DNA from: Minisyncoccota bacterium
GTDB lineage: Bacteria > Patescibacteriota > Minisyncoccia > Phycocordibacterales > JBAYLF01
Length of the DNA stretch: 64,000 nucleotides
Direction of reading: 5' to 3'
NCBI GenBank assembly: GCA_041664205.1
Contig: JBAYLF010000003.1
Location: 7,349 to 71,348, forward strand
Program-made: the position numbers and the translations under genes
Notes under the pieces: model-generated
Databases searched by the model: none
Seen by the model: the letters and a program-made list of their open reading frames with translations, nothing else
Told to the model about the DNA's origin: nothing
Shown here: in pieces, positions 1 through 64,000 of the stretch
Layout of the letters: each line of letters begins with the position of its first letter
Numbering within the stretch: position 1 is the stretch's first letter

Positions 1-1116
1 GCCATTATCTCTTCCATCTGACGAAATTGAGATCAATAAATTATTTTCGGCCAAATTTTTGAGTGCAGAAAGGGCAAGTTCCTGATTTCTTCCGCCTTTT
101 CCTTGTCCTGAAAAAGTTACAGTAGTTTCCCCACCCCAAAACAAAACGCTTTTGTTTGGATTATTTTTAATTTCTTCAATTACCATCTTTCCGACATCTC
201 TTGCCTCTCCCTTAAAACAGTCTGAACATATTCTGACATCAAACCCAAGCTCTCGAGCTTTGTCTTGCATCGCATTAAGAGCAAGTTCGTTCGTCACTAA
301 CATAATATTATATACTTTTTCAAAATATTTATCTTCCTTAGGAGTTTCAGTTAATCCACAACTATCAATATTGCAAACTTTTAAAACATTATATTTATCA
401 AGAATCTTATTTGCATCTTCCACGGTAGTAGAATCTTTCATGGTCGGACCAGAAGAGATAAAAGCTGGGTCTCCACCCGGCACATCAGAGAAAATCATTG
501 ATATAACTTCTGCAGGATACGCATATTTAGCGAGAAAACCGCCTCTTGCCAAAGACAAGTGCTTTCTTAAGGTATTCAATTCTTCAATTGTAACGCCAGA
601 ATTCGTAAGAGCTTTAAAAATCAACTGTTCATGCTCGCTTGTGCCGCCATTTTCAGGCTGACAAAGCAATGTTGAGCCTCCACCAGAAACCACCATTACA
701 AAAAGATCGTTTTCTTCGCGTTGTTTTAAAAGTTTTATTATTTCAGAGGTCGCTTTTATATTTACGTCTGACGGAAGCGGATGGGTTCCAGTAAAATGTC
801 TTATTTTTTTAAGTGTATACTTTCCGAGAGGCTTAACATCCAAAGCAATTCCATCTAAAATCCTATCACCTAAAACTTCTTCAATAACAACTGAGGCTTC
901 AGTCGCGCATTTTCCTATACAAATTACAAAAACCCGCCTATTTTCAAGCGGAAAATTTTTACCTTTTACAAAAATCTCGCCATTTTCAATTTTAAAATTA
1001 TTTTTTAGCACAGAAAAAGTATCTATTGATCTCAAACCTTCTTCTGCTATAAGCAGGATATTTTTTCTTTCTTCTGTTACTGCCAGTTCATCAAAATTTT
1101 TTATTTTTTGCTCCAT
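1..1116 (-). CDS. glycerate kinase (MOFRL family, GckA/TtuD-like); partial, its 3' end runs off the window start
   Basis: My own reverse-strand translation starts MEQKIKNFDELAVTEERKNILLIAEEGL and contains GTHPLPSD, LFVMVVSGGGSTLLC and GGETTVTFSGQGKGGRNQELALSAL, the hallmarks of MOFRL glycerate kinases. It is absent from the ORF track because no stop codon lies within the window. Confidence 0.75.
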   Translation of the reverse strand, partial: MEQKIKNFDELAVTEERKNILLIAEEGLRSIDTFSVLKNNFKIENGEIFVKGKNFPLENRRVFVICIGKCATEASVVIEEVLGDRILDGIALDVKPLGKYTLKKIRHFTGTHPLPSDVNIKATSEIIKLLKQREENDLFVMVVSGGGSTLLCQPENGGTSEHEQLIFKALTNSGVTIEELNTLRKHLSLARGGFLAKYAYPAEVISMIFSDVPGGDPAFISSGPTMKDSTTVEDANKILDKYNVLKVCNIDSCGLTETPKEDKYFEKVYNIMLVTNELALNAMQDKARELGFDVRICSDCFKGEARDVGKMVIEEIKNNPNKSVLFWGGETTVTFSGQGKGGRNQELALSALKNLAENNLLISISSDGRDNG

Positions 1117-1171
1117 GAAAACTTTTTTAGAATAAATTTATTCTATTATAACTAATATAGTTAATGAATAC

Positions 1172-1204
1172 AAAAAAACCCCGATACATTTTATTGTATC
1201 GGGG
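1172..1204 (-). terminator. rho-independent terminator
   Basis: Perfect hairpin CCCCGATACA-ttttatt-TGTATCGGGG preceded on the + strand by A7, which is a U-run on the - strand. It lies downstream of the 1249..1743 gene. Confidence 0.6.
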
Positions 1205-1248
1205 AAGAAAGTTTAAAGTTATACTTTCCAAAACTTGAGTTAAAGTTT

Positions 1249-1743
1249 CTAACTTGCGAAGCAAGCCGCGGGATTGTCATTAAACCAATAGTCATCGAGA
1301 CGGCGCCACTTAATCCAAATCCAACCTAGATCACTTTGAATGCATGGAACATGGAAATATCCAAACCTGTCCATCACAACGGACTTCCAAAAAAATATTG
1401 TTTTGTCTCCAACAAATTTTTGGAAAACTCCAATAGCTTTCTTCTGAACTTCTAAAACATCCTCAAAACCAAAACATCTATTAATGATGTTAATATCCTT
1501 AAGATGTTCGTAAATACGAATACCTCTTATACATTTTTCATCTTTCTGTCCTTCGTAAAGATAAAGTTCAACCTTTGTGAAGTCATACTCTGTCGGTCCA
1601 AGAATTTTCAATTCAGGATCCGCAAGACATACAAAATCAGGTGGTAAAACAAGACAAACAGAACGATCGACACAAATGATAGTATTAAGTAAATACTGTT
1701 CTTCTAAAGTAAATGATTGGATATCATAGATTTTCTGCATCAT
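1249..1743 (-). CDS. hypothetical protein (164 aa)
   Basis: Complete ORF with a strong AGGAGG Shine-Dalgarno 7 nt upstream of the ATG. No recognisable family. Confidence 0.6.
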   Translation of the reverse strand: MMQKIYDIQSFTLEEQYLLNTIICVDRSVCLVLPPDFVCLADPELKILGPTEYDFTKVELYLYEGQKDEKCIRGIRIYEHLKDINIINRCFGFEDVLEVQKKAIGVFQKFVGDKTIFFWKSVVMDRFGYFHVPCIQSDLGWIWIKWRRLDDYWFNDNPAACFAS

Positions 1744-1795
1744 AATAATTTCCTCCTTAAGTAAAAATTTGAGTCTTGTTGTGGGTTAATATAAT

Positions 1796-1972
1796 TTAGT
1801 CTTTTTTTGACTCCTTGATGATTTCATCAATAGCCCAAAAACCAAAAAAAACACCCAACCACACAAATATTCCCGCCAAGCTTCCTGCAAATCCTCCCAC
1901 AATAGGACAACTTACTAAACCTGTTGCAATACCAAGTGAAACAGAAGAAAAAGAAGATATCATCGCTTTCAT
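1796..1972 (-). CDS. small hydrophobic membrane protein (58 aa)
   Basis: My own translation MKAMISSFSSVSLGIATGLVSCPIVGGFAGSLAGIFVWLGVFFGFWAIDEIIKESKKD with an AAAGGTG SD-like motif upstream. It is shorter than the ORF-track cutoff and antisense to the listed 1815..2000 ORF. Confidence 0.35.
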   Translation of the reverse strand: MKAMISSFSSVSLGIATGLVSCPIVGGFAGSLAGIFVWLGVFFGFWAIDEIIKESKKD

Positions 1973-2094
1973 TTTTTTACACCTTTCTTGTTTTTCTTAA
2001 AGCTGAATTGCTTCAAAGAACTACTGATAATCTACATTAAATAAGCATTTTGTCAATGGTTTTTACCCTAACTTTCAATGTTACAATTATTGTT

Positions 2095-2739
2095 ATGAAA
2101 ATCAAAAAAAGCGAAGTAACAATGTTTTTAATAGTTTTATTATCATTTTTAGTTGGCGCTTACTTTTATCCGCAAATGCCAGAAAGAATAGCCTCGCATT
2201 GGGATTATAGAGGCGAAGTAAACGGTGAAATGAACAGATTTTGGGGAACATTCTTGATGCCTATGATCTCCCTTTTGATGCTGGCTCTTTTTATGATAAT
2301 CCCTAGAATTGATCCTCTGAAAGAAAACATCGCACAATTCAGAAAATACTTTGATAATTTCATTGTTCTGATCGCTTCTTTCCTTTTCTATATTTACATT
2401 CTTACAATAATGTGGAATTTAGGGATAAAAATAAATATCATTGAATTTATGTCGCCTGCGCTTGGAATACTCTTCTATTACTGCGGAATACTTATTGAAA
2501 ACTCAAAAATGAACTGGTCTATCGGCATCAGAACTCCATGGACACTATCTAGCGAGAAAGTTTGGGATAAAACTCACGCACTAGGCGGTAAATTATTCAA
2601 AATAGTCGGTATCATTTCCCTCTTTGGAACATTCTTTCCTGATTTCGCAATCGCTTTGATACTTATTCCTATAATTTTGGTCACTGTCTACATTTTCCTA
2701 TATTCTTATTTGGAATACAGAAAAGAAATAGTGAGATAA
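2095..2739 (+). CDS. SdpI/YhfL-family membrane protein (DUF1648)
   Basis: Multi-TM protein with YFYPQMPERIASHWDYRG and IGIRTPWTLSSEKVWDKTH motifs typical of SdpI-like immunity proteins. The start was chosen at MKIKK; the ORF track begins at 2050. Confidence 0.65.
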   Translation: MKIKKSEVTMFLIVLLSFLVGAYFYPQMPERIASHWDYRGEVNGEMNRFWGTFLMPMISLLMLALFMIIPRIDPLKENIAQFRKYFDNFIVLIASFLFYIYILTIMWNLGIKINIIEFMSPALGILFYYCGILIENSKMNWSIGIRTPWTLSSEKVWDKTHALGGKLFKIVGIISLFGTFFPDFAIALILIPIILVTVYIFLYSYLEYRKEIVR

Positions 2740-2767
2740 TAAAAATAAATAAACTATCGATCAAAAA

Positions 2768-3292
2768 ATGTTAAAAAATATCAAATTAGATTTTAATGCT
2801 ATTTTAGAAAGAGATCCTGCTGTAAAAAGTAAATTAGAAGCAATTTTATGCTATTCAGGATTTCACGCATTAATAATTCATCGTATAAGTCATAAAATTT
2901 GGCAACATGATTTTAAACTTATTGCACGAATATTATCTCAAATAAGCAGACATTGGACTGGGGTAGAAATTCATCCTGGTGCTTCTATTGGAAATGGAAT
3001 TTTTATAGATCATGGAATGGGAATAGTAATTGGCGAAACATCTATTATAGAAGACAATGTAACTATATTTCATGGAGTTACTATTGGTGGTGGTCGAGGT
3101 GGACATCAAGGCAAACGCCACCCGACAATAAAATCTGGGGTAATAATAGGCGCAGGATCATCTGTCCTAGGCCCCATTGTTATTGGAGTAAATTCAAAAG
3201 TTGGTGCAGGAGCGGTCGTAATAAAAGATATTCCAGATAATTCAACTGTTATTGGAATACCGCCGTCTCAAAAAATCATGATGAATAAATAA
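2768..3292 (+). CDS. cysE: serine O-acetyltransferase
   Basis: SATase N-terminal motif [32 protein letters not shown] followed by hexapeptide repeats ([30 protein letters not shown]). Confidence 0.8.
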
Positions 3293-3353
3293 GAATAGTA
3301 TCACCGCATGCAATTTGCATGATAAATTTTACACAAGCAAAATCACAAAAATC

Positions 3354-4592
3354 TTACTCATATCTAAGAGCCTCTATCGGGCTCTTTTTTGACGCTTGAA
3401 GCGCAGGATATGAACCAAAAATAATTCCAATTCCAACTGAACTTACAAGTCCAATAACAGAAGCGGTTATTGGAATACTATATGCAAGCGAAGTTCCTAA
3501 AAATAAACCGATAAGAAATGTAGCAACAACTGACAATCCAAACCCTATCAAAAGTCCAACTACTCCTCCAAAAAAAGTAAGAATCATAGCTTCAAAAAGA
3601 AACTGCAATAAAATATCATTATCAGTTGCACCAATCGCCTTTCTTAAACCAATCTCTTTCGTTCGTTCAGAAACCGACACAAGCATAATATTCATTATTC
3701 CAATTCCTCCTACAACAAGTGATATAGCGACAACAAAGGTAAGAAAAACTGTGAACATATTTATAATGCTCGAAACCTGTTTTATTAATCCTTGTTGTGT
3801 TTGCACAGAAAAATCATCTTTGGTTGGATCAGTTATTTTATGCATATCTCTAAGTAGAGTTTTTATTTCATAAACAGTGCTATCAACTGTTTCAGGAGAT
3901 GACGCTCTCACAGCTATCTGATTATAATATTTTATTCCCATAAGATATGTTTGGGCTGTGGTGTAAGGAACAAGAACTAACTCATCGACATTAAAAAATA
4001 CAACTTGTCCTCTGGGATCAAAAATACCAATGACTCTAAACTTCTGACGAGAAATCTCAATATTTTTTCCTATTGGATCTTCATTACCAAAAAGTTGTTC
4101 TTTTACTTTTGTTCCTATTATCGCCACCTTAGCATTATCTTTTATATCCGAGTCGTAAAAAATATCTCCTTGAGAAACTTTTAAATCTAAAACATTTACC
4201 ATAAATGAAGCTGTAAATCCTAAGACCATCGGTCGGTAAGTTTGATTTTGATATGACGCACTTTTTCCTGCAACTAAAACTTCTGGCGCCACATCAACAA
4301 TATTTGGAATATTAGAAATTGCATCAAGTTCACGCTTCTTAAGTGAATCGGAAAAAAGTATTGATGCCATATCACTAGGACCTGTTGGTTCCTTTCCTGG
4401 GCGAATAATTATTGTTTCCGCACCAAGTCCACCAAGTTCGCCTACTATTACCTTTGAAGCATTTTCGCCAAGTGCAGAGATCATAACAATCGCTGCAACT
4501 CCAACAACAATACCTAAGATAGTTAAAACTGATCTTGATTTGTGAACCAAGAGTCCCCCGCTTGCTGATTTTATACGGTCTATGATTGTCAT
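3354..4592 (-). CDS. ABC transporter permease, MacB/FtsX-like
   Basis: N-terminal TM, a large periplasmic loop and C-terminal FtsX-type TM helices. It is translationally coupled to the upstream ATPase. Confidence 0.85.
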   Translation of the reverse strand: MTIIDRIKSASGGLLVHKSRSVLTILGIVVGVAAIVMISALGENASKVIVGELGGLGAETIIIRPGKEPTGPSDMASILFSDSLKKRELDAISNIPNIVDVAPEVLVAGKSASYQNQTYRPMVLGFTASFMVNVLDLKVSQGDIFYDSDIKDNAKVAIIGTKVKEQLFGNEDPIGKNIEISRQKFRVIGIFDPRGQVVFFNVDELVLVPYTTAQTYLMGIKYYNQIAVRASSPETVDSTVYEIKTLLRDMHKITDPTKDDFSVQTQQGLIKQVSSIINMFTVFLTFVVAISLVVGGIGIMNIMLVSVSERTKEIGLRKAIGATDNDILLQFLFEAMILTFFGGVVGLLIGFGLSVVATFLIGLFLGTSLAYSIPITASVIGLVSSVGIGIIFGSYPALQASKKSPIEALRYE

Positions 4593-4595
4593 AAT

Positions 4596-5315
4596 TTACT
4601 TAATCGTATGATTTCCACCAGCTAATAATCGCTCACTTACAGGAATAATTTTGTCGCTTGCTATTTCTCCATCTAAAATATTTATAATTCTTTTTGCGTG
4701 TCTTGCCGTGCCAGTTTCGTGCGTAATAAGAATAATAGTATGCTTTTCATTATCATTAAGCTTCTGAAGAATATTTATAATTGATTCGCCAGATTTGGAG
4801 TCAAGATTTCCTGTTGGTTCATCGGCAAAAATAACTTGAGGATTGTTGATAAGAGCTCTCGCTATCGCCACTCTTTGTTTTTCTCCGCCAGATAAGTGCA
4901 TCGTCATCGCGTCTTTTCTGTGAGTAAGTCCTACTTTCTCAATAGTATCAGTAACAATTTTATCCCATTCAGATCTTTTAACATCAGAATAAAAAAGTGG
5001 CAATTTAACATTTTCAAAAACACTCACAGTGGGAAGCAGATTAAACATCTGAAAAACAAAACCGAATTTTTTATTCCTAATTTTAGCAATTTCATAATCG
5101 GAAAATTCATTCACATTTTTACCTTCAAGCTTATAAACGCCACCAGACATCGGATCAAGCAACCCTAGAAGATGAAGCATCGTAGATTTTCCAGAGCCAG
5201 ACGGTCCCATGATCGCAACGAATTCCCCATCTTCTACGTCAAAAGATACGCCACGCAATGCTTTTGTTCCATCATCGTATTCTTTTTTTAAATCTCTTAC
5301 TTCTATTAGAGCCAT
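4596..5315 (-). CDS. ABC transporter ATP-binding protein (MacB/LolD-type)
   Basis: Walker A GPSGSGKST, ABC signature LSGGEKQRVAIARAL and Walker B IIFADEPTGNLD. Confidence 0.9.
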   Translation of the reverse strand: MALIEVRDLKKEYDDGTKALRGVSFDVEDGEFVAIMGPSGSGKSTMLHLLGLLDPMSGGVYKLEGKNVNEFSDYEIAKIRNKKFGFVFQMFNLLPTVSVFENVKLPLFYSDVKRSEWDKIVTDTIEKVGLTHRKDAMTMHLSGGEKQRVAIARALINNPQVIFADEPTGNLDSKSGESIINILQKLNDNEKHTIILITHETGTARHAKRIINILDGEIASDKIIPVSERLLAGGNHTIK

Positions 5316-5341
5316 AACTTTTATTTAATTTTAATTAAGTT

Positions 5342-6901
5342 CTAATTATTCTTTACGAAGATTATAACTTTGTCATTCTCATTAATACCACTTAAAATTT
5401 CTGAATTTCCATCAGTTCCTCTAAGTCCTACCTGAATCTCTTTTTTAACAGATTGCCCGTTCTCCAAAATATTAACGTATTTTATTCCTGACTCATCAAA
5501 AGCAGAGCGGCTTGGAATAATTAAAACATTCTGTTTTTTATTTGTAACAATATTAATATTCGCAGTCATTCCTGATTTTATCCTGTCATCTTTTTGTTTA
5601 AATTGTAAAACAGTTTTGTATGTAGGCACTCCTTCAATGATCTTAGCGTCCGGCTCAACTGAACTTACAACCGCTTCAAACAAAACGCCATCACCATAAG
5701 CATCAAGCGTAACCTCTGCTGACTGTCCAACTTTTATTTTTGCAATATCAGATTCTGGAATATTGGATTCTATTTCAAATTGTGCGCTGGAGTTTATGGA
5801 AATAACAGAAACTTGTGCTGTTGCGATCTCGCCTCTTTTTGCATTTTGTTTTGCCACAACTCCGTCAATCGGAGAATAGATTACATATTTTCCTAATTCA
5901 GCCTTAACGTTATCAAAACTTGCCTGTGCTATATTAACGTTTGCCTGTTGCGCTTTTATATCTTCAGGTGTTGAACCTGCCTTTTTTACTACAAGATTTT
6001 GGTTTGCAACATCAAGCGTAGACTTTGCTGTTTTAAGTTTTTCTGTAGCAGCAGAAAGATTTGATATGGCAGCATTAGTACTTGTTCTAGACGCAGAAAC
6101 ATCTGCTTTGTATGCATCTATAGTCGTTTGCGAAACATTAGAATTTGGAGTCATACTGTTTATAAGATCCGCCACATCATCAAGGTAGTTATTAATGCTT
6201 GAAAGATAAGCTTGAGCGCTTGATGCAGCTATCTCTAAATCAGAATTCAAATTTGTTTTATTAACAAGATCAGAAAAATTATTTAAGGTGCTTTCCATAG
6301 TTACACGTCCATTTTCAACTTTTGATTTTAAATCGGAAAAAGGAGTAATAAAACTAAGTTGAGGATTAGGTCCTCGCGGATTGCTCATAAATTGATCAAC
6401 TTGATTATGAATCGAATCGTCTGATCTTGTGTAAGAATCATTTATTTTATCAAAAAGATTTTGTTTTGAATCATTGTATGAAACTACGGCATTATTAGCC
6501 TGAATTTCAACCAAACGTATTTCCTCCGGTCTAGTTCCAACTTTTAATTCATCTAATTTCGCTTGTTCAGCTTCAAGTTTAGCTTTTGCTTGTTCTATTT
6601 GTGATTCTATATCTGAATTTCCCAAAGAAGCTAAAACTGCCCCAGAATAAACATAGTCTCCAACTGAAACATTAACCTCAGAAATCCTTCCTGACTTTTC
6701 AAATGCTAAATCAACGCTATGCGAAGGCTTTACAGTTCCAGTTGAACTAACTTCTTCAACTACATCTGCTTTTTTAACAGTCTCAGTTTCATATTTTGCT
6801 AAATTCTTCTGATTTAAATAATATTTGTAAGCAAGCGCAGAGAACGCTAAAACTATAACAACTATAGGAATTATAAATTTTATCAATACATCTTTTTTCA
6901 T
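5342..6901 (-). CDS. HlyD/membrane-fusion periplasmic adaptor (MacA-like)
   Basis: N-terminal TM anchor, a long coiled-coil (EQAKAKLEAEQAKLDELK) and a C-terminal beta-barrel region. It is the first gene of the MFP-ATPase-permease operon. Confidence 0.7.
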   Translation of the reverse strand: MKKDVLIKFIIPIVVIVLAFSALAYKYYLNQKNLAKYETETVKKADVVEEVSSTGTVKPSHSVDLAFEKSGRISEVNVSVGDYVYSGAVLASLGNSDIESQIEQAKAKLEAEQAKLDELKVGTRPEEIRLVEIQANNAVVSYNDSKQNLFDKINDSYTRSDDSIHNQVDQFMSNPRGPNPQLSFITPFSDLKSKVENGRVTMESTLNNFSDLVNKTNLNSDLEIAASSAQAYLSSINNYLDDVADLINSMTPNSNVSQTTIDAYKADVSASRTSTNAAISNLSAATEKLKTAKSTLDVANQNLVVKKAGSTPEDIKAQQANVNIAQASFDNVKAELGKYVIYSPIDGVVAKQNAKRGEIATAQVSVISINSSAQFEIESNIPESDIAKIKVGQSAEVTLDAYGDGVLFEAVVSSVEPDAKIIEGVPTYKTVLQFKQKDDRIKSGMTANINIVTNKKQNVLIIPSRSAFDESGIKYVNILENGQSVKKEIQVGLRGTDGNSEILSGINENDKVIIFVKNN

Positions 6902-6906
6902 AAGTT

Positions 6907-7158
6907 TTATTTAATTTTATTTTTTTTAATTATTGTTTTAATTGCATCAAGATGTTCCGACAAATTGGAAGCAAACTGTTCTAATTTTGAAAATTTAGAC
7001 AAAACAATCATATCCGAGTCCATTCCTAAAACAAGAAGTTTATCGCCTTTTTTAAGATCCATATTTTGTCTAGCTTCAATCGGAATTACCGCCTGTCCTT
7101 TCTCACCAATAGTCGTAGTGCCATAAAAATGCTTATTTACATTTATTGGTTTTTTCAT
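6907..7158 (-). CDS. AbrB/MazE/SpoVT-family DNA-binding protein
   Basis: TTIGEKGQAVIPIEARQNMDLKKGDKLLVL matches the swapped-hairpin AbrB fold. It sits at the head of the efflux operon. Confidence 0.6.
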   Translation of the reverse strand: MKKPINVNKHFYGTTTIGEKGQAVIPIEARQNMDLKKGDKLLVLGMDSDMIVLSKFSKLEQFASNLSEHLDAIKTIIKKNKIK

Positions 7159-7279
7159 ATTTAATAATAGCTTAATATTTTTTTAATTTATACCAATAGT
7201 ATACAACAATTTAAAAATCATACAAGTATGAAAAGTAAGTCTCGATAATCATTTTTATTGATAATGGTATAATTTAAAA

Positions 7280-7654
7280 ATGAGTAAAATATACGAACAT
7301 AAAAAAATCATATTTATAGCAATAATAATTATTATAATCTTTGTTTTTATTATTAAAAACAAAGAAAAAAATGCTCCTGCTTCAACACTGGATGAGTTTG
7401 CGAAATGCCTTACGCAAAAAGGAATAATAATGTATGGCACATTCTGGTGTCCTCATTGTCAAAATCAAAAAACAAAATTTGAAGATTCATTCAAATATAT
7501 TACATATATTGAGTGCACTATTAACTTCAAAATATGCACAAATGCAGGGGTCAATGGTCTTCCAACATGGATATTATCAAATGGACAAAAATTAGAAGGC
7601 GAACAGACTCTTGAAAAATTGTCCGAACAATCAAACTGTCCATTAAAGCAATAG
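7280..7654 (+). CDS. membrane-anchored thioredoxin/glutaredoxin-like protein (WCPHC)
   Basis: N-terminal TM helix followed by a thioredoxin-fold with a FWCPHCQ active site. A TGgTATAAT extended -10 lies immediately upstream. Confidence 0.6.
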   Translation: MSKIYEHKKIIFIAIIIIIIFVFIIKNKEKNAPASTLDEFAKCLTQKGIIMYGTFWCPHCQNQKTKFEDSFKYITYIECTINFKICTNAGVNGLPTWILSNGQKLEGEQTLEKLSEQSNCPLKQ

Positions 7655-7740
7655 ACAAAATACGGATTTTATATCCAAAAATTGAAAATTAGATATTCTA
7701 ACAACTTGCTGATATAATTTTTGAATAAATTTGAATAAAA

Positions 7741-8625
7741 ATGTTTAAATTTGATTCAGAAATTAAAAAACAAGTCTCATTAATTATTGTTTTTACTGTT
7801 TTTATAGTGATGTCATATTTTTTCAATGCTGCCATTTATACATACAAACAATCAAAACAACAAACAGCGCTAGTATCTCAAGAATTCATATCCACAACTG
7901 AAAAAACAAATACCGAAATCTTAAAAAATCAACCGACCGAAATTACACCTGAAGGTTCTATAAAAGTTCCAATTATTGTATATCACAGTGTAAGACCTTA
8001 TTACGAAGGTCAAACATTAGAAGAAAAAGAATTTAGTATTACTCCAGACTCATTTGAAAAACAGCTTCAGTATTTAAAAGATAATGGTTACACTACAATT
8101 GCACTTCAAGACATCGCCTTAAGTCTAACTCAAAATAAAAAACTACCTTTAAAACCAATCTCGATTAATTTTGACGACGGATGGGAAAATCAATATGTTT
8201 ATGCCTTTCCTTTACTTAAAAAATACGGATTTACTGCCACATTCTTTGTTTATACAAACACTATAAATCATAGAAATTATTTAACATTAGAACAGTTATT
8301 AGAATTAGATCGCGCTGGCATGGAAATTGGCGATCATACTAAATCCCATCCGTATCTGTTTAAAATAACTGACCCTATAGAACTGCGCGAGGAAATTGTG
8401 GTTAGTAAAGAAAACTTAGAGAAAATCCTTGGAAAAAAAGTTAATGTTTTTTCATACCCATTTGGCAATTCTTCCCCAGAATCTATAGAAATAATAAAAG
8501 AAGCAGGATTTACATTGGCTCGCACTGGATATTGGGGAAAATATCACACATTAAATGATATCTATACTATAAAAAGTATGCAGGTGTCTGAGGACTTTGA
8601 AAAGTTTTTGGGTCTTTTAAAATAA
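7741..8625 (+). CDS. polysaccharide deacetylase (NodB-homology domain)
   Basis: N-terminal TM. Motifs ISINFDDGWENQYVYAFPLLKKYGFTATFFV and GMEIGDHTKSHPYL are characteristic of the family. Confidence 0.8.
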   Translation: MFKFDSEIKKQVSLIIVFTVFIVMSYFFNAAIYTYKQSKQQTALVSQEFISTTEKTNTEILKNQPTEITPEGSIKVPIIVYHSVRPYYEGQTLEEKEFSITPDSFEKQLQYLKDNGYTTIALQDIALSLTQNKKLPLKPISINFDDGWENQYVYAFPLLKKYGFTATFFVYTNTINHRNYLTLEQLLELDRAGMEIGDHTKSHPYLFKITDPIELREEIVVSKENLEKILGKKVNVFSYPFGNSSPESIEIIKEAGFTLARTGYWGKYHTLNDIYTIKSMQVSEDFEKFLGLLK

Positions 8626-8629
8626 TTGC

Positions 8630-9274
8630 TTAGTTTATAGAATCCAAACTTTTAGCGGAATTAACAGAAAAATTTCCAATAGAAATTCGGCGGAGATTAT
8701 TTAAAGTTGCAACAGTTTCAAGACGTTCACCAAACTCCTCGGTTATGCTTCTTATGTAAGTTCCGCTTTTTACTTTGAAAGAAATTTCAACAAGATTATT
8801 TTCAGGATCAAAATTCAATAATTGCGCATTAAGAACGGTCATTATTTTTTTAGGTGGTTCTATCTCTTCTTTTTGTCTCGCATATTTATAAAGAGGTTTT
8901 CCTTTTATTTTAATTGCGGAATAAATAGGCACACGAATTTCAATTTCCCCTTCAAGACTTTTTAAAATCTCCTTAATCTTTTCTAATGAAATATTTGTAA
9001 CAGGCTTACTTTCGATAACTTCACCGCAAATATCACCAGTAGAAGTTTTTATTCCTAACAAGATTTCGGCAATATACTCTTTCGACATTCCAAGGAGTTC
9101 ATGCAATTTTTTTGTGCCATTCCCTACTCCAATAAGAAGAAGTCCTGTAGCATTAGGATCGAGAGTTCCAGCATGTCCCATTTTTCTGACTTTTAATTTT
9201 TTACGCAAAATCCGGATCACATCAAAAGAAGTGATTCCTTTAGGCTTATCTATTAAAAGTAATTCCTCAGTCAT
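8630..9274 (-). CDS. truB: tRNA pseudouridine(55) synthase
   Basis: LLIDKPKGITSFDVI...KMGHAGTLDPNATGLLLIGVGNGTK...KEY...LG..TSTGD, the canonical TruB catalytic region. Confidence 0.85.
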   Translation of the reverse strand: MTEELLLIDKPKGITSFDVIRILRKKLKVRKMGHAGTLDPNATGLLLIGVGNGTKKLHELLGMSKEYIAEILLGIKTSTGDICGEVIESKPVTNISLEKIKEILKSLEGEIEIRVPIYSAIKIKGKPLYKYARQKEEIEPPKKIMTVLNAQLLNFDPENNLVEISFKVKSGTYIRSITEEFGERLETVATLNNLRRISIGNFSVNSAKSLDSIN

Positions 9275-9286
9275 TTTAATTTTTCA

Positions 9287-9406
9287 GAACTTGAATGTTT
9301 GGATGCAGTTCGAGGCGCGAGTGCGGAGCGAACCGAGCAATATTCGGAGTATTGTGAGGGAGCACCGCAAGCGAGCAACGAAGAAATGCGCCAAACATAC
9401 AAGTTC
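9287..9406. ncRNA. candidate GC-rich structured RNA element (unclassified) between pyrG and truB
   Basis: About 120 nt, GC-rich in an AT-rich genome. A 16-bp terminal stem (GAACTTGAATGTTTGG / CCAAACATACAAGTTC, 15/16 pairs) encloses nested stems (GGCGC/GCGCC, TGCGG/CCGCA, CAATA/TATTG). The strand is undetermined. Confidence 0.25.
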
Positions 9407-11046
9407 TATTGGTTCTTAAGAGAAGCTTTCATAAACTCGGTAAACAGCGGATGTGGAGAAAGTGGTCTAGCTTTAAACTCTGGATGAAATTGTGTTCCGA
9501 GAAAGAATGGGTGCTTGTTCTTTGGTAGTTCGGCAATTTCCATAAGTTTTAAATCAGGCGAAACTCCTGAAAAAACAAGTCCTGACTTTTCAAGCTCTCC
9601 TATGTATTCAGGATTAACTTCATAACGATGACGGTGTCTTTCGCTTATCTCTTTCGCACCATAAGCGCTTCCTGCAATTGTTCCTTCTTTTAAGTGCGCC
9701 TTATAAGCACCGAGCCTCATTGAACCTCCATAGTCATTTTTCTCAAGCTTATTTTTTTGCTCAGACATAATATCAATCACAAGGTGAGAAGATTTAGGAT
9801 TGATCTCAGCTGTATTTGCATCCTTCCAACCTAAAACATTTCGCGCATATTCTATTACTAAAAGCTGCATACCATAACAAAGACCAAAATATGGAATTTT
9901 ATTTGTTCGTAAATATTCTATTGCCTTCAACTTTCCATCAATGCCAGATTCCCCAAAACCACCCGGCACAATAACTCCGTCAAATTTTCCAAGTTCTTTT
10001 ATTTTTTTACTATCCTTTTCAAATTCCTTTGCATTAATCCATGATATCTTAGGCTTTATTCCTAAATGATATGAAGAAAATTTTATCGCTTCTATAACCG
10101 AAAGATACGAGTCAGACAAAACAAAATCTCCTGTATCAAAATATTTACCGACAATCGCAATATTAACTTCTTTTGATGCAGACTTAACTTTATTTACAAA
10201 CGATCTCCAAGAAGATAGGTCTATCTTCCCCTTTTTAATTCCTAGATGTTTTACGATCATTTCACCAATTTTATCTTTCTCAAAATTCAAAGGCACTTCA
10301 TAAATACTATCAATGTCCGGTGCTGAAATAACATTCTCTACAGGTACACTACACGAAATCGCAATTTTTTCTTTTCGTTTTTTATCAAGAGGCTGTTCAC
10401 CTCGAGCGATAATAAAATCTGCTTGAACACCATATGAGTTAAGTTGGTGCACCGCATTCTGTGTTGGTTTTGATTTCATCTCACCTAGTTTATTTGGAAT
10501 TGGCATATAAGAAACAAGAATAAACAAAACATCTTTTGGGTGACAAATTTTCATAACTCTCGCAGCTTCAATGAACATTATGTTTTGATAGTCGCCAACA
10601 GTGCCGCCAATCTCAATGATTGAAACATCTGATTTATTAACTTTAGCCGAAAGCTCAAAACGACGAATGATTTCATCTCTGATATTGGGAATAGCTTCTA
10701 CACATTTACCTCCATATTTAAGAGCTCGTTCATTTTCAATAACACGCTTATAAACCATTCCGGAAGTCATATAGTCTTCGTTGTGCAAATCGCGATTTAA
10801 AAATCTTTCATAATTCCCCATATCTTGATCTGTTTCAAGACCTGAATCCATAACAAAAACCTCACCATGTTCGGTGGGATTCATAGTTCCCGCATCAACA
10901 TTTAGATACGGATCAACTTTTACAATATTTACCTTATAACCTTTTGCCTCAAGAATTGTTCCTATAGAAGAAGTCGCAACACCCTTTCCAACACCAGACA
11001 TAACTCCCCCTATAACAAATATATATTTATGGTTTTTAGTAGTCAT
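9406..11046 (-). CDS. pyrG: CTP synthase
   Basis: N-terminal synthetase domain YIFVIGGVMSGVGKG and C-terminal glutamine amidotransferase (GLCYGMQ, HRHRYEVN). The start was set at MTTKNHKYIFV, which has a GGAAAAG SD; the ORF track extends to 11070. Confidence 0.9.
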   Translation of the reverse strand: MTTKNHKYIFVIGGVMSGVGKGVATSSIGTILEAKGYKVNIVKVDPYLNVDAGTMNPTEHGEVFVMDSGLETDQDMGNYERFLNRDLHNEDYMTSGMVYKRVIENERALKYGGKCVEAIPNIRDEIIRRFELSAKVNKSDVSIIEIGGTVGDYQNIMFIEAARVMKICHPKDVLFILVSYMPIPNKLGEMKSKPTQNAVHQLNSYGVQADFIIARGEQPLDKKRKEKIAISCSVPVENVISAPDIDSIYEVPLNFEKDKIGEMIVKHLGIKKGKIDLSSWRSFVNKVKSASKEVNIAIVGKYFDTGDFVLSDSYLSVIEAIKFSSYHLGIKPKISWINAKEFEKDSKKIKELGKFDGVIVPGGFGESGIDGKLKAIEYLRTNKIPYFGLCYGMQLLVIEYARNVLGWKDANTAEINPKSSHLVIDIMSEQKNKLEKNDYGGSMRLGAYKAHLKEGTIAGSAYGAKEISERHRHRYEVNPEYIGELEKSGLVFSGVSPDLKLMEIAELPKNKHPFFLGTQFHPEFKARPLSPHPLFTEFMKASLKNQ

Positions 11047-11123
11047 CATCTTTTCCATTGTATCTATCAAAATAAGTTTTTCAATCTTGGCAAAAATTTA
11101 TTTTGTTTTGCAAAATAAAGATT

Positions 11124-11226
11124 CCTCTGGACAAAGCCCTGGGGTGAGATATTGAATCTATATTTCGTCTTCGCTCGGACGCCATACAAACTGAGAGTTT
11201 GCGCGGCGCTCCTCGCTCGACGAAAT
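11124..11226 (-). promoter_or_regulatory. GC-rich structured leader upstream of pyrG (candidate attenuator or regulatory RNA)
   Basis: An 8-bp closing stem ATTTCGTC/GACGAAAT encloses an inner CAAACT-gag-AGTTTG hairpin and GC-rich arms. Near-direct repeats TCTTCGCTCGGACG / TCCTCGCTCGACG are present, and the - strand reads CCCCAGGG. Confidence 0.3.
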
Positions 11227-11259
11227 AAAAAAAACACCTCGTAATTAATTACGAGGTGT
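11226..11259 (-). terminator. rho-independent terminator
   Basis: Perfect palindrome ACACCTCGTAATTAATTACGAGGTGT with A8 on the + strand, a U-run on the - strand. It follows the 11275..12453 gene. Confidence 0.7.
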
Positions 11260-11274
11260 TTATAATTCTAGACT

Positions 11275-12453
11275 TTATCGTGTTAAACGATCCATTTCGT
11301 TATGATGAAATTCCAAAGCAATCTTTATGTTTGGATCAGTTGTATAATCAATGATCTGTTTAAAAAGAGGTAGACACCAACGTGCGACACCACCTTTTCC
11401 TAAAGAATACAACCATGGAGTGCAACTATAGAAAGATTTTTCCAAAAGCTGATTCAAGGCTGTAGAACTATCAGGATCCCACATGCGCAAGGCATGATGC
11501 ATAAACAAATTCCAATGTGTATGAAATTCCACACCAGGATCTCTCCATAACGGATAAGGATTACTCCTATCTGCAGTTGACCATGTGCCTTCCGGTATAA
11601 CAACTTCAGTCCGAGGAAATGATTCATAAACATCAGAAAGATGAGCGAACTCACAGACTGACTTACGACTCATAACAGCATCAAAAAATGGGATCAGAAA
11701 TCTCCTGAAAGCATTTTCTTGATGATGACCAAAAGTCTCACCGTCCATTGCAATTACAATGTAGGTGTCTCCAGAGATTTGACAACGTTCCTTCCAATTA
11801 AGTTGGGAATTGATTAAATAGTGACCGAATTCATATCCATTTGTATATTTTTCAAATGAAATTGCATCCGACCATTCTCTTGATCTCAGGATAATCCCAA
11901 AATCATTCATACTCGGAACCCAGTTTTGAGGAACCCTTTCATGTTCTGGAAAATCCAGACGGCTCTTCTTAAAAGGATCATCACAAGCCAAGCACCATTT
12001 ATATCCCAATCGCTGAAAGATCGGAACAAGTCTTGAATCAAACGCCATTTCAGGAGGAAAAACCCCTGTTACGTTTTCTGCTTCAAAAAATTCTTGATAG
12101 CATTTTTTGTTTAACTCAAGCTGCTTTTCAATCATTCTTTCATAAGAAACTCCTAATCCCGCTCTTTCATAAGGAAACAAGAGTGGAAAAAGATAATGAT
12201 AAGCAGAAGTATTTACAAACTCAACTTGCCTATTAAGCCTATGAAGTCTGTTTAATCTCTGAGTGAAACCCTTTGGCAAAGTTTTTATCTGATCAACAAG
12301 TGACAAAGGAATATCTATAGAAACCAAAAACTCCGGCCGACTTTCCAACATTTCAAGATGTGGTAAGTATGACTGATAATAAATTTCCTCAGTCTTATAT
12401 GATACTTGAGTCGGGGGCTGATAAACGTGAAGTAAAACAACTATTTTAAGCAT
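11275..12453 (-). CDS. glycoside hydrolase family 57-like protein
   Basis: N-terminal LLHVYQP (H-x-HQP-like) and an AMDGETFGHH catalytic-type motif, with an AAAGGA SD. Family assignment is by motif only. Confidence 0.45.
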   Translation of the reverse strand: MLKIVVLLHVYQPPTQVSYKTEEIYYQSYLPHLEMLESRPEFLVSIDIPLSLVDQIKTLPKGFTQRLNRLHRLNRQVEFVNTSAYHYLFPLLFPYERAGLGVSYERMIEKQLELNKKCYQEFFEAENVTGVFPPEMAFDSRLVPIFQRLGYKWCLACDDPFKKSRLDFPEHERVPQNWVPSMNDFGIILRSREWSDAISFEKYTNGYEFGHYLINSQLNWKERCQISGDTYIVIAMDGETFGHHQENAFRRFLIPFFDAVMSRKSVCEFAHLSDVYESFPRTEVVIPEGTWSTADRSNPYPLWRDPGVEFHTHWNLFMHHALRMWDPDSSTALNQLLEKSFYSCTPWLYSLGKGGVARWCLPLFKQIIDYTTDPNIKIALEFHHNEMDRLTR

Positions 12454-12567
12454 TCCAAATCCTTTCTTTCTGTTTGTTTTTTCTGTTCTTAGAATACCAC
12501 GAAATTACCAAGGGTCAATTGGACATAAAAAGCAAGATATGGTGAAATTTTGTTTATTCAGGCTGAT

Positions 12568-13611
12568 TTAATTTCTATCAAACATCGGGTTTAGTTGTTC
12601 TGTAACCCTTACAAAAGTTGTTCGTTTTGGAAGCTCTTTTAATTTGCGAGCGCCAACATAAGTGCAGGCAGATCTAAGTCCTCCAAGGATTTCTTGTATC
12701 GTTATTTCAACAGGACCTTTTAGAGGAACATCTACAGATCGTCCTTCGCTCGTCCTGTATTTTGCAACACCATTATTATGTTTCATCATCGACTCTTCAG
12801 AAGAAGAGCCATAAAAACGCAAATATTTTTTACCATCCTTTTCTATTATTTCTGATTCTGACTCTTCGTGCCCTGCAAGCATTCCGCCAAGCATTACGAA
12901 ATCGGCACCAGCGCCAAAAGCTTTTACAATATCTCCTGGAACCTGACATCCGCCGTCAGCGCAAATATGTCCACCAACGCCATGTGCAGCATCTGCGCAT
13001 TCGATAACTGCGGAAAGTTGCGGATAACCAACGCCTGTCATTTTTCTCGTAGTGCAAGCCGAACCAGAACCGATTCCGACTTTAACAATATCTGCACCCG
13101 AAAGAATAAGTTGCTCTGTCATCTCACCCGTCACGACATTACCAGCCATTATTATTGAGTTCGGAAATTTCTCGCGAATACTTTTTATGAAATCTGCGAA
13201 ACGCTCCGTGTAACCATTCGCAACATCTATACAAATATTTTTTAAAAAATTCTTTCCACCTTTTTTTGCAAAATTAGAAAGCTTAGAGAGATCGGCATCT
13301 TTTATCCCCATCGTATAAAAAACTTTGTCGGCTAATTTTTCTTTTTTATAAAATTGCAGAAGTTCATCAATCTCATAATGTTTATGAAAAGCAACCATCA
13401 TGTCATGTTTTGAAAACGATCGCGCCATAGACATAGTGCCAACACCATCCATATTAGAAGCAATAACTGGTATGCCTTCGAAAGTATTATTGTTATTTCT
13501 GAAAGCAAACTTTCGAGAAATATCGACATCTGCCCTACTATTAAGAGTTGAGCGCTTCGGCCTTAAAAGAACATCTTTGTAATCAAGCTTAACCTCTTCT
13601 TCTATTCTCAT
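12568..13611 (-). CDS. guaC: GMP reductase
   Basis: 347 aa. [22 protein letters not shown]...[14 protein letters not shown]...[11 protein letters not shown] is the IMPDH/GMPR TIM-barrel without a CBS insert, as in GuaC. Confidence 0.8.
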
Positions 13612-13739
13612 ATCTTTATTTCTTTAGTTATTATAAATTGGCAATCTAATTATATATTAAGCATCCTGGCGGTCAAAATTTCCAGATTATAGAAAAAATA
13701 GTATTATTAGTATTAAAGCTAATTTAACGTTTTAAATTT

Positions 13740-14258
13740 ATGGTTTTATCAACACACATGGTTGTCGGCGCCCTATTGGCACAACAAGTCAGTAATCCCT
13801 TTGTTGCTTTTTTTGTTGGCTTTTTAAGTCACTTTGTTCTAGATGCTATTCCCCACTGGGATTACGAAGTAAAAGCATTAATAATGCGTGATAAAGAAAA
13901 TAAACTTAATAGTTCTACATCTGTTAATTTAAAATCATTATATGATCTTATTAAAATCGGATGCGATGTTTTACTCGGTTTTATAATAATTTTTATAATT
14001 TTCAAAATTTATAGTTTAGATCAAATTCTAGAATCTCAAAATCTATACATACTTATAGGCGCAATAGGCGGAGCTACGCCAGACTTTTTGCAATTCGTAT
14101 TTTTCCATTGGAAAAATAATAAATACATTTACGGATTACTTGTTAATCTTCAGAAATTTCACATGTGGATTCATTCTCAGAAAAAAACACTTACTCCAAT
14201 AGTAGGAATCACTTTCCAAGTCATTGTGGTTATAATTGCTTTTATTTGTTTAAGATAA
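13740..14258 (+). CDS. membrane-bound metal-dependent hydrolase-like protein (DUF457/YdjM-like)
   Basis: Multi-TM protein with FLSHFVLDAIPHW, a His-rich motif typical of DUF457. Confidence 0.45.
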   Translation: MVLSTHMVVGALLAQQVSNPFVAFFVGFLSHFVLDAIPHWDYEVKALIMRDKENKLNSSTSVNLKSLYDLIKIGCDVLLGFIIIFIIFKIYSLDQILESQNLYILIGAIGGATPDFLQFVFFHWKNNKYIYGLLVNLQKFHMWIHSQKKTLTPIVGITFQVIVVIIAFICLR

Positions 14259-14262
14259 ATTA

Positions 14263-14877
14263 ATGCTCAAATATCTAGATCCATTATTCCTAATACAGTC
14301 CGCGGGCCTTATCGGCGTTTTGTTTATAATCTTTGCCGAGTCCGGATTATTCTTCGGATTTTTCTTGCCCGGCGATTCGCTTCTTTTTACAGCAGGCTTT
14401 TTGGCTTCGCAAGGATATTTTAATTTATTTGTATTGATAGTATTAACTTTCTTTGCTGCAGTATTAGGAGACAATTTCGGATATCAATTCGGAAAGCATA
14501 TAGGACCAAAAATTTTTACAAAAGAAGATTCGCTTTTTTTTCGCAAAGAACATGTTATCAGAACAAAAAAGTTTTATGAGCGTTACGGCAAAAAAGCTTT
14601 GGTGATAGCTCGATTCATTCCAATAGTAAGAACGTTCACACCAATACTTGCCGGAGTCGGTCAGATGGAATATAAAACTTTTTTTACTTATAATCTAATT
14701 GGGGGTGCGGCATGGACGCTACTTTTAATAAACCTGGGATTTTTCTTAGGAACATTGATTAAAGATGCCGACCGATTTATTTTACCAATTGTTTTAGTTA
14801 TAATTGTTATATCTTTTCTTCCAGGAGTTTGGGAAATCATAAAGATTAAAAAAGAATCACAAAATAAAAAAATTTAA
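14263..14877 (+). CDS. DedA/SNARE-associated family membrane protein
   Basis: FLPGDSLLFTAGFLA...RFIPIVRTFTPILAGVGQM are canonical DedA motifs. Confidence 0.85.
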   Translation: MLKYLDPLFLIQSAGLIGVLFIIFAESGLFFGFFLPGDSLLFTAGFLASQGYFNLFVLIVLTFFAAVLGDNFGYQFGKHIGPKIFTKEDSLFFRKEHVIRTKKFYERYGKKALVIARFIPIVRTFTPILAGVGQMEYKTFFTYNLIGGAAWTLLLINLGFFLGTLIKDADRFILPIVLVIIVISFLPGVWEIIKIKKESQNKKI

Positions 14878-14899
14878 AATTTAATAATAATTATTTAAT

Positions 14900-15340
14900 A
14901 TGAAAAAAACATTTAGTGAATTTAGAGACTTTGCAATTAGAGGAAACATCACCGATATGGCAATTGGAGTCGCCCTTGGAGGTGCTGTTGGAAAAGTAGT
15001 TACATCTTTTGTAACTGACGTCATTATGCCACCTATAGGATTACTTATCGGTAAGGTTGATTTTGCCAACCTTTTTATAAGTCTTTCAGAAAAACAATAC
15101 AGCACGGTAGCACAGGCACAAGCAGTAGGTGTGCCAACTATTAATTACGGACTTTTCATTAACACATTCATTAACCTTTTAATAATAGCTTTCGTCGTAT
15201 TTATTTTTAGCAAACGCGTTAATAAACTTAGAGAAGAAGTAACTCCACCAGCAGTCACAAAAAAATGTCCGTTTTGTGCTTCAGCTATTTCAATAGAAGC
15301 AAAACGCTGCCCTCTTTGCACCTCAGAGTTAGATAAATAA
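14900..15340 (+). CDS. mscL: large-conductance mechanosensitive channel MscL with C-terminal CxxC..CxxC extension
   Basis: EFRDFAIRGNITDMAIGVALGGAVGKVVTSFVTDVIMPPIG is the MscL TM1 signature. The C-terminal KKCPFCASAISIEAKRCPLCTSEL looks like a zinc ribbon. Confidence 0.8.
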   Translation: MKKTFSEFRDFAIRGNITDMAIGVALGGAVGKVVTSFVTDVIMPPIGLLIGKVDFANLFISLSEKQYSTVAQAQAVGVPTINYGLFINTFINLLIIAFVVFIFSKRVNKLREEVTPPAVTKKCPFCASAISIEAKRCPLCTSELDK

Positions 15341-15409
15341 CAGATAAATTCTATATAAAATCTCAAACACTATACTTTTTTAAAAAGTTATGCTATATTT
15401 GTAATGCTA

Positions 15410-15437
15410 ATAACGGCCATTTATTGCCGTTTTTTTG
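15410..15437 (+). terminator. rho-independent terminator or attenuator
   Basis: AACGGCCATTTATTGCCGTT followed by T7. It lies after mscL and 23 nt before the typA start. Confidence 0.55.
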
Positions 15438-15459
15438 TCACTAATCAATTTAAAAACAA

Positions 15460-17253
15460 ATGGAAATCAGAAATATCGCAATCATAGCCCACGTTGACCA
15501 CGGTAAGACAACACTAACTGATGCCTTAATGAGACAGACAGGAATGGTTAAAGAAGAAAATGTAACCATGGACTCAAACGCTCTAGAACAAGAGCGCGGT
15601 ATTACTATTTACTCAAAAAATACCTCTGTATTTTACAAAGACACAAAAATAAATATTGTAGACACTCCGGGCCACGCAGACTTCGGTTCTGAAGTCGAGC
15701 GAGTTTTGCGTTCAATCGACTCAGTGCTTCTAGTGGTAGACGCGCAAGAAGGACCGATGCCACAAACACGATTTGTGCTAAAAAAATCTCTTGAACTTGG
15801 TCTTAAGCCAATAGTTGTAATAAATAAAATAGATAAACAAGCAGCCAATCCAGAAAGAACTCATGAAGAAGTATTAGAGCTCTTTATGGATCTCGGAGCA
15901 ACAGATGAACAGCTTAATTTCACTACGGTTTACGCAATCGGACGCGAAGGTATGGCGAAAAGAAATTTAACCGACGAAAGCACAAACCTCTTCCCTCTTC
16001 TTGATGTAATTTTAGAAAAAGTTCTGCCTGCGCCACAAAACAAAGATATGCCTCTTCGCGCACAATCTTTTAACTTAGGCTATGACAACTTCTTAGGACG
16101 CCTCGCTGTCTGCAGAGTTTATGAAGGCACCTTAAAGAGCGGACAAAATGTTTTTGCAAAAAGACCTGACGGAACTAATCATTCAGGCAAAATCACAAAG
16201 CTTTATACTTTCGAAGGAATTCAACGCAAAGAAGTAAGCGAGGCAGAAGCTGGCGACATCGTAATGATCGCAGGACTTCCTGAAATTTATATAGGAGAAA
16301 CAATTTGCGAAAGCGAATCTCAAGAGGTTTTGCCTGCAATTAAAGTAGACGAACCAACGATTGCATTAAATTTATTAGTTAACGATTCACCTTTTGCAGG
16401 ACGCGAAGGAAAATTCGTAACAACAAGACAGATCGGCGAACGATTACAAAAAGAGCTCGAGGTAAACATCGGACTAAAAGTTGATTTTTCACAAGGTGAC
16501 ACTTTTAAAGTATTCGGACGTGGAGAACTTCACATTTCAATTCTTTTGGAAAATATGAGAAGAGAAGGATATGAACTTCAAGTTTCGCAACCACAGGCAA
16601 TAATCAAAGAAATTGATGGTGTAAAAAATGAGCCATTTGAAGAAGTAACTATAGAAGTGCCGAATGAAGTAGTCGGCGCAGTTATTGAAAAAATGGGAAA
16701 ACGAAAAGGAATAATAACATCGATGAAACAGGAAGAAAATATTACCCGTATTATTTTTGAAATACCTACACGAGGCCTTTTAGGTTACCGAAATCAATTT
16801 ATTGTGGACACTCGAGGTAATGGTATTTTATGCAACAGATTTATAGATTTTAAACCTTACGCTGGAGAAATAGAAAAACGAGAAACCGGCTCAATGATCT
16901 CAATGGCAAACGGCAAGACACTCGCATTTTCTTTGTGGAATTTGCAAAACAGAGGAGTGCTTTACATTGAACCTGCAACAGAAGTTTACGAAGGTATGGT
17001 AATAGGAAACGTTACAAAAGGCGACGAACTTGATGTTAATCCAACAAAAGGAAAACAGCTTACAAACATGCGCGCATCAGGATCTGATGAAGGAATTTTC
17101 TTAATACCAGCAACACCTCTTAATATCGAACGAGGACTTGAAATAATGGCAGAAGATGAATATTTGGAAATAACTCCAAAGTCTACAAGATTACGAAAAA
17201 AATATTTAACAAAGATTGATCGCTCTAGAGCGACAAGAAAAGAAAATAAATAA
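15460..17253 (+). CDS. typA: translational GTPase TypA/BipA
   Basis: [24 protein letters not shown]; EF-G-like domain order at BipA length (597 aa). Confidence 0.9.
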
Positions 17254-17254
17254 A

Positions 17255-17288
17255 AGAAAAACTCCGCAATATATTGCGGAGTTTTTTA
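17255..17288. terminator. bidirectional rho-independent terminator
   Basis: A-run, CTCCGCAATATATTGCGGAG, then T6. It serves typA on the + strand and the 17310..17747 gene on the - strand. Confidence 0.7.
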
Positions 17289-17309
17289 AAAAATAGATAA
17301 AGAACGGCA

Positions 17310-17747
17310 TTATGCTGCCACCGCATAAAGTTTTTTGTGAACTTTTTTTACAGATTTAGCATTTTGAGAATCATTATTAATCCATGATTTGATAATTTTT
17401 AAATAATTTCTTACTCTCTCCTCATCAATTTTTCTATGACATGAATCTAAAGCAATTGAATTCTTTCCACAAATAAAGCGGTTAAAAATCCTAGTATTCC
17501 AAGCGACGTGAGTCTTACCCCAATTTGCTTCTTTTTTTTCAACAAGCTTCCATATTAAAAGAAAAAGCTCTTCAAAGGGGGTTTTAAATTTATCAGTTAT
17601 AACGACCTCCTCCATTCGATCTATAACTTGTCTTGCTTTACCAACATTACCCAAAAATCCATATCCAAGGTGATTGAGTAAATCCATAAATTTTCGATCC
17701 TTTGCAGGAACGTATGGATCTTTTTCCATTTCCCATTTTGTTTTCAT
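17310..17747 (-). CDS. hypothetical protein, paralog 1 of a tandem pair (145 aa)
   Basis: Homologous to 17852..18280 (shared EELFLLI(W/F)KL, LD.C.R and a C-terminal KKLYAVAA tail). Unknown family. Confidence 0.6.
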   Translation of the reverse strand: MKTKWEMEKDPYVPAKDRKFMDLLNHLGYGFLGNVGKARQVIDRMEEVVITDKFKTPFEELFLLIWKLVEKKEANWGKTHVAWNTRIFNRFICGKNSIALDSCHRKIDEERVRNYLKIIKSWINNDSQNAKSVKKVHKKLYAVAA

Positions 17748-17800
17748 ATTTTTTAGAACTGATCGGACTACACATTAACATACAATTTTAAAAAACGCAA
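17743..17800 (-). repeat. copy 1 of identical 56-nt promoter/leader repeat
   Basis: CATATTTTTTAGAACTGATCGGACTACACATTAACATACAATTTTAAAAAACGCAA is identical at 18277..18334. The - strand contains TTGCGT, a 17-nt spacer and TAATGT. Confidence 0.7.
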
Positions 17801-17805
17801 ACAAA

Positions 17806-17835
17806 TAAAAAACTCCGTTTATCGCGGAGTTTTTA
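17806..17835 (-). terminator. rho-independent terminator
   Basis: CTCCGTTTATCGCGGAG hairpin flanked by A/T runs. It is similar in sequence to the terminator at 17255. Confidence 0.6.
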
Positions 17836-17851
17836 TGAGAAAATAACAATA

Positions 17852-18280
17852 TTAAGCTGCTGCTGCATAAAGTTTTTTCCTTTTTGCAGAAGGCTTAACA
17901 GTTTTTTGATTCTCATCTTTTAACCATGCCTTTAGAATTCTGACATAACTTTGTGCTTTCTCTTTTTGAGGTTCTCTGTAACATAGGTCCAGATTAATTC
18001 TTCTATTTCCATAAACAAATACGGAATAAGATTTTATCCAATAAGCACCCTTATTTTGAAGTTTAAATATTAGAAGAAAGAGTTCTTCATGATAATTTTT
18101 AAAATCACCAGAACTAATAATCTCTCTCACCCTGTTAATAAAATCTTTACCTTTCTGATCTCCAGAACTAAGTATAATAGGCCCTATACGATTTAGAATT
18201 ACTAAAATTCGTTTTTCTTCTTGGTGCCTTGCCTCACTTTCTGGATTTTTATATTTCAATTTTTTCTGTTTCGTTTCCAT
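17852..18280 (-). CDS. hypothetical protein, paralog 2 of a tandem pair (142 aa)
   Basis: See 17310..17747. C-terminal tail is KKLYAAAA. Confidence 0.6.
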   Translation of the reverse strand: METKQKKLKYKNPESEARHQEEKRILVILNRIGPIILSSGDQKGKDFINRVREIISSGDFKNYHEELFLLIFKLQNKGAYWIKSYSVFVYGNRRINLDLCYREPQKEKAQSYVRILKAWLKDENQKTVKPSAKRKKLYAAAA

Positions 18281-18334
18281 ATTTTTTAGAACTGATCGGA
18301 CTACACATTAACATACAATTTTAAAAAACGCAAG
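18277..18334 (-). repeat. copy 2 of identical 56-nt promoter/leader repeat
   Basis: Identical to 17743..17800. Confidence 0.7.
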
Positions 18335-18345
18335 TATACGAAAAT

Positions 18346-18372
18346 ACCCATCACGTTAAACGTGATGGGTAT
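18346..18372 (-). terminator. terminator hairpin
   Basis: ACCCATCACG-ttaaa-CGTGATGGGT with weak flanking U tracts, downstream of the RRM gene. Confidence 0.45.
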
Positions 18373-18393
18373 TTTCTAAAGCACTAAAATTAA

Positions 18394-18738
18394 TTAGTAG
18401 CTTCTTCGTTGATCTCTTCGATCACCGCCTCGATCATAGCCTCCACCGAAGCCTCCTCGACTTCCTCCTCGTGGTGCCATTGGTCGATCGCTCTTTGGTC
18501 GAGCTTCGTTGACAGTAATGTTTCGTCCGTCTAGTTCTGCACCATTTAGAGTCTGGATAGCTTGTTCAGCTGCTCCGTCATCTACCATAGTAACAAAACC
18601 AAATCCTCGAGACTTACCTGTCATCTTGTCAGTGATAACTTGAACATCTTCAACTTCGCCGTATTGAGCGAAAGCTTGTTTCAAACTATCATTTGTAGTT
18701 GCCCATGCTAGGCCACCTACATATAACTTCTTTGCCAT
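18394..18738 (-). CDS. RRM-domain glycine-rich RNA-binding protein
   Basis: RNP-2 motif KLYVGGL, RNP-1 motif RGFGFVTM and an RGG/glycine-rich tail. Codon usage is GC-richer than its neighbours, possibly reflecting high expression. Confidence 0.85.
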   Translation of the reverse strand: MAKKLYVGGLAWATTNDSLKQAFAQYGEVEDVQVITDKMTGKSRGFGFVTMVDDGAAEQAIQTLNGAELDGRNITVNEARPKSDRPMAPRGGSRGGFGGGYDRGGDRRDQRRSY

Positions 18739-18970
18739 AGGTATATAGAATTTTCTTTATAAAATTGTCGATAGAACGACCTTCCCTATGGCTAATTTAA
18801 TCCATTGAGAAACTTCTTCGAACCTCCCAATAATAAACCATATAGCTAAAAAAGTCAATGAGTAAAATTATTGCCTAACACTTTAAATTTTATTGAAATT
18901 TATTAGCTTTTGATTAACTTATAGTGCTATGATTAACTTTTAAAGTGTATTAAAAAATATAATTGTTATT

Positions 18971-19318
18971 ATGAAAAATTCATTTGAAGAAACAGTCCTA
19001 CCAAATAACGAATTAGAAAATACTTCCGACGTAGAAAAAAATAATAAAATTTGGGAAGAAATAAAAAGAAAAAATTTCAGTCGAGTAGATGAATTAACTC
19101 TTATTAGTGATGAAATAATTGAAATCTTACTAAAACAACCTAAAGAAAACGGAATTTTTTTAAGTAATCTCAAATCTATTACTGATCGCCAAGCAGAACG
19201 TTTATCAAAATACGAAGGTAGTGTCTATCTTGAAAATCTTGATGTTACAGATCAACAAGCAGAATTTTTATCGAAACCTAACATTACATGGTCTTACAAA
19301 TACCATGATTCAATCTAA
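18971..19318 (+). CDS. hypothetical protein (115 aa)
   Basis: Protein-like composition. The overlapping - strand ORF 18940..19173 has antisense-like F/S/L-rich composition. Confidence 0.4.
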   Translation: MKNSFEETVLPNNELENTSDVEKNNKIWEEIKRKNFSRVDELTLISDEIIEILLKQPKENGIFLSNLKSITDRQAERLSKYEGSVYLENLDVTDQQAEFLSKPNITWSYKYHDSI

Positions 19319-19325
19319 TTTTTTA

Positions 19326-20078
19326 TTAAATTAAATACTCGCCTACTTTTGTCCTTTTAATATCTAAAGCTAAGGCATCTATATCAAGTTTCTTACCTAT
19401 TTCATTAGCTAAACTTCTTATATAAGTTCCGCTTGAACAAGCAACTTTTATTTTTGCTATTGAAAAAATTTTCTGTGAATTGGCGAAAAATTTATCCCAT
19501 TCGGCTAAAATTTCCTGTTGTCTAAAGTCGCCTTTTACTCTCAAAATTTTTTCGGCAATTTCTTTATGTAATTTTTCTTTAGATAGTTCAAAAAATTCAA
19601 GAATTTGTATGTCGTAAATTTCAACCTCTTTTTTTGGCATTTCGATCTCATCTAATTTATCTTCCCTCGCCCACTGCCAGAGTTGCTTACCGTTTACTGT
19701 TTTTGACGAATAAGATGGATACTCCTGAAAAAATTTTCCTTTGAAATTTTTTATTTCCGCCCTGACTTTTTCCTCCAAATTTTCAACTTTTGATTTTGAA
19801 CTTTTTATCTTTCCCAACACATCATGAGTGTCAGTAGAAACTCCAAACAATACTAGAGCCTCATACTCTTTGTCAAAATTCAGATACTTTTCTTTATCTT
19901 TATTATCTTCTCCAACCACAACCAAAAGAACGCCGGAGGCCAAAGGGTCTAGCCGACCAGCGTAACTCAGCTTTATATTTTGATATTCTAGATTTTCATC
20001 CTTAAATCTTTTAATTCTTTCCAAGGGTGTTTCCCCGCTCTCTTTGTATAGATTCAGGACTTTTGGTAATTTATTCAT
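19326..20078 (-). CDS. TruB-family pseudouridine synthase paralog with a divergent catalytic motif
   Basis: KLSYAGRLDPLASGVLLVVVGE...KEY...FGVSTDTHDVLG follows the TruB spacing, but the motif reads GRLDP instead of GTLDP. Confidence 0.55.
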   Translation of the reverse strand: MNKLPKVLNLYKESGETPLERIKRFKDENLEYQNIKLSYAGRLDPLASGVLLVVVGEDNKDKEKYLNFDKEYEALVLFGVSTDTHDVLGKIKSSKSKVENLEEKVRAEIKNFKGKFFQEYPSYSSKTVNGKQLWQWAREDKLDEIEMPKKEVEIYDIQILEFFELSKEKLHKEIAEKILRVKGDFRQQEILAEWDKFFANSQKIFSIAKIKVACSSGTYIRSLANEIGKKLDIDALALDIKRTKVGEYLI

Positions 20079-20099
20079 AGTTTGTTAATATATTAGGAT

Positions 20100-21407
20100 A
20101 TGACAGATAAAAAGCAAAAAATTGAAACTGAACCATATAAAGGCGTTAGAGATTTCTACCCTCAAGATATGGCGATAGAAAATTATATTTTTAATGTTTG
20201 GCGCAAAACTGCCGAAAGTTTTGGGTATGTAGAATACAATGCTTCAATCCTTGAACCAACAGAACTTTATAAATCCAAAACAAGTGAAGAAATAGTGAAT
20301 GAACAAACTTATTCTTTCGTTGACCGAGGAGATCGTGGAGTAACACTTCGTCCTGAAATGACCCCTACAGCAGCAAGAATGATTGCGGCAAAAAGACGAG
20401 AAACCGCTTTCCCTCTGCGATGGTATTCAATAGCAAATGTTTTCAGATACGAAAGACCTCAACATGGCCGTCTTCGCGAACATTTCCAACTTAATGCCGA
20501 CTTTTTTGGATTTGAAAAAGAACTCGCAGACGTAGAAATAATTTCACTTGCATATACAATAATGAAAAACTTCGGCGCAAGCGATGACGATTTTGAAATT
20601 CAAATAAACAGCAGAAAACTAACTAACGCAATCTTAGATAATTTCTACGAACTAGATGAAGAAAAATCAAAAGCAATTCGCCAACTTATTGATCGTAAAG
20701 AAAAAATAAACAATTTCGAAGAAGAAGCAGAGAAAATAGTAGGCCGTCCTTTTGAATTTCTGGGCGACGATTATAAGAGCGAGAAGTGGCAAGAGGCATT
20801 AAGCAATCCGATGATACGCGAAGCAAAAGAAGAATTGGATAAAACTATTGAAACCTTGAAGGATCGCGGAATTGCAAATGTAAAATATTCAGAAACCCTT
20901 ATGCGAGGTTTTGAATATTACACCGGCGTAGTTTTTGAAATTTTCGACACAAATCCTAAAAACAACCGCGCGCTTTTTGGTGGCGGACGCTTTGACGAAC
21001 TTATGGAAAATTTTGACGCAGAAAAAGTTGGAGCTGTAGGCTTTGGAATGGGTGATGTAACGATCAAAGACTTTTTGGAAATTCGAGGCTTAATTCCTGA
21101 CTACAAGCCAACGATCGATCTGTGCATTTGTCCTTTGAATAATGAACTGATTGAAAACTCAGAAAAATTGGGAAAAGTTTTTAGAGAAAATGATGTTCGA
21201 GTCATAGTAGATATAAGTGGTAAAAAAGTCTCAGAGCAATTAAAAACTGCAAATCGACAGAATATTCCATACGTTATTGTAGTTGGCGATACAGAAATTA
21301 ACGAGCAGAAATTTAAAGTTAAAGAAATGAAAACTGGAAAAGAAACTGAATTTGATTTTAAAGATGTAAAAAAAGCAGCCAATCTAATTTTATCAAATAC
21401 AAAATAA
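20100..21407 (+). CDS. hisS: histidine--tRNA ligase
   Basis: Class II motifs GVRDFYP, RGDRGVTLRPEMT and FRYERPQHGRLREF, plus a C-terminal anticodon-binding domain. Confidence 0.9.
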   Translation: MTDKKQKIETEPYKGVRDFYPQDMAIENYIFNVWRKTAESFGYVEYNASILEPTELYKSKTSEEIVNEQTYSFVDRGDRGVTLRPEMTPTAARMIAAKRRETAFPLRWYSIANVFRYERPQHGRLREHFQLNADFFGFEKELADVEIISLAYTIMKNFGASDDDFEIQINSRKLTNAILDNFYELDEEKSKAIRQLIDRKEKINNFEEEAEKIVGRPFEFLGDDYKSEKWQEALSNPMIREAKEELDKTIETLKDRGIANVKYSETLMRGFEYYTGVVFEIFDTNPKNNRALFGGGRFDELMENFDAEKVGAVGFGMGDVTIKDFLEIRGLIPDYKPTIDLCICPLNNELIENSEKLGKVFRENDVRVIVDISGKKVSEQLKTANRQNIPYVIVVGDTEINEQKFKVKEMKTGKETEFDFKDVKKAANLILSNTK

Positions 21408-21418
21408 TTTCCTGTTCA

Positions 21419-21994
21419 ATGAAAAAGATCGTATTTGATATTGAAACAAAAAATATTTTTCAAGAAGTTGGTAAAAATGACCCGCTACTTTTAGATATTT
21501 CTGTGGTATGTATTTACGACTATGAAACCGATCAATACATGTCATTCTTTGAAAGCGAATTGAAAAAGCTTTGGCCTATTCTAGAAAAAGCTAATGTTTT
21601 AATTGGATTTAATTCAGATTACTTTGATATCCCAATTCTCAATAAATATTACCCTGGCGATTTAACGCAAATAAAGAGTTTGGATATTATGAAAGAAATA
21701 AGAAATTCACTAGGGCGACGCATAGGTCTTGGAGCAATAGCCGAAGCAACAATAAATAAAGGCAAAAGTGGAAATGGCCTCGAAGCAGTAACTTGGTGGA
21801 AAAACGGCGAATACGACAAAGTGAAAAAATACTGCATCGATGACGTAAAGGTGACAAAAGAAGTCTATGAATATGCTCTTAAAAATAAAAAGTTAAAATA
21901 CAAAGACGGAGGAATTTTAAAAGATATTCCATTAGACACAACCGACTGGGAAAAAACTGAAGAAATAGCTATGACTCAATCACTTCCTTTTTAA
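21419..21994 (+). CDS. DEDDy-type 3'-5' exonuclease (RNase H-like fold)
   Basis: Exo I FDIET, Exo II GFNSDYFDIPIL, Exo III YCIDDVKVTKEVYEY. Confidence 0.55.
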   Translation: MKKIVFDIETKNIFQEVGKNDPLLLDISVVCIYDYETDQYMSFFESELKKLWPILEKANVLIGFNSDYFDIPILNKYYPGDLTQIKSLDIMKEIRNSLGRRIGLGAIAEATINKGKSGNGLEAVTWWKNGEYDKVKKYCIDDVKVTKEVYEYALKNKKLKYKDGGILKDIPLDTTDWEKTEEIAMTQSLPF

Positions 21995-22057
21995 AATAAG
22001 ACTGTGCTATAATTACTCAAACCAATTTATAAATTATTAAGTTAACAAAAATAAAAT

Positions 22058-22774
22058 ATGGAACAAAAACAAAGTTTCGCATTAAATGCTCCCGTAGCTA
22101 TACTTATCGCCGGTTTATTTATAGCAGGCGCTATCGTTTATTCAAACTCGCCTAATAAAAATATTCAGAATAATCCGAACGGCAATGATGCTGCACAAGT
22201 GGCAAAAGACATTACTGTTGAACCTGTAAGTGAAAAGGATCATATATTAGGTGATCCAAAAGCAAAGGTTGTGCTTGTTGTTTACACAGATTTTGAATGC
22301 CCTTTCTGCAAAATGTTCCACAACACGATACAACAAGTTTACGACAATTATAAATCAGGTGGAAAAGTTGCCATTGTTTACAGAGAGTTTCCACTAACAC
22401 AGCTTCACTCAAAAGCTGCTAAAGAAGCTGAAGCTTCAGAATGTGCAGCTGATCAGGGTGGCAACGATGCATACTGGAAATTTGTAAATAGATTATATGA
22501 AATAACACCTTCCAACAATGGTTTAGATTCAGCACAATTACCTAAGATTGCACAGAATATTGGTCTTAATGTTGATACCTTCAATGATTGTCTTTCAAGC
22601 GGTAAATTCACTCAGAAAGTTAAAGACTCTGTAACTGCTGCTGTGAAAGCTGGCGGACAAGGATCTCCTTACTCAGTTATTGTAGCTAATGGAAAAAATA
22701 CTCCATTCGATCAAGGAGCGGCACCATTTGAAACAATGAAGCAAGTCCTTGATGATGCAATAGCTGGTAAATAA
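22058..22774 (+). CDS. DsbA-family thiol:disulfide oxidoreductase
   Basis: N-terminal TM anchor, thioredoxin fold with CPFC active site, KVVLVVYTDFECPFCKMFH. Confidence 0.75.
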   Translation: MEQKQSFALNAPVAILIAGLFIAGAIVYSNSPNKNIQNNPNGNDAAQVAKDITVEPVSEKDHILGDPKAKVVLVVYTDFECPFCKMFHNTIQQVYDNYKSGGKVAIVYREFPLTQLHSKAAKEAEASECAADQGGNDAYWKFVNRLYEITPSNNGLDSAQLPKIAQNIGLNVDTFNDCLSSGKFTQKVKDSVTAAVKAGGQGSPYSVIVANGKNTPFDQGAAPFETMKQVLDDAIAGK

Positions 22775-22792
22775 AAATAAAGTTTCCAATTT

Positions 22793-22822
22793 AAAAATCC
22801 CGCAATTGTTGCGGGATTTTTT
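22793..22822. terminator. bidirectional rho-independent terminator
   Basis: AAAAATCCCGCAATTGTTGCGGGATTTTTT sits between the convergent dsbA-like gene and the 22839..23126 gene. Confidence 0.7.
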
Positions 22823-22838
22823 GTAAGAATAAAATCTA

Positions 22839-23126
22839 TTAAGGATCAAGAAACTGTCTATCATGCCTGTTATTTGGATCAAGATATCTATCTTCTCTAT
22901 GACAGTGTGTGGGGAATGCAGAGTCATGAAAAAATTCATTAAAGCTAGCTATCATTTCTTCTGTTTTGTGTCTATCAGCAATAGCGCAATCTTCACAAAA
23001 ATCACCACCTTGAGCAAACGGATATCCGCAAACTTTACAACTAAGTTCTCTAGCCCCTTCATTTTCTTTGTTGTTTTCAATTCCGTGTGGATATAAAAGA
23101 ATCGCAAATTTTTTATTTTGACTCAT
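22839..23126 (-). CDS. small CxxC..CxxC zinc-ribbon protein, paralog B (95 aa)
   Basis: KKFAILLYPHGIENNKENEGARELSCKVCGYPFAQGGDFCEDC is about 60% identical to the N-terminal half of 23608..23844. It has its own copy of the conserved leader. Confidence 0.55.
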   Translation of the reverse strand: MSQNKKFAILLYPHGIENNKENEGARELSCKVCGYPFAQGGDFCEDCAIADRHKTEEMIASFNEFFHDSAFPTHCHREDRYLDPNNRHDRQFLDP

Positions 23127-23195
23127 AATTTTCTTTCAGTTTTCTAAAACAAACAATACTCTTTTAAATTAATAAAATCAAACTTTTGCAAAAGA

Positions 23196-23229
23196 AAAGG
23201 CCTTGCAGTGTTTAAACCGCAAGGCCTTG
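23196..23229 (-). terminator. rho-independent terminator
   Basis: GGCCTTGC-agtgtttaaacc-GCAAGGCC followed by a T-rich run on the - strand, downstream of 23247..23573. Confidence 0.6.
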
Positions 23230-23246
23230 AGTTTGGTTGATTGTTT

Positions 23247-23573
23247 TCAGTTTCTGTTTTTGACTTCTTCTGGGATGAAGTCACCGATCGTCGCTAAAGG
23301 AATTTCTCCGGCATCGTGTTGACGAAATAGTTCTTCAAATAATTCATCGACACCAGCATCAAATTCAGCCTGTTCTTGTAAGCTTGGAACTTCCTCTTTG
23401 CCGAGGAAATCCTGACACTCCTGTTGAGTATCAGCAACAAAAACAGTAACTTGAGTTGTGTTACAGACAACTGCATAACCTCCACCACAACAAGGAACGA
23501 TCATACAAGCATCCTTATCCCAAAAAGGTTTAGCCCAATCAGGACAAACGAAACCGCGTTCTGAAGTTTTCAT
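23247..23573 (-). CDS. Cys-rich small protein with acidic C-terminal tail (108 aa)
   Basis: FVCPDWAKPFWDKDACMIVPCCGGGYAVVCN has 6 Cys in 31 aa, followed by a D/E-rich tail. Codon usage is GC-richer. It is co-oriented 34 nt downstream of paralog A and ends with TGA. Confidence 0.55.
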   Translation of the reverse strand: MKTSERGFVCPDWAKPFWDKDACMIVPCCGGGYAVVCNTTQVTVFVADTQQECQDFLGKEEVPSLQEQAEFDAGVDELFEELFRQHDAGEIPLATIGDFIPEEVKNRN

Positions 23574-23607
23574 AACTAATAAAAGTGTAGCACGAATTTA
23601 AAATAAG

Positions 23608-23844
23608 TCAAGGAAAAAGACCTTGTATAGGGAGCGTAACTCCGTAAATAAAAGCATCGGAATCGCCAATATTTTCTCTAATTTTTACCCCACTTAAGTT
23701 AATACAGCAATCGCAACGCTCTCCACCTTGTGCAAACGGATATCCGCAAACCTTACAGCAGATATCTCTGATTCTGTCATTTTCTTGTTTATTTTCAGTT
23801 CTGGATGGATATAAAAGAATAGCAAAATTTTTAGTTCGACTCAT
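23608..23844 (-). CDS. small CxxC..CxxC zinc-ribbon protein, paralog A (78 aa from the MSRTK start)
   Basis: MSRTKNFAILLYPSRTENKQENDRIRDICCKVCGYPFAQGGERCDCC. The start was chosen at the ATG preceded by the conserved leader; the ORF track extends to 23910. Confidence 0.55.
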   Translation of the reverse strand: MSRTKNFAILLYPSRTENKQENDRIRDICCKVCGYPFAQGGERCDCCINLSGVKIRENIGDSDAFIYGVTLPIQGLFP

Positions 23845-23917
23845 ATTTAATTTCAGTTTTCTAACAAAAACAATACTCTTAAAAATTAATAAGAGCAAAT
23901 GAATCAGCACTTTTATA

Positions 23918-26836
23918 TTAGATGATCAAGCTTTTTAATTTACAGAACTCACATTTTTCATCATCGCAAAATTCTGTAAGAATTCTGCCTGACCAAACGC
24001 TATCAATAAGAGATTGGATATTTTTTGCCAGATCTGCGAGATCTGATCTTTCTATAGGAAGAGTTATTGTGTGGCATCTTCCTTTCTCATCTGGAGATAT
24101 GAACACAAGCGATGGAGTTATTTCTTTACCTTTAAATCTGTGATCAGATTCTAGAAGCATTTTATAAAATACAAGTTGGCGAAAATAACCACCGTCGGAA
24201 TTTTGAGTTTGTCCCTTTATTTGATTTACACTCATTTTACCTCGCGTTTTATAATCAAAAACTAGAACTTCATTTCCTGTATCTACTATCGCATCGAGTT
24301 TTCCATGAATAGGAACAATAACTTTTTTATCTTCAAAATCTGCAGAAAATTCGCTCTCGCTCCAACTTTCAGTAAAAATTTTTCCTGAAAGAGTAAAATG
24401 TTCGTAAAGACTTTTTGCAACAATAGGTGCGTCCTCCATCAGTTCTTCTAAAACTCTTTCCTTATCAACTTTTCGTAGAAGAGAGTTACTCATATATTCA
24501 CGAACTGTTTCTTCTATTATCTCTTGAATACGTTCAACACTTCTTTTTTGTTCAATCCAAACATGATTAAAAGCTAAGTGCATCGCATTCCCCTTCTCTG
24601 CACTTGGAGCTGAAGGCTCCGGCAATCTAAGAATACTCTTGTATATAAATCTGCTTGGACAATCAAGAAAATGATTTAATGCGGTCACAGAAAGTCCTTT
24701 TTCGGTTAATATCCTTTTAGTATAATTTAATATTTTTTCATCCTGATTAAAATTTTTCTTAGTATTAATCTCTAAACTATTTTTAATTTTGGGCAAAAGA
24801 GTATGAGAAACAAAATCTTCATCGAGCTCAGAAACAAAACGAAGAGAAGAAAGCATTTTCCCGTCTGCGTCTTTCGATGGAACAATAAGCACGATGTGCG
24901 ATTTAGCACGAGTAAGCGCTACGTAAAAAAGTCTTCGATTATCACGAATTTCATCTCCTTCGCTTAAAAGTTTTTGTGTTGGAAGAACAAAAAATGAATT
25001 TCTGCCACGAGAGCTCCATGATTCTTCGGTAACATAAGGAAGAAAACAATAATCAAATTCTAATCCCTTACTGCCGTGCGCAGTCATTACTTTAATCTGA
25101 AGGTCTAAAGTGCCAACGCCTATTTTTATACTTTTTTCTTCTGAAGATATCTTATACGCAATAAGCTTTTCCATAAGTTCCATTGGGTCTCTAATATTTT
25201 TTTCTTTAGATATACCCTCCGCAAGTTCAAGAATAGCTCTCCAAACTTCAACAAACGCAGGATCTTTTATTATTATCTCCAAAAGACCGCTCTTTTCCAC
25301 AACACCAATAATAAAGCTTATAGGGTCATCATTTACAAGGTCAGACATCAATTCAGAAATAGCGGGGATTTTTGAGATAACTTCTTTTGAACTGCCTTTA
25401 TTCAGATCTTTAAGAATTTCTATTCTTGATTCAAAATCAATATTCCATAATCCTGAAGCTATACTTTTCGCCAAACAATAATCTTTTGATTGGTCATGAA
25501 GAAATTCTATAATAGAAAAGAAAATCAATCCTACTGGATGTGAAAAAATATCTATACTACGTTCTGAGGAAACAGGAATGCCAGCAGATTCGCAAATTCT
25601 AATTATCCTATCGACATCTCGATTTGTTTTTGTAATGATTGCAACAGTTTTGTTCGGCTCATTTTCTGTAATATTTTTCAATTGAGAAATCATATATTCT
25701 TCCCCAGTATAAATATCAGGTGCTTCTATTATATCTACAGGCCTAATTTCTTTATCACCCGAAGCCTTAAGTCTGACTCGGAGATGAGAATATTGTCCTG
25801 ATTCATAATTTTTCTCAATCATTTTAAAACTACTATCTAAAATAGCTTGGTGCGACCTGTAATTATTTTCAAGAAAAATAGTCTTGATGCCTGGCCAAAT
25901 CTTTTCAAAGTGCAAAAAGTTTTCTACTGATGCGCCTTGAAAACGATAAATTGCCTGCTTCTCATCACCGACTATAAAAACATTCGGGTTTTCAAAAAAA
26001 TCTGCCAAAAGCTTTATTATCATATTCTGCGAATCATTAGTATCTTGATGTTCATCTACCAAGATATAAAGAAATTTTTCCTGAAGAAGACGAAGTAAAA
26101 GCTCATCTTTACGAAGGACTAATAAAAGTTCAAAGATAAGATCATCAAAATCCATAAGCTTTTTTTCTTTTTTATCTTTTTCATATTGTTCATATATATC
26201 TGCAGCAAAAATAGTTTTCTCGCATTTCTCTATCTGTTTTTTTGCATCTGCTTTAAGTTCACCTTTGGAAGCACCTCGTGTAGAAATAAAAGACTCATCA
26301 TTTTTAATTCTCTCAATTTCTTCTTTAGCAAAATCTCTGACCATTTCTGGAGTTAAAGCTTCTTTTTTAGATTCGTGAATTAAATTTAAGATATGCTTCA
26401 AATAAAGATCTGGTTTACCCATTGGGCGTAATAAATTAAATTTTTCGCCACTTAAAATATTTCTTATTAAAACATCAGAATCAATTTCAGTCATCTGACG
26501 AAAACCATAGAGATGAACAAAATGATCATTGAATTCACTTATAACAGAACCTGCAAAACCGTGGAATGTGCAAATTTTTATTTCATCTGCACGGCTACCC
26601 ATAATTTCACGCAATTTTTGTTTTATTGTTTTAACCCCAGCTTCAGTAAATGTAATGGCCAAAATACCTGACGGCGGAGTATCAGTTTTTCGTAAAATAT
26701 TTGCGATCCTTAGAGTAAGTATTGTTGTCTTTCCTGTTCCTGGACCTGCCACAACCATCACTGGACCTTCGATAGAATCAACGGCTTCTTTCTGTTTTGT
26801 ATTGAGTTTTTTATAAAGCTTATCGAACGTTTCCAT
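23918..26836 (-). CDS. UvrD/PcrA-family helicase fused to a C-terminal PD-(D/E)xK (RecB/Cas4-like) nuclease with a Cys cluster
   Basis: N-terminus VMVVAGPGTGKTT (Walker A), DEHQDTN and VGDEKQAIYRFQGA helicase motifs. The C-terminus has DAIVD...VFDYKT...YFRQLVFYKM and a terminal CDDEKCEFCK. Confidence 0.8.
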   Translation of the reverse strand: METFDKLYKKLNTKQKEAVDSIEGPVMVVAGPGTGKTTILTLRIANILRKTDTPPSGILAITFTEAGVKTIKQKLREIMGSRADEIKICTFHGFAGSVISEFNDHFVHLYGFRQMTEIDSDVLIRNILSGEKFNLLRPMGKPDLYLKHILNLIHESKKEALTPEMVRDFAKEEIERIKNDESFISTRGASKGELKADAKKQIEKCEKTIFAADIYEQYEKDKKEKKLMDFDDLIFELLLVLRKDELLLRLLQEKFLYILVDEHQDTNDSQNMIIKLLADFFENPNVFIVGDEKQAIYRFQGASVENFLHFEKIWPGIKTIFLENNYRSHQAILDSSFKMIEKNYESGQYSHLRVRLKASGDKEIRPVDIIEAPDIYTGEEYMISQLKNITENEPNKTVAIITKTNRDVDRIIRICESAGIPVSSERSIDIFSHPVGLIFFSIIEFLHDQSKDYCLAKSIASGLWNIDFESRIEILKDLNKGSSKEVISKIPAISELMSDLVNDDPISFIIGVVEKSGLLEIIIKDPAFVEVWRAILELAEGISKEKNIRDPMELMEKLIAYKISSEEKSIKIGVGTLDLQIKVMTAHGSKGLEFDYCFLPYVTEESWSSRGRNSFFVLPTQKLLSEGDEIRDNRRLFYVALTRAKSHIVLIVPSKDADGKMLSSLRFVSELDEDFVSHTLLPKIKNSLEINTKKNFNQDEKILNYTKRILTEKGLSVTALNHFLDCPSRFIYKSILRLPEPSAPSAEKGNAMHLAFNHVWIEQKRSVERIQEIIEETVREYMSNSLLRKVDKERVLEELMEDAPIVAKSLYEHFTLSGKIFTESWSESEFSADFEDKKVIVPIHGKLDAIVDTGNEVLVFDYKTRGKMSVNQIKGQTQNSDGGYFRQLVFYKMLLESDHRFKGKEITPSLVFISPDEKGRCHTITLPIERSDLADLAKNIQSLIDSVWSGRILTEFCDDEKCEFCKLKSLII

Positions 26837-26911
26837 ATTATATTGGATTATAGCATTTTTAGGCTCAGTTCGTCAGAATACGAAAAACGCCCTTGCGGGC
26901 GCTTTTTGTTT

Positions 26912-28123
26912 CTAATGGTAATTCTTAAAACGATTAACTTTTTCGTGCTGGCGAATTTTTTCATGTGCCTTCGCTTCAATCTGTCGGATTCTTTCTCGAG
27001 TAACACCGAACTTTCTTCCAACCTCCTCCAATGTGTGCTGTATTCCATCAATAAGTCCGTGTCTTAATTCCAAAATTTTTCTTTCCTTTTCTGAAAGGTC
27101 GCCTAATATTTCTCTGACTTGGTCGCGCAAAATTCTACGTGACGCATCTTGATCAGGTGAAGAAATTTTTTCATCCGCAAGAAAATCTCCTAATGTAGAC
27201 TTTTCAGAATCATCATCGCTTATAGGAGTTTCTAGAGAAACTGTATTCTGATCAATCTTTTCAATGTTATATATCTTATCAACATCCAAACCCATTTCTG
27301 ATGCGATCTCTTCAGGTAAGGGATCTCGTCCTAGATCCTGACTCAATCTTCTGTATACTTGCTTGTATTTTGCAATAGTTTCAACCATGTGAACTGGGAC
27401 TCGAATCGTTCTTGATTGGTCTGCTAAAGCTCTTGTTATTGCCTGTCTTATCCACCAAGTAGCATATGTTGAGAATTTATAACCTTTTGTCCAATCGAAT
27501 TTTTCTACAGCTTTAAAAAGTCCAAGGTTTCCCTCTTGAATCAAATCGAGAAGTGTAAGATCAGGACTTCGTCCAACATATTTTTTAGCAATAGAAACCA
27601 CAAGTCGAAGGTTCGCTCGAGCTAAAAGATTTTTTGCTTCATGATCTCCTTGAGTAATTTTCTTCGCAAGATCTTTTTCCTGATTACCGTTAAGTAATGG
27701 GTATTGTCCGATCTCCTTTAAATACATTTGGATTGAATCATAAGAAGCATCAGAACGTCTTCCGTATGCGAACTTCTTCATATATTCATCTTCTACATCG
27801 GTTGCACCTAAAAGTCCTCCTCCTTCCAAAACATCAACTCCTGAAGTCTGAAATTTCTCATAAAGATGATCAAGAAATACTATATCGTCTTCAATATTTG
27901 GAAATTCTTTAAGAATTTCATCATGAGTGACGAAACCGCGCTCACGTCCTTTAGCAAGAAGTCTGGCAGCCCTTACTTCCCACTCTTTTTCTCTTTTTGA
28001 ACCGCTCATTTTAGGTTCAGGTTTATTTTTTGCCTTTTTTACCACAGGCTTTTCACTCACTTTTTTAGAAGTGGTTTTCTTTTTCTTTACTATTACTTTT
28101 TTTGTTTTATTTTTCTTTGCCAT
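26912..28123 (-). CDS. rpoD: RNA polymerase sigma-70 factor (primary)
   Basis: Region 2 [45 protein letters not shown], region 3 and region 4 are all present, preceded by a lysine-rich N-terminal extension. Confidence 0.9.
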
Positions 28124-28159
28124 ATTAAAATTAAATTTGACCTTAAATTTTATAAATTA

Positions 28160-29893
28160 TTAAAAATTTGAAAGTTTGTGCATCTTTTTCGACAGGAATT
28201 GATATTCTTCAAGATATGCTTTTACTTTTTCCTTATCTTTCATTCTCTCGGCATCTTTAATATTTTGTGCCGATTTTAAAAGCGCATCTTTAAGATATTC
28301 AATCTCAAGATTCACAAGAAGCTCTGAAACCTCACGCGATAAAATTTCTAATTTCTCTTCATAATTAATTTCTGCTTCAGAAATTAATTTTGTTTTTTCA
28401 TCATCGCTTAATTTGAAATATTCATCTAAATTTTCTGCATTTAGAATACTCTTAAGCTTCTTTTCAGTCTCTTCTATTTCAAAGGTTTTTTCTTTAAGAT
28501 CTTTTTGCCATAAGATTATTCCGATAAGCTTTTTCTCGATAGAACTTCTACGTGCTGAATCGTCTTTTTTTGAATATTCTTTAACATTATTATTACGATA
28601 TGAATTCTGATTTGGATTATCTTTATTGTTGCTCTTAAGCTTAGAAAGTTCCTCCCACAAAGATTCTTCTTTTAAACCTGTAGCAATTGATATTTCTCCA
28701 ATATAATTAGACTGATCAATACTGCTTGGAATAATTGATATTATTGGCAATAATTTTTTCTCTACTTCTCTGCCAAGCGTCCTTTTATCTAGATTCTTAT
28801 CCAATATAAGAGATAGATAAAAATTAACGATATTTTCTGCGTGCTTCAATGAATTTTTCCACAAGTTTATATCTTTAAGCACTAAATCAGCTGGGTCTAA
28901 TCCTAATGGAAGTTTTGCAATTTTTACATCCATACCAATCGAAAGCGCTTTTTGCCAAGCTCTTTCTGATGCTCCAAAACCTGCCTTATCTCCATCGTAA
29001 GCAATCAAAAGATTGTTCGACATTCTTTTTAGGATATCTAAGTGCCTGTCAGTAAGAGCTGTTCCACCTGATGCTACAGTGTTCAAAAAACCCGCCTGAT
29101 GCACGAGTATCGCATCCATCTGTCCTTCTACAAGAATAGTATAACCTCTTTCGCGAATAGCCTGTTTAGCAAAATTCAATCCGTAAAGATTTTCTGATTT
29201 GCTATAAAGAGCTGTCTCTGGACTGTTTATGTATTTTGCAGATTTTTTATCATCATGAAATATTCTACCGCTAAAACCGATCACTCTGCCAGAATTGTCA
29301 AAAAGTGGAAACATTATCCTGTCTCGAAACCAGTCGTAATATCCTTTGTCACTTTTTCGCACAAGACCAACTTTTTCCATATCTGATTCTTGAAATCCTT
29401 TACTCTTTAAAAAATCATAAAGGCTTCTCCATTCTTGAAGCGAATATCCCAAGCGCCACTTTTCTATAGTTTCTGAATTAAGTCCTCGCTTTTTCAAATA
29501 TTCCTTAGCTTCTTCTGTGAATTTATTTTTAAAGAACAATGTTGCAGTCTCCAATATCAGAAATAATCTGTCTTTTTCATTTTTTATATCCGGATTTTCT
29601 TTTACTAATTCTACTCCCGCCCTTTCAGCTAAAACTTTAAGTGCGCCCATAAAATCTAAATGCTCAAATTCCTGAACAAACGTAAAAATGTCTCCTTTTG
29701 CTCCGCAACCAAAACAGTAAAATGAATCTCTTAAAGGCGACACCAAAAACGACGGGGTTTTTTCTTTATGAAACGGACAACAAGCTTTTAAATTACTGCC
29801 GGCTTTTTCTAGTTTTACATAAGAAGACACCACCTCAACAATTCCCAATCTTTCCTTTATTTTTTCTACGTTATTAGAAGACACAGATATCAA
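28160..29893 (-). CDS. dnaG: DNA primase
   Basis: CHC2 zinc finger CCPFHKEKTPSF...FYCFGCGAKGD and a Toprim EGQMDAILVHQAG. It forms a dnaG-rpoD operon. Confidence 0.9.
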   Translation of the reverse strand: MISVSSNNVEKIKERLGIVEVVSSYVKLEKAGSNLKACCPFHKEKTPSFLVSPLRDSFYCFGCGAKGDIFTFVQEFEHLDFMGALKVLAERAGVELVKENPDIKNEKDRLFLILETATLFFKNKFTEEAKEYLKKRGLNSETIEKWRLGYSLQEWRSLYDFLKSKGFQESDMEKVGLVRKSDKGYYDWFRDRIMFPLFDNSGRVIGFSGRIFHDDKKSAKYINSPETALYSKSENLYGLNFAKQAIRERGYTILVEGQMDAILVHQAGFLNTVASGGTALTDRHLDILKRMSNNLLIAYDGDKAGFGASERAWQKALSIGMDVKIAKLPLGLDPADLVLKDINLWKNSLKHAENIVNFYLSLILDKNLDKRTLGREVEKKLLPIISIIPSSIDQSNYIGEISIATGLKEESLWEELSKLKSNNKDNPNQNSYRNNNVKEYSKKDDSARRSSIEKKLIGIILWQKDLKEKTFEIEETEKKLKSILNAENLDEYFKLSDDEKTKLISEAEINYEEKLEILSREVSELLVNLEIEYLKDALLKSAQNIKDAERMKDKEKVKAYLEEYQFLSKKMHKLSNF

Positions 29894-29975
29894 AATAAAT
29901 TATTATTTAACTTCTGTTATTCTCGCCTAATTATAAAGATAGACGATAATAGTGAGCCGAACCAGCAACTTCTGC

Positions 29976-32900
29976 TTAGTATCCTTCTACTTCATTTTCA
30001 TTTCTGAGACTTTCCCTCTCTAAATTAAGTTTGGCCATTTCTTCTTCTATCATTTTTGCTTTTGGTCCACCTTTGTATCCGCTTCCCGCTGGGATTAATC
30101 TACCGATAATAACATTCTCCTTTAGACCAACTAATCTATCAACGCTTCCTCTAATAGCTGAGTTTATCAAGACTCGTGTTGTATGCTCGAATGATGCTGC
30201 AGACAAGAAGCTTCTTCTTGTAAGAGATACCTCTCTGATTCCCATAACTACAGGAGTAACCTTTGCTTCCTCGTTTCCATTCTCTTTTGCAATCTTATTT
30301 TCATCATTAAGCTCATCTGCGTCTATTAAATCACCAGGAGAGAAACTTGTTCCGCCTGACTCTCTAACCTTTGATCGAGAAAACATCTGACGAACTATTA
30401 CTTCTGTGTGCTTTCTTGAAACTGCTGATCCTTGTAATTCATAAAGTTTGTTTACTTCGGAAATTACATAATTCTGAGTAGCTTCTTTTCCTCCGTATTT
30501 ATATAATTCGTCAATATCTGCTGATCCGTCAGTCATAAGATCGCCCATAGAAACTTTGTCGCCAACTTTTACAATAGGAGTTCTCTTGTAATTAACAATG
30601 TATTCGGTTTCTTTTGCTGCTGTTTTTTTAGAAGTAATTTCGGGCAAAAGAACAATGATCTTTTCTTTGCCAGCATTCTTAATTTCCAAAACAGAACCAT
30701 CGATGTGAGAAATTACTGCAGGATTTTTTGGTTTTCTCTTTTCAAAAACTTCTTCAACTCTAGGCAATCCTTGAGTGATGTCTCCTCCAACAGTTGCTGT
30801 TCCTCCTGAGTGGAAGGTTCTCATTGTAAGTTGAGTTCCTGGTTCACCAATAGCCTGTGCTGCAACTGTTCCAACAGCCTCTCCAACTTCAACAAGTTTG
30901 TTTTTTCCGAGATCATATCCATAACAATGCGCACATATACCTCGTGCAGTTTTGCATCGTAGAGGAGATCTCACAGAAACTTCCTTAACGCCAGCTTCTT
31001 CAATTTTTCTTGAATCAGCTTTGCTTAATAAATGACCCTTCTTAAATAAAACATTTCCTTTTTCATCTAAAATATCTTGGAAAATAACTCTTCCTTCAAC
31101 ATTTTTTGCTATCGAAACTTCTATACCAGAATCACTATCCGAACCATGTAATACTATTCCGTCTTTTACACCACAATCTTCTTCAGTAACAAGTAAGTCT
31201 TGAGCGACATCGAATAATCTTCGGCTCAAATATCCAGCTTTTGCAGTGTTCAATGCTGTGTCTGTTAATCCCTTTCTTGCGCCGTGAGTAGTAATGAAAT
31301 ATTCAATAGGGGTCAAGCCTTCTTTAGAAGATGAAATAATTGGAAAATCAATAGTTTCTCCAACAGTGTTTACAATAAGACCTTTCATACCAACCATCTG
31401 AGTAATGTTTCCAATAGAACCTCGAGCTCCTGATTTCAACATGTCATAAACCGATCCATTCTTTAAAAGACTACTTGGAATTAGTTTTTCTATTTCATTT
31501 TTTGCAGACTGCCATACTTCAATATTTTTTCTCTTCTTTTCTTCGTCAGAAAGGAATCCTTCATTGTATTGAGCTGTTATTTCTTCAGACTCTTTCTTTG
31601 CGCGATCAATAACCTCACCCTTTTGGGCAGGTGAATTCAAATCGTCAATTCCCCATGTCACACCAGAAACGGTCGCATATTTGAAACCAAAAGTTTTTAC
31701 CTTATCAAGTATAGCTGGAACATTTCTAATTCCGTAAAATACAATAAGATCATCAACTATAGCTGACATTTTCTTTTTATCTATTTCTTGATTAACAAAA
31801 GGATAATCTTCTGGCAATTCATTGTTGAAAAGAAGTCTTCCTACTGTTGTTTCAAAAAGCTTTTCTTCAAATACTTTATATTTGTTTCCATATCTAGCGA
31901 CATCACCACCGCGAACTTTTATTTTTGCTCGAAGATCAACTTCGCCAAAGTCACAAGCGGTAATCGCATCGTTTGGATCTGAGAAAATTTTTCCTTCTCC
32001 TTTCTTTCCTTCAATAATTTTTGTAACCCAGAAACATCCTAGAACAATGTCCAATTTGTCGATTGAAATAACAATGTTGCCGTTTCCTGGTTTAAGAATA
32101 TTTTTATCAGCTGCCATTATTTCTCGAGCTTCTATTTGAGCTTCATCAGAAAGTGGCACGTGAACAGCCATCTGGTCTCCGTCGAAGTCAGCGTTGAAAG
32201 CTGTGCAAACAAGAGGATGAACCTGAATAGCATTTCCTTCTATAAGGATAGGTTGGAATGCCTGAATACCTAATCTGTGCAAAGTTGGAGCTCTGTTTAG
32301 AAAAACGTATTTGTTTTGAATAACTTGTTCCAAAATTGCCCAAACTTCTGTAACTCCTTCATCGATAATTCTGCCCGCACCTCTTATGTTGAAAGCTAGT
32401 TCCCTTTTTAGAAGTTCTGAAATAACAAATGGTCTGAATAGTTCAAGTGCCATGTGTTTTGGAAGACCACATTGATGAAGTTTAAGTTCTGGACCAACAA
32501 CGATAACTGAACGTCCTGAGTAGTCAACACGCTTTCCTAGAAGGTTTGCTCTAAAGAGTCCTCGTTTTCCTTTTAAGTTATCTGCAATTGATTTCAAAGG
32601 TCGTCTCTGTGCTGGATTTAATCCGGCATAAAGAGTGTTGCCGTGTCGAATTGAGTTGTCGATGAGAGCATCAACAGCTTCTTGTAAAATTCTTTTTTCG
32701 TTTCTTAAAATAACATCAGGAGCAAATATTTCTTTGAGTTTTTTAAGACGATTATTTCTGTTTATAACTCTTCGGTATAGATCGTTAACATCTGATGTTG
32801 CGTGTCGTCCACCATCAAGAGCAACCATAGGTCGTAAAGCCGCAGGAATAACTGGTATTTGTTTTAGAAACATCCAATCTGGTCTAATGCCTGAAGTGAT

Positions 32901-33710
32901 CATAGCTCTGATCAAACTTAATCTTTTTGTTATTTTTTCTCTATCAATTGCACCAGCTTTTTCAATATCGATAACTAGTTGCTTCTCGATCTTTGGAAGA
33001 TCCATACCTCGACATAGATCGAAAATTGCTTCTGCTCCTATTCCTGCCTCAAATAGAGCACCGTATTTAATAGAATATTTATGATATAAAATTTCATCAA
33101 GAACTGCTCCTTCTTTTATACTTTCAATATCTTTTTTAGCATTAACAAGGAGTTCTTTCATAGCCTCTTTTGATTTCTCGTCTGTGAGAGCTTTAACTTT
33201 GCTCTTGTATTCACTATCTATATCTCTTGCAAGTCTTGCTCGCTCTTCCTCATTAACTGATTTTATTATGTATCCTGCAAAATAAATAACTTTTTCAAGA
33301 TCACCGCTGCTCATTCCTAATATCATAGCAATCCTAGAAGGAGTGCTTCTCAAAAACCAAATATGAGAAACTGGTGTTGCGAGTTCTATATGTCCCATTC
33401 TTTCACGTCTAACTATAGAGCGTGTAATTTCAACTCCGCACTTTTCGCAAACGATACCTTTGTATCTTATACCTCGGTATTTTCCACAATAACATTCCCA
33501 ATCACGATCAGGACCAAATATCTTTTCGTCGAAAAGACCGCTCTTTTCGCTTCTTTGTGTTCTGTAGTTCATGGTCTCAGGTTTTGTTACCTCGCCATAA
33601 GACCACTCCTTTATTTTTTCAGGAGAAGCCAACTTAAGAACAACTTCATCAAAATCAGCTGGTTCTGTTATTCTTGGCTTTATTGTGTTGTTTGTATTGT
33701 TTGTGTTCAT
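29976..33710 (-). CDS. rpoC: DNA-directed RNA polymerase subunit beta'
   Basis: Zinc finger CYCGKYRGIRYKGIVCEKCGVEI, NADFDGDQM catalytic loop; 1244 aa. Confidence 0.95.
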   Translation of the reverse strand: MNTNNTNNTIKPRITEPADFDEVVLKLASPEKIKEWSYGEVTKPETMNYRTQRSEKSGLFDEKIFGPDRDWECYCGKYRGIRYKGIVCEKCGVEITRSIVRRERMGHIELATPVSHIWFLRSTPSRIAMILGMSSGDLEKVIYFAGYIIKSVNEEERARLARDIDSEYKSKVKALTDEKSKEAMKELLVNAKKDIESIKEGAVLDEILYHKYSIKYGALFEAGIGAEAIFDLCRGMDLPKIEKQLVIDIEKAGAIDREKITKRLSLIRAMITSGIRPDWMFLKQIPVIPAALRPMVALDGGRHATSDVNDLYRRVINRNNRLKKLKEIFAPDVILRNEKRILQEAVDALIDNSIRHGNTLYAGLNPAQRRPLKSIADNLKGKRGLFRANLLGKRVDYSGRSVIVVGPELKLHQCGLPKHMALELFRPFVISELLKRELAFNIRGAGRIIDEGVTEVWAILEQVIQNKYVFLNRAPTLHRLGIQAFQPILIEGNAIQVHPLVCTAFNADFDGDQMAVHVPLSDEAQIEAREIMAADKNILKPGNGNIVISIDKLDIVLGCFWVTKIIEGKKGEGKIFSDPNDAITACDFGEVDLRAKIKVRGGDVARYGNKYKVFEEKLFETTVGRLLFNNELPEDYPFVNQEIDKKKMSAIVDDLIVFYGIRNVPAILDKVKTFGFKYATVSGVTWGIDDLNSPAQKGEVIDRAKKESEEITAQYNEGFLSDEEKKRKNIEVWQSAKNEIEKLIPSSLLKNGSVYDMLKSGARGSIGNITQMVGMKGLIVNTVGETIDFPIISSSKEGLTPIEYFITTHGARKGLTDTALNTAKAGYLSRRLFDVAQDLLVTEEDCGVKDGIVLHGSDSDSGIEVSIAKNVEGRVIFQDILDEKGNVLFKKGHLLSKADSRKIEEAGVKEVSVRSPLRCKTARGICAHCYGYDLGKNKLVEVGEAVGTVAAQAIGEPGTQLTMRTFHSGGTATVGGDITQGLPRVEEVFEKRKPKNPAVISHIDGSVLEIKNAGKEKIIVLLPEITSKKTAAKETEYIVNYKRTPIVKVGDKVSMGDLMTDGSADIDELYKYGGKEATQNYVISEVNKLYELQGSAVSRKHTEVIVRQMFSRSKVRESGGTSFSPGDLIDADELNDENKIAKENGNEEAKVTPVVMGIREVSLTRRSFLSAASFEHTTRVLINSAIRGSVDRLVGLKENVIIGRLIPAGSGYKGGPKAKMIEEEMAKLNLERESLRNENEVEGY

Positions 33711-33735
33711 AAATTAAATCAAAATTAGCTAAAAA

Positions 33736-36700
33736 TTATTTCGACTTTTCTGCTGCGTTTCTTTTTCGTGAAGAAGCTCGAGCCGCTGATTCTTCAAGAT
33801 CTTTTCCGCCAGTTTTCTTAAGTTCAATATCTAAAGCAAGACCTTTTAGGTTGAAAAGAAGCACATTAAATGACGCTGGTAGGTTAGGCATTCCTATTGG
33901 TTCGCCTTTCACTATCGAATCAAATGTTTGTGATCGACCCACAATATCGTCAGATTTTATTGTAAGCATTTCTCGCAAGCTGTATGCCGCTCCGTGTCCC
34001 AAAAGTGCCCAGACTTCCATTTCTCCGAATCTCTGTCCTCCACCTTGAGCTTTACCTCCAAGTGGCTGTTGAGTAATAAGAGAGTAAGGACCAATTGATC
34101 GCATGTGTATCTTGTCTTCAACCATATGGTGCAGTTTCAAAATATACATATAACCAACAGCAATGTCTTGTTGGAAAGCATCGCCGGTTCTACCGTCAAA
34201 AAGTTGCATCTTTCCATTTTCATTAAAGCCAGCTTTTTTCAATTCTTGTTTTATTTCAACATCTGTAGCACCTCCGAATGCAGGAACTACCGCTTGATAA
34301 CCAAGTGAGTTTGCTGCAAGTCCTAAGTGTAATTCCAAAATCTGTCCTAAGTTCATACGAGAAGGAACACCTAATGGAGTAAGAATAATATCTATTGGAG
34401 TTCCGTCTGCCATATATGGCATATCTTCTGCTGGTAAGATCTTTGAAATAACTCCTTTGTTTCCGTGTCGTCCTGCAAGTTTGTCTCCTACTGAAACTGT
34501 TCGAAGTTGTGCTATTTCAATGTGAATTCTTTTTATAATTCCTGATTCCAATTTGTCACCTTTATCTCTTGAGAAAACTGTAACGCCAATAACGCGTCCT
34601 CGTTTACCGTGCTCCAATTTCTTTGAAGTATCTTTTACATCGCGAGCCTTTTCACCGAAGATCGATCTTAACAATCGCTCTTCTGGAGTAAGTTGTGTCT
34701 CACCTTTTGGAGTAATCTTTCCAACCAAAATATCTCCTGGTCGAACTTCCGCTCCTACGCGAACAATTCCCTCTTCATCAAGATTTTTTAGTTTTGCTTC
34801 ACCAACGTTTGGAATATCATGTGTAGTAACTTCTGGTCCAAGTTTTGTATCACGAACATTAACAACAAACTCTTCCAAGTGAATTGAAGAGAATTTATCT
34901 TCCTTAACAAGTTTTTCTGATACTATGATTGCGTCTTCATAGTTTGAACCTGACCATGATAAGAATCCTACTAAAATATTTTGTCCTAATGCCATTTCTC
35001 CTTGATCACTAGATGAAGTATCAGCAAGAAGATCTCCTTTTTTAACTTTGTCTCCTAAATTAACAAATGGCCTCTGGTGAAATACTGTCATTCCGTTTGT
35101 TCTGTTGAATTGAATAAGATCATACTGATCGTCTTTTCCTTTGTTATCTTCAACAATAATCTTTCTTGCATCAACATATTTAACAACCCCAGATTCTCTT
35201 GCAACGACAATTCTTCCTGTATCTCTGATGGCTTTTTCTTCAATACCTGTTGCAACTAATGGTGCTTCAGGAACGAGACATGGTGTTGCTTGCTTTTGCA
35301 TGTTAGAACCCATAAGTGCTCTGTTAGCATCATCATGGTTCAAGAATGGAATCATAGAGGTTACTATAGAAAAAGCTTGGTTTGTTGAAACGTCTATATA
35401 GTCTACTTTATCTGGAGAAATAAGACCTGGACCGCCGTTGATTCTAACCTCAACGTTTTGTTCAGTAATTTTTCCAGTCTCTTCATCATATGCTGTAGCA
35501 GCGTGAGCAATGTGATACTGCTCCTCTTCCAAAGCATTCAAATATTCTATTTCGCTAGTAATTTTTCCATTTTTTACTTTTGCATATGGTGTTTCGATCA
35601 TTCCAAAATCATTTATTTTTGCGAATGCTGCAAGTCTTAAAATAAGACCGATGTTTGGGCCTTCAGGAGTATGTATAGGACAAACACGGCCGTAGTGAGA
35701 TGGGTGAACATCTCGAACTTCATAACCTGCGCGCTCTCTGGTCAATCCTCCAGGACCTAATGCTGATATAGTTCTTAAATGCTCGAGTTCCGCAAGAGAG
35801 TTTTCCTGTTGCATGAACTGTGATAATTGGTTTGTTGTAAAAAATTCTTTGATACGAGCTTGCAAAGGTCGTGGTGAAATAAATTGAACAGGAAGTGTTG
35901 TGTCAGTATCAATAGTAGACATTCTATTTTGAATGTTTCTCTTCATCTGTGTCATTCCCATTCTTATCTTTTGCTGTAAAAGTTCACCGACATATCTAAC
36001 TCTTCTTGATCCTAAGTGGTCAATGTCATCTACCTCTGCTTCTGGGTGATTATTCAAAAATATTATATGAGAAACGATAGTTGCAACATCTTCTGGGGAT
36101 ATTGTTCTTCTGTCTTTCTCTTTTTCATCAAGAGGCTTACTGAAACGAGTGTTAAATCGAAATCGTCCTACTTTGTGAAGGTCATATCTTTCTGGACTCA
36201 TAATATCTCCTATGAATTCGCGTGCGTTATCAGGTGTTGAAAGTTCTCCATCGCGAAGTTTTTTGTGAATTTCAATGAAGGAATCGTCGGCTACTTTTGC
36301 AGGATCCTTTGCGATTATATGCTCCATTATTTTAGCGATATTCGGTTCATTTTTGAAAAGATCTAAAATCTCCTTGTCAGTTTCTTTTCCTAGCACTCTA
36401 AAAAGAGAAGAGATAGGAAACTTTCGCTTCCTATCTATTCTTACGTATACCAAATCATCTGCTTCGCTTTCTATTTCTATCCAGACTCCTCTTGCTGGAA
36501 TGATCTTTGCGCCAAAATATTTCTTTCCTTTTACCTCATTCGCAGTAAAAAAAATCCCAAACGATCTTGCGAGTTGGGGCACTAACACTCTTTCTATTCC
36601 ATTGATGATAAATGTTCCATGAGAGGTCATTAGAGGAAAATCTGCCATGAAAATTTCTTGTTCTTTCTTGGTTCCTAGTATTTTGTTCTTAAGACAGACC

Positions 36701-36981
36701 ATGATTTTCAATGGTGCTTCATAGGAAATCTTCTTTGTCTTTGCATAATATTCATCAAACTGTGCATCAGTTAATGTAAAATCCAAAAACTGAAGTTCGA
36801 ACTTCTTTTCTGTATAATCTTTAATTGAATTAAACTCATCAAAAACTTCCTTAATTCCCTTTTCGAGAAGCCACTTAAATGAAGCTACTTGAGACTCCAC
36901 GAGATTAGGGATAGGAGCAAGGGGCTTTTTAAACTTTCCGAAATACTTCTTTGTTCTCTTGGTTGTTTGAGTTGAGTTCAT
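33736..36981 (-). CDS. rpoB: DNA-directed RNA polymerase subunit beta
   Basis: 1081 aa with conserved RpoB blocks GRHGNKGV and SLREMLTIKSDD. It is adjacent and co-oriented with rpoC. Confidence 0.95.
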   Translation of the reverse strand: MNSTQTTKRTKKYFGKFKKPLAPIPNLVESQVASFKWLLEKGIKEVFDEFNSIKDYTEKKFELQFLDFTLTDAQFDEYYAKTKKISYEAPLKIMVCLKNKILGTKKEQEIFMADFPLMTSHGTFIINGIERVLVPQLARSFGIFFTANEVKGKKYFGAKIIPARGVWIEIESEADDLVYVRIDRKRKFPISSLFRVLGKETDKEILDLFKNEPNIAKIMEHIIAKDPAKVADDSFIEIHKKLRDGELSTPDNAREFIGDIMSPERYDLHKVGRFRFNTRFSKPLDEKEKDRRTISPEDVATIVSHIIFLNNHPEAEVDDIDHLGSRRVRYVGELLQQKIRMGMTQMKRNIQNRMSTIDTDTTLPVQFISPRPLQARIKEFFTTNQLSQFMQQENSLAELEHLRTISALGPGGLTRERAGYEVRDVHPSHYGRVCPIHTPEGPNIGLILRLAAFAKINDFGMIETPYAKVKNGKITSEIEYLNALEEEQYHIAHAATAYDEETGKITEQNVEVRINGGPGLISPDKVDYIDVSTNQAFSIVTSMIPFLNHDDANRALMGSNMQKQATPCLVPEAPLVATGIEEKAIRDTGRIVVARESGVVKYVDARKIIVEDNKGKDDQYDLIQFNRTNGMTVFHQRPFVNLGDKVKKGDLLADTSSSDQGEMALGQNILVGFLSWSGSNYEDAIIVSEKLVKEDKFSSIHLEEFVVNVRDTKLGPEVTTHDIPNVGEAKLKNLDEEGIVRVGAEVRPGDILVGKITPKGETQLTPEERLLRSIFGEKARDVKDTSKKLEHGKRGRVIGVTVFSRDKGDKLESGIIKRIHIEIAQLRTVSVGDKLAGRHGNKGVISKILPAEDMPYMADGTPIDIILTPLGVPSRMNLGQILELHLGLAANSLGYQAVVPAFGGATDVEIKQELKKAGFNENGKMQLFDGRTGDAFQQDIAVGYMYILKLHHMVEDKIHMRSIGPYSLITQQPLGGKAQGGGQRFGEMEVWALLGHGAAYSLREMLTIKSDDIVGRSQTFDSIVKGEPIGMPNLPASFNVLLFNLKGLALDIELKKTGGKDLEESAARASSRKRNAAEKSK

Positions 36982-37231
36982 AGATTTTATTAATTAAATT
37001 ATTGTTTAAATGATTCTAATAAGCTAACAAAAGTCAACATTGAAACTATTTAAAAATAGTGTTTTTGTTCAAAAAGTGAGAAAAAATAAGACAAATAAAA
37101 CAACACCCCTTAAAAAGGTTTTTACTAAAAATTTGTTTATTTACCTAATTGTTTTCTCAATAGGCCGAATTAAAACTATAAAATGTATGGGAAAAACAGT
37201 TTTAAACTCAATCTTTCTACGTGTAAATAAC

Positions 37232-37259
37232 ATTATATTTATTTTGTAATTATTGTCAA
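37232..37259 (-). promoter_or_regulatory. consensus sigma-70-type promoter (TTGACA-16-TATAAT) upstream of rpoB
   Basis: On the - strand: CTTGACAataattacaaaataaaTATAATg. It would give a 5' leader of about 240 nt for rpoBC. Confidence 0.5.
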
Positions 37260-37327
37260 GCTGTGGATAAGTTTCTTGCAAAATTACAAAACAAAACTAA
37301 TAACTTTACAAAATTAGAAGGCTTGTT

Positions 37328-37993
37328 CTAAGCACTCTTATTTTTGAGATCTTTTCTAGAATTTCTCCATTCATCTATCTTTTGATGATGTCCGGAAAGA
37401 AGAACTTTGGGAACTTTATAATTTTTTCCTTTATAAGAAAGTGTCTCTGGTCGCGTATATACATCTGGAGAAGATACTCGATCATCTTCTAATGATCCGA
37501 AATCTCCTAACACTCCCTCAATCTGTCTAGATACACAATCAATAATTGCCATTGCTGGCAATTCCCCACCTGTAAGCACATACGGCCCGATAGAAAATTC
37601 TTTTGCTTTAAATATCTTTGTTACTCTAGCGTCCACACCTTCGTATCTTCCGCAAATAATAACGATGTCTTTTTTCTTTTTAAAACCTATTGCCACCTTG
37701 TTTGTAAATTGTTTTCCAGAAGGAGAAAGAAAAATCACCATAGCCTTTTTCTTGTCAGCGATATTTTCAAATGCATTTTCAATAGCCTTTATATAAGGCA
37801 TGGCTTGAAGAACCATTCCTGGCCCCCCACCGTATGGCTTGTAATCAACTCTTTTTCGTTTGTCTTCAGAAAAATCGCGAGGATTATAGAACTTAACATT
37901 AATTAAATTATTTTTTATTGCGCGCGCCAAAATAGACTCGCCTAAATACGAGCTGAAAGAATCTGGAAATAATGTGATTATATGGAAATTCAT
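37328..37993 (-). CDS. trmD: tRNA (guanine37-N1)-methyltransferase
   Basis: MNFHIITLFPDSF...YGGGPGMVL and the SPOUT knot region VIICGRYEGVDAR. Confidence 0.9.
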   Translation of the reverse strand: MNFHIITLFPDSFSSYLGESILARAIKNNLINVKFYNPRDFSEDKRKRVDYKPYGGGPGMVLQAMPYIKAIENAFENIADKKKAMVIFLSPSGKQFTNKVAIGFKKKKDIVIICGRYEGVDARVTKIFKAKEFSIGPYVLTGGELPAMAIIDCVSRQIEGVLGDFGSLEDDRVSSPDVYTRPETLSYKGKNYKVPKVLLSGHHQKIDEWRNSRKDLKNKSA

Positions 37994-37997
37994 ATCT

Positions 37998-38070
37998 TGT
38001 CATTCCCGCGCAGGCGGGAATCTAGTTTCTGTCTGCTTAATCTGGATTCCCGCTTTCGCGGGAATGACAG
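37998..38070. repeat. twin GC-rich palindromic hairpin element
   Basis: TGTCATTCCCGC-gcag-GCGGGAAT ...24 nt... ATTCCCGC-tttc-GCGGGAATGACA. The same 8-bp stem occurs twice, and the outer 12-mers are also mutually complementary. Confidence 0.5.
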
Positions 38071-38104
38071 AAGAAAAATCGGAACGACACTAACAAACAA
38101 AAAA

Positions 38105-38132
38105 CCGTGGTAAAAGATTACCACGGTTTTTT
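38105..38132 (-). terminator. rho-independent terminator or attenuator between the KH gene and trmD
   Basis: CCGTGGTAA-aaga-TTACCACGG flanked by A6 and T6. A second hairpin AGACCTC-ttcg-AGAGGTCT lies at 38146..38165. Confidence 0.55.
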
Positions 38133-38180
38133 GTTTTTGTCATTAGACCTCTTCGAGAGGTCTAAATAGAGATAATTTAT

Positions 38181-38495
38181 TTAGATGTTTAAATCTTCCA
38201 TTGCTTCGTCTACGCTCTTTGTTGAGTTCTCTACTCGTCCGCGACCACCTTCTGGTTCCTCAATCTTGAGGTTTACTCGAGCATTGTTTTTCATTCCAAC
38301 AACTCGAAGAAGTGTTCTGATGGCCTTTGCTGTATTTCCTGATCGTCCAATTATTTTACCCATATCTGCTGGGTTAACGACCAATGTAATAAGCACGCCC
38401 ATTTCATCAACTGTTCGAACGATCTTTACATCGCTAGGATTGTCTACGAGCGCCCTGATAACGTAATCAAGAAACTCTGCATCTTTTTCTTTCAT
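38181..38495 (-). CDS. KH-domain RNA-binding protein (KhpA/YlqC-like), extended
   Basis: GKIIGRSGNTAKAIRTLL is the KH GXXG loop region. At 104 aa it is longer than typical KhpA. Confidence 0.8.
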   Translation of the reverse strand: MKEKDAEFLDYVIRALVDNPSDVKIVRTVDEMGVLITLVVNPADMGKIIGRSGNTAKAIRTLLRVVGMKNNARVNLKIEEPEGGRGRVENSTKSVDEAMEDLNI

Positions 38496-38664
38496 ATATG
38501 TTCTTTATCTAACTTAAACTTTCATAAACATTGCAGTAATTCGACCGTCATTGCACGGTTTTAGCCGGCTTTCTTACCTACTGCTTATTAAACATAAATT
38601 GTAGCATCGTTTAAAATAAAATCAAACAATACTAGGATAGCTTTTTCAAAAAATCATCAATATA

Positions 38665-38696
38665 TAAAAAAGAGCCTTTCCGTAAGGAAAGGCTCT
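38665..38696 (-). terminator. rho-independent terminator
   Basis: AGAGCCTTTCC-gtaa-GGAAAGGCTCT with A6 on the + strand, a U-run on the - strand. It is downstream of 38741..39520. Confidence 0.65.
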
Positions 38697-38740
38697 AAAG
38701 ATTTAGTAACTAAAAAGATCAACTACTGCACGAGGTTCGG

Positions 38741-39520
38741 CTACTCAAGTAGAAAAGCCGAAGCAGAACCGTGGCGACTATCAGCATTTTTACATAAGCG
38801 AGAGCTTAATCTAATAGTTCCACCACCATGTGCATACATATAACGACCGCCCAATTCATGAGCATGTCTATTATAATTAAAATTGAAACTAAGTGCGGAT
38901 AAATTGAAATGGTCATCATTTCCTAATGAACACATACCAATAGAACAATATTCGTCACCAGCACAATCAACATGAAGTTGATTGTCTTGAATCTCCCGTT
39001 TAGGATGAGTCAGTAGCATACATGCAACTGCAAAAACACCAAGGGGAAACTCATTGTCTTCTAAATTATTACGGACACTCTCAACAGAATATCCGCGATA
39101 TTTGAAACCAAACTGAGCTGGAACAACAAGAATGTCATAACCTTTCTGCTGATCACCCAACCTTTGAAACATCTTTGCTGTTTGCGAACACTGTCGCAAA
39201 TATCTCGAACCGAGACTCCCTTCACAGCAATTCTGTAATTTCAGTCTGTGAGCAACCAACTTGAGCACTTTTTCAACTGCCTCATTATAGGTCGACGCAA
39301 CCTTATCCCACCTCGGGATAGCGAACCATCCTTCAGTGTTCAGAGGAAGCGATTGGTTAGCCATATCTTCATCGGCAAAACCTAGATCTTGGAAAATATC
39401 TTGAAGGATACTAACCTGAGTAGCAATTCCTTTAATTTTATAACTGTGTGGATACATAAAATTAGATCTGACGCTATCGTTTAAAAATCGTTCTGTTCCT
39501 GTATTTTCAACTGTATTCAT
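38741..39520 (-). CDS. hypothetical Cys/His-rich protein (259 aa), GC-richer than its surroundings
   Basis: Complete ORF inside the rpsP-KH-trmD cluster. It has no recognisable family. Motifs: QNCCEGSLGSRYLRQC, HVDCAGDEYCSIGMCSLGNDDHF, YAHGGGTIRL. Confidence 0.5.
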   Translation of the reverse strand: MNTVENTGTERFLNDSVRSNFMYPHSYKIKGIATQVSILQDIFQDLGFADEDMANQSLPLNTEGWFAIPRWDKVASTYNEAVEKVLKLVAHRLKLQNCCEGSLGSRYLRQCSQTAKMFQRLGDQQKGYDILVVPAQFGFKYRGYSVESVRNNLEDNEFPLGVFAVACMLLTHPKREIQDNQLHVDCAGDEYCSIGMCSLGNDDHFNLSALSFNFNYNRHAHELGGRYMYAHGGGTIRLSSRLCKNADSRHGSASAFLLE

Positions 39521-39544
39521 ATTTTCAATTTTTCTTCTGAAAGA

Positions 39545-39573
39545 AATCTAACAGAAAACTACTAGATTGTCAA
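39545..39573 (-). promoter_or_regulatory. sigma-70-type promoter (TTGACA-17-TAGATT) for 38741..39520
   Basis: On the - strand: aaaacaTTGACAatctagtagttttctgtTAGATTtcttt. The -35 hexamer matches consensus. Confidence 0.4.
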
Positions 39574-39594
39574 TGTTTTTGAATAAAATTTTTC

Positions 39595-39640
39595 ACTAAA
39601 AAACAAAGCATTACCACAAGAGGTAACGCTTTGTTTTTTT
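39595..39640. terminator. bidirectional rho-independent terminator after rpsP
   Basis: A7, CAAAGCATTACC-acaagag-GGTAACGCTTTG, then T7. Confidence 0.65.
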
Positions 39641-39660
39641 AAATTTATTTTAGTTTGGTT

Positions 39661-39999
39661 TTATGCAGCTACTTCTGGTGTTGGTGTTGCTGGTTTTGCA
39701 ACTTCGGCTGGCTTCTCTTTTAAGATAGGTTTCTTCTTAGGTAAAACATTAACTTTCTTTCCTTCTATAATCTTTTTAGAGATTAATAGGTTGTGCATTG
39801 TTCCTGTAAGCTTTGCGCCTTTTGACATCCAGTATTTTACTCTATCTGTCTTGATATCACTCTCATGCTTTCTTGGATCATGAGATCCTAACACTTCAAT
39901 ATATTTTCCGCTTTTAGTGCTGTTCTGGGAATCAGTTAAAACTACCCGGTATACAGGTATATTTTTTCGTCCCACTCGTTGTAATCTAATTTTTAACAT
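39661..39999 (-). CDS. rpsP: 30S ribosomal protein S16 with K/P/A-rich C-terminal extension
   Basis: MLKIRLQRVGRKNIPVYRVVLTDS...YIEVLGSHDP is canonical S16, plus a roughly 30-aa basic tail. Confidence 0.9.
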   Translation of the reverse strand: MLKIRLQRVGRKNIPVYRVVLTDSQNSTKSGKYIEVLGSHDPRKHESDIKTDRVKYWMSKGAKLTGTMHNLLISKKIIEGKKVNVLPKKKPILKEKPAEVAKPATPTPEVAA

Positions 40000-40261
40000 T
40001 GTGAAATTATGATAGCAAAGTCCTTATAAAAGGTCAATTACTTAAAGAATCCTTATAAATTAGGTCTAGGAAAATTTAAATTTTTGTGTTATATTTACAT
40101 CATCTCTAAAAAATCATTTCCCACTATAAGCTAAAAATTCGGTCTGCGACTTTGAGAAAAATCCTCAAAATATCTCGATATTCTTCGAATTTTTCTCTTC
40201 GTCTCGTCACGAATTTTTAGCTTCTATGAGAAGCATTTTATTAGAGATGATGTAATATTCA

Positions 40262-42217
40262 ATGAAAAAAAGAAAACATAAAGAAAAAAACAAAAAAGAA
40301 CCGCTGGAAAGAATAGTAAGAGGAATAATAAGCACAAATTCAAAAGGAGTTGGCTACTTAACAACTACTTTTTTCAAGCAAGATATAGAGATAAATTCTG
40401 AAATGCTAAATACTGCCTTGAATAATGATGAAGTAGAGGTAGAAGTTTTACCTCTGAAAAAAAACGAAAGACCGAAAGGGCAAGTAACACAAATCATTAG
40501 GAGAGCTAAAGATACTTTTGTTGGCGTAGTCGAAGAGACACCTAATGCTTTTTTCGTAATTCCTGACGATCGAAAGATGTATACTGATATTTTTATACCA
40601 AAATTTAAAACAACTAATTTAAAAAGCGGACTAAAGGTGCTTGTAAAAATAATAAACTGGAAAGACCCTAAAAAGAATCCTGAAGGAAAGGTGCTGGAAG
40701 TTTTAGGAGAAAAAGGCAAACACGAAGTTGAAATCCGCTCTATCATACTAGAGAGAGGCATAGATGAAACTTTCTCAGAAGAAATATCTAACGAAGCCGA
40801 GCATATAAAATTTGAAAAAGGAAAAATAACTCAAGAAGAATTTTCGAAACGTCGAGACTTTAGAAATATTTCCACATTTACCATTGATCCAAAAAACGCA
40901 AAAGATTTTGATGATGCAATTTCTATTACAAAGATCAATGATAACACTTACGAGATCGGAGTTCACATTGCTGATGTATCACACTATGTAAGAACAAAAA
41001 CAAAAATTGATAAAGAGGCAGAAAATCGCAGTTTCTCTGTTTATCTTGTAGACAGAACAATTCCGATGCTTCCGGAAATTCTTTCAAATGATCTATGTAG
41101 CTTAAATCCCAACGAAGAAAAATTGGCATTCTCAGCTGTTTTTGAAATAACAAATGATTCAAAAGTCATCAAGCAATGGTTCGGAAAAACAGTAATAAAA
41201 TCTGATAAAAGATTTACCTACGAAGAAGCGCAAGACGTGATAGACAACGGTGGAAAATTTGAGGAAGAATTAAGAATACTTAACAAGATAGCAAAACAGC
41301 TTGAAAAGAAAAAACTTCATTACGGAGCAATAGATTTTGAACAACAAGAAATTCAAATAGAGATAGATGAAAATGGAAAGCCTGTAAAAATTTCTAAAAA
41401 ATCACGTCTTGATACACATAAGCTTGTTGAAGAATTCATGCTTCTTGCAAACAGAAAAGTGGCTGAATTTATTTCTAAAAATACTGAAAAGAAAAAAGGT
41501 GCCATTGGAGTATATCGTATTCACGACATGCCAAAAAGAGAAAAGATCATAGAACTTTCATTCTTTCTAAAAGCTCTGGGATACGATCTTCCTCACAAAG
41601 ATGGTGAAGTTAAATCAAAAGATTTTAATGCTCTTCTTGATTCAATAAATGGCAGTGCTGAAGAATCGCTTATTAAAACCGCAGCTGTTCGTTCTATGGC
41701 AAAAGCTATCTATTCTACTGTTAATATCGGTCATTTCGGATTAGCTTTTGAATATTACACTCACTTCACATCCCCTATCAGACGATATGCGGATCTTCTT
41801 GTCCATAGAATTCTTGAAACGCATCTTACTAACGCAAAAATTTCATCGAACGAATTTGAAAGGCTTCATAACATAACCAAAAAAATGTCCGAGAAAGAAA
41901 TAATGGCTGCAGAAGCAGAACGATCTTCTTATAAATACAAACAGGTTGAATATATGAGCGAAAGAATCGGACAAGAATTCAATGGAATAATTTCTGGAGT
42001 AACAGAATGGGGTATCTATGTAGAAGAAAAAGAAACCAGATCAGAAGGAATGGTTCGCTTGAAAAGTCTTACCGATGATTTTTATGTTCTTGATCCAAAA
42101 CAATATTCGATAATTGGAGAAAAAACAAAAAAGAAATACTCATTGGGAGATAAAGTTCACTTCAAAGTTGTCGCCGCAAATCTCGACCAGAAAAATTTAG
42201 ACTACCAATTGATCTAA
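40262..42217 (+). CDS. rnr: ribonuclease R / RNase II family 3'-5' exoribonuclease
   Basis: RNB domain FTIDPKNAKDFDDAISI and HFGLAFEYYTHFTSPIRRYADLLVHR, with a C-terminal S1 domain. Confidence 0.9.
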   Translation: MKKRKHKEKNKKEPLERIVRGIISTNSKGVGYLTTTFFKQDIEINSEMLNTALNNDEVEVEVLPLKKNERPKGQVTQIIRRAKDTFVGVVEETPNAFFVIPDDRKMYTDIFIPKFKTTNLKSGLKVLVKIINWKDPKKNPEGKVLEVLGEKGKHEVEIRSIILERGIDETFSEEISNEAEHIKFEKGKITQEEFSKRRDFRNISTFTIDPKNAKDFDDAISITKINDNTYEIGVHIADVSHYVRTKTKIDKEAENRSFSVYLVDRTIPMLPEILSNDLCSLNPNEEKLAFSAVFEITNDSKVIKQWFGKTVIKSDKRFTYEEAQDVIDNGGKFEEELRILNKIAKQLEKKKLHYGAIDFEQQEIQIEIDENGKPVKISKKSRLDTHKLVEEFMLLANRKVAEFISKNTEKKKGAIGVYRIHDMPKREKIIELSFFLKALGYDLPHKDGEVKSKDFNALLDSINGSAEESLIKTAAVRSMAKAIYSTVNIGHFGLAFEYYTHFTSPIRRYADLLVHRILETHLTNAKISSNEFERLHNITKKMSEKEIMAAEAERSSYKYKQVEYMSERIGQEFNGIISGVTEWGIYVEEKETRSEGMVRLKSLTDDFYVLDPKQYSIIGEKTKKKYSLGDKVHFKVVAANLDQKNLDYQLI

Positions 42218-42226
42218 AAAATATTT

Positions 42227-42262
42227 ACAACAAAAACGCCCTCACCAAAAAGATGAGGGTGG
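42227..42262 (+). terminator. rho-independent terminator
   Basis: CCCTCA-ccaaaaaga-TGAGGG followed by a T-rich stretch. Confidence 0.5.
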
Positions 42263-42394
42263 TTTTGTTATTTGTTTTAAAAAGAACTTCAGCAAGTTGG
42301 GGAACAAATTTTATTGATCATAAATCAATCGCATTTGCTCTCCAACCTGCATGTTAAAATGATACAATTTTTAACAAATTTTGCAATAGACAAC

Positions 42395-44659
42395 CTACTT
42401 CGCCACCGCTGCTGCGTCATCAAAAGAAATTGAAAGTAGTTTTGAAACTCCGTCGCCAGCCATTGTAACGCCATAGATCACTCCTGCACGCGACATGGTT
42501 TCGCGATTATGAGTTATTAAAATAAGCTGTGAATGTTTAGAAAGATTTTCAACCATATCTCCGTATTTTCTTGAGTTAGCTTCATCAAGCGCCGCGTCAG
42601 TTTCATCAAGAATAATAAATGGCGGTGGATTTACTTGAGACATCGCAAAGAGAAGTGCGATAGACGTAAGCGCTCGCTCGCCTCCCGAAAGCATCATCAA
42701 TCCTTTTATTTTTTTTCGAGGCAAATTTATATGAATATCTATTCCCTCTTCTATCTCTTCCTCTTCCGTCATTTGAGAAAGATAACTTTCGCCTTCTTCT
42801 TCCAACCCTTCTCCTTGTGATCTCTTTTTCTTTTTTTCTCTCACAACCACAACAGAAGCCTCGCCTCCGCCAAACATCAAATTAAAATATTTTTGAAATT
42901 CAATATTAATTTTTAAAATTCCACTCTGAAACTCCTCATTTAATTTTTGTTTCAGTTCATCAATAAGCTGTTTGAGAGACATTGCGGATCTGTTCAGATC
43001 GTCAATCTCGCGAGCCAAAAATGCATCTCTTTCTTCAGCTTCATTATATTCTTTTAGAATATCATCACTTGAACCACCGCCAATTTCCTCAAGTCTTATT
43101 TTTATTTTTTCGATATTTCGTCGTCTTTCAACTTGCATTCTTCTTTCTTCATTCAAAACATCCGTTGGGACTTCAAAATTTTCATAGGAAACAGCTTCTC
43201 TTCCCGCTAATATCATCGCCTCTCTAAGTTCCTGTTTGAATTCTTCTTCTTCAACTCTAACTCTATCTTCTTCTGTAGACGTCAAACTAATAAATCCGTG
43301 AAGCTCATTTTGACGGGTCATTATTTCAAATATTTTTTTCTGAACTTCCATTCCTGAATCTTTCTCTGCTTCTATATCCGTCTTAACTTTCATATATTCC
43401 TGATTAAGCGAATTTTCGCGATCTGCCACAGTCTTAAGTTCAACTTCTGTATAGCCCTTCTTTTCCTTAAGTTTATTGATTTCGTCTTGAGATATTTTTT
43501 TAGATTCCTCATCAACCTTTTCTCTCCTGTATTCTATGAATTGATGAAAACGTTTCAATAAATCCTGAAAAATACTTTTTATTAAGCCTAAATCTGACTC
43601 TTGATTTGCCTTGTTTGATAATTCAACGATTTCTTTTTCAAACTCTTCCACATCGCTCAATGGAATTAATTTATTATTGTTTGAACTAGCTCTTTCGTTT
43701 GCTCTATTTAACTGTCTTTCTTCGTAAGATATTGCACCTTCAATACGGCCGATCTCGCGAGACAGCGTATCTTTTTTACTTCTAATCTCCTGCATCTCTC
43801 TTTCAAGCGACAAAAGAACTTTGTTCCTTCCGCTTTTATCTTCAAGTTTTGAAAGTTTTTCTCTTAATTCTTGAAGCTCTTTATTTAAACCTTGAAGCTC
43901 TTCGCGAGGCTTTTCAATTTTGTTTTTTAAATTTTCTTTTTGATTAGAAAGATAAATAGTTTCTCTCTTAAAATATTCTTTATAGAAAACTATTAGGTCA
44001 TCTTTCATTGCCCTAGCTCGTTCCAGCTTTTCCACCTGTTTTTTCAAAAATTTTATATGAGGAGCAATCTCTCTTCTCAAAGACTCAACTTGTTTTATAT
44101 TTTCTTCTGTTTTAAAAAGTTTCTTTTCGCTCTCTTCTCTTTTATATTCATAAATTTTTAGACCCAGCGCATCCTCAAACATCTCGCGTCTTTCTTTTAT
44201 CGAAGCATTCAAAATTTTGTCCGCCTCGCCTTGCGAAATAATATGATGACCGGAAGATCCGATATGAGCAGAAGCTAGAAGTTCAATAATATCTTTTAGA
44301 CGAACCGGCGAACCATTTATAAAATATTCGCTCTGAGAATCGCGATGAACAATTCTTTCGAGAGTCACTTCATCAAAATCAACATTTAAAAATCTGGCTG
44401 AGTTATCAAACACAACTTTAACTGAAGCGCGATTAAGGCGTCCCATGTCTTTTGAACCATTAAAAATTAGGTCTTCTGTTCTTTTACCTCTGAGGGATTT
44501 GATAGACTGTTCACCTAGAACAAAACGAAAAGACTCGGCAATATTTGATTTACCGGAACCGTTTGGACCCACGATAGAAGTAATAGGACTCGTAAATTCA
44601 AGCGAGCTTTTCCTTGCAAACGACTTAAAACCAGTTAGTTCTAGTGACTTAAGATACAT
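42395..44659 (-). CDS. smc: SMC-family chromosome segregation ATPase (short coiled-coil form, 754 aa)
   Basis: N-terminus FKSFARKSSLEFTSPITSIVGPNGSGKSNIAESFRFVLGEQS. C-terminus LSGGERALTSIALLFAM...FIILDETDAALD. Coiled-coil in between. Confidence 0.8.
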   Translation of the reverse strand: MYLKSLELTGFKSFARKSSLEFTSPITSIVGPNGSGKSNIAESFRFVLGEQSIKSLRGKRTEDLIFNGSKDMGRLNRASVKVVFDNSARFLNVDFDEVTLERIVHRDSQSEYFINGSPVRLKDIIELLASAHIGSSGHHIISQGEADKILNASIKERREMFEDALGLKIYEYKREESEKKLFKTEENIKQVESLRREIAPHIKFLKKQVEKLERARAMKDDLIVFYKEYFKRETIYLSNQKENLKNKIEKPREELQGLNKELQELREKLSKLEDKSGRNKVLLSLEREMQEIRSKKDTLSREIGRIEGAISYEERQLNRANERASSNNNKLIPLSDVEEFEKEIVELSNKANQESDLGLIKSIFQDLLKRFHQFIEYRREKVDEESKKISQDEINKLKEKKGYTEVELKTVADRENSLNQEYMKVKTDIEAEKDSGMEVQKKIFEIMTRQNELHGFISLTSTEEDRVRVEEEEFKQELREAMILAGREAVSYENFEVPTDVLNEERRMQVERRRNIEKIKIRLEEIGGGSSDDILKEYNEAEERDAFLAREIDDLNRSAMSLKQLIDELKQKLNEEFQSGILKINIEFQKYFNLMFGGGEASVVVVREKKKKRSQGEGLEEEGESYLSQMTEEEEIEEGIDIHINLPRKKIKGLMMLSGGERALTSIALLFAMSQVNPPPFIILDETDAALDEANSRKYGDMVENLSKHSQLILITHNRETMSRAGVIYGVTMAGDGVSKLLSISFDDAAAVAK

Positions 44660-44726
44660 ATACTTTATTTTAACATTTTTATATATTTATAAAAACAGGA
44701 AGTCAAAATAGACACGTTGCCATTAC

Positions 44727-44996
44727 GTGCTAAAATTAGAACTTAGAATGAATACAACATACTTCGAAGTTGACGATCTTGTTAATTGGAGCAAAACGGC
44801 AAAAAAAGACATGATAATGGGCCAAACTATTCGATATATAACGAGAATAATGGTAGAAAAAAATCTAGTATTGAAAGTTCTCTCGATCAAACCTTCAAAT
44901 TCAGGATCACATCCTCAGGACTTAGAACTTAATGTTCCTGGACATCTTAAACTGAGAACATGGATGAATGGTAAATGGCTTAATAAAATAGGCTAA
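44727..44996 (+). CDS. hypothetical protein (89 aa)
   Basis: ORF only, with no recognisable similarity. Confidence 0.3.
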   Translation: MLKLELRMNTTYFEVDDLVNWSKTAKKDMIMGQTIRYITRIMVEKNLVLKVLSIKPSNSGSHPQDLELNVPGHLKLRTWMNGKWLNKIG

Positions 44997-45010
44997 AATT
45001 GAAATAATAT

Positions 45011-45043
45011 AAAATCGCAATACATTCGTATTGCGATTTTTTT
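45011..45043. terminator. bidirectional rho-independent terminator
   Basis: AAAATCGCAATAC-att-CGTATTGCGATTTTTTT. Confidence 0.65.
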
Positions 45044-45071
45044 ATGTTGAAAAGTCAAGAAAATTTATTAT

Positions 45072-45239
45072 TTATTTTCTTGCTATGCTTTCAATTGTCC
45101 TATTGTTTCTATCATTAAGCTGTTCAGAAAAATTATTCAAATAGAACCAATCGTGTAAATACTTAGAAATTTTCTTTAATTCTAGAAATACAATTATCAA
45201 TACAACAAATATTAGACCTAAAAGTGTTTCTGTCATCAT
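45072..45239 (-). CDS. possible small membrane protein (55 aa)
   Basis: My own translation MMTETLLGLIFVVLIIVFLELKKISKYLHDWFYLNNFSEQLNDRNNRTIESIARK. No SD, so low confidence. Confidence 0.2.
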   Translation of the reverse strand: MMTETLLGLIFVVLIIVFLELKKISKYLHDWFYLNNFSEQLNDRNNRTIESIARK

Positions 45240-45334
45240 TTACATTCTATAATAAATATTAACTTATTAACAATATATTTTATGTTGATAAGTAATTTAC
45301 TTTTAATCATGTGTTAGGGAAAATTTTGTAAAAA

Positions 45335-46024
45335 CTATCCCCACCCTTTCTGTTTCAAACCATTCTCTGCGGCCTTTTGTTCCGCGTCTTGTTTTGATCT
45401 TCCATCGCCAGTTGCAATTTGTTTATCTCCTAAGAAAAGTCCGACTGTGAAATGTCTGTCATGGTCAGGACCAACTTCTTTTATTGTTTTATAATTTGGT
45501 GTAATTCCTTCATTCTCCTGTGCTTTTTCTTGAAATTTACTTTTAGCATCTATCCACGAACCTTGGGCTACGATATCTTCTATAAGAGGAAGAAAATATT
45601 TTGCTATAAAACCTTTTGCTTTTTCGTATCCTTGATCAATAAAAGTTGCGCCAATAATTGCTTCTACTGTATTTGCTAAAATGTATTGTCTTCCACGTCC
45701 TGTGTCTTTGGCTTCTCCTCGTGAAAGTAACAGAAAATCGTTAACACCAATAACCTTTGCTATTCCAGCAAGAGTGTTTGAGTTAACAAGAGCTGATCTG
45801 TATGAAGTAAGATCGCCTTCTGGCTTTTTTGGATACTTACCATAAAGATATTCTGTAACAACGAGCTCGAGCACTGCGTCACCTAAAAATTCCAAACGCT
45901 CGTTATGTTCGAGACCCATTTTTCTATTCTCATTAATATATGAGCGATGAGTAAACGCCTGCTTTAATAAGTTTATATCTTTAAATTTTACTCCAACCTG
46001 TTTTTCGAATTTAGAAAAATCCAT
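45335..46024 (-). CDS. rnc: ribonuclease III
   Basis: ERLEFLGDAVLELVV RNase III signature plus a C-terminal dsRBD. Confidence 0.9.
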   Translation of the reverse strand: MDFSKFEKQVGVKFKDINLLKQAFTHRSYINENRKMGLEHNERLEFLGDAVLELVVTEYLYGKYPKKPEGDLTSYRSALVNSNTLAGIAKVIGVNDFLLLSRGEAKDTGRGRQYILANTVEAIIGATFIDQGYEKAKGFIAKYFLPLIEDIVAQGSWIDAKSKFQEKAQENEGITPNYKTIKEVGPDHDRHFTVGLFLGDKQIATGDGRSKQDAEQKAAENGLKQKGWG

Positions 46025-46116
46025 ATTAATTCATCAAAAAACCAAAACTCAAAATGATAAACTTAAAGACTTACAGATATGTAAGTCTACATTATCGTCT
46101 TAAGGTTCAATTTCTT

Positions 46117-47040
46117 CTACTTATTATCTTCTTTACTAGCTAATAATATATTTATCGCCTTTGTGAATATCGGCAATATATCATTATAAATGTTTAAGTT
46201 CAAGATGTCGGCAATTTTAAACCATTTTGCATCATCGAGACCCCCCGAAGATCCAAGCTTTAAATCAACATGTGGAGCTTTGGCTAAAAAGTAATTTACT
46301 TGCTTTCTAATTTTGCCTCTTTCTGGATCATTGGCCACATATTCATTTTTTCCCAATTCTTCCTTTATTTTAATATCAACACCCATCTCTTCTTTTATTT
46401 TTCTCACAGTGCCTTTCTTTACATCTTCACCTTCTTCAAGTTTCCCTTTAGAAAGAGTCCAGTGTCCGAACACGTCATGAACAAGTGCTAAATAAATATC
46501 TTCGCCATCAACAGAATACACAACAGCACCTCCAAGATTTATGATTGGCATTTGTTCAAATGGTATATCAATATTTTTTTTCTTCTTACTTACTTCGTCT
46601 TTCCCTGGCTCACCCATTTCTTTGTATACAGCTCCGAGCACACCATTGATAAATTTACCAGATGTATCTCCACCGTAAGTTTTTCCAAGTTCTATAGATT
46701 CATTAATCGCAACTTTTGCAGGAACTTCCTTTCTGTCAGAAAATAGAAGTTCAAAAAGACCGATACGTAAAATATTTCTATCAACGATAGATATTTTTTT
46801 GATAGGCCAATCAGGAGCGGCTTTCTCTATAATATTGTCTAGATCTTCGCGATGCTTCAAAACACCTTCTACGATGTTTTTTATAAATGAAAAATCTCCC
46901 ATACCGGGAGCGAATTCTGTCGCATTGCGACGGACAACCTCGTCTATTTCGGCGCTAGTTTTGTGAACTAAAATATCTCTAAAGTCCCACTCAAAGAGTG
47001 TTTGGAGAGCCGTTGAACGTGCAAGGTGTCTATTTGCCAT
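46117..47040 (-). CDS. nusB: NusB antitermination domain fused to a NUDIX hydrolase domain
   Basis: The N-terminal ~140 aa are NusB-like (ARSTALQTLFEWDF...). The C-terminus GGAVVYSVDGEDIYLALVHDVFGHWTLSKGKLEEGEDVKKGTVRKIKEEMGV carries a Nudix box (GKLEEGE...REIKEE type). Confidence 0.75.
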   Translation of the reverse strand: MANRHLARSTALQTLFEWDFRDILVHKTSAEIDEVVRRNATEFAPGMGDFSFIKNIVEGVLKHREDLDNIIEKAAPDWPIKKISIVDRNILRIGLFELLFSDRKEVPAKVAINESIELGKTYGGDTSGKFINGVLGAVYKEMGEPGKDEVSKKKKNIDIPFEQMPIINLGGAVVYSVDGEDIYLALVHDVFGHWTLSKGKLEEGEDVKKGTVRKIKEEMGVDIKIKEELGKNEYVANDPERGKIRKQVNYFLAKAPHVDLKLGSSGGLDDAKWFKIADILNLNIYNDILPIFTKAINILLASKEDNK

Positions 47041-47114
47041 ATTTTTAAAAAACTTATAAATTTTAACCTACAAAAGATACTCTGAAACGATTTCAGACCG
47101 ATCCTATAGAAAAA

Positions 47115-47345
47115 TTATTTATTTGCCTCAGCAACCTTAATCTTCATCTTTTTTGCCTTCTTTTCAGCCTTTGCTTTTAGATCAACTACGACTTTACCCT
47201 TATATTTTCCGCAATTTCCGCATGCTCGGTGCCTTAGAGAAGGAGCACCGCAATCAGGACAAAGTGAAACCGCCATCGCTTTTAGAGCGTGGTGACTTCT
47301 TCTGTTTCCCGTGTGGGAAGTTGTTGATCGCATTCTTACTACCAT
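47115..47345 (-). CDS. rpmF: 50S ribosomal protein L32
   Basis: MVVRMRSTTSHTGNRRSHHALKA...CPDCGAPSLRHRACGNCGKYKG. The start was chosen at MVVRM by homology to L32; the ORF track extends to 47396. Confidence 0.75.
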   Translation of the reverse strand: MVVRMRSTTSHTGNRRSHHALKAMAVSLCPDCGAPSLRHRACGNCGKYKGKVVVDLKAKAEKKAKKMKIKVAEANK

Positions 47346-47427
47346 ATGTAAATAGTATACAAAAATATTAAAAAAAGGCAATGCTATCTTGTGCAAATGT
47401 AAAAGAAACTAATTCCTACATAAAAAC

Positions 47428-50400
47428 TTAAGGCAATGTTGTCGTGCCAAAACCAATAAAGTTAGAATCGTGATAACTATTCGCGCCGCTCCATCCAACA
47501 CGATACAATGCACGCACAGTGCTCCCACTAATATCAAGTGATGGATATTGAAAACCATGATAAGCGATACTGTCTGCCAAACTCATACCTGTAGAAGTTA
47601 CTAAATCATTCTCATCTATAATTGTTTTAATCGGAGAGAAAGACGGACTACTTAAATCTGCGGATGAGCCACTAACTAATACAACTCTATTTCTTTGATC
47701 AAGAGTGCTTGTGCCATTATTTGTAAGTGAGTAAAAATAACCACCATTCTTAATAAGCTGAAATTTATCAGTTCCTCCTGGCAAATCTTTTATATAACTG
47801 CTATTCCATGTCGGATTAGAAAGTGTTGTTCCATTCCATGTCTGAGGTAAAAATACTGCCTTGTCAGTTACCCCACCACTATGAAAACGCAATACGTTGT
47901 ATATATTTCCAATATCATCAACAACAGCATTACCTTCTATAAAACCACCGTTAGATGAAAAACTATGCGCTCCAATCGCTAGTGCTGTCGTCGTTGCCCA
48001 ATTAGCTTTATTAGTAAGATCGACATTATCTGGAGCATAGAGAATAAGGGATTGAAAACCGCTATCAGAACCACTTGAACGAGTATAAGGATCGAGATCC
48101 TCAATAGCAATAAACAAATGATTATTGTAATACAAAGGATTTATTCCACCTGACTTATGATAGTTAGGAGGAGTAATTCCAGACCCAGCAGGAGGAAGCG
48201 GTCCGCCACTACTGCTTAATGTTGTCGAAGACCACGTAGCACCTTCGTCTGTTGATTTTTTAAGCACTACATCACCGTATATAATTGATGTTCCTACAAA
48301 ATATAAATTACCATCGGTATGCTGCCAAATAGAACCCCATTGAAAATTAGTCGGGAAATTAGCAAGCCCATACCATGAGATTCCACCGTCATTACTTACA
48401 TAAAGTCGTCCGGCACCGCCACCAATACCAGAATCAAAATAATCATGCATAGCATACAATTTGCCATTAGCAGACAAAAAGCCAGGTGACCCAAGATAAC
48501 TCGTAGCCGGTGCATCTGAACGATCAACCAAAGAATTTCCCCATGGATAAGCAATTAGACTCGCTAGCGTCGGCTGAATATTTTTCCAAGGATGATTACT
48601 TGGAAGCAAACTTGTCTTTCCATCTTCCCACGCCATAACTCCCTCAAGATATCGCACTTCCTCATCAGTCAAAGCTCCATTTACAATTATCATGTCATAG
48701 ATATCACCAGACCAATACAAGTTACTTGCAGAACTATTAAGCCTTCTTCCTAACTGTATCAATTGTTCAGTGCTTGCAGAAGGAAGATCGGTTGGACGGA
48801 ATGAGCCATCAGATAATTCTGTGCCACCAGTAACAGTGCCATTACGTTTTACACCGTTAAGCCAATTAGCTACTTCTCTTCCACTAAAACGTCCGGAAAA
48901 TAATGCGAGCCCACTACTGTTTACTGTGTAGTCAGTATATACTGAGTAGCCTACAGAACCTCCAAAAACCATGAGTCCATTATTTGAAGTAAAAACAACA
49001 GAATTCGGTTGACTGTCACTCGTAGCACTTTGCGAAGCGCTAAAAATTCGACGATCGTTATCTCGTGAATCAGCCAAAACAACAACTGTTACACCACGCA
49101 AAAGATCTATTTTACCCGGAACTGTTAAATACTGACTGCTTGTTGATGCAAATCTAATAGCACTATCTCCAGACAAAGATTTATAAATTGGTTGATTACC
49201 AGAAGATGATTGCGACGCAAGCACTCCAGCATTTCGTAATACCACTGATGAAACAGCATTTCCATCGCCTACCGACAATACATCGCTTGCTTTTAGTCTC
49301 CACACTCGAGTTGGAACAAAGCGAGTTTCCTGTGTAATCGCAGTATGAGCATTCACTGTCGGCTTCGCGCCAGTGTTTGGTGGAACATCACCAACAGGAA
49401 GACCTTGTAATCCACCGAATTTTGAATATGCAAAACGACCAGGGCCGTCAGTAGCCTCATCTAGTGGAAAATACAAAACTGGCTCCCCACCACTTGCAGC
49501 CGATGGCCTCTGACCGTTTGTTATAGCAAGTAGTTCTGTTGTGCTTAATGCGCGAGCAAAGACCGCAACATCAGCAATTTTCCCATTAAACGGTTCGGTA
49601 CCTGTAGGCGTAGAATTATCCCCTATTCTGTCTTTCCCTAAAAAACTAGAACCTGAAGTATAAACAGAAGCGCCAAAAGTTACAGATGCCGAACCGCTCG
49701 TATCAAGAACTCCATCTAAATACACATTTATTGTATCGTTTGCAATATCATTAATCGCAGCAATAGTATGCCAAGCATTCGTAGGAACTGTAGTTGCTCC
49801 TAATTTGCTTTGAAATGAATCGGTATTCTTAGATCGTCCATCACCTTCAATCTTACCTGTTGAAGAAATTACCAAAGCGATACCATTTAAATTTTCACCT
49901 AACTCCGCAGAAAAGACTGATCGCCCACCACTTCCAGCTGAATCTACCCACACTCGCGCAATTGTTGTTATTTGAGAAGCACCTTCAATAAGTTGTGAAG
50001 CATGAGAAGGGCTTAATTCTAATGTATTAGACGAAGAACCATCAAAAACACGACCGATATAACCCGCTTGATTAGTTGTAAATGTTTGATCACTTGAAAC
50101 CGAAAGATTGCCTGACGCATCAGTTGAACGAACACGAAAATGATAAAGGGTACTGGCAGTAAGCCCAGAGAGAACAACTGAATGACTTGTTACTAAAAGC
50201 GAATCTAATGTGCTTGTCAAACCATAAGAATTGGTCAAACCATATTCCACCTGCGAAGTTGCAACTTCATCAGTAGTCCATGTAGTAGTAGCTGTTGTAT
50301 CCTCAGGAATGCCAGAAGATATTAAAGATATAACAGGCCCCGTATTATCCACAGCAACAGTAATAACACTCGACGTCGCATAATTCCCCACCCCATCTCT

Positions 50401-51567
50401 CCCAACAGCAATAATCGTATGACTTCCATCAGCAACAGCAGTAGAATTCCACATAACTCCATAAGGAGAAGAAATATCTTCTGAACCAATTAGAGTATTC
50501 GTATCAAGTTTAAACTGAACACCAGAAACTGAAACGTCATCTGTTGCTGTTGCTGAAAGAGTTACTGCACTTCCTGTGACAGTTGAATTGTTAGCTGGAG
50601 CAGTAACGGTAACAGTAGGTGAAGTAGTGTCAGCTGCAACTGTGAAAGAAACAGTATAATCAGTAGTATTTGCATTACCTAAGTTATCTTGGCATTTGAT
50701 GTAATAAACATAACTACTACCATTAGTAAGATTAGATACCGTCATTGAATGTGAAGTAGAACCTGTGGTTGTAAATGCTGTCATAGAAGAATATGCGGAA
50801 CCAGAGTTCGTAGAATATTTACATGACGCTACTTCGTTAGTAGCAACAGAGAGCGTTGTCGATGTTGTGTTTAATGCAAGAGTTCCTGATGGAGAACCTG
50901 ATGAAAGCACAGGTGGAATAGAGTCACCGCCTCCACCAAAGCCTGGTGCATATGCGTTAAGAACTACAGGGGATGGCGTTGGAGTTGGGATTGTTGGTGT
51001 TGTTACAGTAATCGCTGTTGTGTTAACAGGAGTTAAAATTAGTTTTGATAACTCTGTGATTTTTGCTCGAGTTTGAGGTCCAACAATACCTATTGGTTCA
51101 ATTCCGCGCACCTTTTGGAAGTTAGTTACAGCAACTTTAGTAATTTCACCAAAATATCCAGTAATTGTTGGATATGTGTATAAACCAATTATTTTAAGAA
51201 ATTGTTGTAATTCAGAGACGTCATTACCAGAAAGACCTATGTGTAAAGGTCGAGGAGTATTGGATTGGGTAAGATTATTTAATAGATCTCTAGTTAGTGG
51301 ACCAACTGAACCAACTGTTTCAAGATTGTTTGCTTGTTGGAATTTTTTTACTGATTCTTGCGTAACAGATCCAAAGTATCCAGTGATTGAATGAGAAAAG
51401 TATCCTTTGTCTTTTAAAATTTGTTGAAGAGAAGAAACATCTGTTCCTTTATCTCCTATATTAAGAGAGTTGTTAAAAATATACGCTTGTATTGAGTTTG
51501 GGAAAATGAAAATACTAACTATACCTAAAAACAAAATGCTGATTTGTAAGCGTTTTTTAACATTCAT
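47428..51567 (-). CDS. large secreted multidomain surface protein (2x PG-binding, Ig/FN3-like, 2x LamG/ConA-like, BNR-repeat propeller)
   Basis: Signal peptide, then two PG_binding_1-like repeats (GDKGTDVSSLQQILKDKGYF..., GNDVSELQQFLKIIGLYTY...), an FN3-like block (SGLTASTLYHFRVRSTDASGN), two LamG-like regions, and BNR/Asp-box motifs (SNDGGISW, STDEGATW). Confidence 0.75.
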   Translation of the reverse strand: MNVKKRLQISILFLGIVSIFIFPNSIQAYIFNNSLNIGDKGTDVSSLQQILKDKGYFSHSITGYFGSVTQESVKKFQQANNLETVGSVGPLTRDLLNNLTQSNTPRPLHIGLSGNDVSELQQFLKIIGLYTYPTITGYFGEITKVAVTNFQKVRGIEPIGIVGPQTRAKITELSKLILTPVNTTAITVTTPTIPTPTPSPVVLNAYAPGFGGGGDSIPPVLSSGSPSGTLALNTTSTTLSVATNEVASCKYSTNSGSAYSSMTAFTTTGSTSHSMTVSNLTNGSSYVYYIKCQDNLGNANTTDYTVSFTVAADTTSPTVTVTAPANNSTVTGSAVTLSATATDDVSVSGVQFKLDTNTLIGSEDISSPYGVMWNSTAVADGSHTIIAVGRDGVGNYATSSVITVAVDNTGPVISLISSGIPEDTTATTTWTTDEVATSQVEYGLTNSYGLTSTLDSLLVTSHSVVLSGLTASTLYHFRVRSTDASGNLSVSSDQTFTTNQAGYIGRVFDGSSSNTLELSPSHASQLIEGASQITTIARVWVDSAGSGGRSVFSAELGENLNGIALVISSTGKIEGDGRSKNTDSFQSKLGATTVPTNAWHTIAAINDIANDTINVYLDGVLDTSGSASVTFGASVYTSGSSFLGKDRIGDNSTPTGTEPFNGKIADVAVFARALSTTELLAITNGQRPSAASGGEPVLYFPLDEATDGPGRFAYSKFGGLQGLPVGDVPPNTGAKPTVNAHTAITQETRFVPTRVWRLKASDVLSVGDGNAVSSVVLRNAGVLASQSSSGNQPIYKSLSGDSAIRFASTSSQYLTVPGKIDLLRGVTVVVLADSRDNDRRIFSASQSATSDSQPNSVVFTSNNGLMVFGGSVGYSVYTDYTVNSSGLALFSGRFSGREVANWLNGVKRNGTVTGGTELSDGSFRPTDLPSASTEQLIQLGRRLNSSASNLYWSGDIYDMIIVNGALTDEEVRYLEGVMAWEDGKTSLLPSNHPWKNIQPTLASLIAYPWGNSLVDRSDAPATSYLGSPGFLSANGKLYAMHDYFDSGIGGGAGRLYVSNDGGISWYGLANFPTNFQWGSIWQHTDGNLYFVGTSIIYGDVVLKKSTDEGATWSSTTLSSSGGPLPPAGSGITPPNYHKSGGINPLYYNNHLFIAIEDLDPYTRSSGSDSGFQSLILYAPDNVDLTNKANWATTTALAIGAHSFSSNGGFIEGNAVVDDIGNIYNVLRFHSGGVTDKAVFLPQTWNGTTLSNPTWNSSYIKDLPGGTDKFQLIKNGGYFYSLTNNGTSTLDQRNRVVLVSGSSADLSSPSFSPIKTIIDENDLVTSTGMSLADSIAYHGFQYPSLDISGSTVRALYRVGWSGANSYHDSNFIGFGTTTLP

Positions 51568-51590
51568 AATTTAAATGACTATTACTCTTT

Positions 51591-51618
51591 ATTTTACCCC
51601 CCCCATTTTTTTTGGCAA
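51591..51618 (-). promoter_or_regulatory. candidate promoter with a homopolymeric A7-T-G8 spacer (possible phase-variation switch) for 47428..51567
   Basis: On the - strand: TTGCCA-AAAAAAATGGGGGGGG-TAAAAT, a 16-nt spacer made entirely of A7, T and G8. The + strand shows C8 at 51597..51604 and T8 at 51606..51613. The ATG lies about 25 nt downstream of the -10. Confidence 0.4.
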
Positions 51619-51684
51619 GAATACTAAAGTCAAAGATGTATATTTTTTAACCCAAACCAACTGTAAAGACAGAAATAATTAAAA

Positions 51685-52299
51685 TTAGCTAAAGTTTTTC
51701 AAAAAGCTCATTCTATGGATTTCACAAACTCCAAATTTTTTGATAGCGTCCCGATGAAATTTAGTTCCATACCCTTTATGTATTTCGAATCCATAATTTG
51801 GATATTTTTTTGCCAACAAACACAGCTTTCTGTCACGTTTAACTTTTGCAACAATTGATGCGAGTGAAATAATCGGAATTTTTTCATCTCCTTTAATAAT
51901 AGTTTCTTGAAATTCAAATTCTACAGGCGCCTTGATTCCTCCATCGAGTAAAACTCTGCATTCATTTGGATTTAAATTTAATTTATTTAACGATCTTTTT
52001 ATCGCCAACTTAATGCATTTTGATAGACCTGTCTTATCTATCATTTTATGACTTACAAAAGAAACTTTATAATCCAAGTTACCATTCTTTTTTTCTTGAA
52101 TAATTTTTTTGCACCATTCCTCTCTTTTTTCCAAAGTTAATTTTTTAGAATCTTTTACCTCTATAAAAAATGATTTTTGATATCTAGAATACATAGAATT
52201 AGCCATTGCAACCACACCTATCGCCACAGGGCCAGCCAATGGCCCTCGTCCAACTTCATCAATTCCAACAATAAATCTGACTTTAGTCTTCTTATTCAT
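51685..52299 (-). CDS. rnhB: ribonuclease HII
   Basis: VGIDEVGRGPLAGPVAIGVV and the rest of the RNase HII catalytic core. Confidence 0.9.
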   Translation of the reverse strand: MNKKTKVRFIVGIDEVGRGPLAGPVAIGVVAMANSMYSRYQKSFFIEVKDSKKLTLEKREEWCKKIIQEKKNGNLDYKVSFVSHKMIDKTGLSKCIKLAIKRSLNKLNLNPNECRVLLDGGIKAPVEFEFQETIIKGDEKIPIISLASIVAKVKRDRKLCLLAKKYPNYGFEIHKGYGTKFHRDAIKKFGVCEIHRMSFLKNFS

Positions 52300-52487
52300 T
52301 TAAATAAATTTTGTTATAATAGACTTGTTAGTCAAATAACCTTTCTTTCGAAATTCATATATTTTGGCTACAACTCGTCAAAAATGTTTCAAAATACCAC
52401 AGGTATTCTTCAACATTTTTGACTTCGTTTCGCTCAAAATATATTAATTTCTCTAAGAAATCCTATTTGGTAACAAGTCTAATTATC

Positions 52488-55400
52488 ATGGCTTCTAAAT
52501 TTACACACCTCCACGTTCACAGTCATTATAGCCTACTAAATGCTCTGCCAAAAATCCCGGCTCTGATCAAGGAAGCAAAGAAAAATGGGATGGAAGCTAT
52601 AGCTTTGACAGACAACGGCAATCTCTATGGAGCGATTGAGTTTTATAAAGAGTGCAAAAAGCAAAAAATAAAGCCGATCGTAGGCGTTGACGCATTTGTG
52701 GCTGTCCGCACACGCTTTGATAAAGAACCAAGAATTGATAATAAAAGATACCGCCTAATACTTCTCGCAAAAAACGAGAACGGCTACAAAAATCTTTTAA
52801 AAATAGTAACTGGCGCAAACCTTGAAGGCTTTTATTATAAACCGCGCGTTGATCGAGAATTGCTAGCAAAAAATCCTGAAGATATTATCGCGATCTTCCC
52901 TTCGTTCAGTGGAGAAATTACACAAGCGTTAAAGATCGGCGACAATGAAAAAGCAAAGGAAGTTTTAGATGCATACATAAAAATATTCGGTAAAGAAAAT
53001 ATTTATCTTGAAATAACTCATCACCCTGAAATTACCAGCCATGAGGAGTTGATGAAAAAGATAATAAGTTTCGCAAAAGAAAACGGTGCGGAAATTGTCG
53101 CGACTCACGATGTTTATTATCTTCATCCGGAAGACAAAAAAGCGCGCGACACTCTGCTTGCCATTCAAACAAGTTTCGAAGGAGACAGAAGTGAAAATGG
53201 CGAAGCCTATGATTTTTCTTTTATCACACAGGAACAAGCGCGGGATTTTTTCAAAGATATTCCCGAAGCAATATCGAATACTCAAAAAATTGCTGATGCT
53301 TGCGATTTGAAGCTTGAACTCGGCAAATGGGTTTTTCCAGACTTCGAAGTGCCTGGTGGAAAAACACCCGATGAAGCACTTCGCGATTTTGCTTACAGTG
53401 GAATAGAGCTTCGAGGACTCCAAAGAACACCGGAATTAATAGAGCGTATAGAATACGAACTCAAGGTTATAAAAGACAAAGGTTATTCTCCGTATTTTCT
53501 TGTGGTATCAGATCTGCTCGTCTACGCAAAAAATCATCATATCTTCAGCACCACTAGAGGCTCCGCGGGCGGATCTATGGTCTCTTATCTAACTTACATC
53601 ACAACAGTAAACCCTATCGAATACAACCTACCATTCGAAAGATTTTTAAATCCTGAAAGACCTTCGGCTCCCGATATTGATATGGATATCGCAGACATCA
53701 AGCGTGATCAGCTTATTCAGTATGCGATAGAAAAATACGGTAAAGACAAAGTGGCTCAAGTTGGAACATTTGGAACTATGATGGCTCGAGGCGCTGTGCG
53801 AGACGTAGCGAGAGCAATGGGCTATCCATATTCTACTGGTGATCAGATAGCAAAAATGATTCCTATGGGGGCACAGGGCTTTCCTATGACGATAGATAAG
53901 GCCATGTCCGAAGTTCCAGAACTTAAAAAGAAGTATGAAGAAGAGGAAGATGCAAAAACAATTATCGATATGGCAAAAAAAATTGAAGGTTGTGCACGAC
54001 ACATCTCCATTCATGCCGCCGGAGTTGTTATTGCGCCCACAGCTTTGACAGACTTTGTTCCACTACAAAACGACCCTAAAGGAGGAAAACTTATCACCCA
54101 ATACGATATGCACGCTGTTGAAGATGCAGGACTTCTTAAGTTCGACTTTCTTGGAATTAAAAATCTTTCGATCCTTGCAGATGCAGTTGATCGTGTAAAA
54201 AAAATACGCAACATAGATGTAGATATAGATAAAATTCCAACTGACGATAAAAAAACTTTTGAAATGCTTGCGCGCGGTGAAACTACCGGACTCTTTCAAT
54301 TAAACGGCGATGGAATGACTCGATACTTAAAAGAACTCAAACCAACAAGTATCAACGACATCAACCTTATGGTTGCACTTTATCGTCCAGGACCTATGGC
54401 AACAATTGATGAATACATCGCGCGTAAACATGGTGATAAAAAAGTTACCTACTACCACCCAAAGATGGAAAAATTCTTAGACAAATCATTCGGACTTTTG
54501 GTTTACCAGGACGATCTACTTTTTACTGCAATAGAACTTGCAGGATACACATGGGCAACTGTTGATAAATTTAGAAAGGCAGTGGGTAAAAAAATTCCAG
54601 AAGAAATGGCGAAGCAACATGAAATTTTCGTAAGTGGCTGTCAGGAGCACAGCAATATGAGTAAAGACGCAGCAGAAAAAATATGGACACTATTTGAACC
54701 GTTTCAAGGATACGGATTCAACAAGGCACATGCTGCAAGTTACGGACGAGTAGCATATCAAACTGCATATATGAAAGCGAACTTTCCCGCTATATATATG
54801 TCAGCAGTTTTAACGGCAGATTCTGGAGATGTCGAGAAAATCGGTGAAACTATCGCCGAATGCAAAAGAATGGGAATTGAAGTTCTGCCTCCAGATATAA
54901 ATGAAAGTTTTTCAGCATTTACAGTGATTGAAGGAAAGTCGAGAGAAAGCGACAAAATCCGCTTCGGCTTAACTACGATAAAAAATTTCGGTGAAGGAAT
55001 TTCACAGACAATAATTGAGGAAAGAAAAGCGCGAGGGAAATTCACATCACTCCAAAATTTCCTTGAAAGAATAAAAGATAAAAATTTAAATAAAAAATCA
55101 CTCGAAGCACTGATAATGACTGGTGCACTTGATGAATTTGGTGAACGAGGAGAATTAATTTCAAATATTGAAGAGCTTTTGGCATATCACAAAGAATTCA
55201 AAAATGCTCCTGAAAATCAAGACTCGCTTTTTGGCGCATTCGATTTCGGCTCACCTTTCACTTCACTTAAAATGCACAAAGCAGAACCAGCGAGCCAAGC
55301 ACAAAAACTCGTTTGGGAAAAAGAACTTTTAGGATTATATATTTCCGGGCATCCTTTAGATAAATTCAAAGAAAAACTCGCTGGCAAAAAAGGTATTGAA

Positions 55401-55673
55401 GCAGTAAGAAAAGAATTAAAAGACGGAATGGAAGCAGTTATATCTGGAATAATTGAAGAAGCTAAAATAATAAATACCAAAAAGGGCGAACGCATGGCTT
55501 TCATTAAAGTTGCTGACTTTACTGGAAATATGGAGGTGGTTGTCTTTCCAAAAACTTTTACGGAGTTTGCTGAGATGTTAAATCCTGAAACTTGCATAGC
55601 TGTAAAAGGCAGACTGTCAGCAAAAAATGGCACACTTAGTTTACTTGCAGAAAAATTTAAAAAGCTTGACTAA
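52488..55673 (+). CDS. dnaE: DNA polymerase III alpha subunit
   Basis: PHP domain start MASKFTHLHVHSHYSLL, a polymerase core and a C-terminal OB fold. The start was chosen at MASKF; the ORF track begins at 52419. Confidence 0.9.
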   Translation: MASKFTHLHVHSHYSLLNALPKIPALIKEAKKNGMEAIALTDNGNLYGAIEFYKECKKQKIKPIVGVDAFVAVRTRFDKEPRIDNKRYRLILLAKNENGYKNLLKIVTGANLEGFYYKPRVDRELLAKNPEDIIAIFPSFSGEITQALKIGDNEKAKEVLDAYIKIFGKENIYLEITHHPEITSHEELMKKIISFAKENGAEIVATHDVYYLHPEDKKARDTLLAIQTSFEGDRSENGEAYDFSFITQEQARDFFKDIPEAISNTQKIADACDLKLELGKWVFPDFEVPGGKTPDEALRDFAYSGIELRGLQRTPELIERIEYELKVIKDKGYSPYFLVVSDLLVYAKNHHIFSTTRGSAGGSMVSYLTYITTVNPIEYNLPFERFLNPERPSAPDIDMDIADIKRDQLIQYAIEKYGKDKVAQVGTFGTMMARGAVRDVARAMGYPYSTGDQIAKMIPMGAQGFPMTIDKAMSEVPELKKKYEEEEDAKTIIDMAKKIEGCARHISIHAAGVVIAPTALTDFVPLQNDPKGGKLITQYDMHAVEDAGLLKFDFLGIKNLSILADAVDRVKKIRNIDVDIDKIPTDDKKTFEMLARGETTGLFQLNGDGMTRYLKELKPTSINDINLMVALYRPGPMATIDEYIARKHGDKKVTYYHPKMEKFLDKSFGLLVYQDDLLFTAIELAGYTWATVDKFRKAVGKKIPEEMAKQHEIFVSGCQEHSNMSKDAAEKIWTLFEPFQGYGFNKAHAASYGRVAYQTAYMKANFPAIYMSAVLTADSGDVEKIGETIAECKRMGIEVLPPDINESFSAFTVIEGKSRESDKIRFGLTTIKNFGEGISQTIIEERKARGKFTSLQNFLERIKDKNLNKKSLEALIMTGALDEFGERGELISNIEELLAYHKEFKNAPENQDSLFGAFDFGSPFTSLKMHKAEPASQAQKLVWEKELLGLYISGHPLDKFKEKLAGKKGIEAVRKELKDGMEAVISGIIEEAKIINTKKGERMAFIKVADFTGNMEVVVFPKTFTEFAEMLNPETCIAVKGRLSAKNGTLSLLAEKFKKLD

Positions 55674-55772
55674 AGGTATTTTAGCCGATAAAATTCTTAT
55701 CTAGGAACTCTGTAAAAAGCGATTAATTAACCGATTGCTCGGAGTTATGGTTGTTTAAAAGAAAGTCAAAAA

Positions 55773-56018
55773 ATGAATAGTAGTGACGGAATACCAACGC
55801 AAAGCGACCTAGATATCGAAAACAATGGAAATGGATTTGGACATCATTATATCCAAAGTGCACACGGCGCCTTAGTGCAGATCGATGAGAGTCCGGAGGC
55901 AAATCTGATTTTGTCAGAAGACGAATCAGCTGTCGACTCTCTATTATCGATCAAGAAAAAAATCTCCCATTTCTTTCCAAGAAAGAAAAAGGGTCTCAAA
56001 AAAACTAAGAAAAAATGA
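55773..56018 (+). CDS. hypothetical protein (81 aa)
   Basis: ORF followed by a strong terminator. Acidic N-terminus and a lysine-rich tail. Confidence 0.35.
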   Translation: MNSSDGIPTQSDLDIENNGNGFGHHYIQSAHGALVQIDESPEANLILSEDESAVDSLLSIKKKISHFFPRKKKGLKKTKKK

Positions 56019-56052
56019 GACAGGTATTCTAACAAAACAACCAAAAACCAGC

Positions 56053-56086
56053 AGCGAGGACTCACCCGAGTCCTCGCTTTTTTTTA
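56053..56086 (+). terminator. rho-independent terminator
   Basis: AGCGAGGACTC-accc-GAGTCCTCGCT followed by T8. Confidence 0.75.
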
Positions 56087-56111
56087 TATACGATTATGAT
56101 ATATTTTATAC

Positions 56112-57875
56112 ATGACTAAAAATACTAATGAAAATGAGCATTTATCACATTTGCGCCATTCTTTGGCACATCTTTTAGCAGCAGCTGTTTCTGAATTATG
56201 GCCGGGCACAAAAAATACTATAGGCCCAGTAATTGATAACGGCTTCTATTATGACTTTGATTTCACTACTCCTATTTCAGATAAAGATTTAAAAGATATT
56301 GAAAAGAAAATGAAAAAAATTCTTCCAACATGGAAAGAATTTACTCACAAAGAAGTTATTCTCGAAGAAGCAAAAGAAATTTTTAAAGACAATCCATACA
56401 AACTTGAACTAATAAATGAGATTGCTTCAAATGGAGAAAAAATCTCACTCTACACTTTTGGAGAATTCACAGACCTTTGCCGTGGTGGACATGCAGAAAA
56501 TCCAAGTAAAGAAATTAATTCTGACTCTTTCAAACTTTCTCACACCGCAGGCGCATACTGGCGCGGAGATGAAAAAAATAAAATGCTAACCCGCATTTAC
56601 GGATTAGCTTTTGAAACAAAAGAAAAACTCGAAGAATACGAGAAACTGCGAGAAGAAGCAGAAAAGCGCGACCACAGAAAACTCGGTAAAGAACTTAGCA
56701 TTTTTGCTTTTGACAACGATGTTGGCGCAGGACTACCACTTTGGCTTCCTAACGGCGGAGCAATGATAGAAGAGTTAGAAAAACTCGCAAAAGAAACTGA
56801 GTTTGCTTATGAATACGAACGAGTCAAAACTCCACACATTGCAAAAGAATCAATGTATCTTACAAGCGGTCACTTACCCTACTACGAAGATACAATGTTC
56901 CCTCCTATGGAATACGAAGGTGGAAAATATTATTTGAAAGCAATGAACTGTCCGCACCACCACAAAATATTTGCTGCAGAACCACGAAGCTACAAACAAC
57001 TTCCGCTTCGCCTCGCAGAATATGGATCTTGCTATCGTCACGAAAAATCCGGCGAGCTCTTTGGAATTATGCGCGTGCGTTCAATGCAAATGAATGATGC
57101 TCATATTTATTGCACCGAGGAACAATTTTTTGATGAGTTCAAAAAAGTAATAGAAATGTATCTTTATTACTTCAAGATATTCGGAGTAGATAAATATACA
57201 ATGCGCCTTTCAAAACATTCAAAAGAAAATCTTGGTAAAAAATATATCGATGAACCAAAGCTTTGGATAAAAACAGAAGATATGGTGCGAAAATGCCTAG
57301 TAGATCTTAACGTTCCGTTCGTTGAAGCAGAAAATGAAGCGGCATTCTACGGACCAAAGATCGACGTTCAGATATGGAGCGTTATTGGCCGAGAGTTCAC
57401 ACTCGCCACAAACCAAGTTGATTTCGCTGTTCCAGCAAGATTTAAACTTGTATATACCGATAATGAAGGAAAAGAAAAAACTCCTCTTTGCATACACCGT
57501 GCACCGCTCGCAACACATGAACGCTTTATCGGATTCTTGATCGAGCACTACGGCGGAAACTTCCCTCTCTGGCTAGCGCCAGAACAAGTTGCAGTAATTC
57601 CTGTAAAAGAATCAAATTTTGAAACTGCAAAAGACGTTTATAAAAAACTTCGTGCATTACAAATTCGAGCAAAAATAGATCTCACAAATAGCAACTTCGG
57701 TAAAAAAGTTAGGTCTGCAAAAGACATGCGAACACCTTACATGGTTATTATCGGTGACAAAGATATGGAAGCTGGCGTAGTCACTCTCGAACACCGAGAC
57801 AAAGGAAAAATTGGAACACTCACTCTTGATAAACTTGCCGACCTACTTGTTAAAGAAATAAAAAACCGAGAATAA
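56112..57875 (+). CDS. thrS: threonine--tRNA ligase (short form lacking the N-terminal TGS domain)
   Basis: HLRHSLAHLLAAAV (SAD HxxxH motif), class II core HRKLGKEL...FRHE...GHLPYYED, and an anticodon-binding C-terminus. Confidence 0.9.
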   Translation: MTKNTNENEHLSHLRHSLAHLLAAAVSELWPGTKNTIGPVIDNGFYYDFDFTTPISDKDLKDIEKKMKKILPTWKEFTHKEVILEEAKEIFKDNPYKLELINEIASNGEKISLYTFGEFTDLCRGGHAENPSKEINSDSFKLSHTAGAYWRGDEKNKMLTRIYGLAFETKEKLEEYEKLREEAEKRDHRKLGKELSIFAFDNDVGAGLPLWLPNGGAMIEELEKLAKETEFAYEYERVKTPHIAKESMYLTSGHLPYYEDTMFPPMEYEGGKYYLKAMNCPHHHKIFAAEPRSYKQLPLRLAEYGSCYRHEKSGELFGIMRVRSMQMNDAHIYCTEEQFFDEFKKVIEMYLYYFKIFGVDKYTMRLSKHSKENLGKKYIDEPKLWIKTEDMVRKCLVDLNVPFVEAENEAAFYGPKIDVQIWSVIGREFTLATNQVDFAVPARFKLVYTDNEGKEKTPLCIHRAPLATHERFIGFLIEHYGGNFPLWLAPEQVAVIPVKESNFETAKDVYKKLRALQIRAKIDLTNSNFGKKVRSAKDMRTPYMVIIGDKDMEAGVVTLEHRDKGKIGTLTLDKLADLLVKEIKNRE

Positions 57876-57918
57876 AAAATAACTAACGAAAATTAGTTTT
57901 TTAAGGAATAATAAAAAA

Positions 57919-57953
57919 CCGGCGCATTGTTTTTACACAATGCGCCGGTTTAT
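57919..57953 (+). terminator. rho-independent terminator
   Basis: CCGGCGCATTGT-ttttac-ACAATGCGCCGG followed by TTTAT. Confidence 0.65.
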
Positions 57954-57981
57954 GTCTGTAGGTTACAAACGACTATCAGTT

Positions 57982-58053
57982 ACAAATGATATAAACAAGT
58001 AAATAGCATGACTATAATACCAACTAGCATAATAATCCAAACAATTTCCATAT
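57982..58053 (-). CDS. possible 23-aa hydrophobic micropeptide
   Basis: MEIVWIIMLVGIIVMLFTCLYHL with a GAAAGGT SD 8 nt upstream. Very short, so speculative. Confidence 0.2.
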
Positions 58054-58164
58054 AATTACCTTTCAGTTTTTTGTTTTAACTGTGAACCTAGTTTCTTTTA
58101 AAGGAACTCGATTACCTTTATGTTGTATCAGATTATGAAGTTTTATCAAACATTTTGAATAAAA

Positions 58165-58195
58165 GAAAAAACCGCCATTTCAATGGCGGTTTTTT
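58165..58195. terminator. bidirectional rho-independent terminator
   Basis: A7, CCGCCATT-tcaa-TGGCGG, then T6. Confidence 0.65.
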
Positions 58196-58207
58196 ATTTA
58201 TTAAATT

Positions 58208-59833
58208 TTATTCTCTGTTCTCTTTATTATAAGAGATCTTTTCCCAAACTGAGTTGAATATAGGTGTAGCATTTTTTGTAGGAACTTCACCAATATTTGT
58301 AGCGAGTGTATTTTTACCTACTTTCTTTCGATAAATTACATAAGCTATAATTGCGCTCCATAAAGCCAACATTGCCATAAACAATCCTGTCTTTATATTA
58401 TCTTCCAATCCTGTATAAGGAACTTGGCTTAATGAAACGAATTGGGATGAAGATGGTTGCTGATACAATACAGTGCTTTGATTAGTATTGATGTTTGTAT
58501 AGCATGTTCTAGTAATTGATTGATTTCCGGAAGTTATAACTAGAGTTGCAGTTTTAGTTCCGTAGGTTGGATAACTTTTAGTTATTGATGAACCACTGCC
58601 AGATAAGTTGTCAGTTCCATACCAGTAGTAACTATAGTTTCCAGCTCCACCATATGCTGCTGCGTTCCAAGTTACATTTTCATTAATATTTGGATTTGAA
58701 TTTGATGCAGAGCATGAACCGTTTAAAGTTTGATCAGTGTAATACTGTTGCTGAACATAAACTGAACATGTTCTTGTAACAGTTTGATTTCCATCGCTGA
58801 TAGTTAAAGTAGCATTCTTTGTTCCATATGTTCCATATTGTTTACTTAATGAAGATCCATATCCATAAAGACTATCGTCACCACTCCAGTAATAAGTATA
58901 GTTGCCTGTGCCTCCAGAAGCAGAACCATTCCAAACAACAGTATTGCCAACATTTACTGTAAATGGATTTGCATAACAACTTGCTTGAAGCAATGATGGT
59001 AATGGTGTTGGTGCAGGGTTTACATAATTTGGAGTATTAAATGCAAGAACAATGCTTGCGTTAGAATTATTATTGTTAGTGTTTGTTGGATTGTTTGCTA
59101 CAACAACATTATTATTATTTGTAGCAACGGCTGTTGTATTACCTCCTGTAGTTCTATTTGTTACAACATTGCTTCCACCGTTAGAATTTCTAGAGTTTGA
59201 ATAGTTAGATAAGAAAGGAAGACTTATAGAACCTGTTGAATAATAAGGTTGGGAGTAAGAAGAGCTACAAGAACTACAATACTGATCGTTAAAGTCATCG
59301 TAATAAGAATCAAAATCGTAAGAATATCCAGAACCATAGGAATCATAGCCGTAATCGCTATAGTCTGTATATCCATAATCGCTGTAATCAGTATAACCAG
59401 TGTAATCTCCATAGTCGCTGTAATCTGTGTAACCATACTGACTGTTTAGATTGTCATAGTAAGAACTAAGATCGTCTGAATAATTACTATAATCTGTGTA
59501 GACAGAATTATCATAATTACTGTAATCGGTATAACCGCTGTAGTCACTATAGTCTGTGTATCCGCCATAGTCGCTATAATCTGTATAACCTCCGTAGTCG
59601 CTATAGTCAGAATATCCACTGTAGTCACTGTAATCTGTGTAACTACCATAATCACTGTAATCAGAATAGCCACCATAATCGCTATAATCTGTATAACCTC
59701 CGTAGTAGCTGTAATCGTAATACTCTTGAGCGTTTACTGTATTAGATGACGCCGCAAAAATAATTACTAACCCCAGCACAAAAACGGTTTTTAAAAACTC
59801 ATTATTAAAATTTTTCTTAAATATTTTATTCAT
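58208..59833 (-). CDS. secreted Tyr/Asp/Ser-rich repeat protein with two PKD-like domains and a C-terminal anchor
   Basis: Signal peptide, then about 160 aa of GYTDYSDYG-type 9-aa repeats, an N/T-rich linker, two PKD-like modules (NxTVxWNxSASGGxGNYxYYWxGxD...GTKxATLxIxxGNQxxTRTC), and VPYTG followed by a TM helix and an RKK tail. Confidence 0.7.
   Translation of the reverse strand: MNKIFKKNFNNEFLKTVFVLGLVIIFAASSNTVNAQEYYDYSYYGGYTDYSDYGGYSDYSDYGSYTDYSDYSGYSDYSDYGGYTDYSDYGGYTDYSDYSGYTDYSNYDNSVYTDYSNYSDDLSSYYDNLNSQYGYTDYSDYGDYTGYTDYSDYGYTDYSDYGYDSYGSGYSYDFDSYYDDFNDQYCSSCSSSYSQPYYSTGSISLPFLSNYSNSRNSNGGSNVVTNRTTGGNTTAVATNNNNVVVANNPTNTNNNNSNASIVLAFNTPNYVNPAPTPLPSLLQASCYANPFTVNVGNTVVWNGSASGGTGNYTYYWSGDDSLYGYGSSLSKQYGTYGTKNATLTISDGNQTVTRTCSVYVQQQYYTDQTLNGSCSASNSNPNINENVTWNAAAYGGAGNYSYYWYGTDNLSGSGSSITKSYPTYGTKTATLVITSGNQSITRTCYTNINTNQSTVLYQQPSSSQFVSLSQVPYTGLEDNIKTGLFMAMLALWSAIIAYVIYRKKVGKNTLATNIGEVPTKNATPIFNSVWEKISYNKENRE
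59250..59730 (-). repeat. in-frame tandem repeat array, 27-bp unit, about 15 copies (encodes the YTDYSDYGG repeats)
   Basis: Units such as GTATCCAGAACCATAGGAATCATAGCC and GTAATCGCTATAGTCTGTATATCCATAATC recur on the + strand. The many short I/T/V-rich ORFs at 59224..59676 are repeat artefacts. Confidence 0.7.
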
Positions 59834-59920
59834 AAAAATGATTTAAATTCCTTATAATTCTTCCCGCTAATTTCTTAAAATACTACACCACTTTGCAAAA
59901 AAAGTCAATAGCGACGCTCT

Positions 59921-60571
59921 TTAGTTTGATTTCCCCACAAAATCAGCTTCTATAACATATCTTTCCTGCTTTTCTCCGAAAGTATTGCATGTTGAAAGCG
60001 TAAGCATTGCATTTCTAGGTGTTAGATCGACAAAAGCCTTATTAGAATCAACCAGGGAAACATCTCTTACTTTATATAAATAAAGCTTACTATCCGAATA
60101 TATCTTTATTTCACCACCACTTTTTAGATTTTTTAAGTTATTAAAAGTTTTATAAGCTTGATTATTAACAACTTTAATTCCAGTTGAGTGGCCAAAAATA
60201 AACATATTACCTTCCCCAACATATCCTGATCCAGGATATCGAACTGCTCCTTTTTTCAATTCTTCATCAAGGTAGCTTATATCCTCTTGTATCGGATTTG
60301 AAACATAAGAGTCAATTCCAATAGATTCTATAACAATACGCGTAGGCAATGATTTTGGAATAGGGGTATTTGTTTGACTTCTATCTGATAGATTACTTGA
60401 ACTATCGCTTATACTCTCAAAATTAAGAGATATTGGAACAAATCCGAGCATATAAAGAATAACAAAAGAGCTGAGAAAAACCAGATTAAAAATAATAGCA
60501 AAACCAAAAGTATGCCAAGAAAAAAATTCCTCCTTAAATAGATTAAATATGCTTTTATTCTCAGTATTCAT
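59921..60571 (-). CDS. sortase (class A/E-like transpeptidase)
   Basis: N-terminal TM, catalytic His in MFIFGHSTG, LTLSTC (TLxTC Cys motif) and a conserved Arg in RYVIEA. Confidence 0.8.
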   Translation of the reverse strand: MNTENKSIFNLFKEEFFSWHTFGFAIIFNLVFLSSFVILYMLGFVPISLNFESISDSSSNLSDRSQTNTPIPKSLPTRIVIESIGIDSYVSNPIQEDISYLDEELKKGAVRYPGSGYVGEGNMFIFGHSTGIKVVNNQAYKTFNNLKNLKSGGEIKIYSDSKLYLYKVRDVSLVDSNKAFVDLTPRNAMLTLSTCNTFGEKQERYVIEADFVGKSN

Positions 60572-60696
60572 ATGTCGTGATTATACATTATATTTACATT
60601 TAAGTCAATACGAGCACGACAAGCTTTGTTTATCTTTATTTGACAAAAAATCAATAATATACTATAATTTCTAACAATAAAACTAATTATTTCTTC

Positions 60697-62019
60697 ATGG
60701 AAAACAATAATTCAAACGAAAAAAGTCAGGCATTTAAAAGAACTTTGGTTCGATCTTTTGCAATATTAATAATGGCAGTGATCATTATTTTTGGTTGCTT
60801 AGCAATTGTAAGAATTGTTCCTATAGTTTTTAATTCTATTTCAGGAGCAAGCACTTCCCTATCTTCATTTTTTGGATCAAAAGAAAAAATAACTCTTTCA
60901 GTTGAACCTAACCAAATAAAATCAGGGGAAGTTTTTAGTTTATCTTTTACTCATTCAAACAAAAATAAAGACGGCGACTATTATTTAAGTTATGGATGCA
61001 AAAACGGAGTAAGATTAGAAAATCCTTCATTAAGTAAAAATGCTTTATTCTGCAATACTCCGATAAAGTTAGGCAATTTAATAAGCAACAAAATATCATT
61101 GAAAGGATTTTCTGTAAAAGAAAATTCTGAAATTCCTCTAACACTAAGCTTTATTCCTCAAGGAGAAAATAAAACTTCAGTCTCTAAAGACATATCAATA
61201 ACGATACTTAAGGGTAATGGCGTAAATGTTTCTTCAAAACAAAATACTAGCACTACTGCGCACAATAGCGGTCCTGCAAATCTTTCTGTGCGAATATTAA
61301 ACACTGGAGTAATCGATCAATATACAAATCAGTTCGTTGCAAGATCTTTTAATAATACAGATAAAGCGGCGATCCAATTCATAGTAGAAAATTCCGGCGG
61401 AGAACCAACGGGAATATGGAGTTTTAAAGCAACTCTTCCAAGCAACATAGGGCAAACTTATGAATCTCCTACTGAGCCTTCACTCGCTCCTGGAGATGGA
61501 ATTCGATTTACACTCGGATTCAACGGAATCGTAGATCAAAATCCTGCTGTTGTAACAATTACTATCAATTCAGACAATGCGGGTGCAAACAAAACAGCAA
61601 CAGCTGTATTGATCAGAAACAGTTCCAACAACACAGTAATCACAAATAATTATTATTCAGATCTAAGCATAAGAATCTTAGATACAGGAACTATCAATAG
61701 ATATACAGAGCAATATACTTCAAATTCATACATAACTAGTTCTGATAAAGCAGCAGTAAGATTTGAAGTTTCAAATCTTGGGGGGCAAAATACTGGAACA
61801 TGGAAATTTAACGCAAATATTCCAACCTCAAATAATCAAACTTATAGTTCTTCTTATCAAAATTCAATGGCACCAGGAGAAAAAAGGACTGTTATTTTTG
61901 GTTTTGATAATTTAATAAAAGGTTCGAGTAATATTTATATAAATCTAAATCCTGATAATACTGTAAACGAAACTAACCGATCAAATAACTCGGCACAAAC
62001 AACTTTGTTTGTTTACTAA
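60697..62019 (+). CDS. membrane-anchored protein with two CARDB-like repeat domains
   Basis: N-terminal TM. Internal repeats LSVRILNTGVIDQYT...ENSGGEPTGIW and LSIRILDTGTINRYT...SNLGGQNTGTW, with a C-terminal DNTVNETNRSNN CARDB-type ending. Confidence 0.55.
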   Translation: MENNNSNEKSQAFKRTLVRSFAILIMAVIIIFGCLAIVRIVPIVFNSISGASTSLSSFFGSKEKITLSVEPNQIKSGEVFSLSFTHSNKNKDGDYYLSYGCKNGVRLENPSLSKNALFCNTPIKLGNLISNKISLKGFSVKENSEIPLTLSFIPQGENKTSVSKDISITILKGNGVNVSSKQNTSTTAHNSGPANLSVRILNTGVIDQYTNQFVARSFNNTDKAAIQFIVENSGGEPTGIWSFKATLPSNIGQTYESPTEPSLAPGDGIRFTLGFNGIVDQNPAVVTITINSDNAGANKTATAVLIRNSSNNTVITNNYYSDLSIRILDTGTINRYTEQYTSNSYITSSDKAAVRFEVSNLGGQNTGTWKFNANIPTSNNQTYSSSYQNSMAPGEKRTVIFGFDNLIKGSSNIYINLNPDNTVNETNRSNNSAQTTLFVY

Positions 62020-62035
62020 TAATTTCATAAAAAAT

Positions 62036-62066
62036 CGCTCTGGTTAAAACCAGAGCGGATTTTTTA
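62036..62066. terminator. bidirectional rho-independent terminator
   Basis: CGCTCTGGTT-aaa-ACCAGAGCG followed by GATTTTTT, with an A-run upstream. Confidence 0.65.
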
Positions 62067-62081
62067 GATATTCAATAAATC

Positions 62082-64000
62082 TTAAAATTCATTGATATTT
62101 ATTTTCACACAAGTTGGATATTTATGACTAACATCAACAATGGAACCGTTATAAAATGTTCCGCTAACACATGTTAATTTAACTCCACTACAAGTTTGAT
62201 TAGCCCCTACAGTTCGCGATGTATAAAATATTCTTGATTCTCCATCTGCAACTGTAACTCCACCCCTGGTGCAATTTTGTATACATGCATTATTTCGACA
62301 GCCGTATTCGCACTCTGTCCATAATGTATCTTCGCAAAGTTCATTTTTTTGATACAAATTTCCATCTTGGCAGAATTGATTATGACTACATGCACTTATT
62401 GTAGCGGGCAAGCATTTTCCATTTTCACAACCATAAAGACAATCTTGAACCTTTACTTCAACGCATTTGTCATTCTTTTTATAAACATCTCCATTCTTAC
62501 AAAAATTAGAGTGATCACAAGTTGGTATATTTACAGGACAGCTACCATCAGAAAGATGCTGTTGACCATCCTCACAAGGCACACAGAAAGGACTGTCTGG
62601 ATCAACACACTGACCTTCACATATTACATTTGGACCCAAACAAGCATCTGCAACATTAACCGATGGACATCGAATAGACACTGTCTGACCTCCAACTGCC
62701 TGATACTGACGATAAGATTTAGTAGGATCATTTAATGCTTGATTTATTGAAGAAACAGTTACTAACATTGTTTTGTTACCCACTTCATTATATACAATCG
62801 GTAGAAGCGAAGTAGTTTTAGAAATTGTTGAACTATTATATCTTTTATTAGCAACTGTGCCATAAGCAATATTTATTATTTGATTTTTAAGATTATTAGC
62901 CAATGCAACAAAATCAGAATCTGGGCTTGACCAAGAGTAAGCATAAGTATGACCATTATACGCCAAACCTCCGCTTGCCTGTGCACTCCATGTAACATCA
63001 CTACCCTTTACTATAGAATTTCTATCTGGGAAACATGCAACTGTAAGAGGAGGAATATATATTGCGGCATCAATATTAGCGCAACCTATACCCATACTAC
63101 CATTAAGATAAGTTACTATACTGCAAGTAACACCGCCGCCAAGCCAGCTATTACATTCTGTCAATAAAGTATTAATATTTATGTTTCCATTAGTATATTG
63201 CTGTAATGCGTAAGTAAAATTATTATCTATTCCTGTGCAACAACTAGTATGACCCGCAAGTCTAACAACAAAACCAGATGATTGTGTTCCGCCTGTAAGA
63301 TTTACTATAGATACTTTGCAAGCTGAACTTGTAACATTATTAAATGTAACTGTTGCTGTATATGTTCCATAGTTACTATAAGCCTTATGAACAGATACAT
63401 CACTATCGTAACTTCTAATTCCATCAAAAATCCACTTATATTGAGGATTTTTTACTTGTGGATCTGGGCTTACTGCCACTGTCCATTTTACATTAACTGG
63501 AAAAGTTGTTGTTCTAAAAATAGGAGCATCTGGACTGCAAGTTACAGTGACCGCATCAGTAGTTGCTGCCTCTGCCTTCCTCATAGTAATAAGTTTTTCA
63601 ACTGAAGCTAAAACTTTATCAAACAAAGTCGGTGATTTAATTGATACGGGCGATGTTGCCTTATTAGAACTTCTTATGATTGCCTCGTATGGAGCGTATC
63701 CTACAAGATTTGCTAATAAGCCATTTTTACCTTGGCTTATTGCATTGCTAATCATAGTAAGAGTAACAACATCAGCTGATTTCATTGCACCTTTAAGAGA
63801 TAAAACTGCTTCATCTTTTTTATTTTGTGCACTATATGAAGCGGCAGAGAAGAAATCTATCCTACTAGCTGTGCTGGCTCTTTCGTTATCCATGATTGTA
63901 TTATCGCTTGCTGCCAACTCTTTTGCTTTATCAAAAAACCTTAGTGCTTCTGTAAAATCTTTATTGTTAAAGTAAGCCATTCCCGCCCACTCATAAGCTA
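62082..64000 (-). CDS. large secreted protein with TPR-like N-terminal region, PKD-like domain and C-terminal Cys-rich (EGF-like) repeats; partial, its 5' end lies beyond the window
   Basis: The reading frame stays open upstream of the listed ATG to the window edge (..AYEWAGMAYFNNKDFTEALRFFDKAKE is TPR-like). Other elements: KWIFDGIRSYDSDVS...YTATVTF (PKD-like) and repeated CxxGxC...C modules at the C-terminus. Confidence 0.6.
   Translation of the reverse strand, partial: AYEWAGMAYFNNKDFTEALRFFDKAKELAASDNTIMDNERASTASRIDFFSAASYSAQNKKDEAVLSLKGAMKSADVVTLTMISNAISQGKNGLLANLVGYAPYEAIIRSSNKATSPVSIKSPTLFDKVLASVEKLITMRKAEAATTDAVTVTCSPDAPIFRTTTFPVNVKWTVAVSPDPQVKNPQYKWIFDGIRSYDSDVSVHKAYSNYGTYTATVTFNNVTSSACKVSIVNLTGGTQSSGFVVRLAGHTSCCTGIDNNFTYALQQYTNGNININTLLTECNSWLGGGVTCSIVTYLNGSMGIGCANIDAAIYIPPLTVACFPDRNSIVKGSDVTWSAQASGGLAYNGHTYAYSWSSPDSDFVALANNLKNQIINIAYGTVANKRYNSSTISKTTSLLPIVYNEVGNKTMLVTVSSINQALNDPTKSYRQYQAVGGQTVSIRCPSVNVADACLGPNVICEGQCVDPDSPFCVPCEDGQQHLSDGSCPVNIPTCDHSNFCKNGDVYKKNDKCVEVKVQDCLYGCENGKCLPATISACSHNQFCQDGNLYQKNELCEDTLWTECEYGCRNNACIQNCTRGGVTVADGESRIFYTSRTVGANQTCSGVKLTCVSGTFYNGSIVDVSHKYPTCVKININEF

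Follow-up and report, generated by a model that had tools for sequence, protein, structure and literature searches.

Two small minus-strand genes of a Candidatus Paceibacterota genome, here called A and B, are deeply diverged tandem paralogs preceded by the same 56 nucleotides, which extend from a putative −35 hexamer to the start codon and are identical base for base. The genes lie side by side in the window (the whole stretch of 64,000 nucleotides that was analysed), which itself belongs to a contig of 300,645 bp in a Candidatus Paceibacterota MAG (ENA ERZ27249449 k141_323699). We assign a probability of about one half to the reading that the whole unit was duplicated in tandem long ago, that short-tract gene conversion, helped by selection, is the main reason why its promoter and leader have stayed identical, and that the C-terminal tail common to the two proteins acts as a signal at the protein level, most plausibly a C-degron. 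What we infer from these data are the promoter assignment, gene conversion, joint expression and the degron; with one genome and two copies, conversion and extreme purifying selection look alike. The pair is a clean natural example of an identical regulatory region in front of coding sequences that have diverged almost to saturation.

Two complete transcription units in tandem

Between 18340 and 17257 the minus strand carries two small transcription units, each complete and one behind the other (Table 1). Each unit measures ~535–550 bp, and the spacing of the two is 533–548 nt. BLASTP aligns the two proteins with 33% identity and 57% positives (E = 4e-22), and a MAFFT alignment gives 34% identity. 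Genes A and B are thus true tandem paralogs that have diverged deeply, as the initial annotation had proposed, although the protein identity is below the 35–40% given there. Synonymous sites are near saturation by the Nei–Gojobori method (pS 0.61, dS ~1.26), and the duplication of the unit is therefore old. At nonsynonymous sites the corresponding values are pN 0.41 and dN ~0.60; with dN smaller than dS, the coding regions of both genes are under some purifying selection.

Nucleotide identity is ~40–55% over most of the coding body, with local peaks at the EELFLLI(W/F)KL motif (77%), over the last eight codons (~80%) and in the terminator stems. A recent segmental duplication spilling into the flanking DNA, which had been put forward beforehand as another possible source of the shared leader, is ruled out by the sharp drop in identity at the edges of the 56-nt block together with the near-saturated dS.

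The intrinsic terminators of the two genes are homologous, with stems of the form CTCCG(C)...(G)CGGAG, so that the related terminators reported to follow both genes are indeed present at 17808–17834 and 17257–17286. The second of these hairpins (−23.2 kcal/mol, z −4.1) is palindromic with A and T runs on either side and hence terminates typA too. At the other end, the terminator of the RRM gene (18340–18376) marks the upstream boundary of the duplicated array.

Table 1 Features of the tandem gene pair, with positions counted from the first letter of the window.
Feature	Position	Strand	Description	Remarks
Terminator of the upstream RRM RNA-binding-protein gene	18340..18376		18+18 nt palindrome, arms 100% complementary, 1-nt loop	
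56-nt block, copy 1	18278..18333	−	Putative promoter, leader and ATG of gene A	Putative −35 TTGCGT at 18328–18333; putative TG-extended −10 TAATGT at 18305–18310
Gene A	17852..18280	−	142 aa, pI 9.9, orphan protein	NCBI MFA6338781.1, WCW87_01860
Tail codons KKLYAAAA, gene A	17855..17878	−		pLDDT <50 for the last residues
Intrinsic terminator of gene A, AAAAACTCCGCGATAAACGGAGTTTTT	17808..17834	−	Stem CTCCG...CGGAG and T run	A few bases upstream of block copy 2
56-nt block, copy 2	17745..17800	−	Same putative promoter, leader and ATG, of gene B	Putative −35 at 17795–17800; putative −10 at 17772–17777
Gene B	17310..17747	−	145 aa, pI 9.7, orphan protein	NCBI MFA6338780.1, WCW87_01855
Tail codons KKLYAVAA, gene B	17313..17336	−		pLDDT <50 over residues 128–145
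Terminator of gene B and of convergent typA (+, ends 17253), AAAAACTCCGCAATATATTGCGGAGTTTTT	17257..17286		Perfect palindrome, flanking A and T runs	

An identical 56-nt block ends at both start codons

The block TTGCGTTTTTTAAAATTGTATGTTAATGTGTAGTCCGATCAGTTCTAAAAAATATG is the same at all 56 positions in both copies and ends with each ATG, in full agreement with the earlier claim of 100% identity outward from the start codon. It occurs exactly twice in the 64-kb window, where it is the longest exact repeat, and the copies are 533 bp apart. Allowing up to three mismatches, we found no third copy in the window, and 0 of 100 shuffles gave a match. The block also pins down the start codons of both genes.

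Identity ends abruptly on both sides of the block, falling from 100% to ~50%. Of the 12 T-rich bases immediately upstream, 7 match, and identity is ~63% in the next 30 nt. The upstream edge is also where the duplicated unit ends, the terminators beyond it being different, and so needs no special explanation; the informative edge is the downstream one, just past the ATG. For unconstrained sites at this divergence, the chance of a 56/56 match is ~1e-23. Because coding dS is near saturation at ~1.26, the identity of the block is not residual similarity from the duplication, and it needs either gene conversion or very strong constraint.

In front of gene A the block begins 6 nt past the palindromic terminator of the RRM gene, and in front of gene B it begins where the T tail of the gene A terminator ends. 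It therefore fills nearly the whole gap between terminator and ATG and should hold both a promoter and a 5′ untranslated region. On the basis of this position, we read it as a putative promoter of the form TTGCGT-17-TAATGT with an upstream TGn, followed by a short leader. The hexamers were read by eye and lie below the threshold of the promoter scan; with a 17-nt spacer, they match the consensus TTGACA/TATAAT at 3/6 and 3/6 positions (6/12). The distance from TAATGT to ATG is ~24 nt, leaving a leader of ~17–20 nt without a Shine–Dalgarno sequence. Several other genes of the window have near-consensus TTGACx-17-TAxAAT promoters and equally short, A-rich leaders that likewise lack a Shine–Dalgarno sequence. 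At most, the 56-mer would thus be a promoter of an atypical kind, and transcripts may also read through from the RRM gene.

The leader RNA is unstructured, folding no better than shuffled sequences (z +0.9 and +1.4 for the two copies), and no Rfam family reached its gathering score in the leader, where the sub-threshold matches were terminator hairpins only. Promoters are poorly characterised in ultra-small CPR genomes, and the shared block is a candidate non-consensus promoter of the Paceibacterota.

The C-terminal tail is conserved at the protein level

The two proteins end KKLYAAAA (A) and KKLYAVAA (B), seven of these eight residues being identical, compared with 33% identity protein-wide. 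The last eight codons with nearby bases are 79% identical over 38 nt, as expected from the earlier remark that the nucleotides are similar there as well. Within the tails, the codons AAA AAA CTT TAT are the same in A and B, whereas the Ala/Val codons differ (GCG GTG GCA GCA versus GCA GCA GCA GCT). Since this AT-rich genome prefers the shared codons and the Ala/Val codons differ, conservation of the tail is explained at the protein level and needs no gene conversion at the 3′ end. The proposal that both conserved ends reflect purifying selection or gene conversion consequently holds for the 5′ block; for the 3′ end, DNA-level homogenisation falls away.

The last residues of both tails are small and non-polar and end in -AA-COOH (...LYAVAA and ...LYAAAA). 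In models built from a two-sequence alignment, the segments with pLDDT below 50 comprise residues 128–145 of B and 137–142 of A. By analogy, the KKLYA(A/V)AA tail would most plausibly be a C-terminal recognition signal of the ssrA or alanine-tail type for an AAA+ protease. C-terminal alanine tails added by RqcH and ssrA tails are established ClpXP degrons (PMC8373112; PMC8138137; Lytvynenko 2019 cited there), and clpP is present in at least one CPR bacterium, TM7x (bioRxiv 10.1101/2022.03.25.485537). Among 160 related loci there is one tmRNA (L077, 1359–1755, plus strand; Rfam 142.7 bits; Patescibacteria contig JBAZKA010000001.1), and its predicted tag, ANLFSKVKTSIARAFSPAMSFAPVAA, ends ...FAPVAA.

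The tails of A and B resemble ssrA and RqcH-made alanine tails in ending ...A(A/V)AA-COOH, in being non-polar and in lying on a segment modelled as flexible. Unlike those tails, which are added co-translationally, they are encoded in the genome, and the signal here is putative, ribosomal protein S16 of the same window having a similar end. This protein (39661–39999, minus strand) carries a Lys/Pro/Ala-rich C-terminal extension ending ...PATPTPEVAA, so that here instability does not follow from an [AV]AA terminus alone. ORFs ending in [AVL]AA number 3 of 53 in the window, two of the three being A and B, versus 1 of 1,659 in the related loci, an excess that is suggestive. None of the 26 window ORFs scanned with Pfam encodes a ClpXP, ClpAP, Lon or FtsH protease. 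Scanning the window and related loci for motifs of ClpX, ClpP, Lon and FtsH returned only GPTGSGKT matches, which on reading the sequences appear to be PilB/GspE-type ATPases, and is uninformative on the degron. If the tails of A and B are true degrons, they would represent a genome-encoded use of the tmRNA and alanine-tail signal.

Predicted structure of the two proteins

AlphaFold2, run on the two-sequence alignment, gave concordant models of the two proteins with pLDDT values of 71 and 69 and pTM values of 0.67 and 0.61. In both, the modelled topology is helix-helix-helix-strand-strand-strand-long helix, followed by a low-confidence basic tail that is modelled as disordered. Foldseek searches of PDB and BFVD returned nothing better than E 0.13 or TM 0.38, and a profile search of PDB with A and B gave no match. 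The scattered Foldseek matches to dsRBD and winged-helix folds are within noise, and hhalign gave a probability of 0.2% for kinship with the RNase III/dsRBD protein encoded in the window itself. From the pI of 9.7–9.9 alone, a nucleic-acid-binding role may be guessed at. The N-termini are hydrophilic, and neither protein has a signal peptide, a lipobox, or a hydrophobic or membrane segment.

An orphan family inserted between housekeeping genes

The protein family is new, but it is an orphan restricted to one MAG. It has exactly two members among ~15 billion public proteins, both from a single uncultured Paceibacterota genome: no further homologs emerged when 1.84 billion representatives were searched exhaustively with an HMM and 5.8 billion clusters by two word-indexed searches. 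Pfam, NCBIfam, PHROGs and PADLOC gave nothing significant for either protein (the best match, Ish1, has an E value of 0.055, below the cutoff), and there was no match in phages by tblastn or in viral contigs by alignment scan. A profile search of the six-frame ORFs of the window revealed no third paralog, and tblastn and hmmsearch detected no faint homologs downstream of typA in the 160 related loci. Orphan proteins confined to one genome are common in CPR genomes.

Counting family members by the leader, as had been suggested, likewise gives two copies only in the sequence covered: the 25-nt core of the leader has no extra copy in the contig flanks, ~79 kb of contig being covered, and 0 matches in genome, metagenome and viral contig collections. 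The closest TypA in either large collection is only 77% identical, which means that those collections hold no close relative of this organism; an exact-protein look-up of TypA for a strain variant returned the same contig only.

The neighbours of the pair are typA, the RRM RNA-binding-protein gene, truB and hisS, all housekeeping genes. No toxin, secretion, recombinase or phage genes lie near the pair, and there are no PADLOC or PHROG matches. In the nearest relatives (L129, L003, L076 and L005), typA and the RRM gene are convergent and separated by 57–114 nt with one hairpin, indicating that the ~1.1-kb pair is a lineage-specific insertion. Other relatives (L021, L030, L096, L142, L158, L127, L107 and L109) carry unrelated inserts of 0.4–2.4 kb in the same gap, among them small orphan ORFs, a membrane protein and an oxidoreductase, which identifies the gap between typA and the RRM gene as a hotspot for variable content. 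Between the RRM gene and truB, the window holds a 115-aa ORF (18971–19318, plus strand), for which Pfam, PHROG and PADLOC give no match, nor does tblastn against the first 80 related loci; apparently this is another lineage-specific insertion beside the pair.

Origin and upkeep of the identical block

In the reading to which we give a probability of about one half, a unit made up of a promoter, a leader, a gene of ~143 codons and an intrinsic terminator would, in this Paceibacterota lineage, have been inserted into the gap that separates typA from the RRM gene and then, long ago, duplicated in tandem. The coding regions would have drifted to 33% amino-acid identity with one fold retained, while the 56-nt block would have stayed, or been remade, identical through short-tract non-reciprocal recombination, aided by selection on the promoter. 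For RecA-dependent exchange, an identity tract of 56 bp is close to the minimum length. The two genes would be given identical signals for transcription and translation initiation, probably resulting in joint expression at matched levels, and such matching could answer the need of a pair that acts jointly, hypothetically as a heteromer. The KKLYA(A/V)AA tail would be kept by selection on the proteins, and a protease signal would make both of them short-lived.

Purifying selection by itself, with every base of the 56-mer constrained and no recombination involved, is a less probable account but one that we take seriously. It would require the block to combine an atypical promoter, an operator to which a regulator of its own would bind (perhaps the A and B proteins themselves) and a translation-initiation region, and several features are in keeping with this: the −35 hexamer and the ATG are exactly where the block begins and ends, the −10 region is bracketed by an imperfect inverted repeat (CAATTTTAAAAAA / TTTTTTAGAACTG), the non-consensus hexamers suggest dependence on an activator, and both proteins are basic. 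However, shuffled sequences fold as well as the AT-rich inverted repeat (z −0.87), neither A nor B showed a DNA-binding fold, known promoters and operators tolerate changes in spacer and leader, and zero changes at 56 positions against a dS of ~1.3 would be exceptional. Unlikely, in our estimation, is a recent replacement in which one gene took over the promoter and leader of the other in a single illegitimate or microhomology-mediated event. Such an event would fit the sharp identity edges, the T-rich microhomology upstream and the ATG-(A/G)AAAC-(A/G)-AAA similarity downstream; yet the terminators and the unit spacing (533–548 nt) are homologous too, as if the promoter had belonged to the original duplicated unit, and the outcome would be the same as that of a single conversion event.

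The initial annotation had likened the pair to paired or variable cassette genes of an immunity/effector-like or antigenic family, in which conserved ends would serve as recombination handles for swapping bodies between strains. Conserved 5′ and 3′ ends around a diverged middle do recall the Borrelia ospE/ospF genes, and the gap between typA and the RRM gene does hold different inserts in different relatives, but these inserts encode unrelated proteins. With two members only among ~15 billion proteins, no more copies of the leader in the window, the contig flanks or the genome, metagenome and viral collections, neither signal peptide nor lipobox, and no nearby toxin, secretion, recombinase or phage genes, the proposal founders on family size, export signals and housekeeping context, and we regard it as very improbable. 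The chance that the repeat is an assembly artefact, or that the ORFs are non-coding, is close to negligible. Although the sequence comes from a single short-read MAG, the 56-nt repeat is shorter than the assembler k of 141, which makes collapse impossible, and in run SRR6484324, the only other sample, an independent assembly with k=31 branches precisely where the repeat lies: its contig (L163, Logan SRR6484324_65040, ending at 4435) matches the window base for base across the RRM gene and its terminator and stops 30 nt inside the first copy of the repeat. A de Bruijn graph breaks at a true repeat longer than k, and the position of this contig end therefore indicates a true repeat, not a MEGAHIT artefact. 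Coding potential is attested by two ORFs of more than 140 codons in DNA of 31% GC, by their mutual similarity, by dN < dS and by concordant folds.

The closest parallel to a conserved promoter region in front of diverged paralogs is found in the ospE/ospF/elp (Erp) genes of Borrelia burgdorferi, whose ‘upstream homology box’ members (Marconi et al. 1996, J Bacteriol 178:5615, listed in PMC6719511) are reported to be diverged paralogs that share a highly conserved promoter and 5′ region and are co-regulated. The Erp family has many members on multiple plasmids, encoding surface lipoproteins that have conserved signal peptides and are tied to interaction with the host; genes A and B, by contrast, lie on the chromosome as the two sole members of their family, lack a signal peptide and belong to no such multi-copy group of surface proteins.

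Maintenance by short-tract conversion, the mechanism we favour, resembles the concerted evolution of tandem bacterial paralogs by ectopic gene conversion, where selection maintains islands of divergence, in that nearby direct repeats share one sharply bounded identical tract with the rest diverged. It differs in that the homogenised tract is only a non-coding promoter and leader of 56 bp and the coding bodies are almost saturated. In ultra-small CPR genomes, the pair could serve studies of promoter constraint and of gene conversion over short tracts; as the family is confined to one genome, the wider significance is limited. A further and decidedly speculative extension, which we consider rather improbable, is that A and B would be two subunits of a heteromeric nucleic-acid-binding factor, held at equal dosage by an actively homogenised promoter and leader and made unstable through an alanine-tail degron that mimics the tmRNA tag of the organism. 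Were this so, the pair would provide a new orphan fold and a non-operon way of enforcing stoichiometry in a reduced CPR genome.

Other repeats in the window

The window contains a second lineage-specific pair of small paralogs, at 22839–23126 and 23608–23910, both on the minus strand. They have in common a zinc-ribbon-like motif, ...KNFAILLYP...CKVCGYPFAQGG..C..C. The repeats extend over 22993–23182 and 23711–23899, with 78% identity in the DNA that codes for the N-termini and 85% in the 55 nt upstream of it. Between the two members lies an unrelated ORF of 108 aa (23247–23573), and a Pfam scan of the 100-aa and 108-aa ORFs of this region gave no match.

Repeats of another kind occur at 59375–59750, where at least 14 imperfect copies of tandem 9/27-nt repeats lie within an ORF on the minus strand (58208–59833). 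This ORF encodes a 541-aa PKD-domain protein, adjoins a sortase gene and looks like a repetitive surface protein.

A shorter likeness around start codons links two adjacent minus-strand genes, at 4596–5315 (ABC ATPase) and 5342–6901. The 24 nt at 5313–5336 and 6899–6922, which include the start codons, are 92% identical (AATTAAAATTAAATAAAAGTTATG-like), and this may reflect a preferred A/T-rich context for translation initiation or chance in AT-rich DNA.

Follow-up and report, generated by a model that had tools for sequence, protein, structure and literature searches.

Zinc-ribbon proteins that occur as paralogous pairs are familiar from the ribosome, where L31, L33, L36 and S14 exist in C+ and C- forms that are regulated by Zur. 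The autoregulatory leaders of ribosomal-protein genes are conserved non-coding sequences that immediately precede the gene of a small protein, and promoter-retaining tandem duplicates result from ordinary segmental duplication with subsequent subfunctionalization or truncation. At the domain level, DZR_2 (PF18912) and DZR (PF12773) combine two CxxC knuckles, spaced about 10 residues apart, in the arrangement CxxCG[YW]P..A..G..C..C. The locus analyzed here resembles each of these systems in part. It lies in a 64,000-nucleotide stretch of a contig from a Minisyncoccota bacterium, hereafter the window, and comprises an insert of ~1.1 kb (22775..23917, minus strand) between the stop codons of a DsbA-like gene (22058-22774, plus strand), whose product has thioredoxin-like NCBIfam matches, and a UvrD/PD-(D/E)XK helicase-nuclease gene (23918-26836, minus strand). 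A previous sequence-only reading described the insert as a mini-operon of three minus-strand genes, and the three open reading frames are indeed present as described, in the order A, C, B. We consider it likely that the locus arose by tandem duplication of a small gene and the signals for its expression, with copy A later becoming tail-less, an orphan gene, C, lying between the copies, and the trio having no functional tie to the helicase.

The key to the locus is gene B (22839..23126, minus strand; NCBI locus tag WCW87_01895), which encodes a protein of 95 aa and shows an in-frame codon log-likelihood ratio of 0.266. By its profile score and motifs, B belongs, over its full length, to a rare family of unannotated ~95-aa proteins found in about ten metagenomic, CPR-like lineages. 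This family was built by an index-free HMMER search, in which eight small proteins (81-99 aa) aligned over the N-terminal module with E values of 2e-9 to 8e-6; weaker matches reached down to E 7e-4, and those of 72 and 114 aa were also entered into the family alignment (A4). Its members share an N-terminal strand (FAIxIDPSGxGD), a C4 zinc ribbon (CxxCGYPxAxxGxxCxxC), a long helix, which is basic in most of them, and a C-terminal motif of the form PxH-x3-4-GY[IL]DP-x2-R-x2-R-x-[LI]-[LI]-D-[DP]. Against the family HMM, B scores 123.7 bits and A 93.3 bits. Both proteins contain the zinc-ribbon pattern CxxCG[YW]PxAxxGxxCxxC at residues ~30-47, following an [FL]AIx[IL] strand, with C30, C33, C44 and C47 as the predicted zinc ligands of B. 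In B, 16 of the 21 module-conserved and six of the nine C-terminal-conserved family positions are retained, the latter in the motif PTHCHREDRYLDPNNRHDRQFLDP. The DPSGxGD loop, by contrast, reads YPSRTEN in A and YPHGIEN in B, with deviations from the consensus at D, G and D, and the two proteins therefore form a divergent branch of the family.

None of the family members carries a curated annotation, and the earlier impression that A, B and C belong to no recognized family held up in searches of Pfam, NCBIfam, PHROG and PADLOC. A word-indexed search of 5.8 billion clusters with A and B returned self matches only, and a metagenome scan with the A/B alignment gave no matches. A metagenome scan with a hand-written degenerate zinc-ribbon pattern recovered 18 loci, only two of which represented true family members, and the single match in a viral scan fell outside the family. 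The AlphaFold2 (AF2) model of B (pLDDT 73.6) places a long helix after the zinc ribbon, and we found no structural neighbors of this model. A literature search on small zinc-ribbon proteins of Patescibacteria yielded no papers.

The closest domain-level resemblance is to DZR_2, which is matched weakly by 10 of 12 family members. However, the gathering threshold of 27 bits is not reached, with B scoring 16.9 bits (E=0.0055) and A giving no match. The same knuckle pattern also occurs in unrelated ComF-like and membrane proteins. The DksA/TraR C4 domain (PF01258) is matched by one of 12 members at a sub-threshold E value of 0.12; in DksA/TraR, a coiled coil lies N-terminal to the zinc finger, whereas in the model of B the long helix follows the ribbon. 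Like the ribosomal pairs, A and B are small zinc-ribbon proteins duplicated within one genome, and several family members are encoded near translation genes (infC-rpmI-rplT, tig, RsmE, RluA-like, BipA), although this proximity means little, small CPR genomes being rich in such genes. Unlike the ribosomal pairs, however, A and B both keep all four cysteine zinc ligands, so that they do not constitute a C+/C- pair; moreover, B is acidic (pI 5.4), and the leaders lack a conserved Zur-box-like palindrome. Profile searches (Pfam, NCBIfam, PDB) revealed no similarity to L31, L32, L33, L36, S14 or eL37 above noise, with eL37 reaching E values of 0.1-4.

Adjacent small genes with a conserved N-terminus and divergent C-termini superficially recall RiPP-type precursors, composed of a conserved leader and a variable core, and the presence of a zinc ribbon in a small protein, together with weak zinc-knuckle matches to eL37 and L37ae (E 0.1-0.3), could point to Zur-type ribosomal paralogs. 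Both interpretations are effectively refuted by the family alignment, in which the C-terminus is conserved rather than hypervariable and A differs by a deletion. In addition, no modification enzyme, transporter or peptidase is encoded nearby, and no ribosomal-protein, Pfam or PDB match is significant, leaving either origin with next to no probability.

Gene A (23608..23844, minus strand; 78 aa from its ATG; WCW87_01905) is a tandem paralog of B with an intact zinc-ribbon module. Other pipelines call a 100-aa product from a GTG start, which we regard as an over-extension because the ATG at 23844 aligns with the starts of B and of the other family genes. The proposed paralogy of A and B is well founded, with 46% identity over 74 aa (BLASTP E=7e-24), but the notion that their C-termini are unrelated is not: the alignment of the two genes extends to the end of the stop codon, with A differing from B by a clean in-frame deletion of 51 nt (17 codons) that removes the family C-terminal motif. 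Consequently, A retains 16 of the 21 module-conserved positions and just one of the nine C-terminal ones. Over the module, A and B differ at synonymous and nonsynonymous sites with pS 0.48 and pN 0.225 (omega 0.35; Fisher p=0.009), while codons 51-73 approach saturation (pS 0.75, pN 0.46). By these estimates, the duplication is old, with a dS of about 0.8, and the N-terminal module of A is as constrained as that of B. These values bear on the possibility that part of the locus is non-functional, with A representing a decaying duplicate (pseudogene) and/or C a spurious reading frame in lineage-specific junk. In favor of decay, A lacks the C-terminal motif, its codon score of 0.135 per codon falls short of the minimum among long host genes (0.153), and the only known source of the three proteins is one MAG. 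On the other hand, the deletion is in frame, and A has preserved its four zinc ligands and as many module positions as B despite the age of the duplication.

Gene C (23247..23573, minus strand; 108 aa; WCW87_01900), which lies between the two copies, encodes a genome-specific orphan with an acidic helical tail (pI 4.2). Its six cysteines (C10, C23, C28, C29, C37 and C53), all in the N-terminal half, are spread over 44 residues, not 31 as initially counted. A word-indexed search against 5.8 billion clusters, representing ~15 billion proteins, retrieved only C itself, a result that would fit a spurious frame, as would the finding that 4.6% of shuffles of the 1.1-kb region contain a frame open for 108 codons or more. 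Likewise, C had no match in Pfam, NCBIfam, PHROG, PADLOC or phage records, and its single-sequence AF2 model reaches a pLDDT of 52. However, C is host-like in its annotated frame alone, with a codon log-likelihood of 0.288 per codon compared to a host mean of 0.298, whereas the other five frames reach at most 0.05, with four of them negative. The claim that C is richer in GC applies to its overall composition (0.42) but not to its codon usage, since a GC3 of 0.29 is within the span seen in the host (0.254 +/- 0.037); the extra GC thus stems from amino-acid composition rather than foreign codon usage. C is also equipped with a promoter-like site (23584..23611, minus strand; TTGACT-16-TACACT with a TG before the second hexamer), which was identified by consensus scan only and overlaps the stop codon of A, and with a strong candidate intrinsic terminator (23187..23228, minus strand; inverted repeat I4), whose 13-bp stem with seven GC pairs is followed by a T run, in line with the earlier view that C is closed by its own terminator. 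By these measures, C has the appearance of a native orphan, coding-like and host-like, and non-functionality of A and/or C is therefore unlikely in our estimation. As for the suggested A-C operon, the 34-nt gap between the genes is real, but co-transcription is called into question by the promoter-like site and a weak 5-bp hairpin (23609-23625, minus strand), which straddle the A stop codon.

What A and B share beyond their coding regions is a leader of ~55 nt, whose duplication is borne out by a direct repeat (D2, 23845-23899 and 23128-23182) of 85% identity. A 30-nt core of this leader occurs at two places only within the window, both of them in the leaders, with zero occurrences expected. 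Leader A (23845..23899, minus strand) comprises the copied promoter-proximal region and 5'UTR, including a manually assigned candidate promoter, TTGCTC-17-TATTGT, and the element AGAAAACTGAA at 23852-23862; leader B (23127..23182, minus strand) comprises the same promoter-proximal region with a short 5'UTR devoid of a Shine-Dalgarno (SD) site, a manually assigned, weak sigma-70-like candidate, TTGATT-17-TATTGT, and AGAAAACTGAA at 23135-23145. A promoter scan called no consensus-grade sigma-70 promoter in either leader, and the TTGnnn-17-TATTGT candidates score only 7-8 of 12. Since SD sites are generally missing from this genome (found in three of 36 genes), an A-rich, SD-less 5'UTR is normal here. 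The AAAACTGAAA element, reported to recur upstream of a micropeptide reading frame at 58053 (at 58061), is present at chance level, with three matches against 0.97 expected, two of which correspond to the duplicated leader.

The leaders are as conserved as the best coding blocks, whereas the C-terminal halves of A and B have diverged almost to saturation, so that the idea of a shared cis-regulatory input is very probably correct. How much constraint this implies would depend on the neutral yardstick chosen: differences at nine of 58 leader positions are significantly fewer than the 14 synonymous differences in 29 sites obtained by the NG86 method (p=0.002) but not significantly fewer than those at third positions of conserved codons only (7/28; p=0.38). 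Each gene has its own leader because the duplicated unit carried the promoter and 5'UTR of the gene; a special regulatory device would not be needed to account for the sharing, and tandem copying would be its simplest reason. The leaders resemble ribosomal-protein autoregulatory leaders in that part of them may be conserved in distant orthologs, marginally so for the window, but they differ in showing no structure beyond that of shuffled sequences (folding z-scores of -0.29, 0.35, 0.59 and -0.64), no fold common to the two copies and no significant Rfam match. At the gathering threshold, Rfam returned nothing in the whole window, and a permissive scan of the leaders gave sub-threshold matches only, which were strand-mismatched or centered on the terminator of C. 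A structured leader RNA, such as a riboswitch or an r-protein leader, was rejected on these grounds, as was an upstream open reading frame ending 8-13 nt before the ATG, which occurs in five of nine independent family leaders and in 33 of 127 background genes (p=0.12).

It is tempting to speculate that the leader contains an operator or mRNA site, with the core AGAAAAyCTGAA positioned 8-11 nt before the ATG, that is bound by the zinc-ribbon proteins themselves or by a dedicated regulator and mediates family-wide autoregulation, much as in the feedback exerted on ribosomal-protein leaders. This core recurs at the matching position before two distant orthologs (cAGAAAACCTGAA..ATG in L002, protein P0018, and cAGAAAATCTGAA..ATG in L030, protein P0007), such that the pattern precedes family genes in three lineages and is found only once elsewhere across 224 kb. 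Moreover, the leaders of the two orthologs are strongly alike (Smith-Waterman p<0.001) and have a 5' hairpin in common, and the helix that follows the zinc ribbon is basic in most family members. However, the similarity of the window leader to these two sequences is marginal, with a gapped Smith-Waterman p of about 0.01-0.04, equal scores in 4-8 of 77 unrelated upstream regions and no significance in an ungapped test. The motif was also picked after seeing the data and is absent from five other family lineages; the window leader is A-rich, like ordinary upstream regions of this genome, and without RNA structure; and B itself is acidic. Taken together, we regard such an operator as rather unlikely. 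The broader proposal that the family represents a CPR-specific regulatory or translation-associated factor set by the AGAAAAyCTGAA leader element and possibly autoregulated, with A acting as a competitor or partner of B together with C, strikes us as quite improbable.

Outside the window, family genes are single-copy and have neighbors as diverse as NUDIX, tig, RluA-like, enolase, EamA, infC-rpmI-rplT or RsmE genes. In one lineage (L031), the neighbor is a divergently oriented gene for a DsbD/thioredoxin fusion, and in two others (L003 and L033), a gene for a different small CxxC protein (MADxIPCxHCG) directly follows the family gene. A second apparent case of the same module joined to a different tail (P0009) was discarded, as its contig matches L003 at 100% identity up to one point, beyond which the sequence is GC-rich and unrelated; it probably represents an assembly chimera. 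We also asked whether C could be a diverged version of the MADxIPCxHCG partner, and rejected this idea based on an hhalign probability of 0.2% and Smith-Waterman p values of 0.18 and 0.63; a comparison of C with the downstream reading frame of L009 reached a p of about 0.008, uncorrected for the 10 comparisons made, a similarity that we count as unproven.

These contexts are relevant to the suggestion that A, C and B form a metal- or redox-linked module coupled to the helicase-nuclease or the DsbA-like oxidoreductase. Consistent with this idea, all three proteins contain cysteines, B is convergent with the DsbA-like gene, and thiol-oxidoreductase or CxxC-protein genes adjoin the family gene in the three lineages mentioned. 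However, C has no detectable homolog, including the MADxIPCxHCG partner, and never accompanies family members elsewhere, so that the proposed module with C finds no counterpart in the family. Thiol-oxidoreductase neighbors, moreover, are limited to two of about ten otherwise heterogeneous contexts, A, B and C lack PADLOC matches, and, as described below, the helicase and DsbA-like genes of a relative are adjacent without the trio. Coupling of this kind thus appears highly improbable.

A syntenic relative (L001) sheds light on the insert as a whole. Its helicase is 53% identical to that of the window, and the order of the DsbA, exonuclease and hisS genes is preserved, but the helicase and DsbA genes are directly convergent, with overlapping stop regions (12821-12850), and no homologs of A, B or C are found within the 22.8 kb searched. 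Judged by this synteny, the trio is a lineage-specific insert between two convergent housekeeping genes, although insertion in the window and loss in L001 are indistinguishable because a single syntenic relative was examined. Between the convergent B and DsbA-like genes lies a perfect 13-bp inverted repeat (I2, 22793..22821), flanked on both sides by A and T runs, which is probably a bidirectional terminator. The presence of the helicase without the trio in L001, and of B relatives in unrelated contexts, argues against a mini-operon tied to the helicase; indeed, none of about ten family loci has a helicase neighbor, and the sequence comparisons lend no support to a functional tie. The sequence-only reading had also held that lineage-specific junk or pseudogenes would be suggested if related genomes lacked the trio and its leader; such absence applies to the trio as a unit but not to B, which belongs to a conserved though rare family. 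A defense-island origin was rejected as well. A, B and C match none of the PADLOC defense models, and the PADLOC matches of the helicase, to GajB and UvrD-type proteins, are generic, with the GajB-type matches attributable to the generic UvrD fold and the gene residing in housekeeping synteny in L001. A phage origin was likewise dismissed, since B and C gave nothing significant in tblastn searches of 50,697 phage records and PHROGs returned nothing.

Returning to the tandem duplication that we favor, the duplicated unit would have extended from about -60 to just beyond the stop codon, with each copy retaining the same weak candidate promoter and a short, unstructured, SD-less 5'UTR. Given that the N-terminal modules and the leader appear to be under constraint, A and B most likely share their transcriptional and translational input. 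After the duplication, A would have lost 17 codons in frame and now encode the zinc-ribbon module alone, whereas C would be served by its own promoter-like site and terminator. Read-through from the helicase gene into A is also conceivable, because no terminator lies between them. Compared to ordinary tandem duplicates, the pair would be unusual only in having an orphan gene with its own terminator between the copies and a leader that is still 85% identical despite a dS of about 0.8. At the protein level, family members may act as cytoplasmic zinc-ribbon adaptors for a nucleic acid or protein partner, with the C-terminal motif providing an effector or partner surface, and A, as a tail-less variant, could share or compete for the ligand of the module.

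Collectively, these results suggest that the apparent purpose-built regulatory mini-operon goes back to an old tandem duplication of the ordinary kind, in which promoter and leader were copied along with the gene. The locus itself is a modest curiosity that bears on no long-standing question. Gene B, by contrast, defines a rare, unannotated family of small zinc-ribbon proteins with distinctive terminal motifs, no structural neighbor and no curated model, which is found in a few uncultured lineages and sometimes accompanied by a second conserved mini-protein encoded downstream. The small proteins of CPR bacteria have been charted only poorly, so the family alignment could serve as the seed of a database model, and the naturally tail-less paralog A offers a ready-made domain-deletion comparison.

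Three small minus-strand genes are located between the stop codon of a UvrD/PD-(D/E)XK helicase-nuclease (23918-26836, minus strand, 972 aa) and that of a DsbA-like gene (22058-22774, plus strand) convergent with the last of them, both assigned by domain matches: A (23608-23844, 78 aa, WCW87_01905), C (23247-23573, 108 aa, WCW87_01900) and B (22839-23126, 95 aa, WCW87_01895). Their open reading frames were confirmed where the sequence-only reading had placed them, and one assembly alone, a Candidatus Paceibacterota MAG, is known to carry their products. The 100-aa form of A that some pipelines begin at an upstream GTG is an over-extension, given that the ATG at 23844 aligns with the starts of B and all relatives. 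The 34-nt gap between A and C and the strong terminator 3' of C are as described in the initial proposal that these genes are co-transcribed, but the stop codon of A is spanned by a weak hairpin and a promoter-like site (TTGACT-16-TACACT), which makes this linkage no more than possible. B is followed by a perfect inverted repeat and a T run.

A and B are paralogous, as initially suspected, sharing 46% identity over 74 residues (E=7e-24). Their C-termini, previously taken to be unrelated, derive from DNA that can be aligned through the stop codon, with A merely lacking 51 nt (17 codons) in frame. In codons 1-50, Nei-Gojobori counts yield a pS of 0.48, a pN of 0.225, a dS of ~0.77 and an omega of 0.35, with a significant synonymous excess (p=0.009), while codons 51-73 are near saturation (pS 0.75, pN 0.46). 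The module dS and this near-saturation mark the duplication as old. When the remaining family members serve as outgroups, A and B each retain 16 of the 21 family-conserved positions in the shared N-terminal zinc-ribbon module, including all four Zn ligands in both, whereas 1/9 conserved C-terminal positions are kept in A and 6/9 in B, the C-terminal motif having disappeared from A through the 17-codon deletion. The equal conservation of the two modules and their ligands shows A to be a paralogue that has no tail but is still under constraint, not a pseudogene in decay, although its codon score is low (0.135).

Word-indexed searches with these proteins returned self matches only. An index-free HMMER search of 1.84 billion representatives, using the shared module as query, aligned eight further small proteins (81-99 aa) over the same module positions, with E-values from 2e-9 to 8e-6; the alignment also took in two weaker matches (72 and 114 aa, E ~7e-4) and one member from a later search. 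It reveals a strand and loop at the N-terminus ([FL]AIxIDPSGxGD), an invariant zinc ribbon (CxxCG[YW]PxAxxGxxCxxC), a long helix and a C-terminal motif (PxH-x3-4-GY[IL]DP-x2-R-x2-R-x-LD[DP]), which in B reads PTHCHREDRYLDPNNRHDRQFLDP. The helix is basic in most members; B itself is acidic (pI 5.4). No curated library recognises this family, in agreement with the first assessment: Pfam provides only generic zinc-ribbon matches below threshold (DZR_2, 16.9 bits for B at a cut-off of 27), NCBIfam, PHROGs and PADLOC contain no match, and the best PDB sequence match (E=0.012) covers the zinc knuckles alone. B is a member of a genuine, though rare, family. One relative's contig of 1017 nt (L014), which carries the family protein P0009, matches a second contig (L003) with 100% identity as far as a single point within the family gene, beyond which it runs on for 128 nt in GC-rich sequence that is unrelated. 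This contig probably represents a chimeric assembly, and the aberrant C-terminus of P0009 should therefore not be trusted.

Each paralogue is preceded by a copy of the ~55-nt leader recognised at the outset, a direct repeat (23845-23899 and 23128-23182) with 85% identity whose 30-nt core matches exactly two sites in the window, both of them leaders, versus 0 expected. The duplicated unit reaches from ~60 nt upstream of the ATG to just past the stop codon, and each copy thus inherited its own expression signals. The leaders differ at 9/58 aligned positions, far below the NG86 synonymous sites (14/29, p=0.002) and not significantly below the third positions of conserved codons only (7/28, p=0.38), which suggests a constraint about that of the best coding blocks, dependent on the yardstick chosen. 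A structured-RNA leader was rejected, since the leaders fold no more stably than shuffled sequences (z -0.64 to +0.59), the folds of the two copies differ and Rfam gives no match at the gathering threshold, a permissive scan returning only sub-threshold, off-strand or terminator-centred matches. Across both strands of the whole 64-kb window, no Rfam family attains its gathering score, and the scan hence revealed no tRNA, rRNA, riboswitch or r-protein leader.

A sigma-70 scan identified no consensus-grade promoter in the leaders. The best candidate, picked manually (TTGCTC/TTGATT-17-TATTGT), would set the transcription start ~20 nt before the ATG, with AGAAAACTGAA forming most of a short 5'UTR. 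In the window as a whole, promoters of the canonical form TTGACA-17-TATAAT are common. A Shine-Dalgarno core (GGAG, GAGG or AGGA at -22..-4) precedes only 3/36 of the window's long genes, and the sequence upstream of genes is typically A/T-rich, so that an A-rich 5'UTR lacking this core is normal here; translation initiation in this region looks largely Shine-Dalgarno-independent.

By eye, the pattern AGAAAAyCTGAA was found 10-11 nt before the ATG in two relatives' loci, L002 (family protein P0018) and L030 (P0007), with one other occurrence in 224 kb. This recurrence could reflect an element that the leaders of the family have conserved. However, the window leader resembles those of L002 or L030 only marginally in gapped local alignments (p ~0.01-0.04, with equally high scores for 4-8 of 77 unrelated upstream regions) and not significantly in an ungapped test, and five other family lineages lack the motif, making family-wide conservation improbable; we retain it as a rival, not as a result. 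The leaders of L002 (5045-5133) and L030 (1550-1639) are clearly similar to each other (local alignment p<0.001). They have a common 5' hairpin (CTTGTTCTTTGGAAAGGACAAG and CCTTGTTCTTTGGAAAGACAGG) followed by cAGAAAAyCTGAA..GAATTTTATG, which that subfamily may conserve as a 5'UTR element. An upstream ORF ending in the conserved CTGA is not enriched (5/9 family leaders vs 33/127, p=0.12).

The element AAAACTGAAA, reported to recur before a 23-aa ORF at 58053, has three matches in the window versus 0.97 expected, two of them the duplicated leaders, placing this recurrence at chance level. The ORF in question (57982-58070, minus strand) encodes a hydrophobic peptide, MEIVWIIMLVGIIVMLFTCLYHL, and is preceded by AAAACTGAAAGgtaattatATG; the 10-mer that its upstream region has in common with the A and B leaders occurs at chance frequency. 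A string resembling the leader core (AACTGAAAAyAA-like) appears three times on the minus strand, towards the 5' ends of the A and B coding sequences (23780-23800 and 23062-23082, codons ~15-20) and across the stop codon of C (23232-23252, AGAAACTGAAAACAATC), probably as an effect of A-rich composition.

The six cysteines of C span 44 residues rather than the 31 originally counted. As for its supposedly GC-richer codon usage, the overall GC content is indeed elevated (0.42), but GC3 (0.29 vs 0.254 +/- 0.037 for host genes) and codon log-likelihood (0.288 vs 0.298 +/- 0.067 per codon) are host-like, and the extra GC therefore stems from amino-acid composition. Codon usage is host-like in one frame only. 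Sequence searches detected no homologue of C, and a single-sequence structure model was uninformative.

A tie between the trio and the helicase is not supported by comparison. In the syntenic relative L001, the helicase (53% identical) is followed by DsbA, exonuclease and hisS in the same order, with overlapping helicase and DsbA ends and no homologue of A, B or C. Based on this one relative, the trio appears to be a ~1.1-kb lineage-specific insert, or to have been lost in the L001 lineage. The window helicase ends in a Cys triad (23918-23975, minus strand; EFCDDEKCEFCKLKSLII), which its L001 orthologue (12800-12850, ending ...SVWSGKLRLQNQING) lacks; an upstream 'F[LI][DE]CP' cysteine is kept in both. 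One lineage may have a nuclease with an Fe-S cluster that has disappeared from the other; alternatively, overlap with DsbA may have reshaped the L001 end.

At the other loci examined, the family gene occurs as a single copy, with neither a helicase link nor a fixed partner. Its neighbours include NUDIX genes, trigger factor, an RluA-like pseudouridine synthase, enolase, BipA and a DsbD-like gene together with infC-rpmI-rplT. An EamA transporter gene is divergent from it at two loci (L030 367-1416, L033 2576-3520), and the RsmE 16S rRNA methyltransferase gene convergent at two others (L004 3612-3854, L034 438-1139), probably reflecting residual synteny among related genomes rather than functional linkage. 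In two distant lineages, a conserved mini-protein gene (L003 1018-1245, L033 3918-4100) lies 14-18 nt 3' of the family gene; its product (at least 60-76 aa, consensus MADxIPCxHCG..E..HE...RGY.[IV]SL..C..KGY.P) has no Pfam match, and the arrangement suggests that the two genes form a cassette in some of the family. A relationship of C to this mini-protein was rejected (hhalign probability 0.2%).

Collectively, these comparisons demonstrate an old tandem duplication that included promoter and leader, purifying selection on both zinc-ribbon modules, a deletion in A that removed the C-terminal motif in frame, the insert status relative to L001 and the unstructured nature of the leader. Through the leader that each retained, the two paralogues probably have their transcriptional and translational input in common. 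The shared cis-regulatory input envisaged earlier is plausible, but as a by-product of the duplication that carried the leader along; a metal- or redox-linked module is not supported. The family protein could act as a cytoplasmic zinc-ribbon adaptor for nucleic acid or protein, with A possibly sharing, or competing for, the ligand of the module. We hold the evolutionary and cis-element account of the pair with reasonable confidence, and any specific biochemical role with far less. The zinc-ribbon motif itself is already known; what is new is a previously unannotated small-protein family, of which the window presents an old pair in tandem, one copy having naturally lost its tail, an advance of modest novelty.

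Follow-up and report, generated by a model that had tools for sequence, protein, structure and literature searches.

An A8-T-G8 tract between putative -35 and -10 hexamers of a Paceibacterota surface-protein gene: a credible, unproven candidate for a slippage-tuned promoter spacer

Can slippage in a homopolymeric tract tune the promoter of a surface-protein gene in a bacterium of the candidate phyla radiation (CPR)? The question is raised by the DNA just upstream of a gene for a 1379-aa protein on the minus strand of a 64,000-nucleotide stretch (the window, by which we mean the whole stretch of DNA analysed). The initial annotation had read this DNA as the promoter TTGCCA-(A7 T G8)-TAAAAT, placed about 25 nt from the gene start, and had proposed phase variation through its homopolymeric spacer. 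Re-reading the minus strand reproduced both the letters and the coordinates of this arrangement, and the spacer, measured again, is indeed 16 nt long (A7 + T + G8); the end of the -10 hexamer lies 23 nt from the ATG at 51567. The A run needed refinement: seven A stand in the spacer, while the run itself is an A8 that includes the terminal A of TTGCCA. The layout reads ...CTTTGACTTTAGTATTC-TTGCCA-AAAAAAA-T-GGGGGGGG-TAAAAT-AAAGAGTAATAGTCATTTAAATT-ATG, and the promoter candidate that it contains is called P2 below. The features at the locus are:

51613..51618, minus strand: -35-like hexamer TTGCCA of promoter candidate P2, a 5/6 match to TTGACA
51606..51613, minus strand: A8 run, with seven A in the spacer (51612-51606) and its first A as the last base of TTGCCA
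51605..51605, minus strand: single T dividing both homopolymers, from the sequence read-out
51597..51604, minus strand: G8 run (C8 on the plus strand), immediately 5' of the P2 -10 hexamer
51591..51596, minus strand: -10 hexamer TAAAAT of P2, from the sequence, the promoter scan and the position-weight score
47428..51567, minus strand: gene for the 1379-aa secreted surface protein, from the ORF, Pfam, motifs and homologues
51685..52299, minus strand: rnhB (RNase HII), the next gene upstream, co-oriented, from Pfam

The tract is non-coding, since a TAA stands in frame 6 nt before the ATG at 51567 and rules out a longer N-terminus that would run through it. Read on the plus strand, C8-A-T8 was rejected as a terminator, as it has no complementary G-rich arm and the spacer contains no predicted terminator. 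Two small ORFs over the tract, of 23 aa (51589..51660, minus strand) and 35 aa (51575..51682, plus strand), were set aside as mechanical and without support. The former, a TTG-initiated ORF (MVWVKKYTSLTLVFLPKKMGGVK), crosses both homopolymers and ends inside the -10 hexamer or immediately past it; there is no sign that it is translated, and a change in tract length would shift its frame. No match to a structured RNA or riboswitch was found with Rfam in the window, and the predicted fold of the leader of the 1379-aa gene is not significant (z = -0.92).

Any reading of the tract as a promoter spacer depends on the transcription signals used by the host, and the window encodes the relevant factor:

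26912..28123, minus strand: primary sigma-70 with regions 1.1, 1.2, 2, 3 and 4, from the domain search

Regions 2, 3 and 4 of this factor and hexamers spaced at 16-18 nt are thus both present. The clear promoters of the window follow TTGAC[TCA]-16/17-TAnAAT, with examples upstream of genes such as TTGACA-17-TATAAT, TTGACT-17-TATAAT and TTGACC-17-TATCAT with a TGn extension. Because a sigma-70 is encoded and textbook promoters occur in this genome, the sigma-70 consensus is usable here, and sigma-70, with region 4 for the -35, is the factor that would read the -35/-10 spacing. In many promoters of the window the -10 is no more than 6-12 nt away from the ATG, and a putative -10 at 23 nt, as in P2, fits the style of the genome. 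At several genes an extended -10 (TGnTATAAT) stands 6-12 nt from the ATG with no Shine-Dalgarno visible (e.g., 7654<-7280, 26836, 60571, 39999), a pattern which suggests that leaderless or very-short-leader mRNAs are widespread in this Paceibacterota genome.

Within positions 47000-53000, P2 is the best promoter-like match (10/12 in the promoter scan), and a 10/12 match in its own 117-nt spacer region has P = 0.028 against dinucleotide shuffles. Such a scan discriminates poorly in AT-rich DNA: the whole window holds 218 matches of at least 9/12, and promoter-like matches are not enriched in 47000-53000 (19 vs 17.2 in shuffles). Scored with position weights from E. coli frequencies plus a spacer term, P2 reaches 11.3 bits and ranks 9/38 among the upstream regions, in the upper quarter and in the company of the clear TTGAC-17-TAnAAT promoters. 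In P2 numbering, the G8 fills positions -20 to -13 and so provides the G that an extended -10 has at -14, and the P2 transcription start is predicted at ~51583-51586 from the usual distance of ~7 nt. By sequence, the tract therefore lies between a -35 and a -10 hexamer, with an overlapping alternative, P1, that is weighed below.

The gene itself belongs to a class in which such control is familiar. Its product is NCBI entry MFA6338806.1, 'peptidoglycan-binding protein [Candidatus Paceibacterota bacterium]', and consists, in order, of a signal peptide (MNVKKRLQISILFLGIVSIFIFPNSIQA, with an IQA-Y cleavage-type site), two PG_binding_1 domains, a Thr/Pro linker, the Ig-like Big_7, an fn3-like region, Laminin_G_3 and a sialidase/BNR-like C-terminal region. 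The earlier description as a PG-binding/LamG/BNR protein holds for both PG_binding_1 domains and for Laminin_G_3, to which Big_7 and the fn3-like region are added; BNR stays below the Pfam threshold and is backed by two Asp-box motifs (SNDGGISW and STDEGATW) and by homologues. The C-terminal 700 residues gave no significant Pfam match, and a PDB sequence search with the C-terminal half returned 0 matches. This half is 42-55% identical to five metagenomic proteins, of which one carries BNR_2 (PF13088) and another a faint Sialidase (PF02973) in precomputed annotation. The product is a wall-anchored, probably glycan-binding surface protein, and the combination of signal peptide and PG_binding domains is a classic class of phase-variable genes. 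The GC3 of the gene (0.22, against a genome mean of 0.26) is normal, so the gene is native, and recent horizontal acquisition is ruled out.

The earlier remark that G8/C8 runs are very rare here is borne out by the run-length table of the window, whose G+C content is 35%. The G8 is the sole G/C run of at least 7 nt, all others being of 6 or fewer, and no G/C run of at least 7 was found in ~15 kb of extra flank of the same contig (~79 kb covered in total). All 11 other G/C runs of at least 5 nt in the window lie inside coding sequence; the G8 sits in the non-coding share, which makes up ~10% of the window. Calculated analytically for Markov orders 1-4, with run-extension probabilities extrapolated, 0.01-0.1 G/C runs of at least 8 nt are expected per 64 kb, and an A8 abutting a G8 is expected ~1e-5 to 3e-4 times per window as estimated from run counts. 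A8/T8 is the longest class of A/T run in the window (13 runs); two homopolymers of the window's maximal length class adjoin back to back at this locus. In a genome this AT-rich, a G8 would be expected to erode unless it were recent or maintained.

We propose, tentatively and with somewhat less than even confidence, that the tract is a slippage-tuned promoter spacer controlling the surface-protein gene. TTGCCA-16-TAAAAT would be a sigma-70-type promoter that drives the gene or adds to its transcription, with A8-T-G8 as its spacer, and cells with G7, G8 and G9 would arise at elevated frequency. G7 would give a 15-nt spacer, ~1.9 bits worse and in practice usually a large drop, and the present G8 gives the 16-nt spacer and the present strength; G9 would give the optimal 17-nt spacer, a gain of ~1.3 bits and a stronger promoter, and G10 an 18-nt spacer of a strength similar to the present one. 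The A8 run could act as a second, slower dial. The outcome would be a heritable, reversible and graded amount of surface protein among cells, as in a contingency locus of the porA or tp0126 type, probably working as a volume control and not as a strict on/off switch. The activity of P2, variation in tract length and a dependence of expression on spacer length are all inferred, and the biological effect of G8 slippage depends on P2 being the main promoter. The length of the tract is suitable: the G8, with its adjoining A8, reaches the ~8 nt or more at which G/C tracts become hypermutable (PMC5084427, PMC7864442). Eight nucleotides is the lower edge of the hypermutable lengths, and the G8 is expected to slip at an elevated rate. 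The stronger proposal, that a dual A8/G8 'two-dial' spacer stochastically tunes a PG-binding LamG/sialidase-like adhesin and is the first contingency locus described in CPR, appears rather unlikely.

An identical contig is on record in ENA (ERZ27249449 k141_323699, 300,645 bp, MEGAHIT), where the G8 occupies 241676-241683, and in Logan as a 12-kb contig of SRR6484324. Over the 10 kb compared, these assemblies agree at 100% identity; both very probably come from the same reads and are hence not independent, and the organism is known from one sample. Beyond them, relatives are distant. The closest relative of the RNase HII has 62% identity in protein searches, and against metagenome contigs the best identity among the matches listed is 59%. 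Protein searches returned no full-length orthologue of the 1379-aa protein, a scan of genome contigs with this protein gave four matches, all remote, and the protein clusters of both proteins flanking the tract (MFA6338806.1 and MFA6338807.1, from a 'Candidatus Paceibacterota bacterium' MAG) are singletons. Upstream of homologous genes on seven Paceibacterota-type contigs (L089, L090, L092, L093, L097, L098 and L099), a G/C tract was found in 0/7 cases; these seven homologues have ordinary promoters, mostly with an extended -10 (TGnTAnAAT-like), and one T9 is present.

This T9 is the sole homopolymer among the seven upstream regions. It lies at ~790-828 of L090, inside the spacer of TTGTAT-16-TATAAT, whose -10 ends 7 nt from the ATG of a gene for a 1128-aa PG_binding/Big_7 protein; dnaE and rnhB are neighbours of this gene in the syntenic Paceibacterota MAG GCA_031411135.1. 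The T9 could be a parallel instance of a surface-protein promoter whose spacer contains a homopolymer.

The absence of the tract from homologues is what would be expected if the homopolymers were incidental, that is, a by-product of slippage in a tolerant spacer or intergenic stretch, with a fixed G8 and a gene that is constitutive or otherwise regulated. We regard this explanation as a serious possibility, if a somewhat doubtful one. From the Markov expectation and the rate elsewhere (458 kb of other CPR-type loci contain five 7-nt runs and a single G8, which lies at the 3' end of an ORF), ~0.2-1.5 G/C runs of at least 8 nt would be present in a 0.6-1 Mb genome, so that a G8 somewhere in such a genome is unsurprising; its position is less expected. 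With a single locus in ~79 kb of the same contig there is also no 'phasome', the assemblies give one clean consensus, and in N. meningitidis a 1-bp difference in the A tract of the nspA promoter alters expression while the short tract shows no measurable switching (PMC6389960). Against an incidental origin, the G8 is the only G/C run of at least 5 nt outside coding sequence in the window and abuts a second run of maximal length, and the tract occupies precisely the gap between the two hexamers of a promoter match that is significant and precedes a surface-protein gene. Moreover, where length has been measured, most G tracts of at least 8 nt prove variable: within isolates of T. pallidum, 76% of the 17 poly-G tracts in this size class differ in length (PMC7864442), and deep sequencing found homopolymers of at least 8 nt in N. 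meningitidis to be predominantly variable (PMC5084427).

A further possibility, which we consider improbable, accepts a promoter at the locus and assigns it to a different pair of hexamers:

51628..51633, minus strand: -35 hexamer TTGACT of the overlapping candidate P1, from the promoter scan and score
51605..51610, minus strand: -10-like AAAAAT of P1, with a spacer of 17 and a 9/12 match

If P1 (TTGACT 51633-51628, AAAAAT 51610-51605) were the active promoter, with a transcription start predicted at ~51597-51600, the G8 would form a G+C-rich discriminator and the initial transcribed region. There its influence would fall on open-complex stability, on the choice of start site or on reiterative transcription, and not on spacer length, and gaining or losing 1 nt would matter little; P1 itself would be insensitive to the length of the G tract. 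Control by reiterative transcription or a start-site homopolymer, of the pyrG or pyrBI type, is conceivable only in this configuration. The -35 form and the spacing of P1 look typical of the genome, TTGACT being the -35 sequence that recurs most often in the clear promoters of the window and, with a 17-nt spacer, the commonest architecture among its strong ones. P1 is listed by the promoter scan, scores 9.3 bits and would rank ~13/38. Its -10 is poor, however: AAAAAT has no T at -12, a 9/12 match arises too often in dinucleotide shuffles to be significant (P = 0.18), and P2 has both the better -10 and the higher total score.

The -10 of P2 is also the one used by a homologue. P0241 (L099 8227-11661) is the closest core homologue of the 1379-aa protein, aligning with its residues 500-1377 at 55% identity over the LamG and sialidase-like core. 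Upstream of its ATG, the P0241 gene carries TGGTAAAATAAGG, in which the -10 is TGGTAAAAT, and GGTAAAATAA is common to this promoter and the window; the shared sequence mildly favours TAAAAT as the real -10 here. In P0241, the PG_binding module and the fn3-like region are C-terminal, whereas they are N-terminal in the 1379-aa protein, an arrangement that indicates domain shuffling among CPR surface proteins. On L099, the P0241 gene follows that of another PG_binding/fn3 protein and is next to ribosomal-protein, secY, adk and map genes.

On the sequence evidence we favour P2 over P1, with P1 or a tandem arrangement as the possible alternative.

A sequencing or assembly artefact (Illumina poly-G or a collapsed homopolymer) is very improbable: homopolymers are error-prone and both assemblies probably share reads, but the tract lies in the interior of a 300-kb MEGAHIT contig and likewise of a 12-kb Logan contig from a different assembler, its flanks are unique and identical in both, the neighbouring genes are intact, and poly-G artefacts sit at read ends and not in 8-nt internal runs.

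Returning to the slippage-tuned spacer, its effect would depend on the other transcription that reaches the gene. No terminator or significant structure was found between rnhB and the surface-protein gene, so read-through from rnhB may supply a basal level of expression. Together with the overlapping P1, this possible read-through would blunt any switch to a graded change. The phase-variation reading is therefore retained in part: the anatomy is real and the analogy with known loci apt, while an on/off switch is made less probable by P1, the lack of a terminator, the solitary tract and the tract-free homologues. As judged from its sequence, the locus is a credible, unproven candidate for a spacer tract of the porA or tp0126 type.

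The likeness to established promoter tracts, drawn earlier with Neisseria among the examples, appears apt in view of the poly-G spacer tracts of porA and tp0126. The porA tract is of 9-11 G, longer than the G8. As in our locus, N. meningitidis porA has poly-G in the sigma-70 spacer of a surface-protein gene, where expression is governed by spacing and 17 nt is optimal (PMC7864442). Unlike here, variability of porA is demonstrated and Neisseria has many such loci, whereas the present tract is the sole locus in ~79 kb, has its G8 joined to an A8 and occurs in an environmental CPR bacterium. The tp0126 gene of T. pallidum, which encodes an OmpW homologue, likewise has poly-G between -35 and -10 with an optimum at 17 nt, and this organism is also comparable in its small genome, in having long been difficult to cultivate and in having tracts of ~8 G in play (PMC7864442). 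It differs in its many poly-G tracts, in within-isolate variation established by fragment analysis and in reporter assays.

Homopolymers other than G serve similarly. The vlp promoters of Mycoplasma hyorhinis have a poly-A spacer in which 1-bp steps change surface-protein transcription. In N. meningitidis nspA, transcription of a surface gene responds to 1-bp steps in an A tract that precedes the -10 (PMC6389960). Both vlp and nspA have single A tracts, whereas here A8 and G8 are combined, and of the two the G tract should mutate more readily. Promoter homopolymers also modulate the volume of transcription in N. meningitidis opc (poly-C over the -35) and T. pallidum tprL (poly-G over the -10) (PMC7864442). 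In opc and tprL, the tracts overlap a hexamer, whereas both P2 hexamers stay intact at any tract length.

The mechanism is textbook; the host lineage is new for it. The CPR (Patescibacteria) have tiny genomes, few regulators and a lifestyle reliant on surface contact with host cells, and surface variation in CPR is known mainly from two sources. One is diversity-generating retroelements. The other is a hypervariable coding-repeat gene in a Gracilibacterium (PMC6851277). Mismatch-repair status varies among CPR lineages (PMC8406219). In the available part of the literature that combines 'candidate phyla radiation' and 'phase variation', no promoter tract in CPR was found, and the present tract, if the proposal is true, would be the first such promoter tract reported in CPR. 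Under the stronger, two-dial proposal, clonal populations of an ultrasmall episymbiont could hedge host-attachment states or evade phage or host recognition. If the tract varies, the cheapest known stochastic gene control would also operate in a large uncultured radiation, and a LamG/sialidase-like wall-binding protein would be flagged as a probable interaction determinant; if it is invariant, the locus is an ordinary promoter with an odd spacer.

The genes around the locus are housekeeping ones, with dnaE divergent and rpmF, a nusB-NUDIX fusion and rnc downstream; rpoB, rpoC and dnaG are also in the window. The NusB-NUDIX fusion (46117-47040) is kept in the distant syntenic relative L090 (10159-11067), in the order dnaE, rnhB ... 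nusB-NUDIX, rnc. A second cell-surface cluster occupies 58208-62019, where a sortase gene (59921..60571) lies between genes for a PKD-domain protein (58208..59833) and a CARDB-domain protein (60697..62019); its divergent promoters, TTGACA-17-TATAAT and TTGACT-17-TATAAT, are near-perfect.

Three further observations concern other parts of the window. At 37998-38069, two perfect ATTCCCGC-N4-GCGGGAAT palindromes stand in a larger inverted repeat (31-nt arms, 87% complementary) and form a G+C-rich island upstream of trmD; 0 occurrences of the motif are expected, it is present only there in the window, and the element may be REP- or MITE-like. The minus-strand genes 17310..17747 and 17852..18280 have identical ~58-nt upstream regions (17748-17851 and 18281-18393), each with the same TTGCGT-17-TAATGT site and with its own hairpin and T-run before the gene, and look like tandem paralogues with duplicated control regions. 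Finally, a 632-aa ORF without a Pfam match (62082-63980, minus strand) is part of a 932-aa TPR-repeat protein in the contig annotation (L096 11386-14184). As the ORF begins at the first start codon after an upstream stop, the missing residues are C-terminal, and for a product of 932 aa the stop codon at 62082-62084 must either be read through or differ in sequence.
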